From: Synechococcales cyanobacterium VAR_4_metabat_354
GTDB taxonomy: Bacteria; Cyanobacteriota; Cyanobacteriia; Cyanobacteriales; Chamaesiphonaceae
DNA: 64,000 nt
Reading direction: 5' to 3'
Assembly (NCBI GenBank): GCA_031414775.1
Contig: JANOQI010000041.1
Location: forward strand, 138,727-202,726
Shown piece by piece: positions 1 to 64,000 of this stretch; the first letter of the stretch is position 1; each line of letters opens with the position of its first letter. Position numbers and translations under genes: made by a program. The notes under the pieces were generated by a model, which saw nothing but the letters and a program-made list of their open reading frames with translations, searched no databases and had not been told where the DNA came from.

Positions 1-1
1 T

Positions 2-709
2 TGGCACAGCTTCGATCTATTGCCGACACTCTGCCCCGCACAAGATATCCAAGGCTTCATCTTTGACTTGGATGGGGTATTGACAGACACTGCCGAATTT
101 CACTACCGAGCTTGGCAGCGACTGGCCGACGAAGCTGGACTGCCCTTCGATCGTCAGGCCAATAAAGCATTGCTAGGCGTGGCGCGGAGAGAATCACTAA
201 TGCTGATTGTAGGCGATCAGCAGTATTCGGAATCATCACTTCAGGAAATGATGGAGCGCAAAAATCGCTACTATGTGGAATCTATCCAAACCATCACCCC
301 CCGCAATGTTTTGCCCGGAGTCTTAGAGCTGTTAGATGAACTCCGCCGATCCGGAATTAAAATTGCGATCGGTTCTGGCAGCAAGAATGCGCGCACTGTG
401 ATCGAGAAACTAGGAATTGCTGATCGCATCGATGAAATTGCTGATGGCTCCAGTGTCAAGAACCCCAAACCAGCCCCTGACATATTTTTATACGCTGCTA
501 CTTTATTAAAACTTGATCCTGCTCACTGCGTGGTGGTGGAAGATGCCCCTGCCGGAGTTGCCGCCGCGCTCGCTGCTGGTATGTGGACGATCGGACTTGG
601 CTCCGCTGATTTGGTTGGCTCTGCTCACATTGTGCTGCCTAGCTTGCAGGATGCTTCTTTACACAATCTACAGCTCCAACTAGACATGTCTAAAAACTCG
701 TCAGATTAG
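2..709 (+). CDS. pgmB: Beta-phosphoglucomutase (HAD family); frame open to the window edge, possibly the C-terminal domain of a GH65 phosphorylase-betaPGM fusion
   Basis: FIFDLDGVLTDTAEFHYRAW, KPAPDIF and VVEDA motifs; no in-frame stop between base 2 and the TTG at 20 (WHSFDL...). Confidence 0.85.
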   Translation, partial: WHSFDLLPTLCPAQDIQGFIFDLDGVLTDTAEFHYRAWQRLADEAGLPFDRQANKALLGVARRESLMLIVGDQQYSESSLQEMMERKNRYYVESIQTITPRNVLPGVLELLDELRRSGIKIAIGSGSKNARTVIEKLGIADRIDEIADGSSVKNPKPAPDIFLYAATLLKLDPAHCVVVEDAPAGVAAALAAGMWTIGLGSADLVGSAHIVLPSLQDASLHNLQLQLDMSKNSSD

Positions 710-997
710 TCTCACTCAATTTTTTCGGAGAAATTTTTTGTAATTATTTGAAATTGTCTGGCTAGCGATACCTAAAATCATTTTTTTCAAACAGTATCAA
801 ATAATATTAAAGTTCGTGATATATTATACTTGCCAATAGGGTTAACCTTTGACAAATGAGCAAGCCGCCAAAAGCATTTAGGGTTTTGTCTTGAAACATA
901 GATAATCTAACATGTTACAAATATTTTGCGGTGCAATCGAGTTGAAAATAACAGAATTAACGTTAGTATATCTAGACTTGAATAACTTCATCATAGT

Positions 998-3298
998 ATG
1001 AAAAATAATGTCTCCCGAATATCTAGTATTAATTCTATCCAGTCTCCAAAAGGGGATATTACAGGTATAGGTGAAGACTTATATCAACTGCGGCAAGTCA
1101 AGAAAATCAATCTTGAATTTCTGTTAGCTAGCCTACGTAAGTACTGGTATGTCAGCTTTTTATTAAGTACATTGATGATGGCTGGGATTTACTATAAAAC
1201 TTGGAAAGAGCCACGCATCTATCGATCAGACATTCAAATTGAGATTGAGTTACAAGAAAACTCCAGCATGGCTGAGAAACTAGCTTTAAGTACTGGTGAT
1301 ACTAGTGCTGATAGCCGGGCAACTACGATTGAAACTATTTTACAGATATTAAAAAGTGATAAAATTCTTCAACAAGCCATTGATGGTATTCCCAATCAAG
1401 AATTGAGACCATCCGTGGATGAAGTTAGTGGAAACCTGCGGATCGTGTCAGGGCAAAATAGTAATATTTTATCTATTAGCTATACTGATACTATTCCGGA
1501 GCGAGCGGTAGCAACTCTAAATGCTTTGGGCAGTACTTATATTGACTATAGTATTAAAACTAAAAAAGCTCGTACTGATAACTCGATCAATTTTATCGAG
1601 TCACAATTACCTGAATCACGCAAAAGGTTAGAAATATCCTCCAGACAGTTAGAGGAATTTCGGCGAAAATATGGATTTGTTGATCCTGAAAACTCCGGTC
1701 AATCTCTAACAGCATATCGTCAGCAGATCATTGATAAGCTAGACGAGATGAAGGTTAAGCGACTGCAAACTCAACAACAATATGAAGAGCTTAAGAAAAA
1801 TCTAACTGAGGTGGGTTTACAGTCTGATAATGTGCTCAGTACCACGATGTTAACTCAGGATGCCGCCTATCAAGAGCTATTTAAAAAGTTAAACGAATTA
1901 GAACTATCGTACAGTCAGGAAACTGTCAGGTTTAATGATAATAACCCGATCTCAATTGGCCTCAAGGAAAAACGTGATCAGGTATTGTCATTACTAAGAA
2001 ATCGGGCGCAGCAAGTGCTCAAACGGAATGTTTTAGATAAAGAGCTTACCAATGGGGGAATTGCTAATTTCAGTAACAATCTAGCCCAAAATTTAGCTAA
2101 TAAACAAGCTGAAATCGTAACTAGTCTGGCTTCTCAGGAGTCAGAAGAACAAGGCTTACGCAAGATTTATGAGCGGGTAGAGTATCAAATTGCTCAATTG
2201 CCTAATCTGCAAAAACAATATACTGAGTTGCAGCGGCAGTATACTATTTACTCCCAAGAAATGACTGCATTTCTCCAAAAATTGCAAGGTTTGAAAATTA
2301 CTGGTGCTGAACGGGTGATCCCTTGGAATTTGCTAGATCCTCCCAAGCTGCCCCAAGAACCGATATCTCCTAATGTACCGCAACGACTAGGACTAGGTGC
2401 GTTAGGTAGTTTATTAGTTGGTTTATTAGCAGCCGTTGGTTTAAATCAATTTGATGATCGAGTTGATGATCCAGACACCGTAAAATCAACTTTGGGAATA
2501 CCGCTATTGGCTCTTATTCCAACGGTAAGTAGTTTCTCCCAAATACAAGCTAGAGGAAGTACAGTTCTTCAAACTACTAAAAATGATAGTAAGAACTATT
2601 CTTCTTGGAATTTTGTCGAAGCGATTCGAACTCTGGCTTTGGGAATTGGACTGACCACTGATGGTGAGGAAAACCAGATGGGTAAAGTTGTGGCCTTTAC
2701 TTCATCACTACCAAAAGAAGGGAAGTCAACTATTACCTTTCATACTGGCGTTACCCTGGCCGAATTAGGCTATCGCGTCTTGTTGGTGGATGCAGATTTA
2801 TATAGATCTAGTCTTTCTAGCTTATGCCAAGGTTCAGAGTTATTTCAGTCTGTGGATTTTTCTGATGAAACTGGGTTGAGTGATGCACTACTAAAAGTCG
2901 ATAAATGGGAAAATTTAATTAAAAAATGTTCTCAAATAAAATTAGATGTACTATTATCTGGACATCAACCGATTAATTCGATCGCGTTGCTTAACTCCCC
3001 CCATTTTCCTCGACTAATTGAGCAATGGAAAAGAAAATATGATTATGTGATTTTTGATACCCCACCAGTTGTCGGAGTTAGTGATACCCATTTAATTACA
3101 ACTCTGGTGGATGGACTAATTTATATTGTGAGTTTAGATGTTGCTCAATGGCAGGCGGTCAAACGAACAATGGAAATTATTTCCCCAATTCAAACACCAA
3201 TTTTAGGGTTAGTAATCAACCGAGTCAAAAATACGCATTCCAATAAGTATCATCCTTACTATCGCAGTAGACCCGAAGTTTTTTCGAGACGACAATGA
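998..3298 (+). CDS. wzc: Polysaccharide co-polymerase / tyrosine autokinase (Wzc/GumC family)
   Basis: Two TM segments around a coiled-coil region; Walker A SSLPKEGKST, A' LLVDAD, B IFDTPP; C-terminal Tyr cluster YHPYY. Confidence 0.9.
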   Translation: MKNNVSRISSINSIQSPKGDITGIGEDLYQLRQVKKINLEFLLASLRKYWYVSFLLSTLMMAGIYYKTWKEPRIYRSDIQIEIELQENSSMAEKLALSTGDTSADSRATTIETILQILKSDKILQQAIDGIPNQELRPSVDEVSGNLRIVSGQNSNILSISYTDTIPERAVATLNALGSTYIDYSIKTKKARTDNSINFIESQLPESRKRLEISSRQLEEFRRKYGFVDPENSGQSLTAYRQQIIDKLDEMKVKRLQTQQQYEELKKNLTEVGLQSDNVLSTTMLTQDAAYQELFKKLNELELSYSQETVRFNDNNPISIGLKEKRDQVLSLLRNRAQQVLKRNVLDKELTNGGIANFSNNLAQNLANKQAEIVTSLASQESEEQGLRKIYERVEYQIAQLPNLQKQYTELQRQYTIYSQEMTAFLQKLQGLKITGAERVIPWNLLDPPKLPQEPISPNVPQRLGLGALGSLLVGLLAAVGLNQFDDRVDDPDTVKSTLGIPLLALIPTVSSFSQIQARGSTVLQTTKNDSKNYSSWNFVEAIRTLALGIGLTTDGEENQMGKVVAFTSSLPKEGKSTITFHTGVTLAELGYRVLLVDADLYRSSLSSLCQGSELFQSVDFSDETGLSDALLKVDKWENLIKKCSQIKLDVLLSGHQPINSIALLNSPHFPRLIEQWKRKYDYVIFDTPPVVGVSDTHLITTLVDGLIYIVSLDVAQWQAVKRTMEIISPIQTPILGLVINRVKNTHSNKYHPYYRSRPEVFSRRQ

Positions 3299-3363
3299 AT
3301 CAAAAGTTGATCGCTGTTGAAGCCGAGAAATAGATTTTCAAACTACCCCCCCCCGAATCAGTC

Positions 3364-4566
3364 ATGAAAATAGTTCATTTAGCCAAATACCATTCTCCTC
3401 TTTATGGTGGAATGGAAAGTCATGTGGAAACTTTAGCTCGCAAGCAAGCTGAATTAGGTGCTGAGGTTTGTATCGTATGTGTAAATAGTTTTGATGAAGA
3501 TTTGAAATTATCACAGCAAACTAAGACTAAAATCGAGGTTACTGATCGGGTGCAGGTAGTCAAAGTTCGTCGCCTGGTATCATTTTTGAAACTGGATTTC
3601 TGCCCATCCCTAATTTTTTATATTCGTTATTTCTCTAAATTTCCCGATACAATTTTTCACGTCCATACGCCTAATCCAACTATGTTGATTTCTTTGGCGA
3701 TGATGGGTAAGACCCGTAACTTAGTAATCACCCACCACAGTGATGCTATTCGACAGCAGTTGCTCAAATATTTATTTCGTCCGATCGAGCATTTTATTTA
3801 TCGGCAAGCAGAAATCACTCTAACTACCAGTCCAAATTATCAGACCGGCTCCAAATTTCTGCGCTTATACCGAAATCGTTTAGGGGTCTTGCCACTGGGG
3901 ATTGATACTTCTGTTTTTAGTAATCCTTCCCCACCGATAGTGGAACGAGCACAGCAATTAAAAGCAGAATATGGGGATGTCTTATGGTTAGCCGTAGGAC
4001 GGTTAGTATACTATAAATCTTTTCATGTGGCGATCGAAGCTTTACAGCATGTGCCTGGAAAGTTATTAATTATTGGAACTGGTAAGTTAGCCGAAAATCT
4101 CCACAAAACAGCCCGTAAATTCAATGTTGCCGATCGCGTGATTTGGTTGGGTAAGACTAGTGAAACTGACTTGATTGCGGCTTATCGAGCAGCAACAGCT
4201 ATGTGGTTTCCGTCGAATGTCCGCAGTGAAGCTTTTGGGATGGTTCAAGTGGAAGCGATGGCTAGTGGCTGTCCAGTGATTAACTGTGATATTCCGGGTA
4301 GTGGTGTTTCTTGGGTTTGTCGCCATGAGCTAGAGGGTTTGACCGTACAGCGAAACAATCCCTTTGAATTTGCCGCAGCGGCCAGAAGGTTGTTAGAAGA
4401 ACCGGGCTTGAGAGATCGTCTATCGGCAGGCGCTCAACGTAGAGTTTTGGAATTTACGGATGAGAAAATGGCGCGCCATAGTTTGGAAATTTATAGTCAG
4501 GTTCTAGCCAATGAAAAATCTCTAGATCAACTAGCTCCGTTAGTCGAAGAAGCAATGGGCACCTAA
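3364..4566 (+). CDS. Glycosyltransferase family 4
   Basis: VGRLVYYK and EAFGMVQVEAMASG (EX7E) motifs. Confidence 0.9.
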   Translation: MKIVHLAKYHSPLYGGMESHVETLARKQAELGAEVCIVCVNSFDEDLKLSQQTKTKIEVTDRVQVVKVRRLVSFLKLDFCPSLIFYIRYFSKFPDTIFHVHTPNPTMLISLAMMGKTRNLVITHHSDAIRQQLLKYLFRPIEHFIYRQAEITLTTSPNYQTGSKFLRLYRNRLGVLPLGIDTSVFSNPSPPIVERAQQLKAEYGDVLWLAVGRLVYYKSFHVAIEALQHVPGKLLIIGTGKLAENLHKTARKFNVADRVIWLGKTSETDLIAAYRAATAMWFPSNVRSEAFGMVQVEAMASGCPVINCDIPGSGVSWVCRHELEGLTVQRNNPFEFAAAARRLLEEPGLRDRLSAGAQRRVLEFTDEKMARHSLEIYSQVLANEKSLDQLAPLVEEAMGT

Positions 4567-4572
4567 CATATT

Positions 4573-5682
4573 ATGAAAGTTCTCCATGTGTATGCAGGTA
4601 ATCTTTTTGGTGGGATTGAAACTCTTTTAGTCACCTTGGCGCGAGAGCGACAGTTATGCCCAGAAATGGATCACCAATTTGCTTTGTGTTTTTCGGGACG
4701 TTTATCTCAGGAATTGATCAGTACGGGGGTGAAGGTCCATGAGCTGGGGACGGTTAAGCTGCGCTATCCTTGGCAGGTGCTGAAAGCAAGAGCACGATTG
4801 CGAAAAGTAATTGAGTCGGAAGCTATTGATGCGGTTATTTGCCATGCTTGCTGGCCACAAGCTATTTTTGGTTCGGTAGTGAAACGACTGGGAAAAAAGT
4901 TGTTGTTTTGGTGTCATGATACTCCTAATGGCCAAAGTATCTTAGAGGGGTTGGCTAAGTTGGTGCAACCAGATTTTGTGATTGCCAATAGTCATTTTAC
5001 CGAGCAGCATCTGCACCTACTATATCCTCGTGCTAAAAGTCAAGTCATTTACGCTCCTGTTGTCGATACTCAGTGCGAGCAAACTCCAGAAGTTCGACAT
5101 CAGCTTCGGCAACAGTTTAATACTATGGATGAGACTGTAGTTATCACTCAAGTTTCTCGCTTGGAACGTTTGAAAGGGCATACCATATTGATTTCTGCAT
5201 TGGGATTAATGAAAGACTTGCCTAATTGGGAGTGCTGGATCGTTGGTGGAGTGCAAAGGGAAAGTGAACAATCTTATCTAAGAGAATTGGAACAGCAGGT
5301 ACAGGATCTGGGATTAGAAAAACGGGTGCGTTGGTTGGGGCAAAGAGATGATGTCCCGCAGGTGTTAGCGGCTAGTGATATTTTCTGTCAGCCCAATTTG
5401 GGAGAAGAATCATTTGGGATCGTTTTCGTTGAAGCTTTTTATGCTGGCTTGCCAGTGGTGACTGTCAAGATTGGTGGTGGTGGAGAAATTGTGACATCAG
5501 AGTGTGGCTATGCTGTACCACCGGGGGATGTAATGGGAGTAACGATGGCTCTGCAAAAGTTAGTGAAGAATTCTCTTCATCGTGGGGAGTTGCAGGTGGC
5601 GGCGAAGGCTAGGGCGCATGAATTGTGCGATCCACAACGACAGATATCCACTATTGCAGAATTGTTAGTGATGAGTTCTTGA
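4573..5682 (+). CDS. Glycosyltransferase family 4
   Basis: SRLERLKG and ESFGIVFVEA motifs. Confidence 0.9.
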   Translation: MKVLHVYAGNLFGGIETLLVTLARERQLCPEMDHQFALCFSGRLSQELISTGVKVHELGTVKLRYPWQVLKARARLRKVIESEAIDAVICHACWPQAIFGSVVKRLGKKLLFWCHDTPNGQSILEGLAKLVQPDFVIANSHFTEQHLHLLYPRAKSQVIYAPVVDTQCEQTPEVRHQLRQQFNTMDETVVITQVSRLERLKGHTILISALGLMKDLPNWECWIVGGVQRESEQSYLRELEQQVQDLGLEKRVRWLGQRDDVPQVLAASDIFCQPNLGEESFGIVFVEAFYAGLPVVTVKIGGGGEIVTSECGYAVPPGDVMGVTMALQKLVKNSLHRGELQVAAKARAHELCDPQRQISTIAELLVMSS

Positions 5683-5730
5683 AAATGAAAATATTGATGT
5701 GGTAATTAGCAGACTTTATAACCATATATT

Positions 5731-6576
5731 ATGAATAAAAAAATTGTTAGGATGATTTTGTTTGTTGTTTCACGGCCTGTTTTCTATAATTGGTTTTATC
5801 TTTGTAATAAACTATGCTTGTATGCAATGAATCGGGTTTCTGCTGCCTTTTTAGATTGTGAATTAAGCGGAGAAAAAGAAGCATTAGAATGGGTATTGAA
5901 AAAGCTTTCTACCAAACCTAAAAAAATATTCATTTTTGATTGTGGCGGTAATCTTGGTCAGTATTCTTCCATGCTTCTATCAACAATAGATAAATTGAAA
6001 ATTGGCAATGAAACAGAAATTCATATATTTGAGCCATCAAGCTTTTGTTTAGATATCTTAGCCAATAAATTTAGTGACGTTGCGAATGTGAATTTGCACC
6101 AGACTGCTGTCTCAAACACAAACAGTAATGCTAACTTATATTATCCTTGGATAGGTTCGGCAGGAGCCAGTTTATCTAGTAATGTTGCGACTGCTCAGGT
6201 AGTGTCAGGAGCCTTTGAAGTTAAGTCTGAGCAAATTGAGACAGTTACTTTGGATAGTTTTTGTGAAAAAAATAATATCGAATCAATAGATTACTTGAAG
6301 TTAGATATTGAAGGATATGAAATATTTGCACTTGAAGGAGCGCAGTCCATGTTAGCAAATAACAAAATAGCCTATATTCAGATAGAGATAGGGGCAGCAT
6401 CGCTAGCAACTAAGTGTATGTTGTTTGATATATATAATATGCTTTCAATAGATTACAAGTTTTATCTTGTTTTGAATCATGGTTTGGTTGAAATTAGCGA
6501 ATACAAGCCAGATCTTGAGTGCTTTCATGGTGCCTCTAATTTTATCTTAGAGAATAGAGCATTAAGTTCATGTTGA
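5731..6576 (+). CDS. FkbM-family methyltransferase
   Basis: IFDCGGNLG, FEPS and LKLDIEGYE motifs. Confidence 0.9.
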   Translation: MNKKIVRMILFVVSRPVFYNWFYLCNKLCLYAMNRVSAAFLDCELSGEKEALEWVLKKLSTKPKKIFIFDCGGNLGQYSSMLLSTIDKLKIGNETEIHIFEPSSFCLDILANKFSDVANVNLHQTAVSNTNSNANLYYPWIGSAGASLSSNVATAQVVSGAFEVKSEQIETVTLDSFCEKNNIESIDYLKLDIEGYEIFALEGAQSMLANNKIAYIQIEIGAASLATKCMLFDIYNMLSIDYKFYLVLNHGLVEISEYKPDLECFHGASNFILENRALSSC

Positions 6577-6706
6577 CTTTGGAGAATTTATTCTAACACT
6601 TTTCAAGAATGTCTTGAATGTAGTACAAATTTTATAACAGATTTACTAGAAGTAAGTTTTATTCTGATTGTTAATTGATCTCGATTGAGATTCACTATAT
6701 AAATAA

Positions 6707-8119
6707 ATGTTTCTGAATAATCAATCTGAAAGATGGAATTGGATACATACTTTTCTGCTAATCCAGTTTATTTTACAATTACTCACCCTTGTTCCTACAC
6801 TAGGAACAGCTCGCACTGTATTCAGAATTGCTACCTTTGGGTTAAGCATTTGCTTAGTAATTGCTACTATTTCCCAGCCAGCGATCGAACATCCTGCTAA
6901 GTGGCCAGTCTATAGTATTCTTTTAATTTTATTAATTTCCTTATGCTTGCATCCTCAAGTCAACACTATTCCGGCGGGCTTGGGACAGATTGCTATGTAC
7001 TTAGCAATTTTAGGGCCTGTGTTCTGGGCTAGTAGATTCCCCTTATCAGCCATCGGTTTTCGTAACTTAGTTATAATGCTTTGGCTTTTTCAATCGATTA
7101 GTTCATTATTTGGTTTACTTCAGATCTACTTCCCTGGACAGTTTCAGTTCCAACTATCATCGGTAATTGAGAATAGCAAATATGGTGGTGAAAGCTTAAA
7201 AATTACATTGGGTAATGGATTATCTGTATATCGTCCGATGGGATTAACTGATACTCCTGGTGGTGCATCAGTTGCTGGGTTTTACACGGTACTCTTAGGG
7301 TTAGCTTTTTTCTTAGAAGGTAAAAATAAGTGGTTGATGGGCTTGGGGATTTCTAGTAGTTTCGTAGGTTTTTTCTGTATTTATTTATCTCAAGTACGTA
7401 GTATGCTGATCAATACTTGTTTTTGTGTATTAACACTATTAGTAATTTTACTTTTGAGTAGAAATTTTAAACGTGTTTTTGCCCTGATGGGAATTATTCA
7501 ACCTTTGATATTAGGAACATTTGCTTGGGCAATTGCGGTAGGTGGTAAATCTACTAGTGATCGAACGTTATCTTTGTTTGAAGGGAGTGCAGACAATGTT
7601 TACCAGCAAAATCGGGGGCATTTTCTACAGAGTACAATTAATGAATTGTTGCCTCAGTATCCTTTTGGGGCGGGATTAGGTCGATGGGGGATGGTAAATA
7701 GTTATTTTGGTGAAAATGATAATCCACTTACTAGTTCAATCTGGGTAGAAATTCAATGGACTGGTTGGTTATTAGATGGGGGATTACCCTTGATTATTGC
7801 TTATTGTGTAGCCATTGGGTCAGTATGCTATTTTGCATTTCAGACGGTTTTTAAAACCCAAATGAAAACATTACCTTTCCTAAGTGCGGTCATACTTGCT
7901 TATAATATGGGTACAATTTTGATTACATTTAATTACCCAATTTTTATTTCTCAGATAGGAATGGAATTTTGGTTACTAAATACGGCATTGGCTGTTGCAT
8001 TTATAAATGAAAGTTGGAAAATGGAAAGCGATTTGAATTTTTCACCAGATCATATTATTTCAAATATAAATATCAAGAATGGTAAGAAGATGATGCGTAT
8101 CCCAATGGAGAATAAGTAA
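6707..8119 (+). CDS. Polytopic membrane protein, Wzy polymerase / O-antigen ligase-like
   Basis: Many hydrophobic segments, periplasmic loop RPMGLTDTPG, PFGAGLGRWG motif; polysaccharide cluster context. Confidence 0.7.
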   Translation: MFLNNQSERWNWIHTFLLIQFILQLLTLVPTLGTARTVFRIATFGLSICLVIATISQPAIEHPAKWPVYSILLILLISLCLHPQVNTIPAGLGQIAMYLAILGPVFWASRFPLSAIGFRNLVIMLWLFQSISSLFGLLQIYFPGQFQFQLSSVIENSKYGGESLKITLGNGLSVYRPMGLTDTPGGASVAGFYTVLLGLAFFLEGKNKWLMGLGISSSFVGFFCIYLSQVRSMLINTCFCVLTLLVILLLSRNFKRVFALMGIIQPLILGTFAWAIAVGGKSTSDRTLSLFEGSADNVYQQNRGHFLQSTINELLPQYPFGAGLGRWGMVNSYFGENDNPLTSSIWVEIQWTGWLLDGGLPLIIAYCVAIGSVCYFAFQTVFKTQMKTLPFLSAVILAYNMGTILITFNYPIFISQIGMEFWLLNTALAVAFINESWKMESDLNFSPDHIISNINIKNGKKMMRIPMENK

Positions 8120-8309
8120 TGCAATTTGAATGAATAATATTTGAAATGTTATTCAGTAATTGGTCGTTATCTATACATTGATTCTACAACGCCTGAATTC
8201 GATCATTTTATTATCAACGATGTAAACGAATAGTCTTGGCAATATGCCACTAGAATTAAAGTAATATTAATATTTCCTCTAGATTAAGGAAAGTAAGTAA
8301 AGCTAAGTT

Positions 8310-9152
8310 ATGAATGCACAAACGACAGACTCTAGACCTGAATTGATCATTGAAGCAGGACGAAGTGAAAAGCAGTATTGGAAAGATATCTGGCGATATC
8401 GTGACTTATTTTACTTTTTGGCATGGCGCGACATCCTAGTACGTTATAGGCAGACAGCGATTGGTATTGCCTGGGCATTGATTCGCCCATTTTTGACGAT
8501 GGTGGTATTCACCATCGTATTTGGAAATTTAGCTAAGTTGCCATCAGAAGGTGTACCTTACCCGATTTTAGTTTTTTCTGCAATGTTGCCTTGGCAGTTC
8601 TTTTCTAATTCTTTATCTGAATGTAGTAATAGTCTGATTACTAACTCTAATTTGATCTCCAAGGTCTATTTTCCGAGATTGATAGTACCAATTAGTTCTG
8701 TGGTCGTGAGTTTTGTGGATTTCATGATTTCTGGGATAATTTTGTTGGGATTGATGGCTTGGTATAACTATGTTCCTAGTTGGCGAATTCTGATGTTACC
8801 AGTGTTTATAGCGATAGCATTTGCGGCTTCGGTTGGGTCTGGCTTGTGGCTAGCATCATTCAATGTTAAATATCGAGATTTCCGCTATATTGTGCCTTTT
8901 GTCGTTCAATTTGGGCTGTATATTTCTCCGGTAGGATTTAGTAGTAGTATCGTTCCCGAAAAGTGGCGATTTCTTTATTCTTTGAATCCGATGGTGGGAG
9001 TGATTGATGGATTTCGTTGGTCTATTTTAGGGGGAGAGTCAAAGCTATATTGGCCGGGTTTTTTGCTATCTTTAGGGCTAGTATTCCTTTTACTGATTAC
9101 AGGAATTGCCTACTTCCGCAAAATGGAGCGGACATTCGCTGATGTGATTTAG
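8310..9152 (+). CDS. wzm: ABC-2 polysaccharide exporter permease
   Basis: RDILVRYRQTAIGIAW and LNPMVGVIDGFR motifs; adjacent to wzt. Confidence 0.92.
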   Translation: MNAQTTDSRPELIIEAGRSEKQYWKDIWRYRDLFYFLAWRDILVRYRQTAIGIAWALIRPFLTMVVFTIVFGNLAKLPSEGVPYPILVFSAMLPWQFFSNSLSECSNSLITNSNLISKVYFPRLIVPISSVVVSFVDFMISGIILLGLMAWYNYVPSWRILMLPVFIAIAFAASVGSGLWLASFNVKYRDFRYIVPFVVQFGLYISPVGFSSSIVPEKWRFLYSLNPMVGVIDGFRWSILGGESKLYWPGFLLSLGLVFLLLITGIAYFRKMERTFADVI

Positions 9153-9195
9153 GTCTGGAAATTGAGGGTTTTATGGAGTGATGGAATAAGAATTT

Positions 9196-10488
9196 ATGTC
9201 TGATATAGTAATCAAGGCCGAAAATTTAAGTAAAAAGTATATTATTGGGCATCAGCGTGAGGAACGCTACACGACATTACGGGATTCGATCGTCAATGGT
9301 GCTAAGGGTTTATTGAAGCCGTTTCAACGTGGTCAATCTCAAGTTGTAGATCCAACTTCTGAAGAATTTTGGGCACTGAAGGATGTGTCGTTTGAGATTA
9401 AGCAGGGCGATCGGGTTGGGATTATTGGGCGGAATGGGGCAGGGAAATCGACGCTACTGAAGATTTTGAGCCGTATTACGGAACCGACAGAAGGGCGAAT
9501 TAAGATTAAAGGGCGTGTGGCGAGTTTGTTAGAGGTGGGGACAGGGTTTCATCCAGAGCTGACGGGAAGAGAGAATATTTTCCTAAATGGGGCTATTTTG
9601 GGGATGGGGCGGGAGGAGATTAAGAAAAAGTTTGATGAGATTGTAGCGTTTGCGGAAGTGGAAAAGTTCCTGGATACGCCAGTGAAGCGATATAGCAGTG
9701 GAATGTATGTCCGCTTGGCGTTTGCGGTGGCGGCACATTTGGAGTCTGAAATTTTGATTGTGGATGAGGTGTTGGCGGTAGGCGATATGAGTTTTCAGGA
9801 AAAGTGTCTAGGAAAGATGCAAAATATCAGTTCTAGTGGCAGAACAGTTTTGTTTGTTAGTCACAACATGGATAGTATTCGGCGATTATGTTCGTCGGGG
9901 ATCTATCTCCAGTCTGGATTTGTTAAAGATTTAGGGAGAATTGAAGAGATCACCAACACATACCTAACGCAATTTAGTACTGGAATAAAAGGAAATATAA
10001 TTCCTTTTCCTGAGATGTCTAATTCGGGTTACTTTATAGAAAAAATTGAGATTTTAGACATTGATGCATCCCCTAAGCAACATATTAGTACTTGGGATGC
10101 TGTTAGATTTAGAATTTCATTTTATTGTCATATAGCTATCAATTCCGGCTCAGTAGTATTACAGGTTTCTACTTTATCAGGAACTGTTTTGATGCTCTGC
10201 TCTACTCAGCCAGATTCGAATTTCAAGACTGAGTTTAAGGAAGGGATGAATTTTGTTGATTGCATCTTCCCTAAATTCTGTCTTTCAGCGGGAAGATACC
10301 TAATTGGTGCTGGGTTAGCTATTCCGAATGTTGAGTGGTTATACCAACAGTTAGATTGTGGAATTCTTGAAGTCTTTTCTAAAGATATATATCATTCTGG
10401 ACTTGCTCCTGCTAGTTCTCGATATGTATTACCACTAGAGCATCAATGGGAGTCTTCACAGGTTATTAAGACTGCTACCAGTAAATAA
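9196..10488 (+). CDS. wzt: ABC polysaccharide exporter ATPase with C-terminal Wzt_C-like extension
   Basis: GRNGAGKST, YSSGM, IVDEVLAVGD; ~170 aa beta-rich C-terminal domain. Confidence 0.92.
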   Translation: MSDIVIKAENLSKKYIIGHQREERYTTLRDSIVNGAKGLLKPFQRGQSQVVDPTSEEFWALKDVSFEIKQGDRVGIIGRNGAGKSTLLKILSRITEPTEGRIKIKGRVASLLEVGTGFHPELTGRENIFLNGAILGMGREEIKKKFDEIVAFAEVEKFLDTPVKRYSSGMYVRLAFAVAAHLESEILIVDEVLAVGDMSFQEKCLGKMQNISSSGRTVLFVSHNMDSIRRLCSSGIYLQSGFVKDLGRIEEITNTYLTQFSTGIKGNIIPFPEMSNSGYFIEKIEILDIDASPKQHISTWDAVRFRISFYCHIAINSGSVVLQVSTLSGTVLMLCSTQPDSNFKTEFKEGMNFVDCIFPKFCLSAGRYLIGAGLAIPNVEWLYQQLDCGILEVFSKDIYHSGLAPASSRYVLPLEHQWESSQVIKTATSK

Positions 10489-10542
10489 AAGATTACTATT
10501 ATTCAATCTTAGCTAATCTTTAAATAAGTAATTGAAATACAA

Positions 10543-11268
10543 ATGTTTCAAAGTTACACGTTGTCAATCTCAAAAAAATTAGTATTAATTATGAATGCCA
10601 CAATCAAGCTTTTTTTTGGTATATTAAAAAATTGTTATGGAGGTAAATCACATCAACTATATTTTGAATTTAAAATTATTCTTGCTAAGATATTAAGACA
10701 ACTTTCTCGTCCACCTTTCCCAAGCTCTGACGCTGGAAATACTAATCTTCATTTAGGTTGCGGCTCAATTAATCATCCAGAGTTTATTAACATTGATGGG
10801 GCACCTTTTTCTCATGTTCATTATGTTAGAGCAATTGATGACCTGTCACCATTTAAAGATGAAACAATTAATTTAATTTATGCATCTCACTGCTTGGAGC
10901 ATTTTTCTTACTTGGAGGTTCCCAATATTCTTTTAGACTGGTTTAGAAAATTGAAGCCGGGAGGAATTTTAAGACTTTCTGTTCCTGACTTTGAGCAAAT
11001 AGTTTGTATTTACTTAGAAAACGACAGAAATATTGATACAATAATCGGCCCACTTATGGGTGGACAGGGTAATAAGTTTGACTTTCACCAAATTGTTTTT
11101 AATTCCAGAAAACTTAAGGAATTGCTTATTGATGCTGGGTTCAAGGATGTTAGGGAGTGGTGTCCACATTCCAGTAAACCAGGTGATCTTGATGATTGGT
11201 CGGTTCGTCAAATTCCTGTTAGTGGTAAACACTACTCCATAAGCCTTAATCTAGAAGCAATTAAATAA
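10543..11268 (+). CDS. Class I SAM-dependent methyltransferase
   Basis: LHLGCG, YASHCLEH and LKPGGILRLSVPD motifs; true start may be a later Met. Confidence 0.85.
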   Translation: MFQSYTLSISKKLVLIMNATIKLFFGILKNCYGGKSHQLYFEFKIILAKILRQLSRPPFPSSDAGNTNLHLGCGSINHPEFINIDGAPFSHVHYVRAIDDLSPFKDETINLIYASHCLEHFSYLEVPNILLDWFRKLKPGGILRLSVPDFEQIVCIYLENDRNIDTIIGPLMGGQGNKFDFHQIVFNSRKLKELLIDAGFKDVREWCPHSSKPGDLDDWSVRQIPVSGKHYSISLNLEAIK

Positions 11269-12309
11269 ATGATGCGTCCCACTCTTAGTGAATTACCTCC
11301 ATCCCCAGAAGGTAGAATAGGTTGGCCTTGGACTGAAGAAAGTTTACCCTTACCTAGTGTGATGTCAAATGGCTCTAAATGGCCACGCATAAGCATTGTT
11401 ACACCTAGTTATAATCAAGGACAGTTTATTGAAGAAACGATTAGATCGGTTTTACTACAGGGTTATCCAAATCTAGAGTACATAATATTGGATGGAGGTA
11501 GCACTGACAACTCTCTTGATATTATTCAAAAATACAGTAATTTTTTCACTTTTTGGGTCAGTGAAAAAGATGAAGGACAAGCTGATGCTATCAACAAAGG
11601 ATTTGAAAAAATTACAGGTGAAATTACTTCATTTATTAACTCAGATGATGTTTATTTACCAAATGCATTGAAATTTGCGGCTCACTTCTTTCTTGAGCAT
11701 CATGAATGTGATTTTGTTTGCGCCCAAACTATGTTTATTGATGTTAATTCCAAACATATTAAAGGCTTTGAAGAACTCTTTATGGTTGAAATAAATAACA
11801 AAACAATGACAGAAGGATGTCATATTGCCCAGCCATCAACTTTTTTTAGAGCGGCTGTTTTGCAGCACATAGGTTTTTTTAGTAAAGATTTACACTATTC
11901 TTTTGACTATGAATATTGGTTGAGAGCCTTTCTTCGTGGATTTAAATTTGGGTCAAGTAAAGAAATTATTTCTTTATTTAGACTTCATAAGTCCAGCAAA
12001 ACGGTTAGTGATTATAGTCAAGGAAAATTTGCTTTAGACTTTATCAAAATTTATCGTTGTGCGTTATCAAATAGACAACTTAGCTTACTAAATAGGAAGG
12101 GATTGTATCGAGGATTGGGAAGAGCAGGTTGTTTACTATTTATCAATCTCGAATCTAGTAGTACCACTCATGCTGCTCGTCTTTCTTTTTGGAGAATTAT
12201 ATTGCAAAATCCTGAGATTTTAGTTTTCTCATTCACATGGAAAACTCTTATTTTATCTATAGCCCCTGTTTGTTTTAGAGTATTATGGAGAAAACTTCGT
12301 GATAAATAA
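11269..12309 (+). CDS. Glycosyltransferase family 2
   Basis: ISIVTPSYNQ, DGGSTD, INSDD. Confidence 0.9.
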   Translation: MMRPTLSELPPSPEGRIGWPWTEESLPLPSVMSNGSKWPRISIVTPSYNQGQFIEETIRSVLLQGYPNLEYIILDGGSTDNSLDIIQKYSNFFTFWVSEKDEGQADAINKGFEKITGEITSFINSDDVYLPNALKFAAHFFLEHHECDFVCAQTMFIDVNSKHIKGFEELFMVEINNKTMTEGCHIAQPSTFFRAAVLQHIGFFSKDLHYSFDYEYWLRAFLRGFKFGSSKEIISLFRLHKSSKTVSDYSQGKFALDFIKIYRCALSNRQLSLLNRKGLYRGLGRAGCLLFINLESSSTTHAARLSFWRIILQNPEILVFSFTWKTLILSIAPVCFRVLWRKLRDK

Positions 12310-12336
12310 AATGTGACTTAATTTTAGTCCTGAATT

Positions 12337-12846
12337 ATGATTTATCTATTTAAAGTATTTGATCGACTAGTCTCTCATTATGAGAAATATAAAATCAATG
12401 ATTTGAAAAAACGTTTAAGTAGTTGTGGGAAGAACGTTTACATCAGTTCTAAAGTTTTTATATGGTCAGAAAATAAATTAGAAATAGGAGATGGTGTCTG
12501 TATTCATGCTTTTACTCATATTTTTGCAGGAGGTGGATTGGAAATCGGCAACGAAACAATGATTTCTAGTAACTGTTCAATAACAACTGTAACCCACCCT
12601 GTGAATCCTTTAGATAGGCTTCGGAGTATTTACAAGCCAATAGTTATTGGTAAGAACGTTTGGATTGGAACTGGTGCTGTTATCCTCCCTGGTGTCACAA
12701 TCGGAGATTATTCAATTGTAGGGGCAGGTTCAGTAGTAACTAAAAGTATTCCGTCAATGCAAGTATTTGTTGGTAATCCGGCTAAGTTTTTAAAAAATGT
12801 TCAGATTGAAGATTTGGGAGTTGTAAATCATGATCATGCTTACTGA
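12337..12846 (+). CDS. Hexapeptide-repeat O-acetyltransferase
   Basis: IGKNVWIGTGAVILPGVTIGD and VGNPAK left-handed beta-helix repeats. Confidence 0.9.
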   Translation: MIYLFKVFDRLVSHYEKYKINDLKKRLSSCGKNVYISSKVFIWSENKLEIGDGVCIHAFTHIFAGGGLEIGNETMISSNCSITTVTHPVNPLDRLRSIYKPIVIGKNVWIGTGAVILPGVTIGDYSIVGAGSVVTKSIPSMQVFVGNPAKFLKNVQIEDLGVVNHDHAY

Positions 12847-13993
12847 AAAGACCCCTAAAATCTTTTTAGCCTGTTCCGGTCTAGGTAATATTCAGCGAGG
12901 CTATGAGTCTTTTACTCAAGAATGCTTTGATGCCTTATCTCAATCTCCAGAGTTGGAAATCACTCTTTTTAAAGGAGGAGGAGGATCTGATGAGTGTCAA
13001 ATTAACTTGTGGAATTTACCTCGTAATCATCTATTCACCAAACAATTGACAACTGTATTTGGAAAACATCCTAAGTTTAGTGATCCCTATTTCATAGAGC
13101 AAGCTTCCTTTTGTCTAAGCCTGATTCCATATCTAGCTCAGCAGAAACCCGATGTCATTTTCTTTAGCGATTTTGCCTTGGGAACTATGCTCTGGAACTG
13201 GCGAAGAATTAGTAAGCTTTCCTATAAACTACTCTTTTCTAATGGTGCTCCTAATGGTCCTCCTTTTAGTCGGATGGATTGTGTGCAGCATCTTACCCCT
13301 ATTCATTATCAGGCAGCGATAGATGCTGGAGAGTCTACTGATCGACATAGTTTGGTTCCTTACGGTATTAAGCTCGAAAGGGAATATTTCCATCTCACGC
13401 AATTGGAACAGGAAGCTTTGCGATTGAGACTGAAGCTACCGATCAATCGTCCCCTGCTGCTCTCGGTGGCGGCAATTAACAAGACCCATAAGCGTATGGA
13501 CTATTTGATTCAAGAAGTTGCTCGTCTACCTGAACCTCGTCCTTACCTTCTACTATTGGGTCAGATAGACCAAGAATCCTCAGAGGTGCTTCAGCTGGGA
13601 GATCGACTGTTGGGTTCAGATAACTTCCAAGTGAAGACAGTTGCTTATGACGAAATAAGTAACTACTATCGAGTGGCTAATCTATTTGTGCTTGCTTCTC
13701 TACATGAAGGCTTTGGTAGAGTATTGCTAGAGGCTATGGGGCATGGTCTACCTTGTCTTGTCCATGATTATGACGTGACACGATTTGTCTTGAAAGAGCA
13801 AGGGTATTTTGCGGATTTTACTACTTTTGGTGGTTTGAGCGCTCTAATTAAAGAGGTTCTAGCCCAGAGCAATAATGAGGCAAAATACCAACGACATAAA
13901 TTTATTTATGAACATTTTAGTTGGGATTGTCTGCGTTCTGATTATGTGAAAATGCTTTACTTATGCACGAAAGAAAATGGGGGTATTTTATAA
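12830..13993 (+). CDS. Glycosyltransferase family 4
   Basis: EGFGRVLLEAMG motif. Confidence 0.88.
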   Translation: MIMLTEKTPKIFLACSGLGNIQRGYESFTQECFDALSQSPELEITLFKGGGGSDECQINLWNLPRNHLFTKQLTTVFGKHPKFSDPYFIEQASFCLSLIPYLAQQKPDVIFFSDFALGTMLWNWRRISKLSYKLLFSNGAPNGPPFSRMDCVQHLTPIHYQAAIDAGESTDRHSLVPYGIKLEREYFHLTQLEQEALRLRLKLPINRPLLLSVAAINKTHKRMDYLIQEVARLPEPRPYLLLLGQIDQESSEVLQLGDRLLGSDNFQVKTVAYDEISNYYRVANLFVLASLHEGFGRVLLEAMGHGLPCLVHDYDVTRFVLKEQGYFADFTTFGGLSALIKEVLAQSNNEAKYQRHKFIYEHFSWDCLRSDYVKMLYLCTKENGGIL

Positions 13994-14101
13994 AATTCTT
14001 AAAATAACTAGCAGATATTAAAAAATAAAAGAATTCATATTTTCTCCATTAGTAAAACAACAAAGATCTACAAAAAACTTACTTACAAGCTTATAAAATC
14101 A

Positions 14102-14953
14102 ATGAATTACTCACCTAAATTTTCGGTAATTATTCCTACCTATCATCGCAACGATCTGTTGGAAAAATGTCTCGACTGCCTGGCACCTAAAATTCAGACT
14201 TTAGCTGCAAGCCAATATGAAATAATTGTTACTGATGATGGTCGGGAAACAACAGCTGAACAGATGATTCGCGATCGATATCCTTGGGTGAAGTGGGTGG
14301 CAGGCTTAAGTAAAGGCCCTGCTGCTAATCGGAATAATGGAGTGAAGTATGCTCAGGGTGAATGGTTGGTATTTACCGATGATGACTGCTTGCCAGATGC
14401 TCAATGGCTAACAGCATATGCTGAAGCGATTATAGATAATAGTAATAACTATTCTGTGTTTGAAGGAAGAGTCTATGTCGATCGTCCCAGAAAAACTTTA
14501 GCTGAAAAGTCTCCTACTAACGATACTGGAGGATATCTTTGGTCATGTAATTTTGCTATCGATAGCCAGATATTTCGATCACTCGGTGGTTTTGATGAGC
14601 GCTTTCCTTATGCTGCAATGGAAGATGTCGATTTCAAATTTCGGTTAGCCAAAGCAGGAATTTTATTTTTCTTCATTCATCCTGCTTCTGTCTGCCACCC
14701 CTGGCGGCCTAGTGGTGGTTGGCTGGAACTCAAAAAGCATCAGCAATCTACACTAGTTTACTTATCCTTACATCCGGAAGAAGCAACACGAATTAATTCG
14801 CTCTACTATCTAAAACTTGCCTTACAAAGTCTAATTAAAACTACACTTCCTCAAGGCTTGAATTTGAAAGGGCGGGGAATTGGAACCCCATTACTAGAAT
14901 TAGTATCATTTTTACAAATGGTTTTCATTCTTTCTCGAAATCCTCAACAATAA
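14102..14953 (+). CDS. Glycosyltransferase family 2
   Basis: SVIIPTY, GPAANRN, FTDDDC, GGFDE..EDVD. Confidence 0.9.
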   Translation: MNYSPKFSVIIPTYHRNDLLEKCLDCLAPKIQTLAASQYEIIVTDDGRETTAEQMIRDRYPWVKWVAGLSKGPAANRNNGVKYAQGEWLVFTDDDCLPDAQWLTAYAEAIIDNSNNYSVFEGRVYVDRPRKTLAEKSPTNDTGGYLWSCNFAIDSQIFRSLGGFDERFPYAAMEDVDFKFRLAKAGILFFFIHPASVCHPWRPSGGWLELKKHQQSTLVYLSLHPEEATRINSLYYLKLALQSLIKTTLPQGLNLKGRGIGTPLLELVSFLQMVFILSRNPQQ

Positions 14954-14986
14954 GTCGCCGGTATTCCATGAATTGTTATAAATTTA

Positions 14987-15793
14987 TTAATCATAAGGTT
15001 TCCAAATAATGGCAAGCGAGTGACTATTGAGCCATGGAAATAATTTACCATTTTTAGTTGAAGTCAATGACTCTAACCCATCAATTAAACTTTTAGGTAT
15101 TGAAGGCAAAAGGTGACCAGTTTTCATATGACCTGCGGTCAACGGATTTGCAAAAAGATGTAACTCTTTCAGTACAAGACCTGCTGATTTAACTAATACC
15201 TCAATTTCATCTCTATGCAGTAAGAAAATATGCCCATCTGCATCTGGTTTAAACTGAATACTTTCAAATATTGAGGGGTCAGAACAATCGGAAAATCTAG
15301 GCAGATCATTTCTAATATATTCACCATTAGGGGTAGTCATAATGATGTAGCCACCAGGCTTAATTAAACTTGCAATACTGCACAAAAAGTCATCCGGGTG
15401 AGCAACATGCTCGATAACTTCAGTAATGATTGCGGCATCAAAAGTTGCTGGTGAATCTAACTCAAAACAGTTGCCAACGACGTATTTTATGTCACCAGTT
15501 TCATATTTAAGTTTCACATAGTCAGCTAATTCACCGCGTAAATCACTCCAAGTCACACTGTAACCTAATTCACCGAGTCGGAGTGAAAAGTTACCTTGTG
15601 CTGCGGCAATATCAACTATCTGAGAGCCAGTAGGGACATATCTTTTCAAAGCATCAATAGTCTGATTAAACCTGCATTGATAGGCCGATGTATAACCAGG
15701 ATGGCTAGTATCTCCAAAAAATTCTAACAAATCATAGTGATAGCTTAACTTCCAAGATTCTAACCAGTTAGGATTGTAAATAGGCTTTTTCAT
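14987..15793 (-). CDS. Class I SAM-dependent methyltransferase (UbiG-like)
   Basis: VDIAAAQG, EVIEHV and KPGGYIIMTTPN motifs. Confidence 0.85.
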   Translation of the reverse strand: MKKPIYNPNWLESWKLSYHYDLLEFFGDTSHPGYTSAYQCRFNQTIDALKRYVPTGSQIVDIAAAQGNFSLRLGELGYSVTWSDLRGELADYVKLKYETGDIKYVVGNCFELDSPATFDAAIITEVIEHVAHPDDFLCSIASLIKPGGYIIMTTPNGEYIRNDLPRFSDCSDPSIFESIQFKPDADGHIFLLHRDEIEVLVKSAGLVLKELHLFANPLTAGHMKTGHLLPSIPKSLIDGLESLTSTKNGKLFPWLNSHSLAIIWKPYD

Positions 15794-15996
15794 TGTCTGT
15801 CAGCTTTTTGATTTTAAATTTATTCGCCATTGGGAGCTTAAATTTGCTCTCAACTGATTTCGTTTCTATTGTACCCTTGCTTTAGCTTATTTTTCTATCC
15901 CTACCCTTTTTCTAGGAATAACATCTACTATCGATCGAGAACTGACTTAAAGACGCTAAAATTATATTTACAGAGAAGCAAGAATGCAGTGAAAAT

Positions 15997-16611
15997 ATGA
16001 CTAACACTCTCTTCCAAGTCAGAATTACCGACTTCGACCAATTTATTGATTGGTATCCTGAAGAATCCGAACAGAAATACGAACTCCACGATGGAATGAT
16101 TGTCACCATGCCGAAGCCCAAAGGAAAACATTCCCAAATAGCAGGCTTCTTGATGAATGAGTTAGGCTTTGAGACCAAAAAACTAGGCTTACCATATTTC
16201 CTTCCGAAAGAATCCATTGTTAAAATTGATGATTTATCTGGTTATGAACCAGATGTAATCGTCTTGAAAAAAGAAGCGATTTTAACCGAACCCAGATGGG
16301 AAAAAGAATCTACAATCATTTCCGGTGGATCTATTGAACTCATTATTGAGATTGCTAGCACCAACTGGAGCGATGACTATGCCCTGAAACTAGATGCCTA
16401 TGAATCAATGGGCATTCCAGAGTATTGGATCGTTGACTATCTCGGATTAGGTGGTCGAAAATTTATCGGTCATCCAAAACGACCTACCTTAACAATTTAT
16501 AATTTGCGAGAATATGAGTACATCGCAACCCAATTTAGAACAAATCAAACCATTCAATCACTAGCTTTCCCCAGTTTGCAGTTGACCGCTCGACAGATTT
16601 TTGAAGGTTGA
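15997..16611 (+). CDS. Uma2-family (PD-(D/E)XK-like) protein
   Basis: YELHDG, EPDVIV, IEIAS, GIPEYWIVD. Confidence 0.9.
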   Translation: MTNTLFQVRITDFDQFIDWYPEESEQKYELHDGMIVTMPKPKGKHSQIAGFLMNELGFETKKLGLPYFLPKESIVKIDDLSGYEPDVIVLKKEAILTEPRWEKESTIISGGSIELIIEIASTNWSDDYALKLDAYESMGIPEYWIVDYLGLGGRKFIGHPKRPTLTIYNLREYEYIATQFRTNQTIQSLAFPSLQLTARQIFEG

Positions 16612-16643
16612 GTACTTGACTTGATTTAATCCCTGATAATTGC

Positions 16644-18425
16644 TCAAACATTTTGTGCCCACCAGTGGTCCAGGATCATTAAACTCCAAGGACGATACCA
16701 TTGACTTAAAGAAATTTGGGCAGGCAGATCGAGATGAGAAAAATATTCCTCCTGTTCACTGTCAAACCACCGTTGAAAAGGAAATGTGAATCCTCGCTTC
16801 GGCTGATTAACTACCCACTCCGGCAATTCCGGTAGAGCCTGAGTTAAAAGCCCTTTGCCACGAGCCAGACGGAGACTACTGGGAATAGTCGCGATCGACT
16901 CCAACAACACTCGATCGACAAAAGGAACCCGTAATTCCAATCCCCAAGCCATACTCATCACATCACTATCCCTCAATAGTTGGTTACGCATAAACAAACT
17001 CAGTTCTAAAGTACTAACTTCATCCTCCAAAGAGGGAGAATTACTGCTCAGCTCAGCTTCTTGAAAGTTACAATTATCCTGTTCCAGCAAATATTTACTA
17101 GCAATAATCTGGGCTTCTCGATCGGAGAAAATTCCCCGTACAGCATGGTGAGCATTGGTAGTAGTAGGTTCGCGCTCCAAATAGTCACCAAAACGTTTAA
17201 ATCGAGGGTTGGAACTCCACTCCGCCAAGCCTCGGCCAACTCTACTGGTAATTGGTCGTAGAGATTTCATTGATCTACTCCAGCGCACCAGCTGGGGGAT
17301 CTGCTGAAAAGATTTATAACCCCCAAATATTTCATCACCACCCAATCCCGATAGCACCACTTTACTACCATCGGCATTGGCTAACTGCGAAACACAAAAG
17401 ACATTAAACCCATCAAAAGTGGGCTGATCTAAAGAGGCTAGAAATCTGGGAATAATTGCTTTGGTATCGCTGGCTGTAACGCAGAACTCAGTGTGTTCAG
17501 TGCCATAATATTCGGCTGTACGACGGGCGATCGAGCCTTCATCTAATTCTGATTCGTTAAAGGCAATTGAATAAGTACGAAGATCGGTAGATTGAGTCGC
17601 CCGCGCTAGGGCGACTAAGGCGGTGGAATCAATGCCGCCACTCAAAAAGATCCCAATCGGAACATCGCTGACAAAATGGTGTTCGATCGAATCAAATAAT
17701 GCGGCACGAACTTTGTCTTTGGCATCGGTTAAGGATATTTGCTCGTTACCAAAGCGGATTTGCCAGTATTGCTGCTGTTTAACTTTCCCTGCTTGCCATC
17801 TTAACCAATGACCCGCAGGCAAACATTGAATTCCTGCCACAATCGTGTGCGGTTCGGGCACCGAACCAGAAGTTAGATAACCATACAGTCCGATCGCACT
17901 CATCCGAACTGAAACCAACCGGGTGGCTAGAATGGCTTTTAGTTCTGAGGCGAAGACCAGCGTCGAGCCAGAACGCCAATAGTACAAAGGTTTGATCCCC
18001 AAGGGATCGCGAGCTAGAAAACAGGTCTGTTCCAGATCATCCCAAATCGCGAAGGCAAACATTCCCCGCAATCGATCGAGGCATTTAGCTCCTTCTCGTT
18101 GATAGAGTTTCAGAATAACTTCAGTATCAGTCTGAGACTGAAATTTTTCTCCTTGGGCGAGTAAGGTTTGTCGCAGTTCTCTAAAGTTATAAATTTCACC
18201 ATTGAAAGTGATATGGTAACGGCCATTTGGTGTAGACATCGGTTGATGTCCGGCCGGACTGAGATCGAGAATAGCCAAGCGGGTATGAGCGAGAGCCGTT
18301 GTCTGATCCGGCGAGCTGTGGTAGATTCCGGTACCATCGGGTCCCCGATGGTGCAAAGAAGTTTGCATTGCTCGAATTTTTTCGATAGCTTGAGAATGAT
18401 TTAGAATGCCTGCGATACCACACAT
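16644..18425 (-). CDS. asnB: Asparagine synthase (glutamine-hydrolysing) family amidotransferase, probably polysaccharide-modifying
   Basis: N-terminal MCGIAG, HRGPD, FNGEIYN, LSGGIDS, ELRVPF. Confidence 0.9.
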   Translation of the reverse strand: MCGIAGILNHSQAIEKIRAMQTSLHHRGPDGTGIYHSSPDQTTALAHTRLAILDLSPAGHQPMSTPNGRYHITFNGEIYNFRELRQTLLAQGEKFQSQTDTEVILKLYQREGAKCLDRLRGMFAFAIWDDLEQTCFLARDPLGIKPLYYWRSGSTLVFASELKAILATRLVSVRMSAIGLYGYLTSGSVPEPHTIVAGIQCLPAGHWLRWQAGKVKQQQYWQIRFGNEQISLTDAKDKVRAALFDSIEHHFVSDVPIGIFLSGGIDSTALVALARATQSTDLRTYSIAFNESELDEGSIARRTAEYYGTEHTEFCVTASDTKAIIPRFLASLDQPTFDGFNVFCVSQLANADGSKVVLSGLGGDEIFGGYKSFQQIPQLVRWSRSMKSLRPITSRVGRGLAEWSSNPRFKRFGDYLEREPTTTNAHHAVRGIFSDREAQIIASKYLLEQDNCNFQEAELSSNSPSLEDEVSTLELSLFMRNQLLRDSDVMSMAWGLELRVPFVDRVLLESIATIPSSLRLARGKGLLTQALPELPEWVVNQPKRGFTFPFQRWFDSEQEEYFSHLDLPAQISLSQWYRPWSLMILDHWWAQNV

Positions 18426-18527
18426 AGTTTTTATTTCCTAATGATTATTTGCAGGCGAAATATTTATGACAACGATACAATAGCGGCTATTTCTCTGGCG
18501 ATTTAGTCATTTATAAAATTAATTCTT

Positions 18528-19736
18528 CTAATATACTATCAGACCTGAATATATAGATACTAATTCTGTTCCCAGTCGATCGCGATTAAACCGTTCGGTC
18601 ACAGTTTTTCTTGCCGCTTTGCCGATTGCCAATCGTTGCTCTGGCGAATTTATTAAATCTCGAATTGCTTCCGCTAGAGCCTGCGGATTTCCCGGCGCTA
18701 CTCCGATCGCGTCTTGGCTGTGGGTAAATAGTTCTGCTGCGCCCCCGGCATTAGCCACAATTACCGCTTTTTCACAGGCCATCGCTTCCACAATTGTGCG
18801 CCCAAAAGGTTCCGGTTTAGTACTAGCATGAACGACAATATCCAAAGAGTGATATATTGATTCAATATCAGTACAGAAGTCGATAAACTCTATCCAGTTT
18901 TCAATATTTAAATCCTGAGTCAGCTTAATTAATTCCGAGCGGGAGTATTGCGATCGATCCGTCTCGTAGATAGCCCCGCCGACAATATAGAACTTAACTT
19001 TTGTGATTAATAGGGGCTGCTGCTGGGCAAGATCGGCAATAGCCTGTAAAAAGATTTCATGACCTTTCCAGCGGGCGTAAGTAGCAACCAATCCAACCCT
19101 GATGATGTTAGCATTACCGATTGATATTGTTGATTGCAAGTCAGAAAGGGGAGTGAACCTGGTAATGTCTACTACATTGTAAATAACTTTGATCGGTAGG
19201 TTTGGAAAAACACTGTGCCAATCATCTTTTGTTGCTTCACTGTTAGCAATTGCTAGCCCAACTTTATTTTTTACCAACGCTAGCAGTTTTTTCATTAATG
19301 ATCGAGAGCTAATAAAATCCCGTAGCCGCCAAATGATCGGACAAGAAACATTCAGACTAGTTACCAATAGATGAGTTTTAAAGCCATTGGAATCAATCAG
19401 ATCAGGATTAATTTTATTGATTGTTTGCTGCAAATTGCGCCAGTATTTAAAAAGCTCACTACTAGCTATCAATAATTGCCATAAATTAGAAATAATATTT
19501 TGCAACTCAAAACTGCTATCACCTAATTTAGAGATTTGCGCTGGCAATGGCACCAGAAATACCTGGACACCTAATGTTTCTAACTCACTGGCCAGATCAC
19601 CATGGGCAGCAGTAATAATGATCGATAGTTCTGCCAATGGTAGCTGTTGGCGGAGTGCAAAAATATTATCAATTAAACTGCGCTCAGCGCCGCCGAGCTG
19701 ACTGGATGGACTGAGGTAAAGAATTTTTATGCTCAT
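18528..19736 (-). CDS. Glycosyltransferase family 4
   Basis: GGAERS and EPFGRTIVEAMA motifs. Confidence 0.9.
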   Translation of the reverse strand: MSIKILYLSPSSQLGGAERSLIDNIFALRQQLPLAELSIIITAAHGDLASELETLGVQVFLVPLPAQISKLGDSSFELQNIISNLWQLLIASSELFKYWRNLQQTINKINPDLIDSNGFKTHLLVTSLNVSCPIIWRLRDFISSRSLMKKLLALVKNKVGLAIANSEATKDDWHSVFPNLPIKVIYNVVDITRFTPLSDLQSTISIGNANIIRVGLVATYARWKGHEIFLQAIADLAQQQPLLITKVKFYIVGGAIYETDRSQYSRSELIKLTQDLNIENWIEFIDFCTDIESIYHSLDIVVHASTKPEPFGRTIVEAMACEKAVIVANAGGAAELFTHSQDAIGVAPGNPQALAEAIRDLINSPEQRLAIGKAARKTVTERFNRDRLGTELVSIYSGLIVY

Positions 19737-19745
19737 AGTCTCTTT

Positions 19746-20882
19746 TTAAATTGCTGCTGCGAGGCGAAGATAGGCTGTCATCACCGATTTGGCATGTTGC
19801 TCCCAACTATAGTGATTGGCCTGGGCTAATCTCTGGGCTAAGAGTGGAGTCGCATCTGGTTTTAGTAGAGCCTGATGCGTGCTATCTACCCACTGAGCAA
19901 TATCACCTACTGGACAGTAAATAACAGCATCGCCACCGACCTCGCGCAGAGCCGGGATATCACTAGCAATCACGATTGCACCACAGGCCAGAGCTTCGAT
20001 CGCGGGCAGTCCAAATCCTTCCAATTCACTGGTAATCATCACTATCGCCGCTTGTTGGTATAAGGCTGCAACTGTTTGATTTGGTACTTTGGTGAGGTGG
20101 AAAATTTTCTCACCAATCTGGAGATCGGTAATTTGTTGTCGCTGCGATTGGCTCCATTCCCCGCCGACTTTGACTAGTAATAATTCTGGTGATCGATCGC
20201 GCAATTGAGCGAAAACATTTAATAGTACGTCGATGCGCTTACGCGGAATACAGCTCCCCACGTGCATCAGATAAGGCTGTCCTTGTAGTTTTTTTTGTAG
20301 TTGTACTGTAATTGCATTGTCCAGTATCGGGCTGATCTGATATTCTGGTGATACTCCTAAGGGTGCCGACACTAACCGGGCCGGATCGATCAGCTGGGAT
20401 TGCTCGATTTGTTGGCGGACGGCATTGGTGGTATAAAACACAATTCCCGCTTTCTGCATTCCTTTCAAAATTTGTTTAGACAGCTCCCGATAAATCCGAC
20501 TGCCGGTATATTGCTCTGGATCAATAATTGCTTGAAATGCATCGAGATCGTGACAAAAAACCCCGGTGCGATCGATCGGTAAAGTGTGAGCGAGATGAGC
20601 ATAAGAGTGATCAGCAATATGGAATAGATCGTAATCTTGATGGTTCGATCGCAAGTACCGGGGATATTCCCAATACCGATTGATCAATCGATCGGCATTA
20701 AAACTGTGCCTTTTCCCCATAAAAGAATGTAGATATTGAAATCGCCACTGGAACTGCGGGCGTATTTGGGTGGGATGGATTTCCCGATTCATGTTTAATA
20801 ATCCATCGCTCAACATTTGGGCACAAATATTCATGCTCATCCAGTTTTCTTCATAGTAGTCGCAAACAATTCCTAGTTTCAT
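19746..20882 (-). CDS. Glycosyltransferase family 4
   Basis: EGFGLPAIEALACG motif. Confidence 0.9.
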   Translation of the reverse strand: MKLGIVCDYYEENWMSMNICAQMLSDGLLNMNREIHPTQIRPQFQWRFQYLHSFMGKRHSFNADRLINRYWEYPRYLRSNHQDYDLFHIADHSYAHLAHTLPIDRTGVFCHDLDAFQAIIDPEQYTGSRIYRELSKQILKGMQKAGIVFYTTNAVRQQIEQSQLIDPARLVSAPLGVSPEYQISPILDNAITVQLQKKLQGQPYLMHVGSCIPRKRIDVLLNVFAQLRDRSPELLLVKVGGEWSQSQRQQITDLQIGEKIFHLTKVPNQTVAALYQQAAIVMITSELEGFGLPAIEALACGAIVIASDIPALREVGGDAVIYCPVGDIAQWVDSTHQALLKPDATPLLAQRLAQANHYSWEQHAKSVMTAYLRLAAAI

Positions 20883-20955
20883 TAATCTAGTCTAAAAAAA
20901 TATTGGGAAAGCTGTGCTTAAATTCCACCAGATTGGTGCTTAAAATCCCACTCGA

Positions 20956-22098
20956 TTAATTATTTAAAGTCAGGTTCAATATGTCTTTGGACATATCATC
21001 CCAAGTGTATCGGCGTAAAGAATCTGACAGGGTAATTGCTTGCGATCGATAGTACTTTTGGTGGCGTTGCCACTGCGTTAATCGATCGACTAAATCGGTC
21101 ACGTTATCGGGATCGGGAAGTAGTAAATCTTGGAGTGTGACGGGGTAGCGTTCGGCGACACCAGCCGTAGCACTCGTAATTGCAGGCAAGCCACAACACA
21201 GAGCTTCATGGACTCCTAATCCATACGCTTCATAGCGAGTCGGTGCTACCAAGCAATCCGCCGCTCGTAAAATTTGGGGAACATCGCTACGAAAGCCCAA
21301 AAACTCGATCCGGTCAGCTAATCCCACCGCTTGAGTCCGTTGTTGCCATAACGGGAGTTCGTTACCCACTCCAATTACCACTAATTGGGCATCCCACTGC
21401 GGATCTTGACAGAGTTGTTGCCATGCCGCAAATAAACTATCGAAACCCTTTCGTCGATCGCCCAAAGCACCGATAAAAGTGATGATCGGACGGTCATGAT
21501 TCCAACCATACTGAATTCTTAATTGTTGTCTTTCCTCATCTGCTGCGGGATAGAAAATATTAGGATCGATTCCATAATAAATCCGCTGAATTTTCTTGGT
21601 CTCGATTTGCAGCAGATCGCTTAAGTGTGTTTGAGTAAGCGTCGAATTAGCAACCGCGATCCGGGCTTTTTTCAAAGCGATTTTCTCAGTTCTGAGCGCA
21701 ATTTGATGATTTAGTTGTTTTTTAGCCTGCGCTGTCAGACTACTCCGATTGTCCGATCGATAGGCCGCATGAACATAATGAACCCAGTTGATATCTGCCC
21801 AAGGACAATTACCACCATTAACAATTACTTGCAAATTTTCTTGTTTACTCAATCGATCGGCCAGCGCTAAAGCCTTTGCCCCTAGCAGTGGAGCACCCAA
21901 AAAATGAGAATTCAAGGGTTTCGATACATAGTGCACCGATACATGGGGCATTGCTGCCAAAGCATCATCTACTTGATAGGCTACCAGATGAAGACTGTAC
22001 CCCTGATGCGCAATATATTCGGCCAGTCCGTAGTTTGCCCGATCCATCCCCCCAGTTTTGACAAAATCTGATGCAACAATTAGAAATGAATTATCCAT
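20956..22098 (-). CDS. Glycosyltransferase family 4
   Basis: RRKGFD and EAYGLGVHEALCCG motifs. Confidence 0.9.
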   Translation of the reverse strand: MDNSFLIVASDFVKTGGMDRANYGLAEYIAHQGYSLHLVAYQVDDALAAMPHVSVHYVSKPLNSHFLGAPLLGAKALALADRLSKQENLQVIVNGGNCPWADINWVHYVHAAYRSDNRSSLTAQAKKQLNHQIALRTEKIALKKARIAVANSTLTQTHLSDLLQIETKKIQRIYYGIDPNIFYPAADEERQQLRIQYGWNHDRPIITFIGALGDRRKGFDSLFAAWQQLCQDPQWDAQLVVIGVGNELPLWQQRTQAVGLADRIEFLGFRSDVPQILRAADCLVAPTRYEAYGLGVHEALCCGLPAITSATAGVAERYPVTLQDLLLPDPDNVTDLVDRLTQWQRHQKYYRSQAITLSDSLRRYTWDDMSKDILNLTLNN

Positions 22099-22221
22099 AG
22101 AGAATATTTCGACACATAAGTTTTAGACTGGTTGGGAATTTACAACTTAACCATGCGTCGATTATCTTACAGATATTTATACCAAAATACTATACTACAC
22201 GAATTACTTTTGACACAACAA

Positions 22222-22247
22222 AGGCACCCTTAGACGAAAGGATGCCT
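22222..22247 (-). terminator. Intrinsic terminator downstream of psbK
   Basis: Minus strand AGGCATCCTT-tcgtct-AAGGGTGCCT followed by TTGTTG. Confidence 0.65.
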
Positions 22248-22269
22248 CGGTATTGAATTCCAATAATTT

Positions 22270-22407
22270 TTAGCGAAAACCAACAGCTGCTTGCCAAACA
22301 AAAGCCAAGGCTAAGAAAAAGATTGGAATAATTGGCAGTACATCAACTAGCGGATCAAAAAAGGCGTAAGCTTCAGGCAACTTGGCCAAGAAAATTAATG
22401 ATTCCAT
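22270..22407 (-). CDS. psbK: Photosystem II reaction centre protein K (45 aa; absent from the ORF track)
   Basis: Manual translation [45 protein letters not shown]. Confidence 0.97.
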
Positions 22408-22464
22408 ATTTATAATCCCCATTTATATAAAAGATGTACCGATTTTATCATGTTCCCGGCGGCT

Positions 22465-23556
22465 TTAGGGCTGGTCTTTACCTTGCCAAAGTTGCAACGG
22501 ATTACGGAACTTGTCCGCAAACCACGACATATTTTTGTCTGATGACCGGTAAAACAGTAAACCAGTAAAGATGGCTGTTCCAGTCAGACAAATCACCAAT
22601 GTTCGGCGCAGAAATTTAATTCCCGATTTGGACTTTTTCCGAATTTTGGGCTGAGTCGGGTTCTGGGATGATTCTTCATAAACTGCCAAAATTACCCGAT
22701 CCTCTGGCCCTGTTGAATTATCGGGGATCACCACCTCGTCCGGCATCGCTGGTTGATGGCTGATTAGTTCTGGCTGACTAACTGGTGTTGGTGTATTAGA
22801 TATCCAGCTATCGTGACTAGTCCCGTAGAAAATAGGACGTAAAATTACGCCGTCATCCGGTATCAAAGACCAGGGATGTTGCACTGGTCGCCAGTGATGT
22901 TCACTGAGTTCTGGCACCCGACTGCTCAGATGAGTGCGGAGGCTTTCGATCGATAGATCCGGATAAAAACGCAAAGCTTCAATGAGAGCTGCCGTAAAGA
23001 CCCCATGTTTGAGATTTACCGCTTCATGGGAAAACTCATGGCTGTGACAAGAGAGAAAGGTCGGAATATTAAATTCCTGGGATAGCTGAGCAGCTATTTC
23101 CCCAAAACCTTGACCAGAACCGCTGCCTTGACTGCGATTGACATCTAAAAATGTCATCACATCTAGACCCGGCGCACTAAACTGGCGATACAATTTGGCT
23201 AAAGAAATCCCCGTTTGTTCAGCAGTTTGAGGATCTCCATCGACAGGCATCAAATACTCCGTACCATTGACACTGATGCCGTAGCCGCTGAAGAAAAACC
23301 ATAAGAAGTCACCAGGTTGGAGGATTTCCCAACACCAGTTGTTCAGACATTGTTCAATATTGTGGTGATTGGGATAGGTGGAGTTGCCGTTAAAAGGAGT
23401 GGAGTTGTCGGTCATCAACAAACATTTGGCTGGCTCCCAAGCTTCTTCGCTCACAAAATAATCCACCATCGCCTGCGCGTCAGCGCCAGCAAAACTTAAG
23501 GGTTGGAAAAATTGATAACGATCAATTCCAATCGAGATACAAGCGTGCTGAACCAT
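22465..23556 (-). CDS. Caspase-like (C14, orthocaspase-type) protein with substituted catalytic dyad and C-terminal TM helix
   Basis: IGIDRY, FFFSGYG (normally FSGHG), FLDVNRS (normally DACR), GVFTAALIEAL. Confidence 0.8.
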   Translation of the reverse strand: MVQHACISIGIDRYQFFQPLSFAGADAQAMVDYFVSEEAWEPAKCLLMTDNSTPFNGNSTYPNHHNIEQCLNNWCWEILQPGDFLWFFFSGYGISVNGTEYLMPVDGDPQTAEQTGISLAKLYRQFSAPGLDVMTFLDVNRSQGSGSGQGFGEIAAQLSQEFNIPTFLSCHSHEFSHEAVNLKHGVFTAALIEALRFYPDLSIESLRTHLSSRVPELSEHHWRPVQHPWSLIPDDGVILRPIFYGTSHDSWISNTPTPVSQPELISHQPAMPDEVVIPDNSTGPEDRVILAVYEESSQNPTQPKIRKKSKSGIKFLRRTLVICLTGTAIFTGLLFYRSSDKNMSWFADKFRNPLQLWQGKDQP

Positions 23557-23608
23557 TGAGGTAGAAGTTTTGCCACAAAGACTTTCCTCGATTTTACACT
23601 CACCAACT

Positions 23609-24067
23609 TCACAAGTTTTCGATAGCTGCTAAATTTACGACATAATACTGACAGTCTGTAGTAATGGTCGCTGTAATTCCTGGCAAATCGTGAATTGGTA
23701 ATATCGCAGAAGATTTAACGGTTTGAGTGGCCGGTGGCGAATCGATCGCTAAGACTACCACTTGGTCATGAGCTGCCCGTCCGAGCAACAGATGTTGATG
23801 CGAGTTTTCGACATTTGTCAGCGAAGTCTGTCCAAACAGCACCTGTCCGGCATCCCACACCGCCAGCTTATGACCTTTATATTGAATGACTTGACGACTT
23901 GATGATTGAGCCGGATCAGTATTCTCGGTCATGATTATCACCTTAATGAGCTGATCGATCGATACAGCACAAAACTGCGAACCGAGCTGAAAAGTAATAA
24001 ATTGGTGAGTAGTTTCCGCAACTTGATCGGTGAGACGGCGCAGTCGCAAAGGCGAAAAAATAGCCAT
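23609..24067 (-). CDS. CheW-like protein
   Basis: FITFQLGSQFCAVSIDQLIKVI beta-strand pattern; next to the chemosensory operon. Confidence 0.75.
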   Translation of the reverse strand: MAIFSPLRLRRLTDQVAETTHQFITFQLGSQFCAVSIDQLIKVIIMTENTDPAQSSSRQVIQYKGHKLAVWDAGQVLFGQTSLTNVENSHQHLLLGRAAHDQVVVLAIDSPPATQTVKSSAILPIHDLPGITATITTDCQYYVVNLAAIENL

Positions 24068-24279
24068 ATTTAGTATTGATTAATATTGATTTGGGCGGGG
24101 CTGCTTTCAAAATACCCGGAACGATCTCCAAATATCTCATTGCTGATTGTAATAAATTAACTAGCCCTGGGAAACATAGGTATATCGATCCCACTTTGAC
24201 CACCTCAAGGATACTGAGGAACGATGTTGCAGCTGTTTATGCAGCTACGCCCCCCTAGCTAATACATATTTAGTAAGCA

Positions 24280-25509
24280 ATGGATTCAGTAATTAGCAAT
24301 GCCGACGCTTGTAAAGTTGGCGAACGATTAGCGCCGGTCAAAATCCTCGAAAAACTGGCTCAAAATAGCGCTAACGGTTTTCTGATGGCTACCTATGCCG
24401 AAATAAACTGGTTTATCTATTTCGTAGATGGCAAAATCTTTTATGCGAACCACTCCTTAGAACCTTTTGAAAGATTAGAGCTACATCTGCGCCGGATTGG
24501 TAAAATCCACAATCTAGAAATTGATCAGCAACTTTACCTCGATCTGCGCAACCATTTTGCGGAGGCTAAGTTAGAGAGCTTTTATCCGAGCTGTGACTAC
24601 CAAGCTATTTGCTCACTGGCCAACAAAGATCGATTGAGCGAGCAGCATGCGATCGAACTAGTGCGTGCCATTACCAAAGAGTCTCTCCGTACCTTTTTGC
24701 TCTTGAATGATACCAATAGCCGCTTTATTGCCAAAGACCAAGCTGAGAATGTGCTGTGGTCTACTAATTTTCTATTACAATCTAAGGATTGCCAACAGGA
24801 GAATGAAGCCTGGAAAGCTCTTGGACCCGAAATCACTAGCTCTTATCAGCGGCCACACCTGATTAATGGCGGTGCTAGCTTAACGACCGATGTGCGCGAT
24901 CGACTTAACAAAATCTTGGTAGGTTTCGATTTCCATCAGCTATCGCTGGTGATTAACCAAGATAGTTTAGAAATCGCCAAAAGTTTACATAAGCTAATTC
25001 ATTCTGGAGTAGTGGGCTTATGGGACCCCCGCGAACCGCTCAATAAGCTACCCAAAACCTATAACCTGTCGGCGACCGAAACCAAATGTTTAAAAGCCAA
25101 TCCACCACCCCAATCTCCGGCTGAATCCACCGCCTCTAGTAAGGTCTATAAAATAGTTTGTATCGATGATAGTCCTACTGTGCTGCGGGAAATGAACAGA
25201 TTTTTGGATGGTGACGTTTTTCAAATCTTTCCGATCATCGATTCAGCCACCGCACTCATGAAAATCATGCGAATTAATCCAGACGTGATTTTGATGGATG
25301 TCGGGATGCCCAATATTGATGGCTACAAGCTCTGTTCCATGCTGCGCCGCAATTCGATGTTCAAGAAAGTACCAATCATCATGGTGACGGGCAATACCGG
25401 CTTAATCGATAGAGCTAAGGCTAAAATGTCTGGCGCTAATGACTATATGACGAAACCATTTACCCAAGCTGGCTTGATTGAAATTGTCTTTAAGCATCTG
25501 TTGGAGTGA
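24280..25509 (+). CDS. PatA-type response regulator (PixG-like)
   Basis: N-terminal PATAN-like domain; C-terminal receiver CIDDS...MDVGMP...YMTKPF. Confidence 0.88.
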   Translation: MDSVISNADACKVGERLAPVKILEKLAQNSANGFLMATYAEINWFIYFVDGKIFYANHSLEPFERLELHLRRIGKIHNLEIDQQLYLDLRNHFAEAKLESFYPSCDYQAICSLANKDRLSEQHAIELVRAITKESLRTFLLLNDTNSRFIAKDQAENVLWSTNFLLQSKDCQQENEAWKALGPEITSSYQRPHLINGGASLTTDVRDRLNKILVGFDFHQLSLVINQDSLEIAKSLHKLIHSGVVGLWDPREPLNKLPKTYNLSATETKCLKANPPPQSPAESTASSKVYKIVCIDDSPTVLREMNRFLDGDVFQIFPIIDSATALMKIMRINPDVILMDVGMPNIDGYKLCSMLRRNSMFKKVPIIMVTGNTGLIDRAKAKMSGANDYMTKPFTQAGLIEIVFKHLLE

Positions 25510-25600
25510 TTGGAGCTTCCGCTAGCCTTTTGGGGAAAGCTAACTATTAAGTGTTATTAATCATCATCTCATCTATATATCTCAGGAGCAATTTATCAAC

Positions 25601-25963
25601 ATGGTGAAAGTTTTAGTCGTCGAAGACACCCCTGCTCAAATGGAGCTAATCACTTTGTATCTCAAAAACAATGGCTACAGTGTTTTTACTGCCAACAATG
25701 CTAAAGATGGCTTGGTGATGATCGAGCAGGAAAACCCTGACGTAGTTGTTACTGATGTAGTAATGGAAGGAATGAATGGCTTTGAGATGTGCCGTGCCAT
25801 CAAAAAAAACCCAGCCACCGAAAAAATTCCCGTGATTGCTTGTACTTCTCGGAATACTGACCTTGATCGGATGTGGGGCATGAAACAAGGGGTAGATGCC
25901 TATTTGGGCAAACCATTCACCAGCGAAGAGTTGATCCGGGCTGTTAAATCAGTAGTTAGATAA
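25601..25963 (+). CDS. CheY-like single-domain response regulator (PixH-like)
   Basis: VVEDT, TDVVM, KPF. Confidence 0.9.
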   Translation: MVKVLVVEDTPAQMELITLYLKNNGYSVFTANNAKDGLVMIEQENPDVVVTDVVMEGMNGFEMCRAIKKNPATEKIPVIACTSRNTDLDRMWGMKQGVDAYLGKPFTSEELIRAVKSVVR

Positions 25964-25965
25964 AT

Positions 25966-26466
25966 ATGAAAGTTTCAGATGTGTTGAAACTCAGTGCACC
26001 CACCCCTCAAAAACTAGGGAATGCTCACTTGCGGGTCAGATTAAATGCCGAAACTCCATTAGCGATCGCCATGGAAGCAGTACAAGCCGTAGTCACCATT
26101 CCGACTCAACGGATTACCCCTATGCCTAACATGCCTAAGCATGTTTTGGGACTGGTGAACCGGCGGAGTAAGGTTTTGTGGGTCATCGATTTACCCAGAA
26201 TGTTGGGGCTAGCACCGCTGAATCTGCGACGACCAGAAGTAAATATAGTGTTTTTGGAAGTTGATCAGCAACAATTGGCTTTTGCTGTGCCCCAAATTGA
26301 AGGGGTGATGCGCTTTATGCCAGAGGATGTCATCTCACCTTTGGGCAATTTTAATGCAGCATTGGTTCCCTACCTCCAAGGCTGGCTACCTTACAGTCGA
26401 GACATTCTGCTAGTGGTGAGTGCTCGATCACTAGTCACATCACCGTTGGCTCCTGCCGAGATTTAG
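25966..26466 (+). CDS. CheW protein (PixI-like)
   Basis: ITPMPNMPKHVLGLVNRRSKVLWVIDL. Confidence 0.88.
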   Translation: MKVSDVLKLSAPTPQKLGNAHLRVRLNAETPLAIAMEAVQAVVTIPTQRITPMPNMPKHVLGLVNRRSKVLWVIDLPRMLGLAPLNLRRPEVNIVFLEVDQQQLAFAVPQIEGVMRFMPEDVISPLGNFNAALVPYLQGWLPYSRDILLVVSARSLVTSPLAPAEI

Positions 26467-26527
26467 AGACTGTAAATCTTATTATGGTCGTTATCCTTCA
26501 TCATGATCTATCTCTAAGACTATTACC

Positions 26528-27355
26528 ATGACAAATAACAATTATACTTTTGATCAGCAGTCGGCTCATGGTGTATTAGTTAGCAACAACCGACCAGCCG
26601 AAATTTTGATCGCTCAGGTTAGTACTGGTGAGAACTTAGCTCCTTCCCGGCTTAACGACAATATGTCAGTATTGCTGGGGGCGATTGCTTTCATTGGACT
26701 AGCTGCTGCTATCACAACCTTTGGATTAAAGTGGAAAGCTAACAAGGATGCTGAAGCTATTGCTACTGCGGAGGCTGCTGCTATTGAAGCTGCGGCGGCA
26801 GCGGTGGTGGCTGCCGAACGAGCTAGACAAGAACACCGAGCTAAATTATTTAATCTAGTTGTTTTAGCCAAAACAGAAGGACAGTTGACCGCTCCCCTCA
26901 ATGAAATATTGGCTGAGATTCGCGCCACCATTCAGGCTGATCGAGTAGTTATTTACCGCTTCTTCCCCAACTGGGGCGGACATATTGTATCTGAATCAGT
27001 CGCTGATGGCTATGCGAGCGCCATGAAAGAGCGGATTGTCGATGCTTGTATTCCCCAAGGTAACCGCGATGAATTTGTTCAAGGTCGCACCGTTGCTCAT
27101 ACAAACTTACTTAACTCTGGTTACCACGGCGACCATATGCGCCTCTTCCAACGTCTAGGTATTAGATCGAATCTAGTGGTGCCCATTGTTCATCATAATC
27201 AACTGCTGGGGTTGTTGGTAGCGCATCACTGCTTGAATTTTCATAATTGGACGGCTGAAGAAACTGACTGTCTGGTAGCTGCTGCTGCCGAAATTTCTGC
27301 ACCGATGAATAGTTTTGCCACTCTGGAGAGGAACCAGTACTCAATGGCTACCTGA
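26528..27355 (+). CDS. Membrane-anchored stand-alone GAF protein (DXCIP-type cyanobacteriochrome-like), no output domain
   Basis: TM helix VLLGAIAFIGLAAAITTFGL, Ala-rich helix, GAF with ADRVVIYRF, DACIP, NLVVPI and LLVAHHC. Confidence 0.8.
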   Translation: MTNNNYTFDQQSAHGVLVSNNRPAEILIAQVSTGENLAPSRLNDNMSVLLGAIAFIGLAAAITTFGLKWKANKDAEAIATAEAAAIEAAAAAVVAAERARQEHRAKLFNLVVLAKTEGQLTAPLNEILAEIRATIQADRVVIYRFFPNWGGHIVSESVADGYASAMKERIVDACIPQGNRDEFVQGRTVAHTNLLNSGYHGDHMRLFQRLGIRSNLVVPIVHHNQLLGLLVAHHCLNFHNWTAEETDCLVAAAAEISAPMNSFATLERNQYSMAT

Positions 27356-27383
27356 ATAATTAATGGAATTTATTCAGGTGGCC
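27346..27383 (+). other. 14-bp stem-loop over the stop codon of the GAF gene
   Basis: GGCTACCTGAATAA-N10-TTATTCAGGTGGCC (one G-U pair); no U-tract. Confidence 0.6.
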
Positions 27384-27498
27384 TGTTGCTGCCTGCTATC
27401 AAGCTTTTATATCACCGAAATTTAACAAGCATCTTTTCTACAATCATTAACCACGACAATCTATCTACTATTTCACCACGAGGATTCTTTAAACTGCC

Positions 27499-30318
27499 AT
27501 GACTAATAAAAAACCTACGCCCGACTCCCATGCCCCTTTAACTACCGAAGATGATTTGCCCACTGGCTTTCTCAATTTAATGGATGATATGTCAGCTTTG
27601 GATCAGTCTTTGACATCATCAGAATCTTCTAGTTTGAGTAGTATGTTACCAGCTAGCTATGTAACAACAACATTACCAACCGGGCCGCAATCTTTCAGTC
27701 TCAAAACCAAAGCTGCAATCTTTGCGACCCTAATGGCGATCATCCCAGCCAGCTTAGTGGGTGCCTTGAGTGTTTGGCAAACTAATAGTTTCACCAACCA
27801 ACAAGTCAGTAGCCGCCAACAAGAAAGAGCCGCAGCGATCGCCGATAAATTGAATCGGTTCGTTTTTGAGCGCTTTGGCGACGTCGAAATCATGGCGGCC
27901 TTACCAATTTTTACTGATACTAAATTGGTGACCACTATGGCCAGTGAAGAAAAGTCTCAGCTATTAGACAAATACCGTGATACTTATTTGGTCTACGACA
28001 GCATGGCGGCCTTCGACTTGCAAGGAAATGTGCTGGTGCAAAGTAAAGGAGCCTCTCTGGTCAATCCGGTGAATAGTGACTACTTTAAGCAGGTAGCAAC
28101 TACTGGCAAAACTTATATGTCTAAGCCAGAAGTCGCCAAGGATACTGGCAAAACTGTGGTGTATTTTGCTACTCCTATTAAAAATGGGAGCACCGGTAAA
28201 GTGTCGGGAATTATGCGCACTAGAGCACCGATTGATCGACTAGAAGTCCCCATTAAAAACTTTGCGACTCCGAACGAAGCCTATCACATCGTCGATAGTC
28301 GTAATAATCAATTTTTTATTAGTTCCAACAAAGACTACCTGGGAAAACCAGCTAATAAAGATCTTGAAACAGCCAAAGCCAATGGTACGGCGGAGCATAT
28401 CAATAGTCAAACCAACAAGACCGAAATACTTGCTACTGCGCCTTTCGCTAAGCTACCAGGGATGCCTCAGTTAAGCTGGACGGCAGCGGCTACCGTCGAT
28501 TCTAGTTTCGCTTATCAACAGCGTCAAAATATTCTGTTAGTGCTATTAATTGGAGCGGGCTTAACTTCGATCGCTGCTGCTCTCCTGGCCTCTTCTTTGA
28601 CCCGTAAAGCTATTGATCCACTCTTGGAAACAACTGATGCAGTAGCCAGAATTGGTCAAGGGGACTTCAGTCAGCGGGTTAGTCAAAATCGTAATGATGA
28701 ATTAGGAGAATTGGCGACCAATATCAATGCGATGACTGGTCAAATTGAAGATTTACTACTGAATCAAGCTCATGCCTTGCGCGAATCACAGCTATTAGCA
28801 AAAATTGCTCAAGCCCGCACTGAAGGACAAATAACCGAACCATTGAATGAAATCATGAAAGAGGTTCGTGCGCTACTGCAAGCCGATCGAGTGGTAGTTT
28901 ACCGGTTCTTTCCTAACTGGGGTGGGCACATCGTAGCTGAATCAGTCGGGGCTGGCCATGTTAGTGCGATGTCTGAGCGGATTGTGGATGGTTGTATTCC
29001 TCAAATTTTGCGCGATCAGTATGTCCAAGGTCGGGTGGTTTCTCATCGCAATGTGTTAGAAGCTGGTTATCACCCCGATCATGTCAAATTGTTCGATCGG
29101 CTCGGAATCAAGTCCAATTTGGTTGTTCCTATTGCTCAGGGCGATAGCCTGATTGCTTTGCTAGTAGCCCACCACTGCCATGATTACCACGATTGGACTT
29201 TAGATGAAAGTGATTTATTGCTAAAGGTGGCTGTGAAGTTAGCCGCCCCGATGGCTGGTTTTGCGGTCGCAGAACGTGTCAAATTTGCTGGCGATAAAGA
29301 TCGAGCTGACAATGAAAACCGGCAACGGGAATTAATCCGGCTCTTGGGTGAAATTGAAGGAGCTGCTACGGGAGATTTGACAGTTCGTTCCGAAATCAAC
29401 GAAGGAGAAATCGCGATTGTGGGAGACTTTTTCAACTCTATTATTGAAAACATCCGCGATATTGTGACGACTGTGAAATCATCTACTTCTCAAGTAAGTA
29501 ACTACATGGGTGAAAACGAGATTGAAATTCGCCAGTTAGCGACGGCGGCGACTGCTCAAGCCGAACAGATTAACCTCACTCTCAAGAAGGTCGAAGCTGG
29601 TACGGTTTCGATTCGAGAAGTAGCCACTAGTGCGCAACAGGCGGCACTAGTGGCCAGCTCTGCTACCGCCACCGCTCAACAGGGCGGGCGGGCGATCGAC
29701 AACACTGTCATCAACATTAACCAACTGCGCGATACCGTCGCTGAAACTGCTAAGAAGGTCAAACGATTAGGGGAGTCTTCCCAACAAATTTCTAAAGCAA
29801 TTGGCCTAATTAACCAAATCGCCCTCCAAACAAACCTATTAGCGATTAACGCCAGTATTGAGGCGGCTCGGGCCGGAGAAGAAGGTCGAGGTTTTGCGGT
29901 AGTAGCCGAAGAAGTTGCTCAGTTGGCGACTCAATCAGCCACTGCCACCAAAGAAATTGAAAAAATTGTGGAAACTATTCAACGAGAAACCAGTGAAGTA
30001 ACTCAAGCGATGGAATTAAGCACCACTCAAGTAGTAGAGGGGACGAGAGCAGTCGAGCAAACCAAACTCAGCCTCCAAGAAATTATCGAACAGTCTCAAC
30101 AAATCGATGCCTTCTTGCAGTCGATCGCTACTTCGGCGATTGAACAAGCCGAGTCTTCCGATGCGGTTACTCAGGTCATGACTTATGTAGCGCAAGTCTC
30201 CAACCAAACTTCCACTTCTTCAGAGCAAGTTTCTAACTCGCTACAAGCCACCGCCACTATTACTCGCGAGTTGCAGGCGATCGTCGGTAAGTTTAAAGTC
30301 AACGCTGACCATAACTAA
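27499..30318 (+). CDS. Methyl-accepting chemotaxis/phototaxis receptor: TM-Cache-TM-HAMP-GAF(DXCIP)-MCP signalling domain (PixJ-like)
   Basis: [53 protein letters not shown]. Confidence 0.92.
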
Positions 30319-30363
30319 ATTCATCTTTGCTGCCCATCTACTAATCCTTATCCCCGACCCGAG

Positions 30364-33300
30364 ATGACTATTTCAGCTCAAGAACAACAAGTCCGCCTCC
30401 AGTTTTTGGAAGAAGCCCAAGACTATGTTGACCAGATTGAAACTGGTCTACTGGGCGTGGGTAATGGTGAAGTCAAAGGTAAGCAATTTGACGCGGTGCT
30501 ACGCGCCGCCCACTCGATCAAGGGAGGCGCAGCGATGATGAGCTTTTCGACCCTGGCCAAAATTGGCCACCGGCTAGAAGATTCGATCAAAGTTCTGCGG
30601 CATGGCCACAAAACTGAAGTCGTCAATGGTCAACTAGAAAAAGATTTGTTGCTGATTATCGATCGACTGCGGCGCGTGATGGACTATAACCGTCAAGGAC
30701 AGACCGTTCCCGCCGACTGGTTAACCACCGAAGTAGATCCCATTCTCGATCGCTTGTATGAGCAGCTGGGCGAACCCCAAGCTGCCGATGAAGCGGCATT
30801 TCTGGCCGAAGACGATGGTGACGAAGACGATATTGTGGTCTATTTGTTTGAGAGCGAAGTAGAAAATGCCCTCCAACACTTAGAAGAGATTTTAAGTGAT
30901 CCAGTACAGCCGCAGTTACAATCGGAATTAGAAATTACCACCGAAACCCTGAATGGTTTAGCCGAAATGCTGGAGCTGCCCGCCATGGCAGCACTATGTA
31001 ACGATATTGCTCAAAAGCTCAGCCAGTACCCCGATCAATTTGTAACTATTGCCGAACTGGCCGTCGCGGCCTGGCGGCGATCGCAATCATTGGTAATGAT
31101 TGGCCATCGGGATAATTTACCTACATCGATCGATCTTTTCCCTGTTGGTGAATCAATCACCATTGTTGCCCCTATCCGCGCCGCCGAATTATCTCTCGAT
31201 TGTCAGCCAGAACAGCCAGCAGCTGATCCTGTTGATTACCAGCTATTTGATAATCTAGAAATATTCAATATCCAGCCTGAGCTAGAAACGATAGTAGCTG
31301 ATCTGGATAGTCCAGCGGCATTGACCAACTTTGATCAGTTAGTTGCACCACTAGTCAGCTTCGACTTTAGTATGGCTAATCGCCTATCGGTGGTGGAAAA
31401 CCTATTCACGACTGATGAATTATTAGATAATAGCGACAGTAATTTCTTAGCGGATTTCTCAATCGACGATTTAGTTATATCTAGTGAGTTAAGCGATAGT
31501 GGTTCCTTCCCAGCTGCCATTAACCTAGATGAACTAGCGGTTTTTTCTCATTCTGATATGATCGATTCCTCGGAAATGTTGCCCGAGCTGACCGAGCAGC
31601 CCGTTCTGGAATGGGTCAATAATGAAGCCCCGCTTACCCAGGATTTTTTCTCGTTCATAGATACGATCGATCTCCCCGATTCAGCCCAAAACCAGCCCGA
31701 CTTTTTAGCGGCACTCACCTTTGGTGATGACCAGACGCTAGAAAACTTGGCTCATGATAGTGCGGCTGCCAGACCCCATACTTCGGTCACACCGGAAACC
31801 TATAACAATGTGCCTGCTGCCCCCGACCAGATGATTCGGGTGAGTGTGAATCAGTTGGCCATGATTGGGGATTTATTTGGCGAGCTAAATATCAGCCGCA
31901 GTGGTCTCAACCTCCAAATTACCGGTATTCGATCGCTATTGCAAAGTCTCACCGAGAAAGTGAGTCGTTTGGAAACAGCCAGTAGCCAACTGCGCAATGC
32001 CTATGACCAAATTGCTAGTCGGGTACCCACAACTGATGCTGATCAAGAAATCACGATTCAGAATGCACTTACTAATGACTTTGATTTGTTAGAAATGGAT
32101 CGCTATGGCGAATTTCATTCGTTATCACAAGCTGTCATTGAAACTGTCGTCCAAATTCAGGAAAAAGTTACCGATATTGATATTCAGTTGAACGAAACTG
32201 AAACAGTGACGCGGGACATTAGCCGTACCACTCAACAAATGCAGAACAGCTTCACGGGGGTGCGGATGCTACCGTTCAATGAAGTGGTGGGACGCTTCCC
32301 CCGTGCTATTCGTGAAATGGCGATTGAGCATGGTAAACAAGTAGACTTAACTATTAAAGGCGGCGAGATCTTGGTAGAACGCAATGTCATTGAAGTTCTC
32401 AAAGACCCTTTAATGCATTTACTCCGTAACTGTTTTGACCACGGGATTGAAGCACCAGCCGATCGCATAGCAGCGGGCAAATTAGCCACTGGCAAAATTG
32501 AAATTACCGCTTTCTATCGTGGTAACCAGACTGTGATCACCATTCGGGACGATGGCCAGGGTATCAATTTAGCTAAAATCCGCGCGAAAGCGATCAAGAT
32601 GGGCATTGATGAAGAAATGCTCAATGCTACCGGTGAAAAAGAATTACTGGAGTTGATCTTTGAACCGGGCTTTAGTACCGCTGAAAAAGTCACAGATCTC
32701 TCTGGTCGGGGGGTGGGGATGGATGTCGTGCGCACCAATCTCCAAGTGGCTAAGGGTGAGATTCAAATTGAGACGAAAGCCGGTCAGGGTAGTACCTTCA
32801 CTATTACCGTACCTTTCACCCTCTCGGTGATTAAGGTGCTCGTTGTCGATGTCAATAAAATGCTCTTTGCTTTGCCGGTGAATGCTGTTGAAGAAACCCT
32901 CTTACCGCACCCTGAACAAATTGTGATTCGGGACGGACAAGCTTTCTTAGACTGGGAAGAATTTCAGGTGCAGCTGATTGATATGGCTGCACATTTTAAA
33001 GCCCCCGAATTTCTGCCGCCACTAGACTTCAATACTACTCCCAAAATTGATCAACCAGCAGTATTTTTAACTGCCGATGGCGACCAACTCTATGGCTTGC
33101 AGGTCGATCGGTTTTGGAATGAGCAAGAGGTGACTGTCCGGCAGCCCCAAGGTATGATTCCTTTGCCCTCAGGTCTTTCTGGCTCCGCTATTTTAGGCGA
33201 TGGACGAGTAGTTCCCCTAGTCGATCCGTTGGCTTTAGCCCGGTGGGTTACTGGCCACCGGGCTAATATCCAGACGTTGGATCAAGATGATGACTTTGCT

Positions 33301-33684
33301 GAATCAACTTTAGAGCGTGAACAACTGGTGTTAGTCGTCGATGACTCTATTAACGTCCGCCGCTTCGTGGCTTTGACCCTAGAACGGCACGGCTACCGAG
33401 TAGAACAGGCCAAAGATGGTCAAGAGGCGATCGAAAAAATCCAGGCTGGAATCATACCCAACTTGGTAATTTGCGACTTAGAAATGCCGAGAATGGATGG
33501 CTATGGCTTTCTGGCCAATGTTAAGTCTCTAGAGAATGCTAAGCATGTGCCAGTTGTGATGCTGACCTCGCGTAGTGGCCAAAAGCACCAGAAGATTGCG
33601 ATGAATCTGGGGGCAGCGGCCTACTATGCCAAGCCTTTTAATGAAGCTGATATGCTAAGTACTATTAGTGAATTGATTATCTAG
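30364..33684 (+). CDS. CheA-like hybrid histidine kinase (Hpt-HATPase-CheW-receiver; PixL-like)
   Basis: AAHSIKGGA, HLLRNCFDHGIE, DDGQG, GFSTA..SGRGVGMDVV, C-terminal receiver. Confidence 0.93.
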   Translation: MTISAQEQQVRLQFLEEAQDYVDQIETGLLGVGNGEVKGKQFDAVLRAAHSIKGGAAMMSFSTLAKIGHRLEDSIKVLRHGHKTEVVNGQLEKDLLLIIDRLRRVMDYNRQGQTVPADWLTTEVDPILDRLYEQLGEPQAADEAAFLAEDDGDEDDIVVYLFESEVENALQHLEEILSDPVQPQLQSELEITTETLNGLAEMLELPAMAALCNDIAQKLSQYPDQFVTIAELAVAAWRRSQSLVMIGHRDNLPTSIDLFPVGESITIVAPIRAAELSLDCQPEQPAADPVDYQLFDNLEIFNIQPELETIVADLDSPAALTNFDQLVAPLVSFDFSMANRLSVVENLFTTDELLDNSDSNFLADFSIDDLVISSELSDSGSFPAAINLDELAVFSHSDMIDSSEMLPELTEQPVLEWVNNEAPLTQDFFSFIDTIDLPDSAQNQPDFLAALTFGDDQTLENLAHDSAAARPHTSVTPETYNNVPAAPDQMIRVSVNQLAMIGDLFGELNISRSGLNLQITGIRSLLQSLTEKVSRLETASSQLRNAYDQIASRVPTTDADQEITIQNALTNDFDLLEMDRYGEFHSLSQAVIETVVQIQEKVTDIDIQLNETETVTRDISRTTQQMQNSFTGVRMLPFNEVVGRFPRAIREMAIEHGKQVDLTIKGGEILVERNVIEVLKDPLMHLLRNCFDHGIEAPADRIAAGKLATGKIEITAFYRGNQTVITIRDDGQGINLAKIRAKAIKMGIDEEMLNATGEKELLELIFEPGFSTAEKVTDLSGRGVGMDVVRTNLQVAKGEIQIETKAGQGSTFTITVPFTLSVIKVLVVDVNKMLFALPVNAVEETLLPHPEQIVIRDGQAFLDWEEFQVQLIDMAAHFKAPEFLPPLDFNTTPKIDQPAVFLTADGDQLYGLQVDRFWNEQEVTVRQPQGMIPLPSGLSGSAILGDGRVVPLVDPLALARWVTGHRANIQTLDQDDDFAESTLEREQLVLVVDDSINVRRFVALTLERHGYRVEQAKDGQEAIEKIQAGIIPNLVICDLEMPRMDGYGFLANVKSLENAKHVPVVMLTSRSGQKHQKIAMNLGAAAYYAKPFNEADMLSTISELII

Positions 33685-33692
33685 GATGTTAT

Positions 33693-34979
33693 CTAGAGAG
33701 TTTGTCGATCAATCGGGGTGCTGGCACAGCTATCGGGCACTGGGATTGCTACTGGCTCCATTTTCTCACTGCCTGGTGTTGCATGGCCTTCCCAATAGCT
33801 GAGAAAGATCGCGGTAGAACTATTGCCCACCACATTTAGCACTGTTTTGAAACCATCAGTCAATCGATCGATCCCGGCCACCAGGGCAATCCCCTCGACT
33901 GGTAACCCCGCTGCTGTTAGGACTGTCGCCATGGTAATGAGCGCTGAACCAGGAATTCCGGGCGTACTGAAAGACACCAACAAACTACTAATGCCGATCG
34001 ATAATAGTAGGTAGGGAGTGATGGGTACATGATAAACCTGAGCAATAAATAGGGCATTAAAGCTCTGTAAAACAGCCGAGCCATCACGCTTAATAGCAGT
34101 GCCTAGCGGAATTGCAAAGCTATTAATTTCCTCACGCAAGCCATAGTCTTCCTGGAGATTTTTCAAAAGGACTGGCAACACTGCGTTAGAACTAGCAGTC
34201 CCGAAAGCGAGAGAAAGACTGGGCAAGATATTTTTTAAAAGCTGCAATGGCTGTGCTCGAAAGCAAAAGAGCACCAGAAGATAAAACCCAATCATGAGCA
34301 TGGAAGAAATCAGTAAACCCAAGACATAAAACAATAGCCTGGAAATTAATTCTAAACCTTGGCTAGCAATCACTGAGCTAATCAAGGCAAATACGCCAAC
34401 TGGCGCTGTATACAAAATTACAGCTAAGATTTGCTCGCCAATCTCATAAATACTCTCAATGAGAGCCACAAAAGGCCGAGACTTGACCGGAGTCAGCTGA
34501 ATTCCAATACTGAATAAGGCTGCGGATAAAATAATTTGAATCAAATTGCCGCTACTAAGAGCAGCCATGGGATTCACTGGAATTAATGTTACTAACCAAT
34601 GTAACAAGTCGGGAGTAGCATCGCTACTCACTGCCGCTGGCATGACAAAACCCTCTACCCCAGCACCAGGTTGTAGCAGCAAAGCCATCCCCATGCCAAA
34701 ACCAAGCGCCACCAAACCTGTTACTACATAAATAGTCAGGAGCTTAAGGACATAGCGCCCCGCCTTATCAGCGCTCTGCATCCCAGTTAAACCCAAAACT
34801 AACGAAGAAAAGACGATCGGTACTACTGCAAATTGAATTAAGCGCAGGAAGGCATCTCCGATCGGACCCAGTAAATATTGATCCAGTGGTCCTACCGCTC
34901 CTGGAAATAGAGTGGCGAGGATGGTGCCAAAGACACTCCCCAAGCCCAAGGACACTAGGATTGCAGTAGAGAGATTCAT
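33693..34979 (-). CDS. Dicarboxylate/amino acid:cation symporter (DAACS)
   Basis: AFGTASSNAVLP, IPLG, GIDRLTD. Confidence 0.9.
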   Translation of the reverse strand: MNLSTAILVSLGLGSVFGTILATLFPGAVGPLDQYLLGPIGDAFLRLIQFAVVPIVFSSLVLGLTGMQSADKAGRYVLKLLTIYVVTGLVALGFGMGMALLLQPGAGVEGFVMPAAVSSDATPDLLHWLVTLIPVNPMAALSSGNLIQIILSAALFSIGIQLTPVKSRPFVALIESIYEIGEQILAVILYTAPVGVFALISSVIASQGLELISRLLFYVLGLLISSMLMIGFYLLVLFCFRAQPLQLLKNILPSLSLAFGTASSNAVLPVLLKNLQEDYGLREEINSFAIPLGTAIKRDGSAVLQSFNALFIAQVYHVPITPYLLLSIGISSLLVSFSTPGIPGSALITMATVLTAAGLPVEGIALVAGIDRLTDGFKTVLNVVGNSSTAIFLSYWEGHATPGSEKMEPVAIPVPDSCASTPIDRQTL

Positions 34980-35037
34980 AAATTTAGAATAAATAATTTT
35001 TCAAAAGCTAACCAGCGACTACTGGACGCATGACATC

Positions 35038-35073
35038 AAAAAAGCCCTTATCGATAATTGTCAGGGCTTTTTT
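35038..35073. terminator. Intrinsic terminator with A/T tracts on both sides, downstream of gpx
   Basis: AAAAAAGCCCT-N14-AGGGCTTTTTT. Confidence 0.7.
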
Positions 35074-35082
35074 ATTTCAGTC

Positions 35083-35565
35083 TTACAGCAATGCTTGAAT
35101 ATCTTTGGCAATATCTTCGGGCTTATCGGTAGGCGCGTAGCGTTTTACTACTTCGCCCTGCTGATTAACCAAAAACTTGGTGAAGTTCCATTTGATATTT
35201 TTGGAACCCAACAATCCTGGCTTGGCCGCTGTCAAGTACTGATAAAGCGGATGGGCGTTAGCACCATTGACTTCAATTTTTTGCGAGAGGGGAAAACTCA
35301 CTCCATAGCGAGTTTGACAAAAAGATTGAATTTCCGCCGCACTGCCTGGCTCCTGGTTACCAAACTGATCGCAAGGAAAACCAAAAACAACTAAGCCTCG
35401 CTCAGCATACTTGTTGTGTAATTCTTGTAAACCTTCGTACTGAGGAGTCATGCCACACTGACTAGCGGTGTTGACGATTAGCATCACCTTGTTTTTAAAG
35501 TCGCTAAAGTTGACTGATTGACCCTCAATACTGGTAGTAGAAAAGTCGTAGATACTGGCTGTCAT
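35083..35565 (-). CDS. gpx: Glutathione peroxidase family protein (Cys-type)
   Basis: NTASQCGMTPQY, FPCDQFG, WNFTKFL. Confidence 0.93.
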   Translation of the reverse strand: MTASIYDFSTTSIEGQSVNFSDFKNKVMLIVNTASQCGMTPQYEGLQELHNKYAERGLVVFGFPCDQFGNQEPGSAAEIQSFCQTRYGVSFPLSQKIEVNGANAHPLYQYLTAAKPGLLGSKNIKWNFTKFLVNQQGEVVKRYAPTDKPEDIAKDIQALL

Positions 35566-35627
35566 CTTAGAATACTCTATGTAAAGATTTGTTCCTCATT
35601 ATAGAGAAACATGATCCCCACTGGTAG

Positions 35628-37442
35628 CTAAGAATCCTTATCTAGTTTCAGCACTGCCATAAATGCTTCTTGGGGGACGTCCACAGTGCCTACCGATTTC
35701 ATCCGTTTTTTGCCCTTGGCTTGTTTTTGGAGCAATTTCTTTTTCCGAGAAATGTCACCGCCGTAGCACTTGGCCAGTACATCTTTGCGCAGCGCCGGAA
35801 TGTGCTCACTGGCAATTACTTTGCTGCCGATTGTGGCCTGAATGGGTACTTTAAATTGGTGGCGGGGAATCAGCTCTTTTAATTTTTCGGTCATGCCCCG
35901 CCCCACGTTGTAGGCTTTATCGCGATGTACAATCATGGCCAGGGCATCCACTGGGTCGCCGTTGATCATGATGTCCAGTTTTACTAAATGATTCTCACGG
36001 TAGCCAATTAGCTGGTATTCCATACTGGCATAGCCTTTTGTCCGCGACTTCATCTGATCGAAAAAGTCGGTGACTACTTCGGCTAGTGGCAACTCATAAA
36101 TAATGGTGGTGCGGCCTTTAGTCAGATATTTCATATCCTTAAAAACGCCCCGCCGATTCTGACACAGCTCCATCAGCGTCCCCACATATTCTTCGGGGGT
36201 AATCATTTCCATCTTGACGTATGGTTCCTCGATCATCTGGCGATGGTTGGGGTCGGGCAGTTTACTCGGGTTGTCGATGTGTTCTACTTCACCTTGATTA
36301 TTTGTGACCCGATAGACTACCGAAGGAGCGGTGGTAATGAGGTCTAGGTTATATTCTCGCTCTAATCGCTCTTGAACAATTTCCATATGCAGCAAGCCCA
36401 GGAAACCACACCGAAAGCCAAAGCCCATGGCGCTAGATGTTTCTGGCTCATAGTTTAGTGCCGCATCGTTTAGCCGCAGCTTGTCTAGTGCTTCGCGCAA
36501 GTCTGGGTATTGATCGGCATCCACCGGAAATAGACCACAAAAAACCATCGGCTTGGCTTCGGCATAGCCATCTAAAGCCTGGGTTGCTGGTCGGTTAACC
36601 ATGGTGATGGTGTCACCAACGCGGGCATCGCCGACGGCTCTGATCGAAGCGGCAAAATAACCCACCTCTCCGGCATGTAATTCATCGACCTGAATCTGAG
36701 TCGGAGCCAAAATACCGAGTTCATCAATCTGATATTCCTTGCCACTGGCCATCAGCAGTATTTTGTCTCCTTTGCTGATGCTGCCATCCACGACTCGGAA
36801 GTAGACTACTACTCCCCGATAAGTGTCGTAATAACTATCAAAAATTAAGGCTCGTAACGGCTCACTAACGGTATCGATCGGAGGCGGAATCAACTGGACG
36901 ATCGATTCCAAAATGTCCTGAATACCAATACCTTCTTTCGCTGAAGCTAAGATCGCTCCACTACAGTCTAGGCCAATGATTTCCTCGACTTCTGCCCGGA
37001 CTCGCTCCGGCTCGGCTCCGGGCAAATCAATTTTGTTTAAGATGGGGATGATTTCTAGGTTGTTTTCCAACGCCAAGTAGACATTGGCCAAGGTCTGAGC
37101 TTCTACCCCTTGGGAAGCATCCACAATCAACAACGCCCCTTCGCAAGCGATCAAGCTCCGCGACACTTCATAAGAAAAATCGACATGCCCAGGAGTATCG
37201 ATTAAGTTCAATACATACTCTTCGCCGTTCTTGGCAGTGTAATTCATCCGGGCAGCTTGGAGCTTAATGGTAATCCCCCGCTCTCGTTCCAGATCCATAT
37301 TATCGAGAAACTGTTGCTTCATATCCCGATTACTGACCGTACCGGTTTCTTGCAGCAATCGATCGGCCAGCGTAGATTTCCCGTGATCGATATGGGCAAT
37401 AATCGAAAAATTCCGAATCTGACTGACAGGAGTTTTGGTCAT
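35628..37442 (-). CDS. lepA: Elongation factor 4
   Basis: [37 protein letters not shown]; start placed at ATG 37442. Confidence 0.97.
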
Positions 37443-37504
37443 GGGCTGGCGCTGAAATTTTGGTCTCACCCTAATTGTAGCGGCTTAGTCTGAATTCGAG
37501 AATG

Positions 37505-37534
37505 AAAAAGCCCTGGTTTGCTGCAACCAGGGCT
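37505..37534 (-). terminator. Intrinsic terminator of the DUF4149-like gene
   Basis: Minus strand AGCCCTGGTT-gcagca-AACCAGGGCT-TTTT. Confidence 0.75.
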
Positions 37535-37571
37535 GGTAGATATTTTAATTTATTGGTAACAGCAAGATGTT

Positions 37572-38138
37572 TTAATTGAATTTGGCGGATACCAATTGGC
37601 GGTAGACCAATCCTAGAACAGTGCCCATTAGGGTGATTTTCAATGCTTCTAAGCCCCAATAAATCACATGTATTTGATTCATGCCAGCTGGTACCTGGGA
37701 AATAGTGCTATACATCTGGAGGTCTTCCAGACCGCCATTAACCAAGGAAGCACTGTCTAAGACATTCAAATCGACACTAAGCCCACTCATGTGGGGAGTG
37801 AGGACAAACGTGTAACAAAGAGCGATCACAAGCAAGACAGTACTAGAAATGCCTACTTCCAGCTTTTGTTTTTGATCAAGTATGGTGGATTGCCACAGCC
37901 ACAGACCCAAGCACAGAGTGGCGGCTCCGCAAATTAGTTCGATCCGATTAAAAACTGAAAACAAGGTATAGCCAACTATTCCAAAACCAGAGCTGGTCAT
38001 CATGCCACTCATATACATGCTGGGCATAATGATAAAGTCTAACAAGAGGCTGGCGCTGAGCCAAAACCCTACTACCGCAGTTGCCACAGCCAGCCAAGTT
38101 TGATGATTATTGCTTTTGGCTATACAAATATTAGCCAT
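37572..38138 (-). CDS. DUF4149/TMEM205-like membrane protein
   Basis: Four hydrophobic segments, FWLSASLLLDFIIMP, FNRIEL; AAGGAG RBS before ATG 38138. Confidence 0.7.
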   Translation of the reverse strand: MANICIAKSNNHQTWLAVATAVVGFWLSASLLLDFIIMPSMYMSGMMTSSGFGIVGYTLFSVFNRIELICGAATLCLGLWLWQSTILDQKQKLEVGISSTVLLVIALCYTFVLTPHMSGLSVDLNVLDSASLVNGGLEDLQMYSTISQVPAGMNQIHVIYWGLEALKITLMGTVLGLVYRQLVSAKFN

Positions 38139-38364
38139 AGGTGCTACTCCTTGTAGACTGAAAATGTAATCAGTCGATAGTTGATGTTCTATTTCGATAT
38201 TTCTACAATAACCAATTTGTGAGCAACTGAATGCTAACTTTTGAGTCATAGTATGTGAAGCAATATTTACATATCGATGATTTTGCCACAATTTTCTCTG
38301 AGAGTTAATGTTAGCTTTCTTTACTTCCAGCAGCACCGCCGGTATGAAAAATCAGGTATAGAGT

Positions 38365-40230
38365 ATGACCGAAACTAATCCTCCCGTTCTTTCCCTGCGC
38401 GATCGATACACTGCTGCTGTCACCGATTTGGTAGAGCGGATTTTGGGCGGCAAACAAATTATCTCGAAGGAATATATTCACCGGATACTCAGTAAACAAA
38501 TTGTGCCCGGAACTAGTGAAGTATTAGAAGGCTGCTTGCAAGAACAGATTCAAGCTGTCACTGAGCAGATTGCTGCTGCGAGTGAAATTAAACAAGCCAA
38601 GCTCGGTCATCGGGTGAAAGCACTCCAAATGATTGGAACTGTTTTGACTCAATGGCAACAGGAACGCCAATCGAGTGAAGTGGTTACTCAAATTGCCCAA
38701 CAGCTAATAGCTGCTGATCCGGAAGAACGACTGCGGGTACTGTTTCAGGCGATCGATCGGAATCAATCGCAACCACTACAATCGGCACAACTACGCCAAA
38801 TTGCCACCATATTGCAGCAACAAGCTGACTTAGTACTTTCTGAACCAGCCCAAATCAGCCAACTAGCCACCGGTCTGGAGAATGGACTAGCGACCTTAAG
38901 TGTTTTAGAAGAACATTTAGTTAGTTGGATCTATGACCAAGGCCAACAGGTGGGCTTTGGTGGTGAAGAAGAGCATAGTCCGTGGCGGCTCTGGGCTAAA
39001 TACATTAGTAACCCAGCTACTCAAAAACTATTTATTACGATTGGCTATCAAGGATCGGTGGCCGAATTTGCCGCTCAGCAGAGTGCCAGCTATGCTGACG
39101 ATTGGGTACAAATGGCTATTATTCTACAGGGTCTCCAGATTGGACTAGTGGCTTGGTTCGATCGACAGATGTACGATATCAAATGGGGAGAGCGCTCTTC
39201 TTTCAACACCCTGATCACTTTTAGCTTGATTTGGTGTGAGTTAGCTAACGGTGTGGGCACCAGCACTCGGCAGCGGACAGCGCTCAGTCAGGCTTGTTGG
39301 CAAATCACTTGGCAGATTCTACGGATTGCCGCCCAGCGTAATGATTTTCCGCTCTACGGGGGAATTTTCGCCACCTTCTCGGGTGATACTCTGCGCGATG
39401 CTCTCGCCTATTTTGATCAACCCCTCAAACAGGTGGCTGGCACCCAAGAAAAAGGACGTATTTTAACGATGTTGGGTTACTCGCAGCAGGTCTTAGGTCA
39501 GATGGATCGATCGATCTCGTTGCACCAAGAAGCGCTATCGATCGCCAATACCGCTGGAGACAAATCCTGTGAAATCGCCAATCTCAATCACCTGAGCCGT
39601 ATCTATCTCCGGGAACAGGACTACGACACCGCTATTAGCTATAGTCAACGAGCCTTGATTTTAGCTCGGCAAGCTGGCGATAGACGTGGTGAAGCCAATG
39701 CCCTGATTAACTATGGCTACAGTGAGGTTCTCGCCGCTCAAGCCGGTACCGAAACAGAAATAGAAGGATATGAACAGCATATTAGCTATTTACAGCAGGG
39801 GCTGAAACTCGCTGAAAAGCTTGCCGATCAGCAGAGTTTAGCCTTGTGCTATTACAGTCTGGGTATTGCCTATTTGACAATCCAAGATCTAGAAGAGGCA
39901 ATTAGTTATTTGACGCAGGGCATTGAAGCGGCTCAAGCAATTAATGATTTGTACTTACGCGGTTTGGGAATCACTTACTTAGCAGAAGCTTATTATCAAC
40001 AGCCAGATTATCCAGCAACTATGTTCTACGCTGGCGTGGGGATGTACTCTCTGTATCAAATTGGTGCCCAAGAGTGGCGGCAAGCTGCTCGCATTTTAGA
40101 CAGTTTGGAAAAACAGTTAGGAATTGGCGGTGTGATGATCTTGCCCCAGGAAAAGCTGATTGAGCTGCTGGGTACCGAGGGCTATGATTCATTACCAGAG
40201 CTGTTAGCGGAATATCGTCGATCGATCTGA
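38365..40230 (+). CDS. Tetratricopeptide-repeat protein
   Basis: C-terminal TPR units (AISYSQRALILARQAGDRRGEANAL). Confidence 0.8.
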   Translation: MTETNPPVLSLRDRYTAAVTDLVERILGGKQIISKEYIHRILSKQIVPGTSEVLEGCLQEQIQAVTEQIAAASEIKQAKLGHRVKALQMIGTVLTQWQQERQSSEVVTQIAQQLIAADPEERLRVLFQAIDRNQSQPLQSAQLRQIATILQQQADLVLSEPAQISQLATGLENGLATLSVLEEHLVSWIYDQGQQVGFGGEEEHSPWRLWAKYISNPATQKLFITIGYQGSVAEFAAQQSASYADDWVQMAIILQGLQIGLVAWFDRQMYDIKWGERSSFNTLITFSLIWCELANGVGTSTRQRTALSQACWQITWQILRIAAQRNDFPLYGGIFATFSGDTLRDALAYFDQPLKQVAGTQEKGRILTMLGYSQQVLGQMDRSISLHQEALSIANTAGDKSCEIANLNHLSRIYLREQDYDTAISYSQRALILARQAGDRRGEANALINYGYSEVLAAQAGTETEIEGYEQHISYLQQGLKLAEKLADQQSLALCYYSLGIAYLTIQDLEEAISYLTQGIEAAQAINDLYLRGLGITYLAEAYYQQPDYPATMFYAGVGMYSLYQIGAQEWRQAARILDSLEKQLGIGGVMILPQEKLIELLGTEGYDSLPELLAEYRRSI

Positions 40231-40315
40231 ATCTTGGTCGTTGACCTGGCCTCAAAACCTTTTGTTTCATCATTTGTCTAGCTTCCTGTTTTAAAATCGT
40301 TCCTTTGCCTGTAAT

Positions 40316-41599
40316 TTATATCGTGATTGATCTTAGATATTGATAGCAAATTCGGGCAATTTGCCACTCTTCTTGAGTATGGATAGCGAGTAGTCTAACT
40401 AGAGATTGAGGACTAGCCAAATCGCGATCGTTACCAGATGATGCGCCAGCTGTGGGTGGCATCGGCAAGTTATTCACAGCTGGATCTATTTCCACGCCCA
40501 GAAAGGCTAATTTCGAGGCCACGGCGGCACGAATTCCGGCGTGATTTTCTCCCACTCCAGCCGTAAAAATTAATGCATCCACACCACCCAAATTCGGTAA
40601 GAAAGCAGCAATTTTAGCTGCCAGCCGATCGATATAAATATCTAAAGCTAACTTCGCCCTAATATTACCCACCTCAATCGCCTTATCGATTTCCTGTAGA
40701 TCGTTAGATATCCCAGAAACACCCCATAATCCCGACTCAAAATTTAAAATTCTATCGAGTTCTGTTACGGTATATTCCCTTTCTCGTAATAGATGGAGAA
40801 TTATCCCTGGATCGATCGATCCGCAGCGGGTACCCATCATTAAACCATCAAGGGGTGTAAAGCCCATCGTCGTATCGATACACCGCCCAAATTTAATCGC
40901 GGCTAGCGAACAACCATTACCTAAATGACAACTAATTAAGCGTAATTTATCCAGATCTTGCCCTAATAATTGTGCCGCTCGCTGGGTGCAATATTGATGA
41001 CTAATTCCGTGAAAACCATATTTTCTGATTCCTCGTTCTAACCACTGATAGGGTACGGGATAAACATAAGCTGTTTCTGGCAAATCTCCATAAAAAGCCG
41101 TGTCGAATACCGCCATTTGTGGTAAATCAGCGGATAATAATTCAATTGTCTCAATTCCCATTAAATTAGCTGGATTATGAAGCGGTGCAAATATCGATAA
41201 TCGATCGATCTCGGTTTTCACATCAGCATTGATTAACGTCGGTTGACGGTATTTATCTCCCCCATGTACTATCCGATGCCCGACTATATCGATTTCTTTA
41301 ATCCTATTAATAACTTGAGTTTCTCCACTCCATAGACAATTTAATAGATATCCAATATCCGCCGCGCGACTCGTTTCAGATCGCTCCTCTCTTATTGCTG
41401 CTGTTTTTAATGGCAGGCTTTTGCCAGTAGGTATGGAATCATCTAACTTCTGTGCTCTTAACACTGTTGTCTCAGTATTCCAATCGATTTGCCCCATCCA
41501 TAATGGCACTACTAAATCTATCGGTAACAATTCCCTAGTTACTCGATACAATCTCGATTTAAAACTACTTGAGCCAGCATTAAAGATTAAGATATTCAT
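40316..41599 (-). CDS. ackA: Acetate kinase
   Basis: NAGSSS, GHRIVHGG, APLHN, GFHGISH, HLGNG, FTAGVGEN. Confidence 0.95.
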   Translation of the reverse strand: MNILIFNAGSSSFKSRLYRVTRELLPIDLVVPLWMGQIDWNTETTVLRAQKLDDSIPTGKSLPLKTAAIREERSETSRAADIGYLLNCLWSGETQVINRIKEIDIVGHRIVHGGDKYRQPTLINADVKTEIDRLSIFAPLHNPANLMGIETIELLSADLPQMAVFDTAFYGDLPETAYVYPVPYQWLERGIRKYGFHGISHQYCTQRAAQLLGQDLDKLRLISCHLGNGCSLAAIKFGRCIDTTMGFTPLDGLMMGTRCGSIDPGIILHLLREREYTVTELDRILNFESGLWGVSGISNDLQEIDKAIEVGNIRAKLALDIYIDRLAAKIAAFLPNLGGVDALIFTAGVGENHAGIRAAVASKLAFLGVEIDPAVNNLPMPPTAGASSGNDRDLASPQSLVRLLAIHTQEEWQIARICYQYLRSITI

Positions 41600-41603
41600 T
41601 GAT

Positions 41604-43970
41604 CTAATCTAAATTTTCCCATTGCCAATTAACGACGGCGGGTAAGTCGGTGCCGTGGGTATAGGCGTATTGACGACATTCGACTTGACGGTTTTTAAGT
41701 TGTTCTTTGGTGTGTGCCCCAGCTACTTGTAATTTAGGTACTCGATCGATCGCATCAATAGCAATAGTAAATCGATCGATCTGATTATTCATGGCTAATT
41801 CTAGCGGGGTATTAATATTTCCTTTTTCTTTATAACCCCGCACATGAAGATTGTGATGATTCGTCCGGCGATAGGCTAAACGGTGAATTAGCCAGGGATA
41901 GCCATGAAAATTGAAAATAATTGGTTTGTCGATTGTAAATAAACTATCAAAATCTCGATCGCTAAAACCATTGGGATATTCTAGTGGTGGTTGGAGCGCG
42001 AGCAGATCGACAACATTAATAAACCGAATCTTCAGATCGGGAAATGCCTCATGTAAAAGTGCTGTCGCGGCCAGAGCTTCTTGGGTGGGAACATCGCCAG
42101 CACAAGCGATGACAATATCTGGTTCAACACCGCGATCGGTACTAGCCCATTCCCAAATGCCCATCCCTTTTGCACAGTGAGCGATTGCCGCCACCATTGA
42201 TAAATATTGAAGATGGGGTTGTTTATCAGAAACGATGACATTAATTTGATCAGTACTTTTGAAACAACGATCGGCGATCGCCAATAAACAATTTACATCG
42301 GGTGGTAAATAAATCCGCACTACTTCGCCACTTTTATTGGCTACTAAATCGAGAAAGCCGGGATCTTGATGGGTGAAACCATTATGATCCTGTCGCCATA
42401 CTGTCGAAGTAATTAATAAATTGAGCGAAGCAACTTCTGCTCGCCATGATAATTTGCGAGCAATTTCTAACCATTTAGCATGTTGATTGAACATCGAATC
42501 GATGACGTGAACAAATGCCTCATAGGTTGATAATAATCCATGTCTGCCCGTCAATAAATAGCCCTCTAGCCAGCCTTCTAGAGTATGCTCACTCAACATT
42601 TCCATCGCTCGCCCATCTAGAGCTATTTCGCTCCCGTCGGCATCTTCTGGCAAGTATGAACCCCACCACACTTTTTTGGTGGCTTCATAGACCGCCTGAA
42701 GTTGATTAGAAGCTGTCTCATCTGGACCAAATAAGCGGAAATTATCGGGATTAGTTTGGATGATATCCCGCATAAATACGCCCAAGGGGTAAGTATTAGA
42801 TATCTCGATCGATCCTGGCACTTGTACGTCTACCCCATACTGCTGGAAATCAGGAAGGCGTAGCGATTTTCGTAGTAAGCCGCCATTAGCATGACGATTG
42901 CTACCCATTCGCTGATTCCCTTGCGGTGCGATCGATCGAAATTCTGATCGCAATTTACCATTTTCGTTGAATAATTCTTCTGGGTGATAACTTTTTAGCC
43001 AGTCCACTAACATCTGGAGTTGTTTGGGATCGTGCTTGACTGCTTTGAGAGGGACTTGATGTGATCGCCAGGAACCTTCTAATTGATGACCATCGAGTTC
43101 TTTTGGTCCTGTCCAGCCCTTGGGAGAGCGGAAGACGATCGCTGGATACATCGGGCGATTAAGATCGCCTTCCAGGCGGGCGCGGGCTTGGAGGGCATGA
43201 ATATCTTCGATACAGCGATCGAGCGTCGCCGCCATTGCTTCGTGCATGGTGTCATAGTCATCCCCTTCCACAAAGTAGGGAGTATAACCATAACCCACCA
43301 ATAAGCTTTCTAGTTCCTGATGGCTAATCCGAGCTAAGATAGTCGGGTTATTAATCTTGTAACCATTCAGATGGAGAATCGGCAATACTACCCCATCCCG
43401 ACGGGGATCGAGAAACTTATTGGAATGCCAAGCGGTTGCTAGTGGCCCAGTTTCAGCTTCGCCATCACCGACGACGACAACGCTAATTAGATCTGGGTTG
43501 TCGAATACCGTACCGTAGGCGTGGGAGATACTATACCCAAGTTCGCCCCCTTCATGAATCGAGCCAGGGGTTTCTGGCGTACAGTGACTACCAATCCCTC
43601 CAGGGAACGAAAACTGCCGGAAGAAAGCCCGCATTCCCTCCAGATCTTCGGATTTGTCGGTGTAAATTTCCGAGTAGCTGCCTTCTAAATAGACAGGGGC
43701 GAGGATTCCCGGTGCACCATGTCCCGGCCCAGCTAGATAAATGGCATTAAGATCGAATTTATTAATTATGCGGTTGAGATGAGTGTAGATGAAACTTAAT
43801 CCGGGGCTGGTACCCCAGTGACCTAAGAGGCGATTTTTGATGTGCTCTGGTTTGAGCGGTTCGCGCAGGAGGGGATTATCTTGCAAGTAAATCATCCCAG
43901 CGGCGAGGTAATTGCAAGCACGCCAAAAACCGTGCATTTGACGTAATTCTGTAGTGGTAAGTACAGTCAT
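41604..43970 (-). CDS. xfp: Phosphoketolase
   Basis: [36 protein letters not shown]. Confidence 0.95.
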
Positions 43971-44234
43971 AGGTTTGTGCTTTTAACTCAAAAGAGGTTG
44001 AGGTGTTGTGAGTTACTTGCGGTTCTCGCCAAGAACACTGCTCTGTTCGTGAGCAAGCATCATTGAGAAAATCTAGTAGCTATTTAGTAACTTTGAACTG
44101 TCTAAACAGCTAGCGTCTTGCCAGACAAACTCGCGTTTCTATATTCTGATTATATACTTGTCACCAGCTATGTAATTGTAGAGTTGTGTCCAATGATTGT
44201 GCCAACCTACGTAGTACTGGTCTAGTAATTATAA

Positions 44235-44912
44235 TTAGCACCAAGATTGTTCGTCTGGGGGATTATTAATTAATTCACGAATATTTGCTTCGATCACTCG
44301 ATAACCAACGTTACCATTAAGTCGTTGTCTGCCTTCATTGAAAATTAAGGTGGGACTGACTGTGACGGTATGTTCTTTGACTAATTCAAAGTCTTTTGAT
44401 AGTTGAGCATAAGCATTGCCATTATCGATCTGTGCTTGAATGGCAGCGATTGGTAGTTCTAGTTGTTCAGCAATTTTAAACTGAACTTTGCGATCAGATA
44501 TATCAGCTAATTTAGTGAAAAATTGCTCTCTAAATGCGGCGATCGTTTTCTCGAACATGCAATCAGATCGATCGATTAAATCTTTGTTTTCGAGGATCTG
44601 AATAGCATGGAGGAATAAATGGGCAGACGTTGATGAGGTAGGAGTGGCTTGAGTCCAAATATCGGGATGTATGCTAATGTGGTTGAATTTTTTGGCACTT
44701 TCTTGAACGTGGTTGCTATAACCGCGTAAGCCACCGCGATCTCGCCATCGAAGTTGTAATTTTTCGTGAGCGTTGCCAAAAATTGAGACAAAATGATGAT
44801 CGATCGAGACTTTATCTTCAAAGGTAGTCTCTAATTCATCTAGTCTAATCTGAGCAATATAAGCCCAAATGCAGAGAACATCTGAAAAATATAAAATCTG
44901 AATTGGTTCCAT
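44235..44912 (-). CDS. DsbA/FrnE-like thioredoxin-fold protein
   Basis: YFSDVLCIWAY and VTVSPTLIFN (cis-Pro loop). Confidence 0.75.
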   Translation of the reverse strand: MEPIQILYFSDVLCIWAYIAQIRLDELETTFEDKVSIDHHFVSIFGNAHEKLQLRWRDRGGLRGYSNHVQESAKKFNHISIHPDIWTQATPTSSTSAHLFLHAIQILENKDLIDRSDCMFEKTIAAFREQFFTKLADISDRKVQFKIAEQLELPIAAIQAQIDNGNAYAQLSKDFELVKEHTVTVSPTLIFNEGRQRLNGNVGYRVIEANIRELINNPPDEQSWC

Positions 44913-45136
44913 GATTAGTATTGATTTACGAGTGGCTGGATTTATTTGTGCTGTTTTATGATTATTTTTCTTTATTTAATTATATGGTCGAATAGCTATA
45001 TGTGCGAATGAGGTGATTGACGATTTGGACTTGTTAAAACTATTAGAGCTTTGCTTCAGTGAGGGAGCTGAAGTTTGATTGTTAATGGCAATCTGTCTAA
45101 GACTAGCTATGTAGTGATCGATCCGAAGACCGATCG

Positions 45137-45235
45137 CTATTTGGCAACATCAGTTAAGTGCTCTTTTAAATCATGCCACCGCTCAGGATTATTCGGTGGT
45201 GGGGTATGTGCTACAAAACTTGATTGTAATGACAT
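45137..45235 (-). pseudogene. Probable 5' remnant of a cas3 gene (HD-nuclease N-terminus)
   Basis: Manual translation MSLQSSFVAHTPPPNNPERWHDLKEHLTDVAK*, matching the AH...W..L.EHL..VA start of Cas3 HD domains. Confidence 0.55.
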
Positions 45236-45451
45236 TGAAAACCATACTGAGGACAAAATTTGGCACAACGACAATAGCAATTACCACGCTTGTGAGAAAT
45301 TCCCTTTGATTCTTGCTGTCTCATGATGATGGTGGTATTGAATTGGCAAGCTGCGGATTCATGGTTGGATGAGTTGCCCTATTTAGCTTTCACCAAAGCT
45401 GCACCGCTAGAAGTATTGAAACATTGTCATGAGATTCTGCATGATGGGGTT

Positions 45452-45809
45452 TAACATTCTACGCGCGTGCGAAGTCCGCGATTTTAGTCGTAGGTAAGCA
45501 ATGGGTAGCTGCTTATGACAAGAGTTTGTAGCGGTTCTGGCGACGGATGTTTGAGTGGCGTGTTGCACCACAATGGTACGCGATCGCTTACCTTCCCTTT
45601 TTGTTTTTTTTGCAGCTGTTTTATTCACTGGATGGAATAGTTGGGAACCCCAAAGTTTTGAATGTAGTGCTGAATACTCGGAACTGTCTGCTCTATGGGA
45701 TTGCTGGTATCCTTGTAATAATGAATCCTCAGTCTTGATTATAGCAATGGCGAGCACTGCTTTTGCTTTTGGATCTTGATGATTATTCACTATTAACTGT
45801 AGAATGTTA
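45452..45809. repeat. Perfect 11-bp inverted repeat TAACATTCTAC (45452-45462) / GTAGAATGTTA (45799-45809); the left arm runs into the palindrome ACGCGCGT (45461-45468)
   Basis: Read directly from the sequence. Confidence 0.75.
45532..45610 (+). pseudogene. Possible fragment of a CPBP/Abi intramembrane protease gene
   Basis: RFWRRMFEWRVAPQWYAIAYLP resembles the WRV..RWY motif; in-frame TAG at 45529-45531 immediately upstream. Confidence 0.4.
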
Positions 45810-45834
45810 TTTTTATACACTTAAATGCCAGCTC

Positions 45835-47400
45835 ATGGAATTGTCTCGCGAAACTGTTATCGATCGATACCGTCAGCGAATTGCCCAAGGCGATCGATCT
45901 AAACTCTCTAAATCCGAGCTGACCGAATTTATCGCAGATTTTATCGGGCAGTTGGCTATCCTCAAATCCAAGTCACGGATCGAGTCTCTTTGTTTGAGTG
46001 AAATTGCTCTGCTGGAAGAGGGCTACCCTCAGCCTACGGTGGGTAAGGTTTATTTACCGATGTACCGCAAGGCGATTAAGAGTGCGATCGACAATGGTGA
46101 GTTGTCTTTGACCAAAGGCACTAGTCACGAATACTCTTACTCCAAGAGAAATGGTGATTCTGGCTCGACGATCGAACACTTTGCTCTCACTTTTTTGAAG
46201 TATGATACTGCCACCTATGGCCAGTTTGCTGCTGCTGCTGCCGATCGCAACAATACCAAGCAAGATAATCTTCAGGCTGTGGAGTTGGAGGCTTTTTTGG
46301 CGGTGGCTGCTGATTTGTTGCAGTCCGATAATCCTTTCGATTTGGCGGCTGGTATCGCTGCTACTACCGGTCGGCGCTTTTCGGAGGTGGTGGCTAAGGG
46401 GGCGTTTACTCCATCTGATGATCCTTATTGGCTCTCGTTTGAAGGTCAGTTGAAGAAACGGACTAAGGCTGATCGCTTTCTCACACCTTGTCTACTACCG
46501 GCTGTTACTGTTCTGGCTGCTTTAGAAAGTTTTCGTGGACATTCACGCATTGTCCAGCTCTCTCAGGGTACGCCAGATGAACTAAATCGCAGTTTGGCTG
46601 ATTCGGTGAAGCGTTCGGTTAAGTCTCACTTTAGTGGGATTGTACCGATGCTGCCAGGGGAGAGGGCGGTTTCTGTTCATAATTTGCGCGGTGTCTATGC
46701 TCAGGTTTGTACTTACTATTTTTGTCCACCCGATCGCACTACTGCCCGCTTTTTACAGGAATGTCTGGGTCATGTTATTTCGGCGGAGGAGTTGAAACGA
46801 TCAAATTCGGCGGCTACTCAGTACTATTTTCACTATTATTTGGTGGATAGTCTTGGTAATCACCTTTCGGCGAAGGGCACCTTGTTGGGAATTGACGCTC
46901 CTGTCGAACCTCTATCTACTCCCTCGGATGATTCGATTTCTGCCCTCCAGGAAGAAGTTAGTCGTCTGTGGGCGCAGGTGCACCGGACTACTGTTCCGGC
47001 GGTAGATTTGTCTGGCGATCTTGCTACTGCGATCGATCGCATTTCTTCTCTTGAATCGGCTCTGAAAGATGCCCATCGCCGTATTGACCAGCTGCTAACT
47101 ATTGTTCAGCCTAATATTCCACGCAATTCTAAGCGTCGCACTCCTGCTGCCGTGAAGATTTTGATGGCGATTGATGCCATCTTTTTGTGGAATTCCCAGC
47201 ATCCCCAAAAGTTTGCTGTCTCTCAGACCTTGTTGCTGAAGGCTACTGGTTGCAATCGTCCGGCTATTCAAAGGGTTTTAGCCGATCTGGCTGAGGAGAT
47301 CGATCGCCATCATGCTCAGTTTTCGATCAGCTCTCGCAGCCAATCCCGCCATCTTGATGCAATCCTTCAATTTCTGAAAGAGAGTGTCAACGATATTTAA
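45835..47400 (+). CDS. Protelomerase / telomere resolvase family protein (TelN/TelK/ResT-like) with C-terminal coiled coil and helical domain
   Basis: AATTGRRFSEV (R), FEGQLKKR (K), HNLRGVYA (R), LGH (H), then TQYYFHY (Y); start at ATG 45835, TAGAAT -10 at 45800-45805. Confidence 0.87.
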   Translation: MELSRETVIDRYRQRIAQGDRSKLSKSELTEFIADFIGQLAILKSKSRIESLCLSEIALLEEGYPQPTVGKVYLPMYRKAIKSAIDNGELSLTKGTSHEYSYSKRNGDSGSTIEHFALTFLKYDTATYGQFAAAAADRNNTKQDNLQAVELEAFLAVAADLLQSDNPFDLAAGIAATTGRRFSEVVAKGAFTPSDDPYWLSFEGQLKKRTKADRFLTPCLLPAVTVLAALESFRGHSRIVQLSQGTPDELNRSLADSVKRSVKSHFSGIVPMLPGERAVSVHNLRGVYAQVCTYYFCPPDRTTARFLQECLGHVISAEELKRSNSAATQYYFHYYLVDSLGNHLSAKGTLLGIDAPVEPLSTPSDDSISALQEEVSRLWAQVHRTTVPAVDLSGDLATAIDRISSLESALKDAHRRIDQLLTIVQPNIPRNSKRRTPAAVKILMAIDAIFLWNSQHPQKFAVSQTLLLKATGCNRPAIQRVLADLAEEIDRHHAQFSISSRSQSRHLDAILQFLKESVNDI

Positions 47401-47461
47401 ACGCTTGGCGATGACGGATTCTTGGATTAAGCAACGCTGCTCTTGGTAATAACTCATCAAC

Positions 47462-48850
47462 CTATTTCTTTTTTACTAAGAAGTAAGCATTGGTATATTC
47501 TGGCAATTGCTTAGTGTATTCCTTGAATTTTTGCTGATTGTCAAATACTCCAGCTAAAAAGTCTAACTGATGGAGGTTGGGTAAAAAAGCGCCGCCGGTA
47601 TCAGCAATTACTCCCAACCGTAATTGTTTATTTTTGCCTTTCCGATCTTCAATCACCACAATTTTCCCTAAGCCAATATTTAAAACATCACCAGCGAAAG
47701 TTACTCCTGGCTCGATCGGAATTTTCGCTTCCATTTTATGGCCATAGCCTTTGATGTTTTGGACTTGTTTAAAGTACCAATATCTTTTCTGTTGACGTTT
47801 GTCTAAGCCTTTAATATAGGGAACTTCATTACTGCGATCGACATTGAAAATACTTTGAGAGCCATCTGCGAACTTAATAACCGTAGTTCCTTCCATCAGG
47901 GCATCTTCCAAGGCATCCCGTGTCAGGTAAGCGAGGGGTTTCGCCCCCCCTTTCTGAGTTCCGCTAGACTCATAGACACCATCCAAAACTTGTTGTTTGG
48001 TATATTTGCGATAATCGGTATCAATTTGATTATCTTTGATCTGATACAGAGCGGTGTCATACAGCGGTGTTTTGGTTCGCGATCCAGGATGGGTGAAAAC
48101 CGCGTATTTAGTCATACGCACCTGTTTGCGATCAGGTTCTTTCGGATTGGCCGCATTCCACTTAATTACTTGAAAGTTTTTCTTGATAAAATCATTATTT
48201 TGAAGTCTTAGTGGCCGTTTGGCCGCTAGATCTTCTTGTAAAACCTGAGTCATGAAATTCAGGGTGTTTACCGTATCGGTTACTGTCACACCCTGATTAG
48301 CTAAAATTCCATCCCTAGATAAGTCGGGATCAGTATTAATATTTTGAGCGAAATAAGCCTTGGTATTATTCAGCACCTTGAGTAATTTCTGGGCATCAAA
48401 ATTAACGGCGGCTGGTGGTAAAATTCCTGGACTTAGGACTTTTTGGCTACTAACTTTAAATTGATTTTTCTTAAGTTCGTCAATAACTTGATATTGCTCG
48501 GTAGATTTGCTGGTAGCCGGCGGTGTTGAGGGAGTGATCGTTGGACTATTGGATGGCCCAATCGATGCAGATCCGGGTGGCATCACACCGAAACTAGGAG
48601 TGGAACCGGCCGACAAAATGCTAGGGGGAACTGTTGTTAGACCCGGTGCAGGGGAGACGCTACTGGAACTAGAGGGTGATGGGAAGAGCGTGGGACTAGC
48701 TGACGATGGAATTAGTAATGGTGTCGGGCTAATAGATGGCTTGATGGCCTGAGGCGTTGGCGGTTTATTTTTGTTGCAGCTAGTGATAGCTATCATTAAC
48801 AAAATTATCGGAAAAAACTTGAGAATAAATGAATTAGAATTTTGATACAT
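47462..48850 (-). CDS. MltA-like / 3D-domain lytic transglycosylase lipoprotein with Pro/Ser-rich linker
   Basis: Lipobox-like ITSC; DTGGAF...LDFLAG 3D-domain motif. Confidence 0.7.
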   Translation of the reverse strand: MYQNSNSFILKFFPIILLMIAITSCNKNKPPTPQAIKPSISPTPLLIPSSASPTLFPSPSSSSSVSPAPGLTTVPPSILSAGSTPSFGVMPPGSASIGPSNSPTITPSTPPATSKSTEQYQVIDELKKNQFKVSSQKVLSPGILPPAAVNFDAQKLLKVLNNTKAYFAQNINTDPDLSRDGILANQGVTVTDTVNTLNFMTQVLQEDLAAKRPLRLQNNDFIKKNFQVIKWNAANPKEPDRKQVRMTKYAVFTHPGSRTKTPLYDTALYQIKDNQIDTDYRKYTKQQVLDGVYESSGTQKGGAKPLAYLTRDALEDALMEGTTVIKFADGSQSIFNVDRSNEVPYIKGLDKRQQKRYWYFKQVQNIKGYGHKMEAKIPIEPGVTFAGDVLNIGLGKIVVIEDRKGKNKQLRLGVIADTGGAFLPNLHQLDFLAGVFDNQQKFKEYTKQLPEYTNAYFLVKKK

Positions 48851-49024
48851 AAGCTGGGGTTTTATAGTGATATTATCAACTGTAATACTAGTATATTCTA
48901 TTGTTTTCGCTATATTTTAGGTCATCGTAACATCTGACTGCTCTTCTCTGCTGTAGTATATCGGACTATTGGCTGGTCAATCAGTAATACTTGGGAGACA
49001 TAGCCGTGTGCATCAAAAAAAAAT

Positions 49025-49864
49025 ATGTTAAATATTCTCACTGAACCGCTGCACTATGAATTCTTGCGCAATGCGATCGCTATTGGTCTCCTGGTAGGGA
49101 TGCTCTGTCCAATCGTCGGTAGTTATCTGATTGTGCAGCGGATGGCTCTACTGGGAGATGTGATTGCCCATTGCGTTCTGCCGGGACTGTCAATTTCCTA
49201 TTTTTTGGGGATCGATATTTTGGTTGGAGCCTTTACTTCTGGGTTGCTTGGTTCTTTTCTGATTGCTGGTATTCGATCGCAATCGCGGATTAAAGTTGAT
49301 TCGGCCATGGCTCTCACTTTTTCAACTTTTTTTGCGCTGGGGGTGACACTCATTACGGTACTGAAGAATAAACGCCTCTTAGATGAATTTTTATTTGGCG
49401 ATATTTTGAGCATCAACCAGAGTGATATTCTGCGTACTGCGATCATTACGGCGGTTATTTTGTTAGCAGTGGTTTTATTCTACAAGGAGCTACTGTTTTA
49501 TGTGTTCGATCAAACAGCGGCTCAAGCCAGTGGTCTGCCGGTTAAAACTATCTATGTCGGATTTATGATGGCGATTACCCTCACCATTATTGCCAGTATG
49601 CAGGCCGTGGGAGTAATTCTGGTGATTGCCCTGCTGATCGGTCCAGCTCTCACGGCCTATTTACTGGTAAAAGAACTCCATCACATGATGTTGCTAGGAG
49701 CTGGTATTGGCATGGTGGCTAGTACCGTGGGGATCTATTTGAGTTACTACTTCAACTTACCATCGGGTCCAGCTATTGTTCTAGTGTCCTCCACAATTTT
49801 TGTTTTAGTATTGTTATTTGACCCGCAGAACGGCTTGATTATGACCCAACTAAACAAGCCTTAA
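49025..49864 (+). CDS. Mn/Zn ABC transporter permease (MntB/ZnuB family)
   Basis: ALLGDVIAHCVLPG, LFGDIL, PSGPAIV. Confidence 0.9.
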   Translation: MLNILTEPLHYEFLRNAIAIGLLVGMLCPIVGSYLIVQRMALLGDVIAHCVLPGLSISYFLGIDILVGAFTSGLLGSFLIAGIRSQSRIKVDSAMALTFSTFFALGVTLITVLKNKRLLDEFLFGDILSINQSDILRTAIITAVILLAVVLFYKELLFYVFDQTAAQASGLPVKTIYVGFMMAITLTIIASMQAVGVILVIALLIGPALTAYLLVKELHHMMLLGAGIGMVASTVGIYLSYYFNLPSGPAIVLVSSTIFVLVLLFDPQNGLIMTQLNKP

Positions 49865-50804
49865 AACCTTCTTTGAGGGCTGCTTCCTGAAGATTGCGAC
49901 CAATGAAAACCAGTTGATTATGACGAGTTTCGTCGGGTTTCCAATCTCGATCGCGGCGGCCATCAAAAATCATATGCACTCCCTGGAACACGAATCTTTG
50001 TTCTTGACCGACCAGATTCAAAATTCCTTTCATCCGAAAAATATCTTGGCCTTGGGTTTCTAATAGCTTACTCATCCACTGATGAAGCTTTTCTCCATCG
50101 ATGCTACCCGGTTCTACAATAGCGATCGAACCAACTGTTTCATCATGTTCGTGGGCTTCTTCCCCTAAAAATTCCGGGTCAATCTCCAACGCTCGATCTA
50201 AGCTGAAAGCCGAGACACCTAATATTTGTTCTAGATCCAACTCGGCATTTTGCGTCCGATAGATCTTGGCGATCGCATTCATCTGCCGGATTTTTTGTTC
50301 CAGCTGATCCAATGTCTCACTGGTCACTAGGTCTGTTTTATTGAGTGCGATCACATCAGCAAAGGCAATCTGCTCTTGTACTTCCTCCGCATCCCAATGC
50401 TGAGCAATATGCTTGGCATCGACCATCGTCACCACCGCATCTAAATGGGTTTGGGCTTGCACATCGTCATCCACAAAAAAGGTTTGAATCACTGGTGCCG
50501 GATCAGCCAAGCCAGTGGTTTCAATCACTAGGTGGTCAAATTTGTCCCGGCGGCGCATCAAATTGCCAATGATCCGAATTAAATCGCCCCGGACAGTGCA
50601 ACAAATACAACCATTATTCATTTCAAAAATTTCCTCATCGGCATCAATTACTAACTGATGATCGATCCCAACCTCACCAAATTCGTTGACAATGACAGCA
50701 ATTTTCTTACCGTGCTCATAAGTCAAAATCCGATTTAGGAGCGTGGTTTTACCCGCACCCAGATAGCCAGTAAGCAGGGTGACGGGAATAGTAGTGCTAT
50801 CCAT
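49839..50804 (-). CDS. COG0523/CobW-family metallochaperone GTPase
   Basis: GYLGAGKTT, GCICC, ETTGLA, NKTD. Confidence 0.93.
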   Translation of the reverse strand: MDSTTIPVTLLTGYLGAGKTTLLNRILTYEHGKKIAVIVNEFGEVGIDHQLVIDADEEIFEMNNGCICCTVRGDLIRIIGNLMRRRDKFDHLVIETTGLADPAPVIQTFFVDDDVQAQTHLDAVVTMVDAKHIAQHWDAEEVQEQIAFADVIALNKTDLVTSETLDQLEQKIRQMNAIAKIYRTQNAELDLEQILGVSAFSLDRALEIDPEFLGEEAHEHDETVGSIAIVEPGSIDGEKLHQWMSKLLETQGQDIFRMKGILNLVGQEQRFVFQGVHMIFDGRRDRDWKPDETRHNQLVFIGRNLQEAALKEGFKACLVGS

Positions 50805-50869
50805 AATTGAATTGTAATGAGGGAACTTGTTGACCAGACCCTAATTGTAACGGTATTCCTGGCATATTC

Positions 50870-51379
50870 TTAAACAGCCATAGGTAGGGTGATTTCATCA
50901 ATGACCTCCGCCAGCACCTGGCGAACTTGATAAAGCTCTTGATCGCTAGCGGCTGCTAAGATCACAAATTCACCAGCTTTAATTTGAGCTTCCGATTGTA
51001 AAGCCTGGTATGGAGAGATTCCTAATGCGCCCAAAGCGCCAATAATACCACCGAACGCTGTCTGACCATCCTGATTCACTACTACTTTTTTCAGCCAACC
51101 AGCTAGCACCCCAGCGATCGGTCCCGCAATTACTATTAGACCAATATCACGAATAAAAAGCATCCCAGCCCCGGCCAGCATACTAAATAAACCACCACTT
51201 AAATCTCGTGATCGATTCTGCCAGAGCTGTAATCCTCGCCCTGATGGATTAGTTTGACTGTTTTTACCAATGACCGAAAGTTTGTTGATGTCAAAACCAA
51301 CTTTTTCCAGTTTTAATATTGCTATTTTGGCGATGGATTGAGAAGGTAAATTTCCCACAATTGTATGTGCGTAAGTCAT
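50870..51379 (-). CDS. General-stress-protein-like membrane protein (YflT/DUF1269-like)
   Basis: LEKVGFDINKLSVIGK, Gly-rich hydrophobic hairpin, GALGALGI...IKAGEF. Confidence 0.6.
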   Translation of the reverse strand: MTYAHTIVGNLPSQSIAKIAILKLEKVGFDINKLSVIGKNSQTNPSGRGLQLWQNRSRDLSGGLFSMLAGAGMLFIRDIGLIVIAGPIAGVLAGWLKKVVVNQDGQTAFGGIIGALGALGISPYQALQSEAQIKAGEFVILAAASDQELYQVRQVLAEVIDEITLPMAV

Positions 51380-51423
51380 GGAATTATTTCCTAGATTTAA
51401 TCTGAATTTATTTAATGGGCTAT

Positions 51424-51455
51424 ATGCTAAATCTAAAATGTGAGATTCTTGTGAG
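51424..51455 (-). promoter_or_regulatory. Putative regulated promoter: CTCACAAGAATCTCACA-N9-TAGCAT
   Basis: Same motif and spacing as the two sites near 63.7 kb. Confidence 0.6.
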
Positions 51456-51581
51456 CATTTTGTCTTGACTGATCTGCGCCAGGAGTTGATGAATTTCCCC
51501 AGCGCTCTCCGCCATTAAATAGCCGAAAGATCCAGCCGAGGCTATACACTGTTAGTGCGCTGAATTCATGCAATTTTTTAA

Positions 51582-53213
<1,632 letters not shown>

Positions 53214-53267
53214 GAAATTTGGCGATAAAGCTGGGAGAATGGAAATATTCCAACTATCCCAGCATCT

Positions 53268-53906
53268 ATGAGTCTAAATCTCTACCTCCTCCGCCATGGC
53301 GAAACTATCTATAGCCGTTCTGGTGGGCACTGCGGCTGGATTGACCCCGACCTCACCGCCGAGGGCGAAGAAATGGCTGCTGCTTTTGCTAAAATCTATA
53401 GTCAGGTATCTTGGCAAGCCATTTATGCCAGCCCCATGAAAAGAACCCTGGCTACCGCCCAGCCCCTCAGTGATAAAACTGGAATCGAATTGCAAGTAAG
53501 AGCTGGTCTTAAGGAAATTCATTACGGCGATTGGGAAGGTCAAACAGTGGCAGCTGTCCAGAGCAAGTATGCCGATGACTATCGCCGCTGGCAATCCGAA
53601 CCTGGCTGGAATGCCCCCACCCACGGTGAAACTGGCTTGCAATTAGCTAATCGTGCCCTAGCAGTGATTGCTGAAATCAACCATCAGCATACTAATGGCA
53701 ACGTTTTAGTGGTCTCTCATAAAGCCACCATTCGGATTATTCTTTGCAACTTACTGGGAATTGAACTGGGGCGCTATCGCGATCGATTGGACGTGCCGGC
53801 TTGCTCGGTCAGTGTGATTACCCTGAAGCCCGGTGGCCCGATGCTGAAATCCTTGGGCGATCGCTACCACCTAGATGATAGACTCCGTAATTTACCTGGT
53901 ACTTGA
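53268..53906 (+). CDS. Histidine phosphatase family protein
   Basis: LLRHGET, SPMKR, VVSHK. Confidence 0.9.
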   Translation: MSLNLYLLRHGETIYSRSGGHCGWIDPDLTAEGEEMAAAFAKIYSQVSWQAIYASPMKRTLATAQPLSDKTGIELQVRAGLKEIHYGDWEGQTVAAVQSKYADDYRRWQSEPGWNAPTHGETGLQLANRALAVIAEINHQHTNGNVLVVSHKATIRIILCNLLGIELGRYRDRLDVPACSVSVITLKPGGPMLKSLGDRYHLDDRLRNLPGT

Positions 53907-54071
53907 GCCAGTAGTTGAACCTGGGCCGTTGGGTAGACCGAATTATAAGTATTGCTGATAGGTAAAGTTACTCAATCTAACTTTACAAACCCCGGGGAAA
54001 CCGTCAGAATTAGAGAAAGAGAGCCAATTTAATATTTCAGTTAAGTTTATAGAAAAAAGTAGAGGTTTATC

Positions 54072-55799
54072 ATGGTAGCAATTAGCGCTCCGGCACGCAC
54101 CCGGCTGACAATGCAAACGATTGAGATTGCGGCTAACACCACCGCCATTCGATCGCTAGATTGGGATCGCGATCGGTTTGACATTGAATTCGCCCTAGAA
54201 AATGGTACTACCTATAATTCCTTCTTAATTCGCAGCGAAAAGATTGCCATAGTTGATACCTCCCATGCCAAATTTCGGCAGCTGTATCTTGATACCCTCA
54301 CCGGTTTAATTAATCCCGCTGATATTGACTATTTAGTAGTTAGTCACACAGAACCAGACCACAGTGGCTTAATTAAAGACTTATTGCAATTGAATCCTGA
54401 AATTGTAGTGGTGGGTGCCAAAGTAGCTATGCAGTTTTTGGATAACCTGATTCATCAACCCTATCAACAAATGATCGTCAAAAATGGCGATCGATTAGAT
54501 TTGGGCAATGGCCATGAACTAGAATTTGTTTCAGCTCCCAATCTCCATTGGCCGGATACCATCTTGACCTACGATCATGGCACGCAGACTCTGTTTACTT
54601 GCGATGTATTCGGGATGCACTATTGCGATGACGAAACCTACGATGAAGAACTAGAGCTGCTCAATGCCGACTATCAGACTTACTACAACTGTTTGATGGG
54701 GCCAAATGCACGATCAGTACTGGCTGCCATCAAGCGCATGGCTGAGCTGCCAACCATTAGCACTATTGCCACCGGCCATGGTCCATTACTCCGTCACCAT
54801 ATTGCTGAACTGGTCGGTCGTTATCAAGAATGGAGCAAATCGCAGACCAAGGCGGTGACGCTGGTGGCGATGTTCTATGTATCTGAGTATGGCTGTAGCG
54901 ATCAATTAGCCCATGCGATCGGACAAGGTATTTCTAAAACCGGCGTAGCAGTAGAATTAATTGACTTGCTGGAAGCCGATCCTCATGAGGTCAGAGAGTT
55001 GGTGGGTATTGCTGCCGGGGTGGTGATTGGGATGCCGCCGCAGTCGGGAGCGCAGGCTACTCAAACGCAGGCACTACTGAGTACTATTTTGGCGGCGATC
55101 AATGCTAAACAAACCTTTGGCCTCTTTGAATCTGGCGGTGGCGATGATGACTCGGTTTATCCGCTCCGTAACAAACTGCAAGAAGTGGGCGTGCGCGAAG
55201 CTTTTGCCCCCATTTTGATTAAAGAAACTCCCAATGAAAGTACTTATCAACTCTGTGCCGAAGCGGGGACTGATTTGGGTCAGTGGCTGACTCGCGATCG
55301 CAGCATTAAGCAAATGAAATCGCTTGATAATGACTTAGATAAAGCGCTCGGTAGGTTGAGTGGTGGTTTGTATATCATTACGGCCAAGCGCGGCGAAGCA
55401 GCCAGTGCGATGTTGGCTTCTTGGGTCTCTCAAGCTAGCATCGAACCGGCTGGTATCACCATTGCCGTGGCTAAGGATCGGGCGATAGAATCTTTGATGC
55501 ATGTAGGCGACCACTTTGTCTTAAATATCCTAGAAGAAGGTAATTACCAGCCCCTAATGAAGCACTTTCTGAAGCGGTTTCAACCTGGTGCTGATCGCTT
55601 TGCTGGTATCAAGGTGTATCCAGCGGTCAATGGTTCGCCCATCTTGGCGGATTCGCTGGCTTACCTCGAATGTGAAGTGGTCAGCCGGATGGAAGGTGAT
55701 GATCACTGGATTGTTTACAGTACGGTGGATGTTGGTCGAGTAGCCAAAACAGATTCATTAACAGCAATTCACCATCGCAAAGTAGGTAATCACTACTAA
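54072..55799 (+). CDS. flv4: Flavodiiron protein with canonical diiron ligands (Flv4)
   Basis: SHTEPDH, HWPD, GHG; flavodoxin and flavin reductase domains; gene order matches flv4-sll0218-flv2. Confidence 0.8.
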   Translation: MVAISAPARTRLTMQTIEIAANTTAIRSLDWDRDRFDIEFALENGTTYNSFLIRSEKIAIVDTSHAKFRQLYLDTLTGLINPADIDYLVVSHTEPDHSGLIKDLLQLNPEIVVVGAKVAMQFLDNLIHQPYQQMIVKNGDRLDLGNGHELEFVSAPNLHWPDTILTYDHGTQTLFTCDVFGMHYCDDETYDEELELLNADYQTYYNCLMGPNARSVLAAIKRMAELPTISTIATGHGPLLRHHIAELVGRYQEWSKSQTKAVTLVAMFYVSEYGCSDQLAHAIGQGISKTGVAVELIDLLEADPHEVRELVGIAAGVVIGMPPQSGAQATQTQALLSTILAAINAKQTFGLFESGGGDDDSVYPLRNKLQEVGVREAFAPILIKETPNESTYQLCAEAGTDLGQWLTRDRSIKQMKSLDNDLDKALGRLSGGLYIITAKRGEAASAMLASWVSQASIEPAGITIAVAKDRAIESLMHVGDHFVLNILEEGNYQPLMKHFLKRFQPGADRFAGIKVYPAVNGSPILADSLAYLECEVVSRMEGDDHWIVYSTVDVGRVAKTDSLTAIHHRKVGNHY

Positions 55800-55858
55800 A
55801 GCCATTAGTAAATACAAAGATTACTACGCCATCATCTTACTGATTAGCAAAGCCCCTT

Positions 55859-55893
55859 GATGTAGCGGCTGGAATATCTCCAGCTGCTGCGTT
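55859..55893 (+). other. Intergenic stem-loop after flv4
   Basis: GTAGCGGCTGGA-atatc-TCCAGCTGCTGC (G-U pairs). Confidence 0.5.
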
Positions 55894-55923
55894 AGTAGCT
55901 TTGACTCAATTCGAGGGAATAAC

Positions 55924-56403
55924 ATGGAGCAACCAGTGAAAAATCGATCAAACTCTCCGCCTTTTTGGATCGATCGAGTCGTGTTAGTTTTAGAAACAGT
56001 TCAAGACTTCATTATCATCTCTCTGTGTATCGGCTTGTTTGGAGTGATGTTACTGCAACTGCGCTCAATGTTCATCTCGATCCTGCCGCCTCTGGATTTT
56101 CAAGCGGTCACCGCTGACATTCTATTTATCTTGATCTTAGTAGAGCTATTTCGGCTTCTGATCATTTACTTGCAAGAGCAACGAGTATCGATCGGAGTAG
56201 CTGTAGAAGTAGCGATCGTCTCGGTGCTGAGAGAAGTTATTGTGCGCGGCGTACTCGAAATACCCTGGCCACAGACCTTATCAGCCTGTGCTTTTTTGCT
56301 AGTAATGGGTGTATTGCTGGTAGTCAGAGTTTGGATTCCCCCCACCTTTGAAGGAATTGATCCAGAAAAGAGACTTGTCCAAAAGCACCTAGATAAAAAA
56401 TAA
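55924..56403 (+). CDS. PsiE-like membrane protein (Sll0218 homolog)
   Basis: Four TM segments, ILILVELFRLL, IVSVLREVI; lies between two flv genes. Confidence 0.8.
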   Translation: MEQPVKNRSNSPPFWIDRVVLVLETVQDFIIISLCIGLFGVMLLQLRSMFISILPPLDFQAVTADILFILILVELFRLLIIYLQEQRVSIGVAVEVAIVSVLREVIVRGVLEIPWPQTLSACAFLLVMGVLLVVRVWIPPTFEGIDPEKRLVQKHLDKK

Positions 56404-56477
56404 AATAAACATTTCCTGACTCTACTTTACGCTTTGATTATCCTTTAAACCTTTTTATACTTCATTTTTCTGATTCT

Positions 56478-58265
56478 ATGGCTGACTTTAAACCGCGTGA
56501 TGTCCAAGTTGCTGAAGTTGGTACCGATACCACAGTGTTGCGATCACGCACCTGGGAACGGCTCAAATTTGAAATTGAGTATGCTCGTCAAAAGGGTTCT
56601 ACCGCTAATTCTTATCTGATTCAAGGGCAATCGATCGTACTGATCGACCCACCGGGCGAATCTTTTACCGACCTATTTTTGGAAGAGTTGGGGCAACATG
56701 CTTACTATCAGCGACTTAACTACATCATCCTCAGCCATGTCAATCCCAACCGGATTGCTACCCTCAAACGTTTACTAGAGGCAGCTCCCTACGCCACAGT
56801 TATTTGCTCCAAGCCAGGGGTTAATACCTTACGATCGGTTTTTGCCAACTCCTTCGACCTGCCCTCACCGCGCGAAGATGAGGCTCAGGATCTGGGTCTG
56901 GAGTTTGGTGACAACCAAACCCTCAAAGTCCACATTGCCCGCGATGGCGAAACGATGGATATGGGCAATGGTCATCTTCTTCAGTTTCGCTTTGTCCCCA
57001 CCCCTCGTCACCCGGATGCCTTGGCCACCTATGACCAAGCTAGCCGCATCCTTTACACCGATAAACTATTTGGCAGCCATGTTTGTGATGATGCGGTGTT
57101 TGACGAACACTGGAAAACCCTCAGTGAAGATCGGCGTTATTATTTCGATTGCCTCCATGCCGCCCAGGCTAACCAAGTAGAGGCAGCCATGCAGAAGCTC
57201 GCCGAGTTTCCAGCGCGCACCTATGCTCCTAATCATGGTTCGCTGGTGCGACATAGCCGCAGTGTCTTGACCCTCGATTATCAGAGTTGGTGCCAACAGC
57301 AGCAGAGCAAAGAGCTGAACGTGGTCTTGCTTTATACCTCGGCCTATGGCAACACCGCGATGATGGCGCAGGCGATCGCCCAGGGCATTACCCAAGCTGG
57401 CGTGGCTGTCCAGAGTATCAATTGCGAATTTACGGATACCGCTGATATCACTAAGGCCGTGCAAGCCTGTGACGGTTTTATTATTGGTTCTCCGACATTG
57501 GCTGGACTGCCGCCAACCCAGATTCAGACAGCATTAGGAATTGTACTTTCGACTGCCACTCAGACCAAAGTGGCCGGAGTATTTGGCTCCTACGGTTGGA
57601 GTGGTGAAGCAGTAGATCTGATTGAACGTAAATTGCAAGATGTTGGTTATCCGCTGGGATTTGCCACCATGCGGATCAAATTCGCCCCCACCGAAGAAGT
57701 TTTGCAGCAGTGCACCGCCGCTGGCGGCGAGTTTGCCAAAGTCCTTCAGCGAGCCAAAAAGGTCAGAGCACCCCGCCAAGCCAGCGTTGATGGTCAGATC
57801 GATCGGACTGGCCAAGCCGTCGGGCGGATCACTGGTTCGCTCTGTGTAATCACCGTCAACAATATGGGCGAGCCAGTCGGATTTCTGACTTCTTGGGTTT
57901 CGCAAGCTGGATTCAGTCCGCCCGCCATTACCATCGCCGTAGCCAAAGATCGAGAACTGTCTTGTTTAGCCCAGTCCGGTGAAGTTTTTGTGCTGAATAT
58001 CCTCAAAGAAGGTCATAATCTGCGACGCCACTTTCTCAAACCCCCCGCCCCAGGGACAAATCAATTTACCGGTATTGCGACTGAAACAGCGGCGAATGGT
58101 TGCTTGATGCTAACAGAGACCCTTTCTTACCTAGAGTGCACCGTCCAAAATCGGATGGATTGTGGTGATCATTGGCTGCTTTATGCCCTAGTCAATAATG
58201 GCAGAGTCTTAGAAACAACTGGTGTGACAGCGATTAACCATCGCAAATCCGGCAGTCAATACTAG
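56478..58265 (+). CDS. flv2: Flavodiiron protein with non-canonical ligands (Flv2)
   Basis: SHVNPNR instead of HTEPDH; KPRDVQ N-terminus; operon context. Confidence 0.78.
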   Translation: MADFKPRDVQVAEVGTDTTVLRSRTWERLKFEIEYARQKGSTANSYLIQGQSIVLIDPPGESFTDLFLEELGQHAYYQRLNYIILSHVNPNRIATLKRLLEAAPYATVICSKPGVNTLRSVFANSFDLPSPREDEAQDLGLEFGDNQTLKVHIARDGETMDMGNGHLLQFRFVPTPRHPDALATYDQASRILYTDKLFGSHVCDDAVFDEHWKTLSEDRRYYFDCLHAAQANQVEAAMQKLAEFPARTYAPNHGSLVRHSRSVLTLDYQSWCQQQQSKELNVVLLYTSAYGNTAMMAQAIAQGITQAGVAVQSINCEFTDTADITKAVQACDGFIIGSPTLAGLPPTQIQTALGIVLSTATQTKVAGVFGSYGWSGEAVDLIERKLQDVGYPLGFATMRIKFAPTEEVLQQCTAAGGEFAKVLQRAKKVRAPRQASVDGQIDRTGQAVGRITGSLCVITVNNMGEPVGFLTSWVSQAGFSPPAITIAVAKDRELSCLAQSGEVFVLNILKEGHNLRRHFLKPPAPGTNQFTGIATETAANGCLMLTETLSYLECTVQNRMDCGDHWLLYALVNNGRVLETTGVTAINHRKSGSQY

Positions 58266-58449
58266 AAAGAAAATATTGTTCCCATAGTGCAATCAGTAGT
58301 TCATTCCATTGATTAGGAGTTTTCAGACACCTTCTGAGTATTAATACTCACTTTGATCTTATGATTAATATATGGTCAAGATATATGGTTAAAATCTTGA
58401 CAATTCAGTAAACTTAATTTTATTCACTGGTGAGTATTTCTACTCAGTC

Positions 58450-60156
58450 TTGATCGTGCCCAATTCATTTCCTTGGCTGACTATCATTGTTTGTCTACCG
58501 CTCGTTGCTTCCCTGCTGATCCCGATCTTGCCTGACAAAGATGGGAAGACAATCCGTCTTTATGCTTTAGGTATAGCGATCGCTGATTTTGCGCTGATGT
58601 GCTATGTCTTTTGGCAGCACTATGATCCGAGCAGCACTACTTTTCAGCTCGTGGAAAAATATGACTGGATTCCCAAATTAGGATTGAGTTGGGCTATTTC
58701 AGTGGATGGAATATCTGCGCCCTTAGTATTACTGGCCGGATTTGTCACTACTCTCTCCATTTTTGCAGCTTGGCAAGTTGATATTAAGCCACGCCTTTTT
58801 TACGTCTTGATGTTGGTACTCTATTCCGCCCAGATCGGCGTTTTTGTGGCTCAGGATTTAGTTTTACTATTTATCATGTGGGAAGTCGAGTTGATTCCCG
58901 TTTATTTACTAGTTTCCATCTGGGGTGGCCAGAAGCGTCAGTACGCCGCCACTAAATTTTTGTTATATACGGCGCTGTCTTCCATCTTTATTCTGGTAGC
59001 CGCTCTGGCGATGGCTTTCTATGGTGACAATTTCACTTTTGATGTGGCTGAACTGGCGCAAAAACACTATCCTCTCGCTTGGCAAATTCCTCTCTATGGG
59101 GGCTTGTTGATTGCCTTTGGCCTCAAACTGGCTGTTTTCCCTTTGCATACTTGGCTCCCAGATGCTCATGGTGAAGCATCTTCGCCAGTCTCCATGGTAC
59201 TGGCTGGAGTTTTGCTTAAAATGGGTGGCTATGGACTGATTCGCCTGAATTTAGGACTGCTGCCCGATGCTCACGTTTACTTTGCTCCAGTCTTAGTGAT
59301 GTTAGGGGTTGTGAACGTGGTGTATGGCGGTATTAACTCTTTTGCTCAAACCAACATGAAGCGGCGCTTAGCCTATTCATCAGTCTCCCATATGGGTTTT
59401 GTGTTGTTGGGCATTGCTTCTTTCACCGATTTGGGAATCAACGGTGCCATGTTACAGATGATTTCCCATGGTTTAATTGCGGCCGTTCTTTTCTTTCTGG
59501 CTGGGGTTACTTACGATCGAACTCACACCATGGTACTCAGTGAAATGGGCAATATTGGCGAAGTGATGCCGAAAATATTTGCGCTATTTACGGCTGGGGC
59601 GCTGGCCTCGTTGGCACTACCGGGGATGAGTGGGTTTGCTGGTGAAATCGCTGTGTTTATGGGGATGGCTACTAGTGATATTTATAGTTCAACCTTCCGG
59701 GTAGTGACCATTTTTCTATCGGCTCTCGGTCTGATTTTGACCCCAATCTATTTACTTTCGATGCTGCGTCAGATTTTCTATAACCCTGGTGGCACGGCAC
59801 CGAACTGTGATATTGCGCCTAGTTGCGATATCACCGATCCAGACTTGCTAGGTCGGGGCAATCAGGAAGCTGTTTGTTTTGGTAATAGTTGTGTGATGCC
59901 TGCTCAAGCTGAATTTAGTGATGCTCGGCCGCGTGAAATTTTGATTGCCGCCTGCTTTCTAGTACCAATTATCATTTTTGGCTGTTATCCTAAACTTGCG
60001 ATGCAAATGTATGATGCCAAAACAGTGGCTGTGAATGTTCAGTTGCGCCAATCCCATGCCCAAGCTTATGCGAGTAATCCCACTTATTCCCAGCAATTTT
60101 CGGCTCCACCACTATTGGGGTCTAAAATTGCCGCCGTATCTAGTATCTTGAAGTGA
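58450..60156 (+). CDS. ndhD: NAD(P)H-quinone oxidoreductase subunit 4 (NdhD)
   Basis: [35 protein letters not shown]. Confidence 0.93.
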
Positions 60157-60186
60157 TTTGGGCTATTAAATGATAGACGATCGATA

Positions 60187-61449
60187 TTAGCCCACTAGGC
60201 GAGCTGGTAATCTTACTGGCGCTGCCTCACCCATTAATTCTGCTACTCGGATCGCCGAAGTAATGGCTCCTTCATGCAAACCATCGCCTAAATAGGCACC
60301 AACATGATAGGTATGATTTTCGCCATTGGTTTGAATAATCTCTTGGCGATCGCGGAAAGCCGCTACTGTATAAAGTGGGGTATGGTGCTGCTGCACATGC
60401 AGAATCTGGTCTGGAGCAATCAGACTTTCTAGATTAAATGACAGACTATATTGCAGCGGCGATGCGATACCACATAGCTGATTGAGATTGGCATTGTATC
60501 CCCAATAACCATGTTGGCGATCGGTTTGGAAGAAATCAAATTCCGAGCCAGTTTTAATGCCGTAAGGTCGATATATAGCTGTATCACTATGTAGCAGAGT
60601 TTGGATATGATTTCCTTGCCAGGGGCTAAATCTCCTGACCTCAGCACTATCGGGATCTGTTAACAACTTCAGTACTTGATTGGGAGGAGTTGCGAACACT
60701 ATTCGATCAAAATCTAGCACCATGCCAGTGGATAATTTGACATGCGCCCCCACTGCTGTACGCCAAATCGCCGCCACTTGAACATCTAGAAATATTTGAC
60801 CTCGGAAGCAATTGAGGATTTTTTGAATATAAGAATATACGCCACCTTTGATGCGCACCCAGTCCACAAAAACGTCGTCACGGAGCATCGGGATCACTAG
60901 CTCAGCCGGACAATCATCCAATAGCCCAAAGGACATCGAATAACTGTACATCGCAAATAATTTTAGCCAGGTGTCGCGAATGCTCGGACGAGTGAAATGG
61001 GCGGCCAGGGATTGATTATGAAAGTCTAGTAGTCGCCAAAACTTGGTTTTAATCAAAAAACTAACCGATCGAGCATACAAGGCATCCAACCGTAAATACT
61101 CACTCCACCGTCGCCAACCACTAAAATTTTTTTCAATCACCTGCCCCGAAAAATAGTGGTTGCCATCTTTCATAAACAGAGCAGAACCCACACTGACTGG
61201 CTCTAACTCGACACCCAACTCATTCATCAAAGCAATAAAGTTATGGAATATCGTGGGGAACTCCAGCACTCCATTTTCTAGCACCAAGTTACTATGAGAG
61301 CGATTGGGCTGCACGTTTTGGTTGAGGGTGCGGATGTGACCGCCCAGCATTGGTTGTCGCTCAAATACTGTAACTTGGTGGCTCTGTTTGTCTAACAAAT
61401 ATGCAGTCACCATGCCGCTAGCACCGCCACCAATAATCGCGACTTTCAT
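60187..61449 (-). CDS. FAD-dependent oxidoreductase (amine-oxidase-like)
   Basis: IIGGGASG, GGHIRT, GAYLGDGLHEGAITSA. Confidence 0.85.
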   Translation of the reverse strand: MKVAIIGGGASGMVTAYLLDKQSHQVTVFERQPMLGGHIRTLNQNVQPNRSHSNLVLENGVLEFPTIFHNFIALMNELGVELEPVSVGSALFMKDGNHYFSGQVIEKNFSGWRRWSEYLRLDALYARSVSFLIKTKFWRLLDFHNQSLAAHFTRPSIRDTWLKLFAMYSYSMSFGLLDDCPAELVIPMLRDDVFVDWVRIKGGVYSYIQKILNCFRGQIFLDVQVAAIWRTAVGAHVKLSTGMVLDFDRIVFATPPNQVLKLLTDPDSAEVRRFSPWQGNHIQTLLHSDTAIYRPYGIKTGSEFDFFQTDRQHGYWGYNANLNQLCGIASPLQYSLSFNLESLIAPDQILHVQQHHTPLYTVAAFRDRQEIIQTNGENHTYHVGAYLGDGLHEGAITSAIRVAELMGEAAPVRLPARLVG

Positions 61450-61526
61450 TATTCAACTCCTAATATTGATTTAATTGATCTAAGTCAATCTTGATCAGTT
61501 GGTTGAGCGTAGCTCCAACGAGCTGA

Positions 61527-63059
61527 TTAATTCAAAATGACATCGCCCGATAGTCGTTGATATAGCAATGCTCCTGTCCAAAAAGTAGGGGCAAAACCGG
61601 GATAGCCAGAGGAAGCATTACAAAAATAGAAATTTTGCAAAGATGTGTGGTGATTGAGGCGACCAAGCCCCATGTTGCGCGGGGTCAGGCTCGAACCGTA
61701 GGAATTTCCCTGTGGACAGTAACAAAAGTGTTCGTTGGTAGTAGGACTACCGGTGATTTTAAACACCAAGTGCGATCGGAAGTCGGGTACATAGTGTTTT
61801 TCTACTACATCCAAAATCGAGTCCAAAATCTCGGCTTTTTTTTGCCGGTATTCTTTAGGGTCTAGATCCCGCAGTTGTTTGAAGTACTGATAGTTAGCTA
61901 CCGTCAAAAACTCTATGACTTGGCAGTCTGGCGGGCAGTCACCCACCGCATCGGTCAAGAGAGTGGGTGTGGTAATCGCAAAACTAGGGTTAGTATAATC
62001 GTGATGATTGTACATGCGATCGAACGCCACATTCAGATCGATATCGCCACTATGGAATGTATTCCACTTCCCGAAACCGTAGTCGCGGAGGTCGATTCCC
62101 TGTACGACACAGTAGGCCATGAAATTAGAAGGTGAGTAGTCATAATTTAACTTGCGGCGGACTAACCACGAAAACTTATCGCTCCCAATCATCTTAGCGG
62201 CCTTTTTGGGATCAATATTACAGATCACCGTATCAGCCAAATATTCATGAGATTGGTGAGTAAGCAGATCGATCGACTGCACGCCTGTTACTGTTTTGCC
62301 CGTGAGCAAAAAGTTGGTAACTTCTTGATTGAGTAAGACCTGACCACCATGATCAGTAATTACTTTTACGAGAGCATTAACCACCTGCTCGAAGTGTTGG
62401 GTGGGGTAGAAAGCACCTTCTTGATAACCCGTAAACAGAATAACCCAAGCATAAAAAGAAAGCTGCGCCGGTGGTAATAGAAAATCTGGCCACTGGAGCG
62501 CCAGTAGCGTTTGAGCCGCCAGCGGAACTTTGAACTTGTCAAAAACATCCTGAAGAGTACTATTGAGATACTGAATTGCGGTATAGACTACTCCCAAATG
62601 TTGTAGTAGTTCTAGCGGCTGCACTGGTGGTGATAGATAGCGCAAACCAGCCCGTACCTTTTGTAATTCTGCGATAAATCGCTTTAACTGCTCAGCATCC
62701 TGGGGGAAAAGACCAGTAAGGCGTTGCACTAGTTCTGCTGAATCGCTAGGAATGTTAATGGCATAATTGGGCATCCGCATGTGATCAAAACCATGGGGAT
62801 CATATCGATCGAACGTCACTGTTTGATCTAGGTGTAATTTTTGTAATACCTGATGCACTGGATGACCAGCACCACAATCCCACACATAGTGCAGCTGGGC
62901 ATTAAAGGTGTATTTTTTGGCCATCGTAAAGCTATGACCAAACCCACCAGGATGCTCGTGTGCTTCGATCACTCGCACCATCTTGCCCGTATTGGCCATC
63001 AAGGCACCAAAGACTAATGCGGACAAACCACTGCCTACAATTAGGTAATCTGTTTTCAT
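61527..63059 (-). CDS. Phytoene desaturase / retinol saturase-like FAD oxidoreductase
   Basis: IVGSGLSAL, EAHEHPGG, GSPTTN..F...GNSYG. Confidence 0.8.
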   Translation of the reverse strand: MKTDYLIVGSGLSALVFGALMANTGKMVRVIEAHEHPGGFGHSFTMAKKYTFNAQLHYVWDCGAGHPVHQVLQKLHLDQTVTFDRYDPHGFDHMRMPNYAINIPSDSAELVQRLTGLFPQDAEQLKRFIAELQKVRAGLRYLSPPVQPLELLQHLGVVYTAIQYLNSTLQDVFDKFKVPLAAQTLLALQWPDFLLPPAQLSFYAWVILFTGYQEGAFYPTQHFEQVVNALVKVITDHGGQVLLNQEVTNFLLTGKTVTGVQSIDLLTHQSHEYLADTVICNIDPKKAAKMIGSDKFSWLVRRKLNYDYSPSNFMAYCVVQGIDLRDYGFGKWNTFHSGDIDLNVAFDRMYNHHDYTNPSFAITTPTLLTDAVGDCPPDCQVIEFLTVANYQYFKQLRDLDPKEYRQKKAEILDSILDVVEKHYVPDFRSHLVFKITGSPTTNEHFCYCPQGNSYGSSLTPRNMGLGRLNHHTSLQNFYFCNASSGYPGFAPTFWTGALLYQRLSGDVILN

Positions 63060-63140
63060 GACCTTCTTCCTGACGTTTAAATTTAATCATCAGTTCATTA
63101 TTATCAAACTCAGCAGCATCATTTCATGACTTAATATGAG

Positions 63141-63629
63141 TCATTGAGTGGCAGGAACAGTTGGAGATTTATCGATGATAGGTACCTTCACCACATTCGG
63201 CACACTGGCTGTTGATTTGGGCATCATTAGAGTCAAGAGACCATCACTGACCTCGGCGGTGACATGCTCGCGCTGGATCGCTGATGGTAATGGTACTACC
63301 CGTCGGAACTGACCATAGTGAAACTCCGTGCGTAGAATTCCTTTGCTATCGGTTTTTTGTTCTTGCTGATATTCACCAGTTAAAAAAATGGCATTCTCGC
63401 TCACCTGAATATCTAATTTATCTGTTTCCAAGCCCGGTACTTGGGCTTTGAGCAATAGATCTGTCTCAGTTTCTTGCAGTTCGATCGCCGGCATCCAGGG
63501 AGTTTCTCGTACTTGAGGAGAAACCTGCCCTAGCCTTGGCTCTTCATGTACGATCTCGTCGAAAAGTCGATTTATCTGGTGGCGTAAGCCATTCAATTCT
63601 TCTAGAGGTTGCCATTTTATTAGTGACAT
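63141..63629 (-). CDS. Small heat-shock protein (Hsp20/alpha-crystallin)
   Basis: WMPAIELQET, EFHYGQFRRVVPLP, DGLLTLMMPK; GGAGG RBS. Confidence 0.93.
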   Translation of the reverse strand: MSLIKWQPLEELNGLRHQINRLFDEIVHEEPRLGQVSPQVRETPWMPAIELQETETDLLLKAQVPGLETDKLDIQVSENAIFLTGEYQQEQKTDSKGILRTEFHYGQFRRVVPLPSAIQREHVTAEVSDGLLTLMMPKSTASVPNVVKVPIIDKSPTVPATQ

Positions 63630-63669
63630 AACGAATATACCTCCGATTAATAAAGTTTAATATAGCTCT

Positions 63670-63778
63670 AGACTAAAGCAAGAAGTTGAGGAACTTGTGA
63701 GTGCTCAAGTTTGGTATCACATATAACTTTAATCTAGCTAAGTTTGCTCACAAGTTTCTCAACATTATGTTGTAAGGT
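63670..63778. promoter_or_regulatory. Divergent promoter pair built from two inverted copies of a 17-bp motif (63685-63701 and 63747-63763), each 9 nt from a TAnnnT box
   Basis: Minus strand CTCACAAGTTCCTCAAC-N9-TAGTCT; plus strand CTCACAAGTTTCTCAAC-N9-TAAGGT. Confidence 0.65.
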
Positions 63779-63819
63779 GCGAATGGCAAAAAAATTAGAG
63801 ATTCGGAGGTGCTATCAAC

Positions 63820-63969
63820 ATGTTTCTAAAACCACTCGCTAAATTAAGCTTCACTATTAAATCAATAGTCCGGACAGATTTACAACGACAATGTGCCAAA
63901 TATCGACGAAAAGCGATTCATCGCGTAAGGTACAAGTATCAACAAAGCACCAGAAGAATCGCCGTATGA
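63820..63969 (+). CDS. Small basic hypothetical protein (49 aa; absent from the ORF track)
   Basis: GGAGGT RBS at 63805-63810; MFLKPLAKLSFTIKSIVRTDLQRQCAKYRRKAIHRVRYKYQQSTRRIAV; its stop overlaps an ATG at 63966. Confidence 0.45.
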   Translation: MFLKPLAKLSFTIKSIVRTDLQRQCAKYRRKAIHRVRYKYQQSTRRIAV

Positions 63970-64000
63970 ACGATATTATACAGACCCTCCTTGCAAAAGC

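Follow-up and report, generated by a model that had tools for sequence, protein, structure and literature searches.

The present study analyzes an open reading frame in a 64,000-nucleotide stretch of a cyanobacterial genome (the window) and confirms that it encodes an intact protelomerase. Both the family to which the protein belongs and its way of working are known ones, and we infer its catalysis from TelA and TelT. Patterns detected across the genus make it quite probable that this is an active resolvase whose gene was captured from a telomere-side position early in the genus, has since persisted on the chromosome in single copy and works in trans. The gene (P0001, 521 amino acids) occupies positions 45835..47400 of the plus strand in a stop-free frame, and GRRFSEV, FEGQLKKR, HNLRGVYA, LGH and TQYYFHY follow one another in the order that the first-pass annotation had read. 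An upstream TTG start at 45763, offered by the ORF finder, has no support from homologues, whose starts lie at or near the ATG.

The assignment to the protelomerases, made at first from motifs, is borne out by both profile and structure. PF16684 matches residues 145-334 over its full length (positions 1-181 of 181) with 165.7 bits against a cut-off of 27, TelA and TelK are the closest sequence relatives with solved structures, and no match to PF00589, the family of tyrosine recombinases and integrases, was present among the Pfam hits at E 0.1. An AlphaFold2 model built from a 30-sequence alignment (mean pLDDT 81.2) matches TelA with Z 22.8 (rmsd 3.9, 279 aligned residues), TelK with Z 19.4 and ResT with Z 14.9, as opposed to 9.1 for the best tyrosine recombinase (XerA) and 5.5 for topoisomerase IB, so the better match to either of those families that would speak against the assignment is absent; Foldseek agrees with the protelomerase fold. 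The protein is not TelA itself, scoring 38.9 against the cut-off of 800 of the NCBIfam TelA equivalog NF052462. R181, K207, H282, R285 and H313 align with TelA R255, K286, Y363, R366 and H394, in a register counted on the profile alignment against the TelA residues listed in the available text of PMC3558466. Four members of the proposed R-K-R-H-Y catalytic set (R181, K207, R285 and H313) thus stand in TelA register, and they are invariant in the 30-row and 62-row alignments; the tyrosine is assigned from invariance, the sequence alignment to TelA stopping at LGH, short of TelA Y405. Y331 (46825..46827, plus strand), invariant in 62 of 62 rows, is likely the nucleophile, an assignment made uncertain by the equal invariance of Y334 in the 30-row alignment and by a His-Tyr spacing of 18 residues as compared with 11 in TelA, in a loop with pLDDT 61.

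Four regions may be distinguished along the protein, all encoded on the plus strand. The N-terminal helical DNA-binding region (residues 1-140, 45835..46254) is homologous to TelA chain residues ~154-242 and is retained in paralogues that have lost the catalytic domain, which itself covers residues 145-334 (46267..46836). The coiled coil and small helical C-terminal domain described in the first-pass annotation correspond in the model to two long, coiled-coil-like helices at residues 366-384 and 392-424 (46930..47106) and to a conserved domain at residues 438-517 (47146..47385). The latter belongs to no named family, gave no match at >=0.9 in the ESM Atlas, and is also kept in the catalytic-less paralogues.

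The gene is the only protelomerase copy in the 64-contig assembly of the window's genome, which was probably binned from sediment metagenomes, and lies inside a 202-kb contig, surrounded by metabolic and other chromosomal genes. Of the neighbours named earlier, xfp (with acetate kinase) and dsbA (DSBA match, E 1.8e-8) were recovered, and the mltA-like label is weakly backed by a 3D domain at E 0.032. The scan covered 40 of the 51 window ORFs (those of at least 130 amino acids; cut-offs 0.1 and 1e-12) and detected no rep, par or phage family, consistent with the isolated position first described. The ~0.9 kb between dsbA and the protelomerase gene (45075-45820) contain short ORFs without a Pfam family, one of which (45547-45738) may by eye resemble a membrane-protease fragment. 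Elsewhere in the window, positions 1000-22100 hold an ordinary cluster of glycosyltransferase, ABC-transporter and asparagine-synthase genes, probably for surface polysaccharide, and the first 16 kb are low in GC (33-45%). Beyond the window, an integron integrase (G000:C35:92343-93320, TIGR02249 above cut-off) sits at a contig end, and many of the genus's genomes have similar matches close to a contig end.

Every one of the 12 genomes of the genus has one PF16684 match, as opposed to none of 25 in the sister genus and 102 of 401 class-wide. Weak matches of 31-33 bits were seen mid-chromosome in two small genomes (G089:C1:1196145 and G065:C1:2077179), and the Synechococcus elongatus control also matched. 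In all 11 relatives of the window's genome the gene lies amid ordinary chromosomal genes. Its neighbours are common within subclades and different between them, as is true of other genes, so that the synteny comparison proposed in the first-pass annotation upheld the chromosomal context (11/11), with conserved flanks within subclades only. In a quick tree, all but one of the 12 enzymes fall into a single clade (SH-aLRT 100), nested in a 33-row clade (SH-aLRT 99) together with the telomere-side enzymes of two loci outside the genus, L058 and L108. The main splits agree with those of an rpoB tree, from which G006 and G010 are absent. The twelfth genome, G009, is a separate lineage with an unrelated protelomerase that groups with those of G082 and G083 and yet is found among chromosomal genes; the locus (L022, G009:C66:109478-112990) has a housekeeping context, and G082 and G083 are single-contig genomes. 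No telomere was found in G009, and the axis of the G082/G083 type was absent from G009, G008 and the window's genome.

The reading frame is intact in 11 of 11 orthologues. Values of dN/dS were 0.03-0.22 in nine pairs by three regions (two values saturated), well below 1 in all three domains, and 0.06-0.22 between the window's genome and its closest relative. The eleven enzymes are orthologues, vertically inherited under purifying selection, and because of this inheritance and these dN/dS values the gene is best regarded as a domesticated, selected gene rather than a relic. No relative of P0001 was found in 50,697 phage records; viral contigs had no relative of P0001 or of the truncated protein described below, and no axis match. 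A metagenome scan gave 48 loci, all at 55% identity or less, and hence added no contexts for the genus clade.

Outside the genus, protelomerase genes are often ~0.5-4 kb from a fold-back axis and oriented away from it. Eight of 40 distinct metagenome contigs with protelomerase genes were assembled through the axis, a count based on 42 of the 48 loci, with six partial matches left out. The axis GTTTATGTTAA/TTAACATAAAC is common to L058 and L108, which have the nearest enzymes to the genus clade with a visible axis. Several assemblies end in or read through hairpin telomeres (the end of G082:C1, L068; G083:C1:2113190, L061; G206:C2:916522, L059; and G189:C54, L058), with mid-contig mirror arms of 3-4 kb or more, which suggests that such finished genomes are really linear.

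The 12 genomes of the genus were scanned with a degenerate 18-mer derived from these outside axes. Matches with one mismatch were at background (23, as compared with 38 in the control); matches with no mismatch fell in three places, each a perfect palindrome, and gave telomere-type ends in two of the 12 assemblies, G011 and G006. The first (L173, G011:C322) is a contig of 15,798 nt that is one perfect mirror, and encodes ParA, a relaxase and a NikA-like protein, from which it is taken to be a plasmid end. The others (L174, G011:C793, and L175, G006:C546) are contigs ending 12 and 10 nt beyond the axis, 80% alike over their last 143 nt, and repeats of the AACTAYRA type occur on all three. On L174 there are a SNF2 fragment and a DDE transposase of IS type, the IS being ~590 nt away from the axis. 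L175 has TnsB, TnsC, TniQ and a small ORF, which are closest to the hairpin-proximal PAST of G206 (44-58%, against 24-37% for three other Tn7-like loci compared, one of them near cas12k); on these matches it is a PAST-type telomeric transposon without its own protelomerase. None of the three carries a catalytic protelomerase, and G006 and G011 each have one, on the chromosome. The two telomere-positive bins (84% and 93% complete) belong to the other subclade, at 52% identity to P0001, and are the most fragmented of the set (580 and 850 contigs, 5% contamination), for which reason mis-binning is possible.

By 18-mer, half-site and repeat searches no telomere was seen in the other 10 of the 12 genomes, the window's included. 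Seventeen half-site matches fetched from other genomes of the genus were all internal and without repeats, and the tandem-repeat pattern, searched in 10 genomes, was matched at L174 and L175 only. Beside the gene itself, the longest perfect arm within 1.5 kb upstream was <=9 nt in 11 of 11 orthologues (273 nt being available in G007). One further contig, L293 (G010:C19:1-6401), may hint at an end of a linear main chromosome: argH (89% to the copy in the window's genome) and nagA are directly followed by a TGT end and PAST-type TnsB and TnsC cut at the contig end, the TnsB being 59% to PAST and 35-38% to other loci, and Cas12k was not found in G010. As a one-ended PAST it would mark an end of the main chromosome; it may instead be a two-ended TnsBC element, a type described in the available text of bioRxiv 10.1101/2024.11.13.623437.

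In the window's own assembly the contig-end graph had no fold-back end, palindromes searched genome-wide had no arm above 21 nt, and half-site matrices, fused-site matrices and TATACA density were nowhere above background, with no telomere half-site at contig ends and no internal fused site. Sub-telomere searches by blastn and nhmmer and a search for repeat clusters yielded no sub-telomeric repeat cluster, and there was no PAST or L173-type plasmid gene set and no TnsB, TnsC or TniQ match. The readable dead ends, judged by eye from their ORFs, are located within IS, integron cassettes, rRNA flanks, hsdS or duplicated genes. A contig of the window's genome has high depth in runs X2 and X3 (285 in the latter), where relatives of the truncated L173 gene (at least 80% alike) have a depth of <=3, run depth being a rough guide only. 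Contigs aligned to L173 stopped short of the axis; X4 is near-identical to L173 and may be its source. Telomeres could nevertheless have escaped assembly, because terminal pieces are easily lost from bins, given the low count of contigs assembled through the axis outside the genus and the IS so near the axis of L174.

A further link between gene and ends may be identified in the 12-mer ATTTTTATACAC (45809..45820, plus strand). It occurs once in the window's genome, 26 nt before the ATG of P0001 and just past a sigma-70-like promoter match (TTGATG-N18-TAGAAT, 45776..45805, plus strand; a consensus match only, near chance level), and it is shared with the sub-telomeres of L174 and L175, where it lies ~225 nt from the axis and is oriented as it would be if the gene had formerly been telomere-side. 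Fifteen 12-mers are common to L174 and L175, and any of them is near an ORF start in only 6 of 2,681 ORFs. This 12-mer is well kept only in the window's genome (no mismatch) and G003 (one), with 3-5 mismatches in the other nine. Spotted post hoc, it is a lead, as a candidate operator or a relic of telomere-side origin.

The plasmid end L173 also contains a derivative of the enzyme. A 337-residue gene at L173:6497-7507 (minus strand) lies ~390 nt from the axis, in the ancestral position and orientation, and its product lacks the catalytic domain while keeping the N-terminal DNA-binding region (58% to P0001 over the first 140 residues), the coiled coil and the C-terminal part (45%). A protein search found, among 56 hits, 27 full-length catalytic-less clusters (P0117-P0143) of 321-342 amino acids and 55-100% identity, plus P0149; many clusters have multiple members (10 were looked up). 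Seventeen of these 28 catalytic-less proteins were placed in a tree built on the N- and C-terminal columns: 16 form one clade (94.9/96) joined to the full-length enzymes of the genus (98/97), and P0149 pairs with the full-length P0059 (99.9/100). Across the 190 catalytic columns, the identities of these proteins with P0001 number 0-3. Judged from these sequences, the catalytic domain was deleted independently in P0149, which gives the form at least two origins. Among 39 genomes of the family the catalytic-less form occurs in G011 only, so that its genomic context is known from one member, L173. Two other proteins may be mentioned here. L203 (G011:C202:3856-4215), a 306-residue ORF adjoining a RadC-like ORF by eye, distantly resembles the N-terminal region of protelomerases (30%) and is devoid of catalytic motifs. 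A protein of 323 residues in the window's genome (G000:C33:30629-31600), with a Lys/Ala-rich N-terminus and a coiled coil, lies among housekeeping genes; its C-terminal domain bears a weak likeness to the one in P0001 (E 3.4e-5 and 9.4e-7 by profiles made for this study), and it is possibly a third protelomerase derivative.

By analogy, the catalytic-less protein could plausibly be an end-cap, a recruiter, or an autorepressor or other regulator, since TelN of phage N15 protects hairpins from Mre11-Rad50 (SbcCD) independently of catalysis (PMC12624138, available text) and extra resolvase copies may, according to the available text of a review (PMC13685816), bind degenerate flanking sites. TelN is a precedent for a non-catalytic role. 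However, protection was demonstrated there with a point mutant keeping the whole catalytic domain, and the TelN C-terminal domains were dispensable, whereas the paralogues lose the catalytic domain entirely and keep the C-terminal one, and for this reason the TelN mechanism is not assured for them; the function of resolvase C-terminal domains is called unknown in the same text. A larger scheme, which we put forward tentatively and think rather unlikely as a whole, is a two-gene split in which the host resolvase would serve all ends in trans, a linear main chromosome included, and the plasmid derivative would be a dedicated cap, shielding ends from SbcCD for instance, or would recruit or regulate the host enzyme; bacteria would thus have derived an end-binding protein from a resolvase at least twice.

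The reading we prefer is service in trans by the chromosomal enzyme. After the early capture of the telomere-side gene, replication would round each hairpin end, a dimer of the enzyme would bind the fused inverted repeat, and staggered cuts of both strands through 3'-phosphotyrosine would leave two resealed hairpins, a chemistry taken over from TelA and TelT. The sites would be the GTTTATGTTAA/TTAACATAAAC ends of linear plasmids and telomeric transposons without a catalytic enzyme. Trans action is most likely because the axis of the sister clade was found on contigs of the genus that lack a catalytic enzyme, and in the absence of one of their own these ends would need that of the host. Of the three roles that the first-pass annotation had offered, this is the one favoured by the matching ends in two of the 12 assemblies. 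We infer that enzymes of the P0001 type resolve ends of the L173, L174 and L175 type; the window's species would presumably have such ends, and the chances of a linear main chromosome seem about equal either way. A different origin for the same gene, as the decaying remnant of an integrated linear plasmid or phage, could account for flanking genes that differ between subclades and for the sub-telomeric 12-mer just upstream. We hold it to be the least probable explanation by the intact frames and low dN/dS in all three domains, the agreement of the enzyme tree with rpoB, the lack of element genes around the locus and the empty searches of phage records and viral contigs, and this second of the three offered roles is accordingly set aside.

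The third, co-option as a recombinase, integrase or defence factor, would mean a circular chromosome and another job for the enzyme, such as resolution of dimers or inverted repeats or the cutting of incoming linear elements, with the telomeres belonging to passing elements. This is consistent with a gene in every genome of the genus and telomeres in two of 12, with an Xer-like recombinase that is present in 27 of 27 sister-genus genomes (for example L264, G018:C151:1306-2328) and absent from 12 of 12 here, and with reports, in the available texts of PMC12270096 and PMC13221069, that mutation can turn TelA into a Cre-like recombinase. The Xer-like absence means little, however, because that family occurs in only 6 of 401 genomes class-wide and scores below the XerC and XerD cut-offs; prediction of dif sites in cyanobacteria was also unsuccessful according to the available text of PMC3025954. 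With no internal fused site in the window's assembly, ends that keep the sister-clade axis without a catalytic enzyme of their own, and no evidence found for an integrase or defence role, we consider co-option improbable. It is also conceivable that the hairpin contigs are mis-binned or confined to the other subclade, and that the window's species has no current substrate. The two bins that yielded telomeres are the most contaminated, none was recovered from the deep 64-contig assembly, and depth in X2 and X3 does not track. Mis-binning would not account for the nesting of the L173 protein with the enzymes of the genus, or for the axis and repeats that L174 and L175 share with L173 and the 12-mer that they share with the promoter region of P0001. 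Lack of a substrate is hard to reconcile with selection that is strong even when the window's genome is compared with its nearest relative, and terminal pieces are readily lost in assembly; we therefore regard this account as very unlikely, if slightly less so than the remnant of an integrated element.

Service in trans from a chromosome has a parallel in TelA of Agrobacterium biovar 1 (PDB 4e0z, 4dwp), which is encoded by the circular chromosome and acts for a linear chromid separate from it (PMC13293297, available text). TelA is like P0001 in fold and active site, with ~26% identity in structural alignment. P0001 aligns only from TelA residue ~120-126 on and differs in its longer His-Tyr loop and in having a coiled coil and a C-terminal domain in addition; the literature searched yielded no plasmid-borne TelA paralogue without the catalytic domain. 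ResT of Borrelia, an essential resolvase encoded on the circular replicon cp26 (PMC2229028, available text), resembles P0001 in its catalytic domain but is plasmid-borne, has 18% identity and has different flanking domains. The first-pass annotation knew of no established function for cyanobacterial members, a statement overtaken by TelT of Leptolyngbya ohadii, which resolves its telomere to hairpin ends in vitro (Hsieh et al., bioRxiv 10.1101/2024.11.13.623437, available text). In the same source, 15 of 27 PASTs carry a telT gene and the rest do not, and L175 is like the latter. Compared by description, P0001 is unlike the TelT of PASTs in being a vertically inherited chromosomal gene, neither transposon-borne nor telomere-side. 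It does not follow a TnsBCQ operon at the end of a replicon, as PAST-borne telT does, nor does it have the site directly upstream and the phage or rep genes nearby that mark telN and telK of linear phage-plasmids.

The protelomerase family, its mode of working and its activity in cyanobacteria (TelT) were already known. What is new is domestication across a genus with a named candidate site, together with a catalytic-less paralogue that evolved twice and is seen at a plasmid telomere; we found no paper on naturally catalytic-domain-less protelomerases or on this genus in a search that covered few subscription journals. The candidate substrate axis GTTTATGTTAA/TTAACATAAAC allows a direct test in vitro, and an orthogonal pair of enzyme and site could serve for making closed linear DNA. 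The catalytic-less family is a natural test of whether end protection is separable from resolution and of what the C-terminal domains of resolvases do. For the organisms, the draft assemblies suggest that a domesticated hairpin-telomere system is present throughout a cyanobacterial genus, which would show a way for telomeric transposons and linear plasmids without an enzyme of their own to persist.
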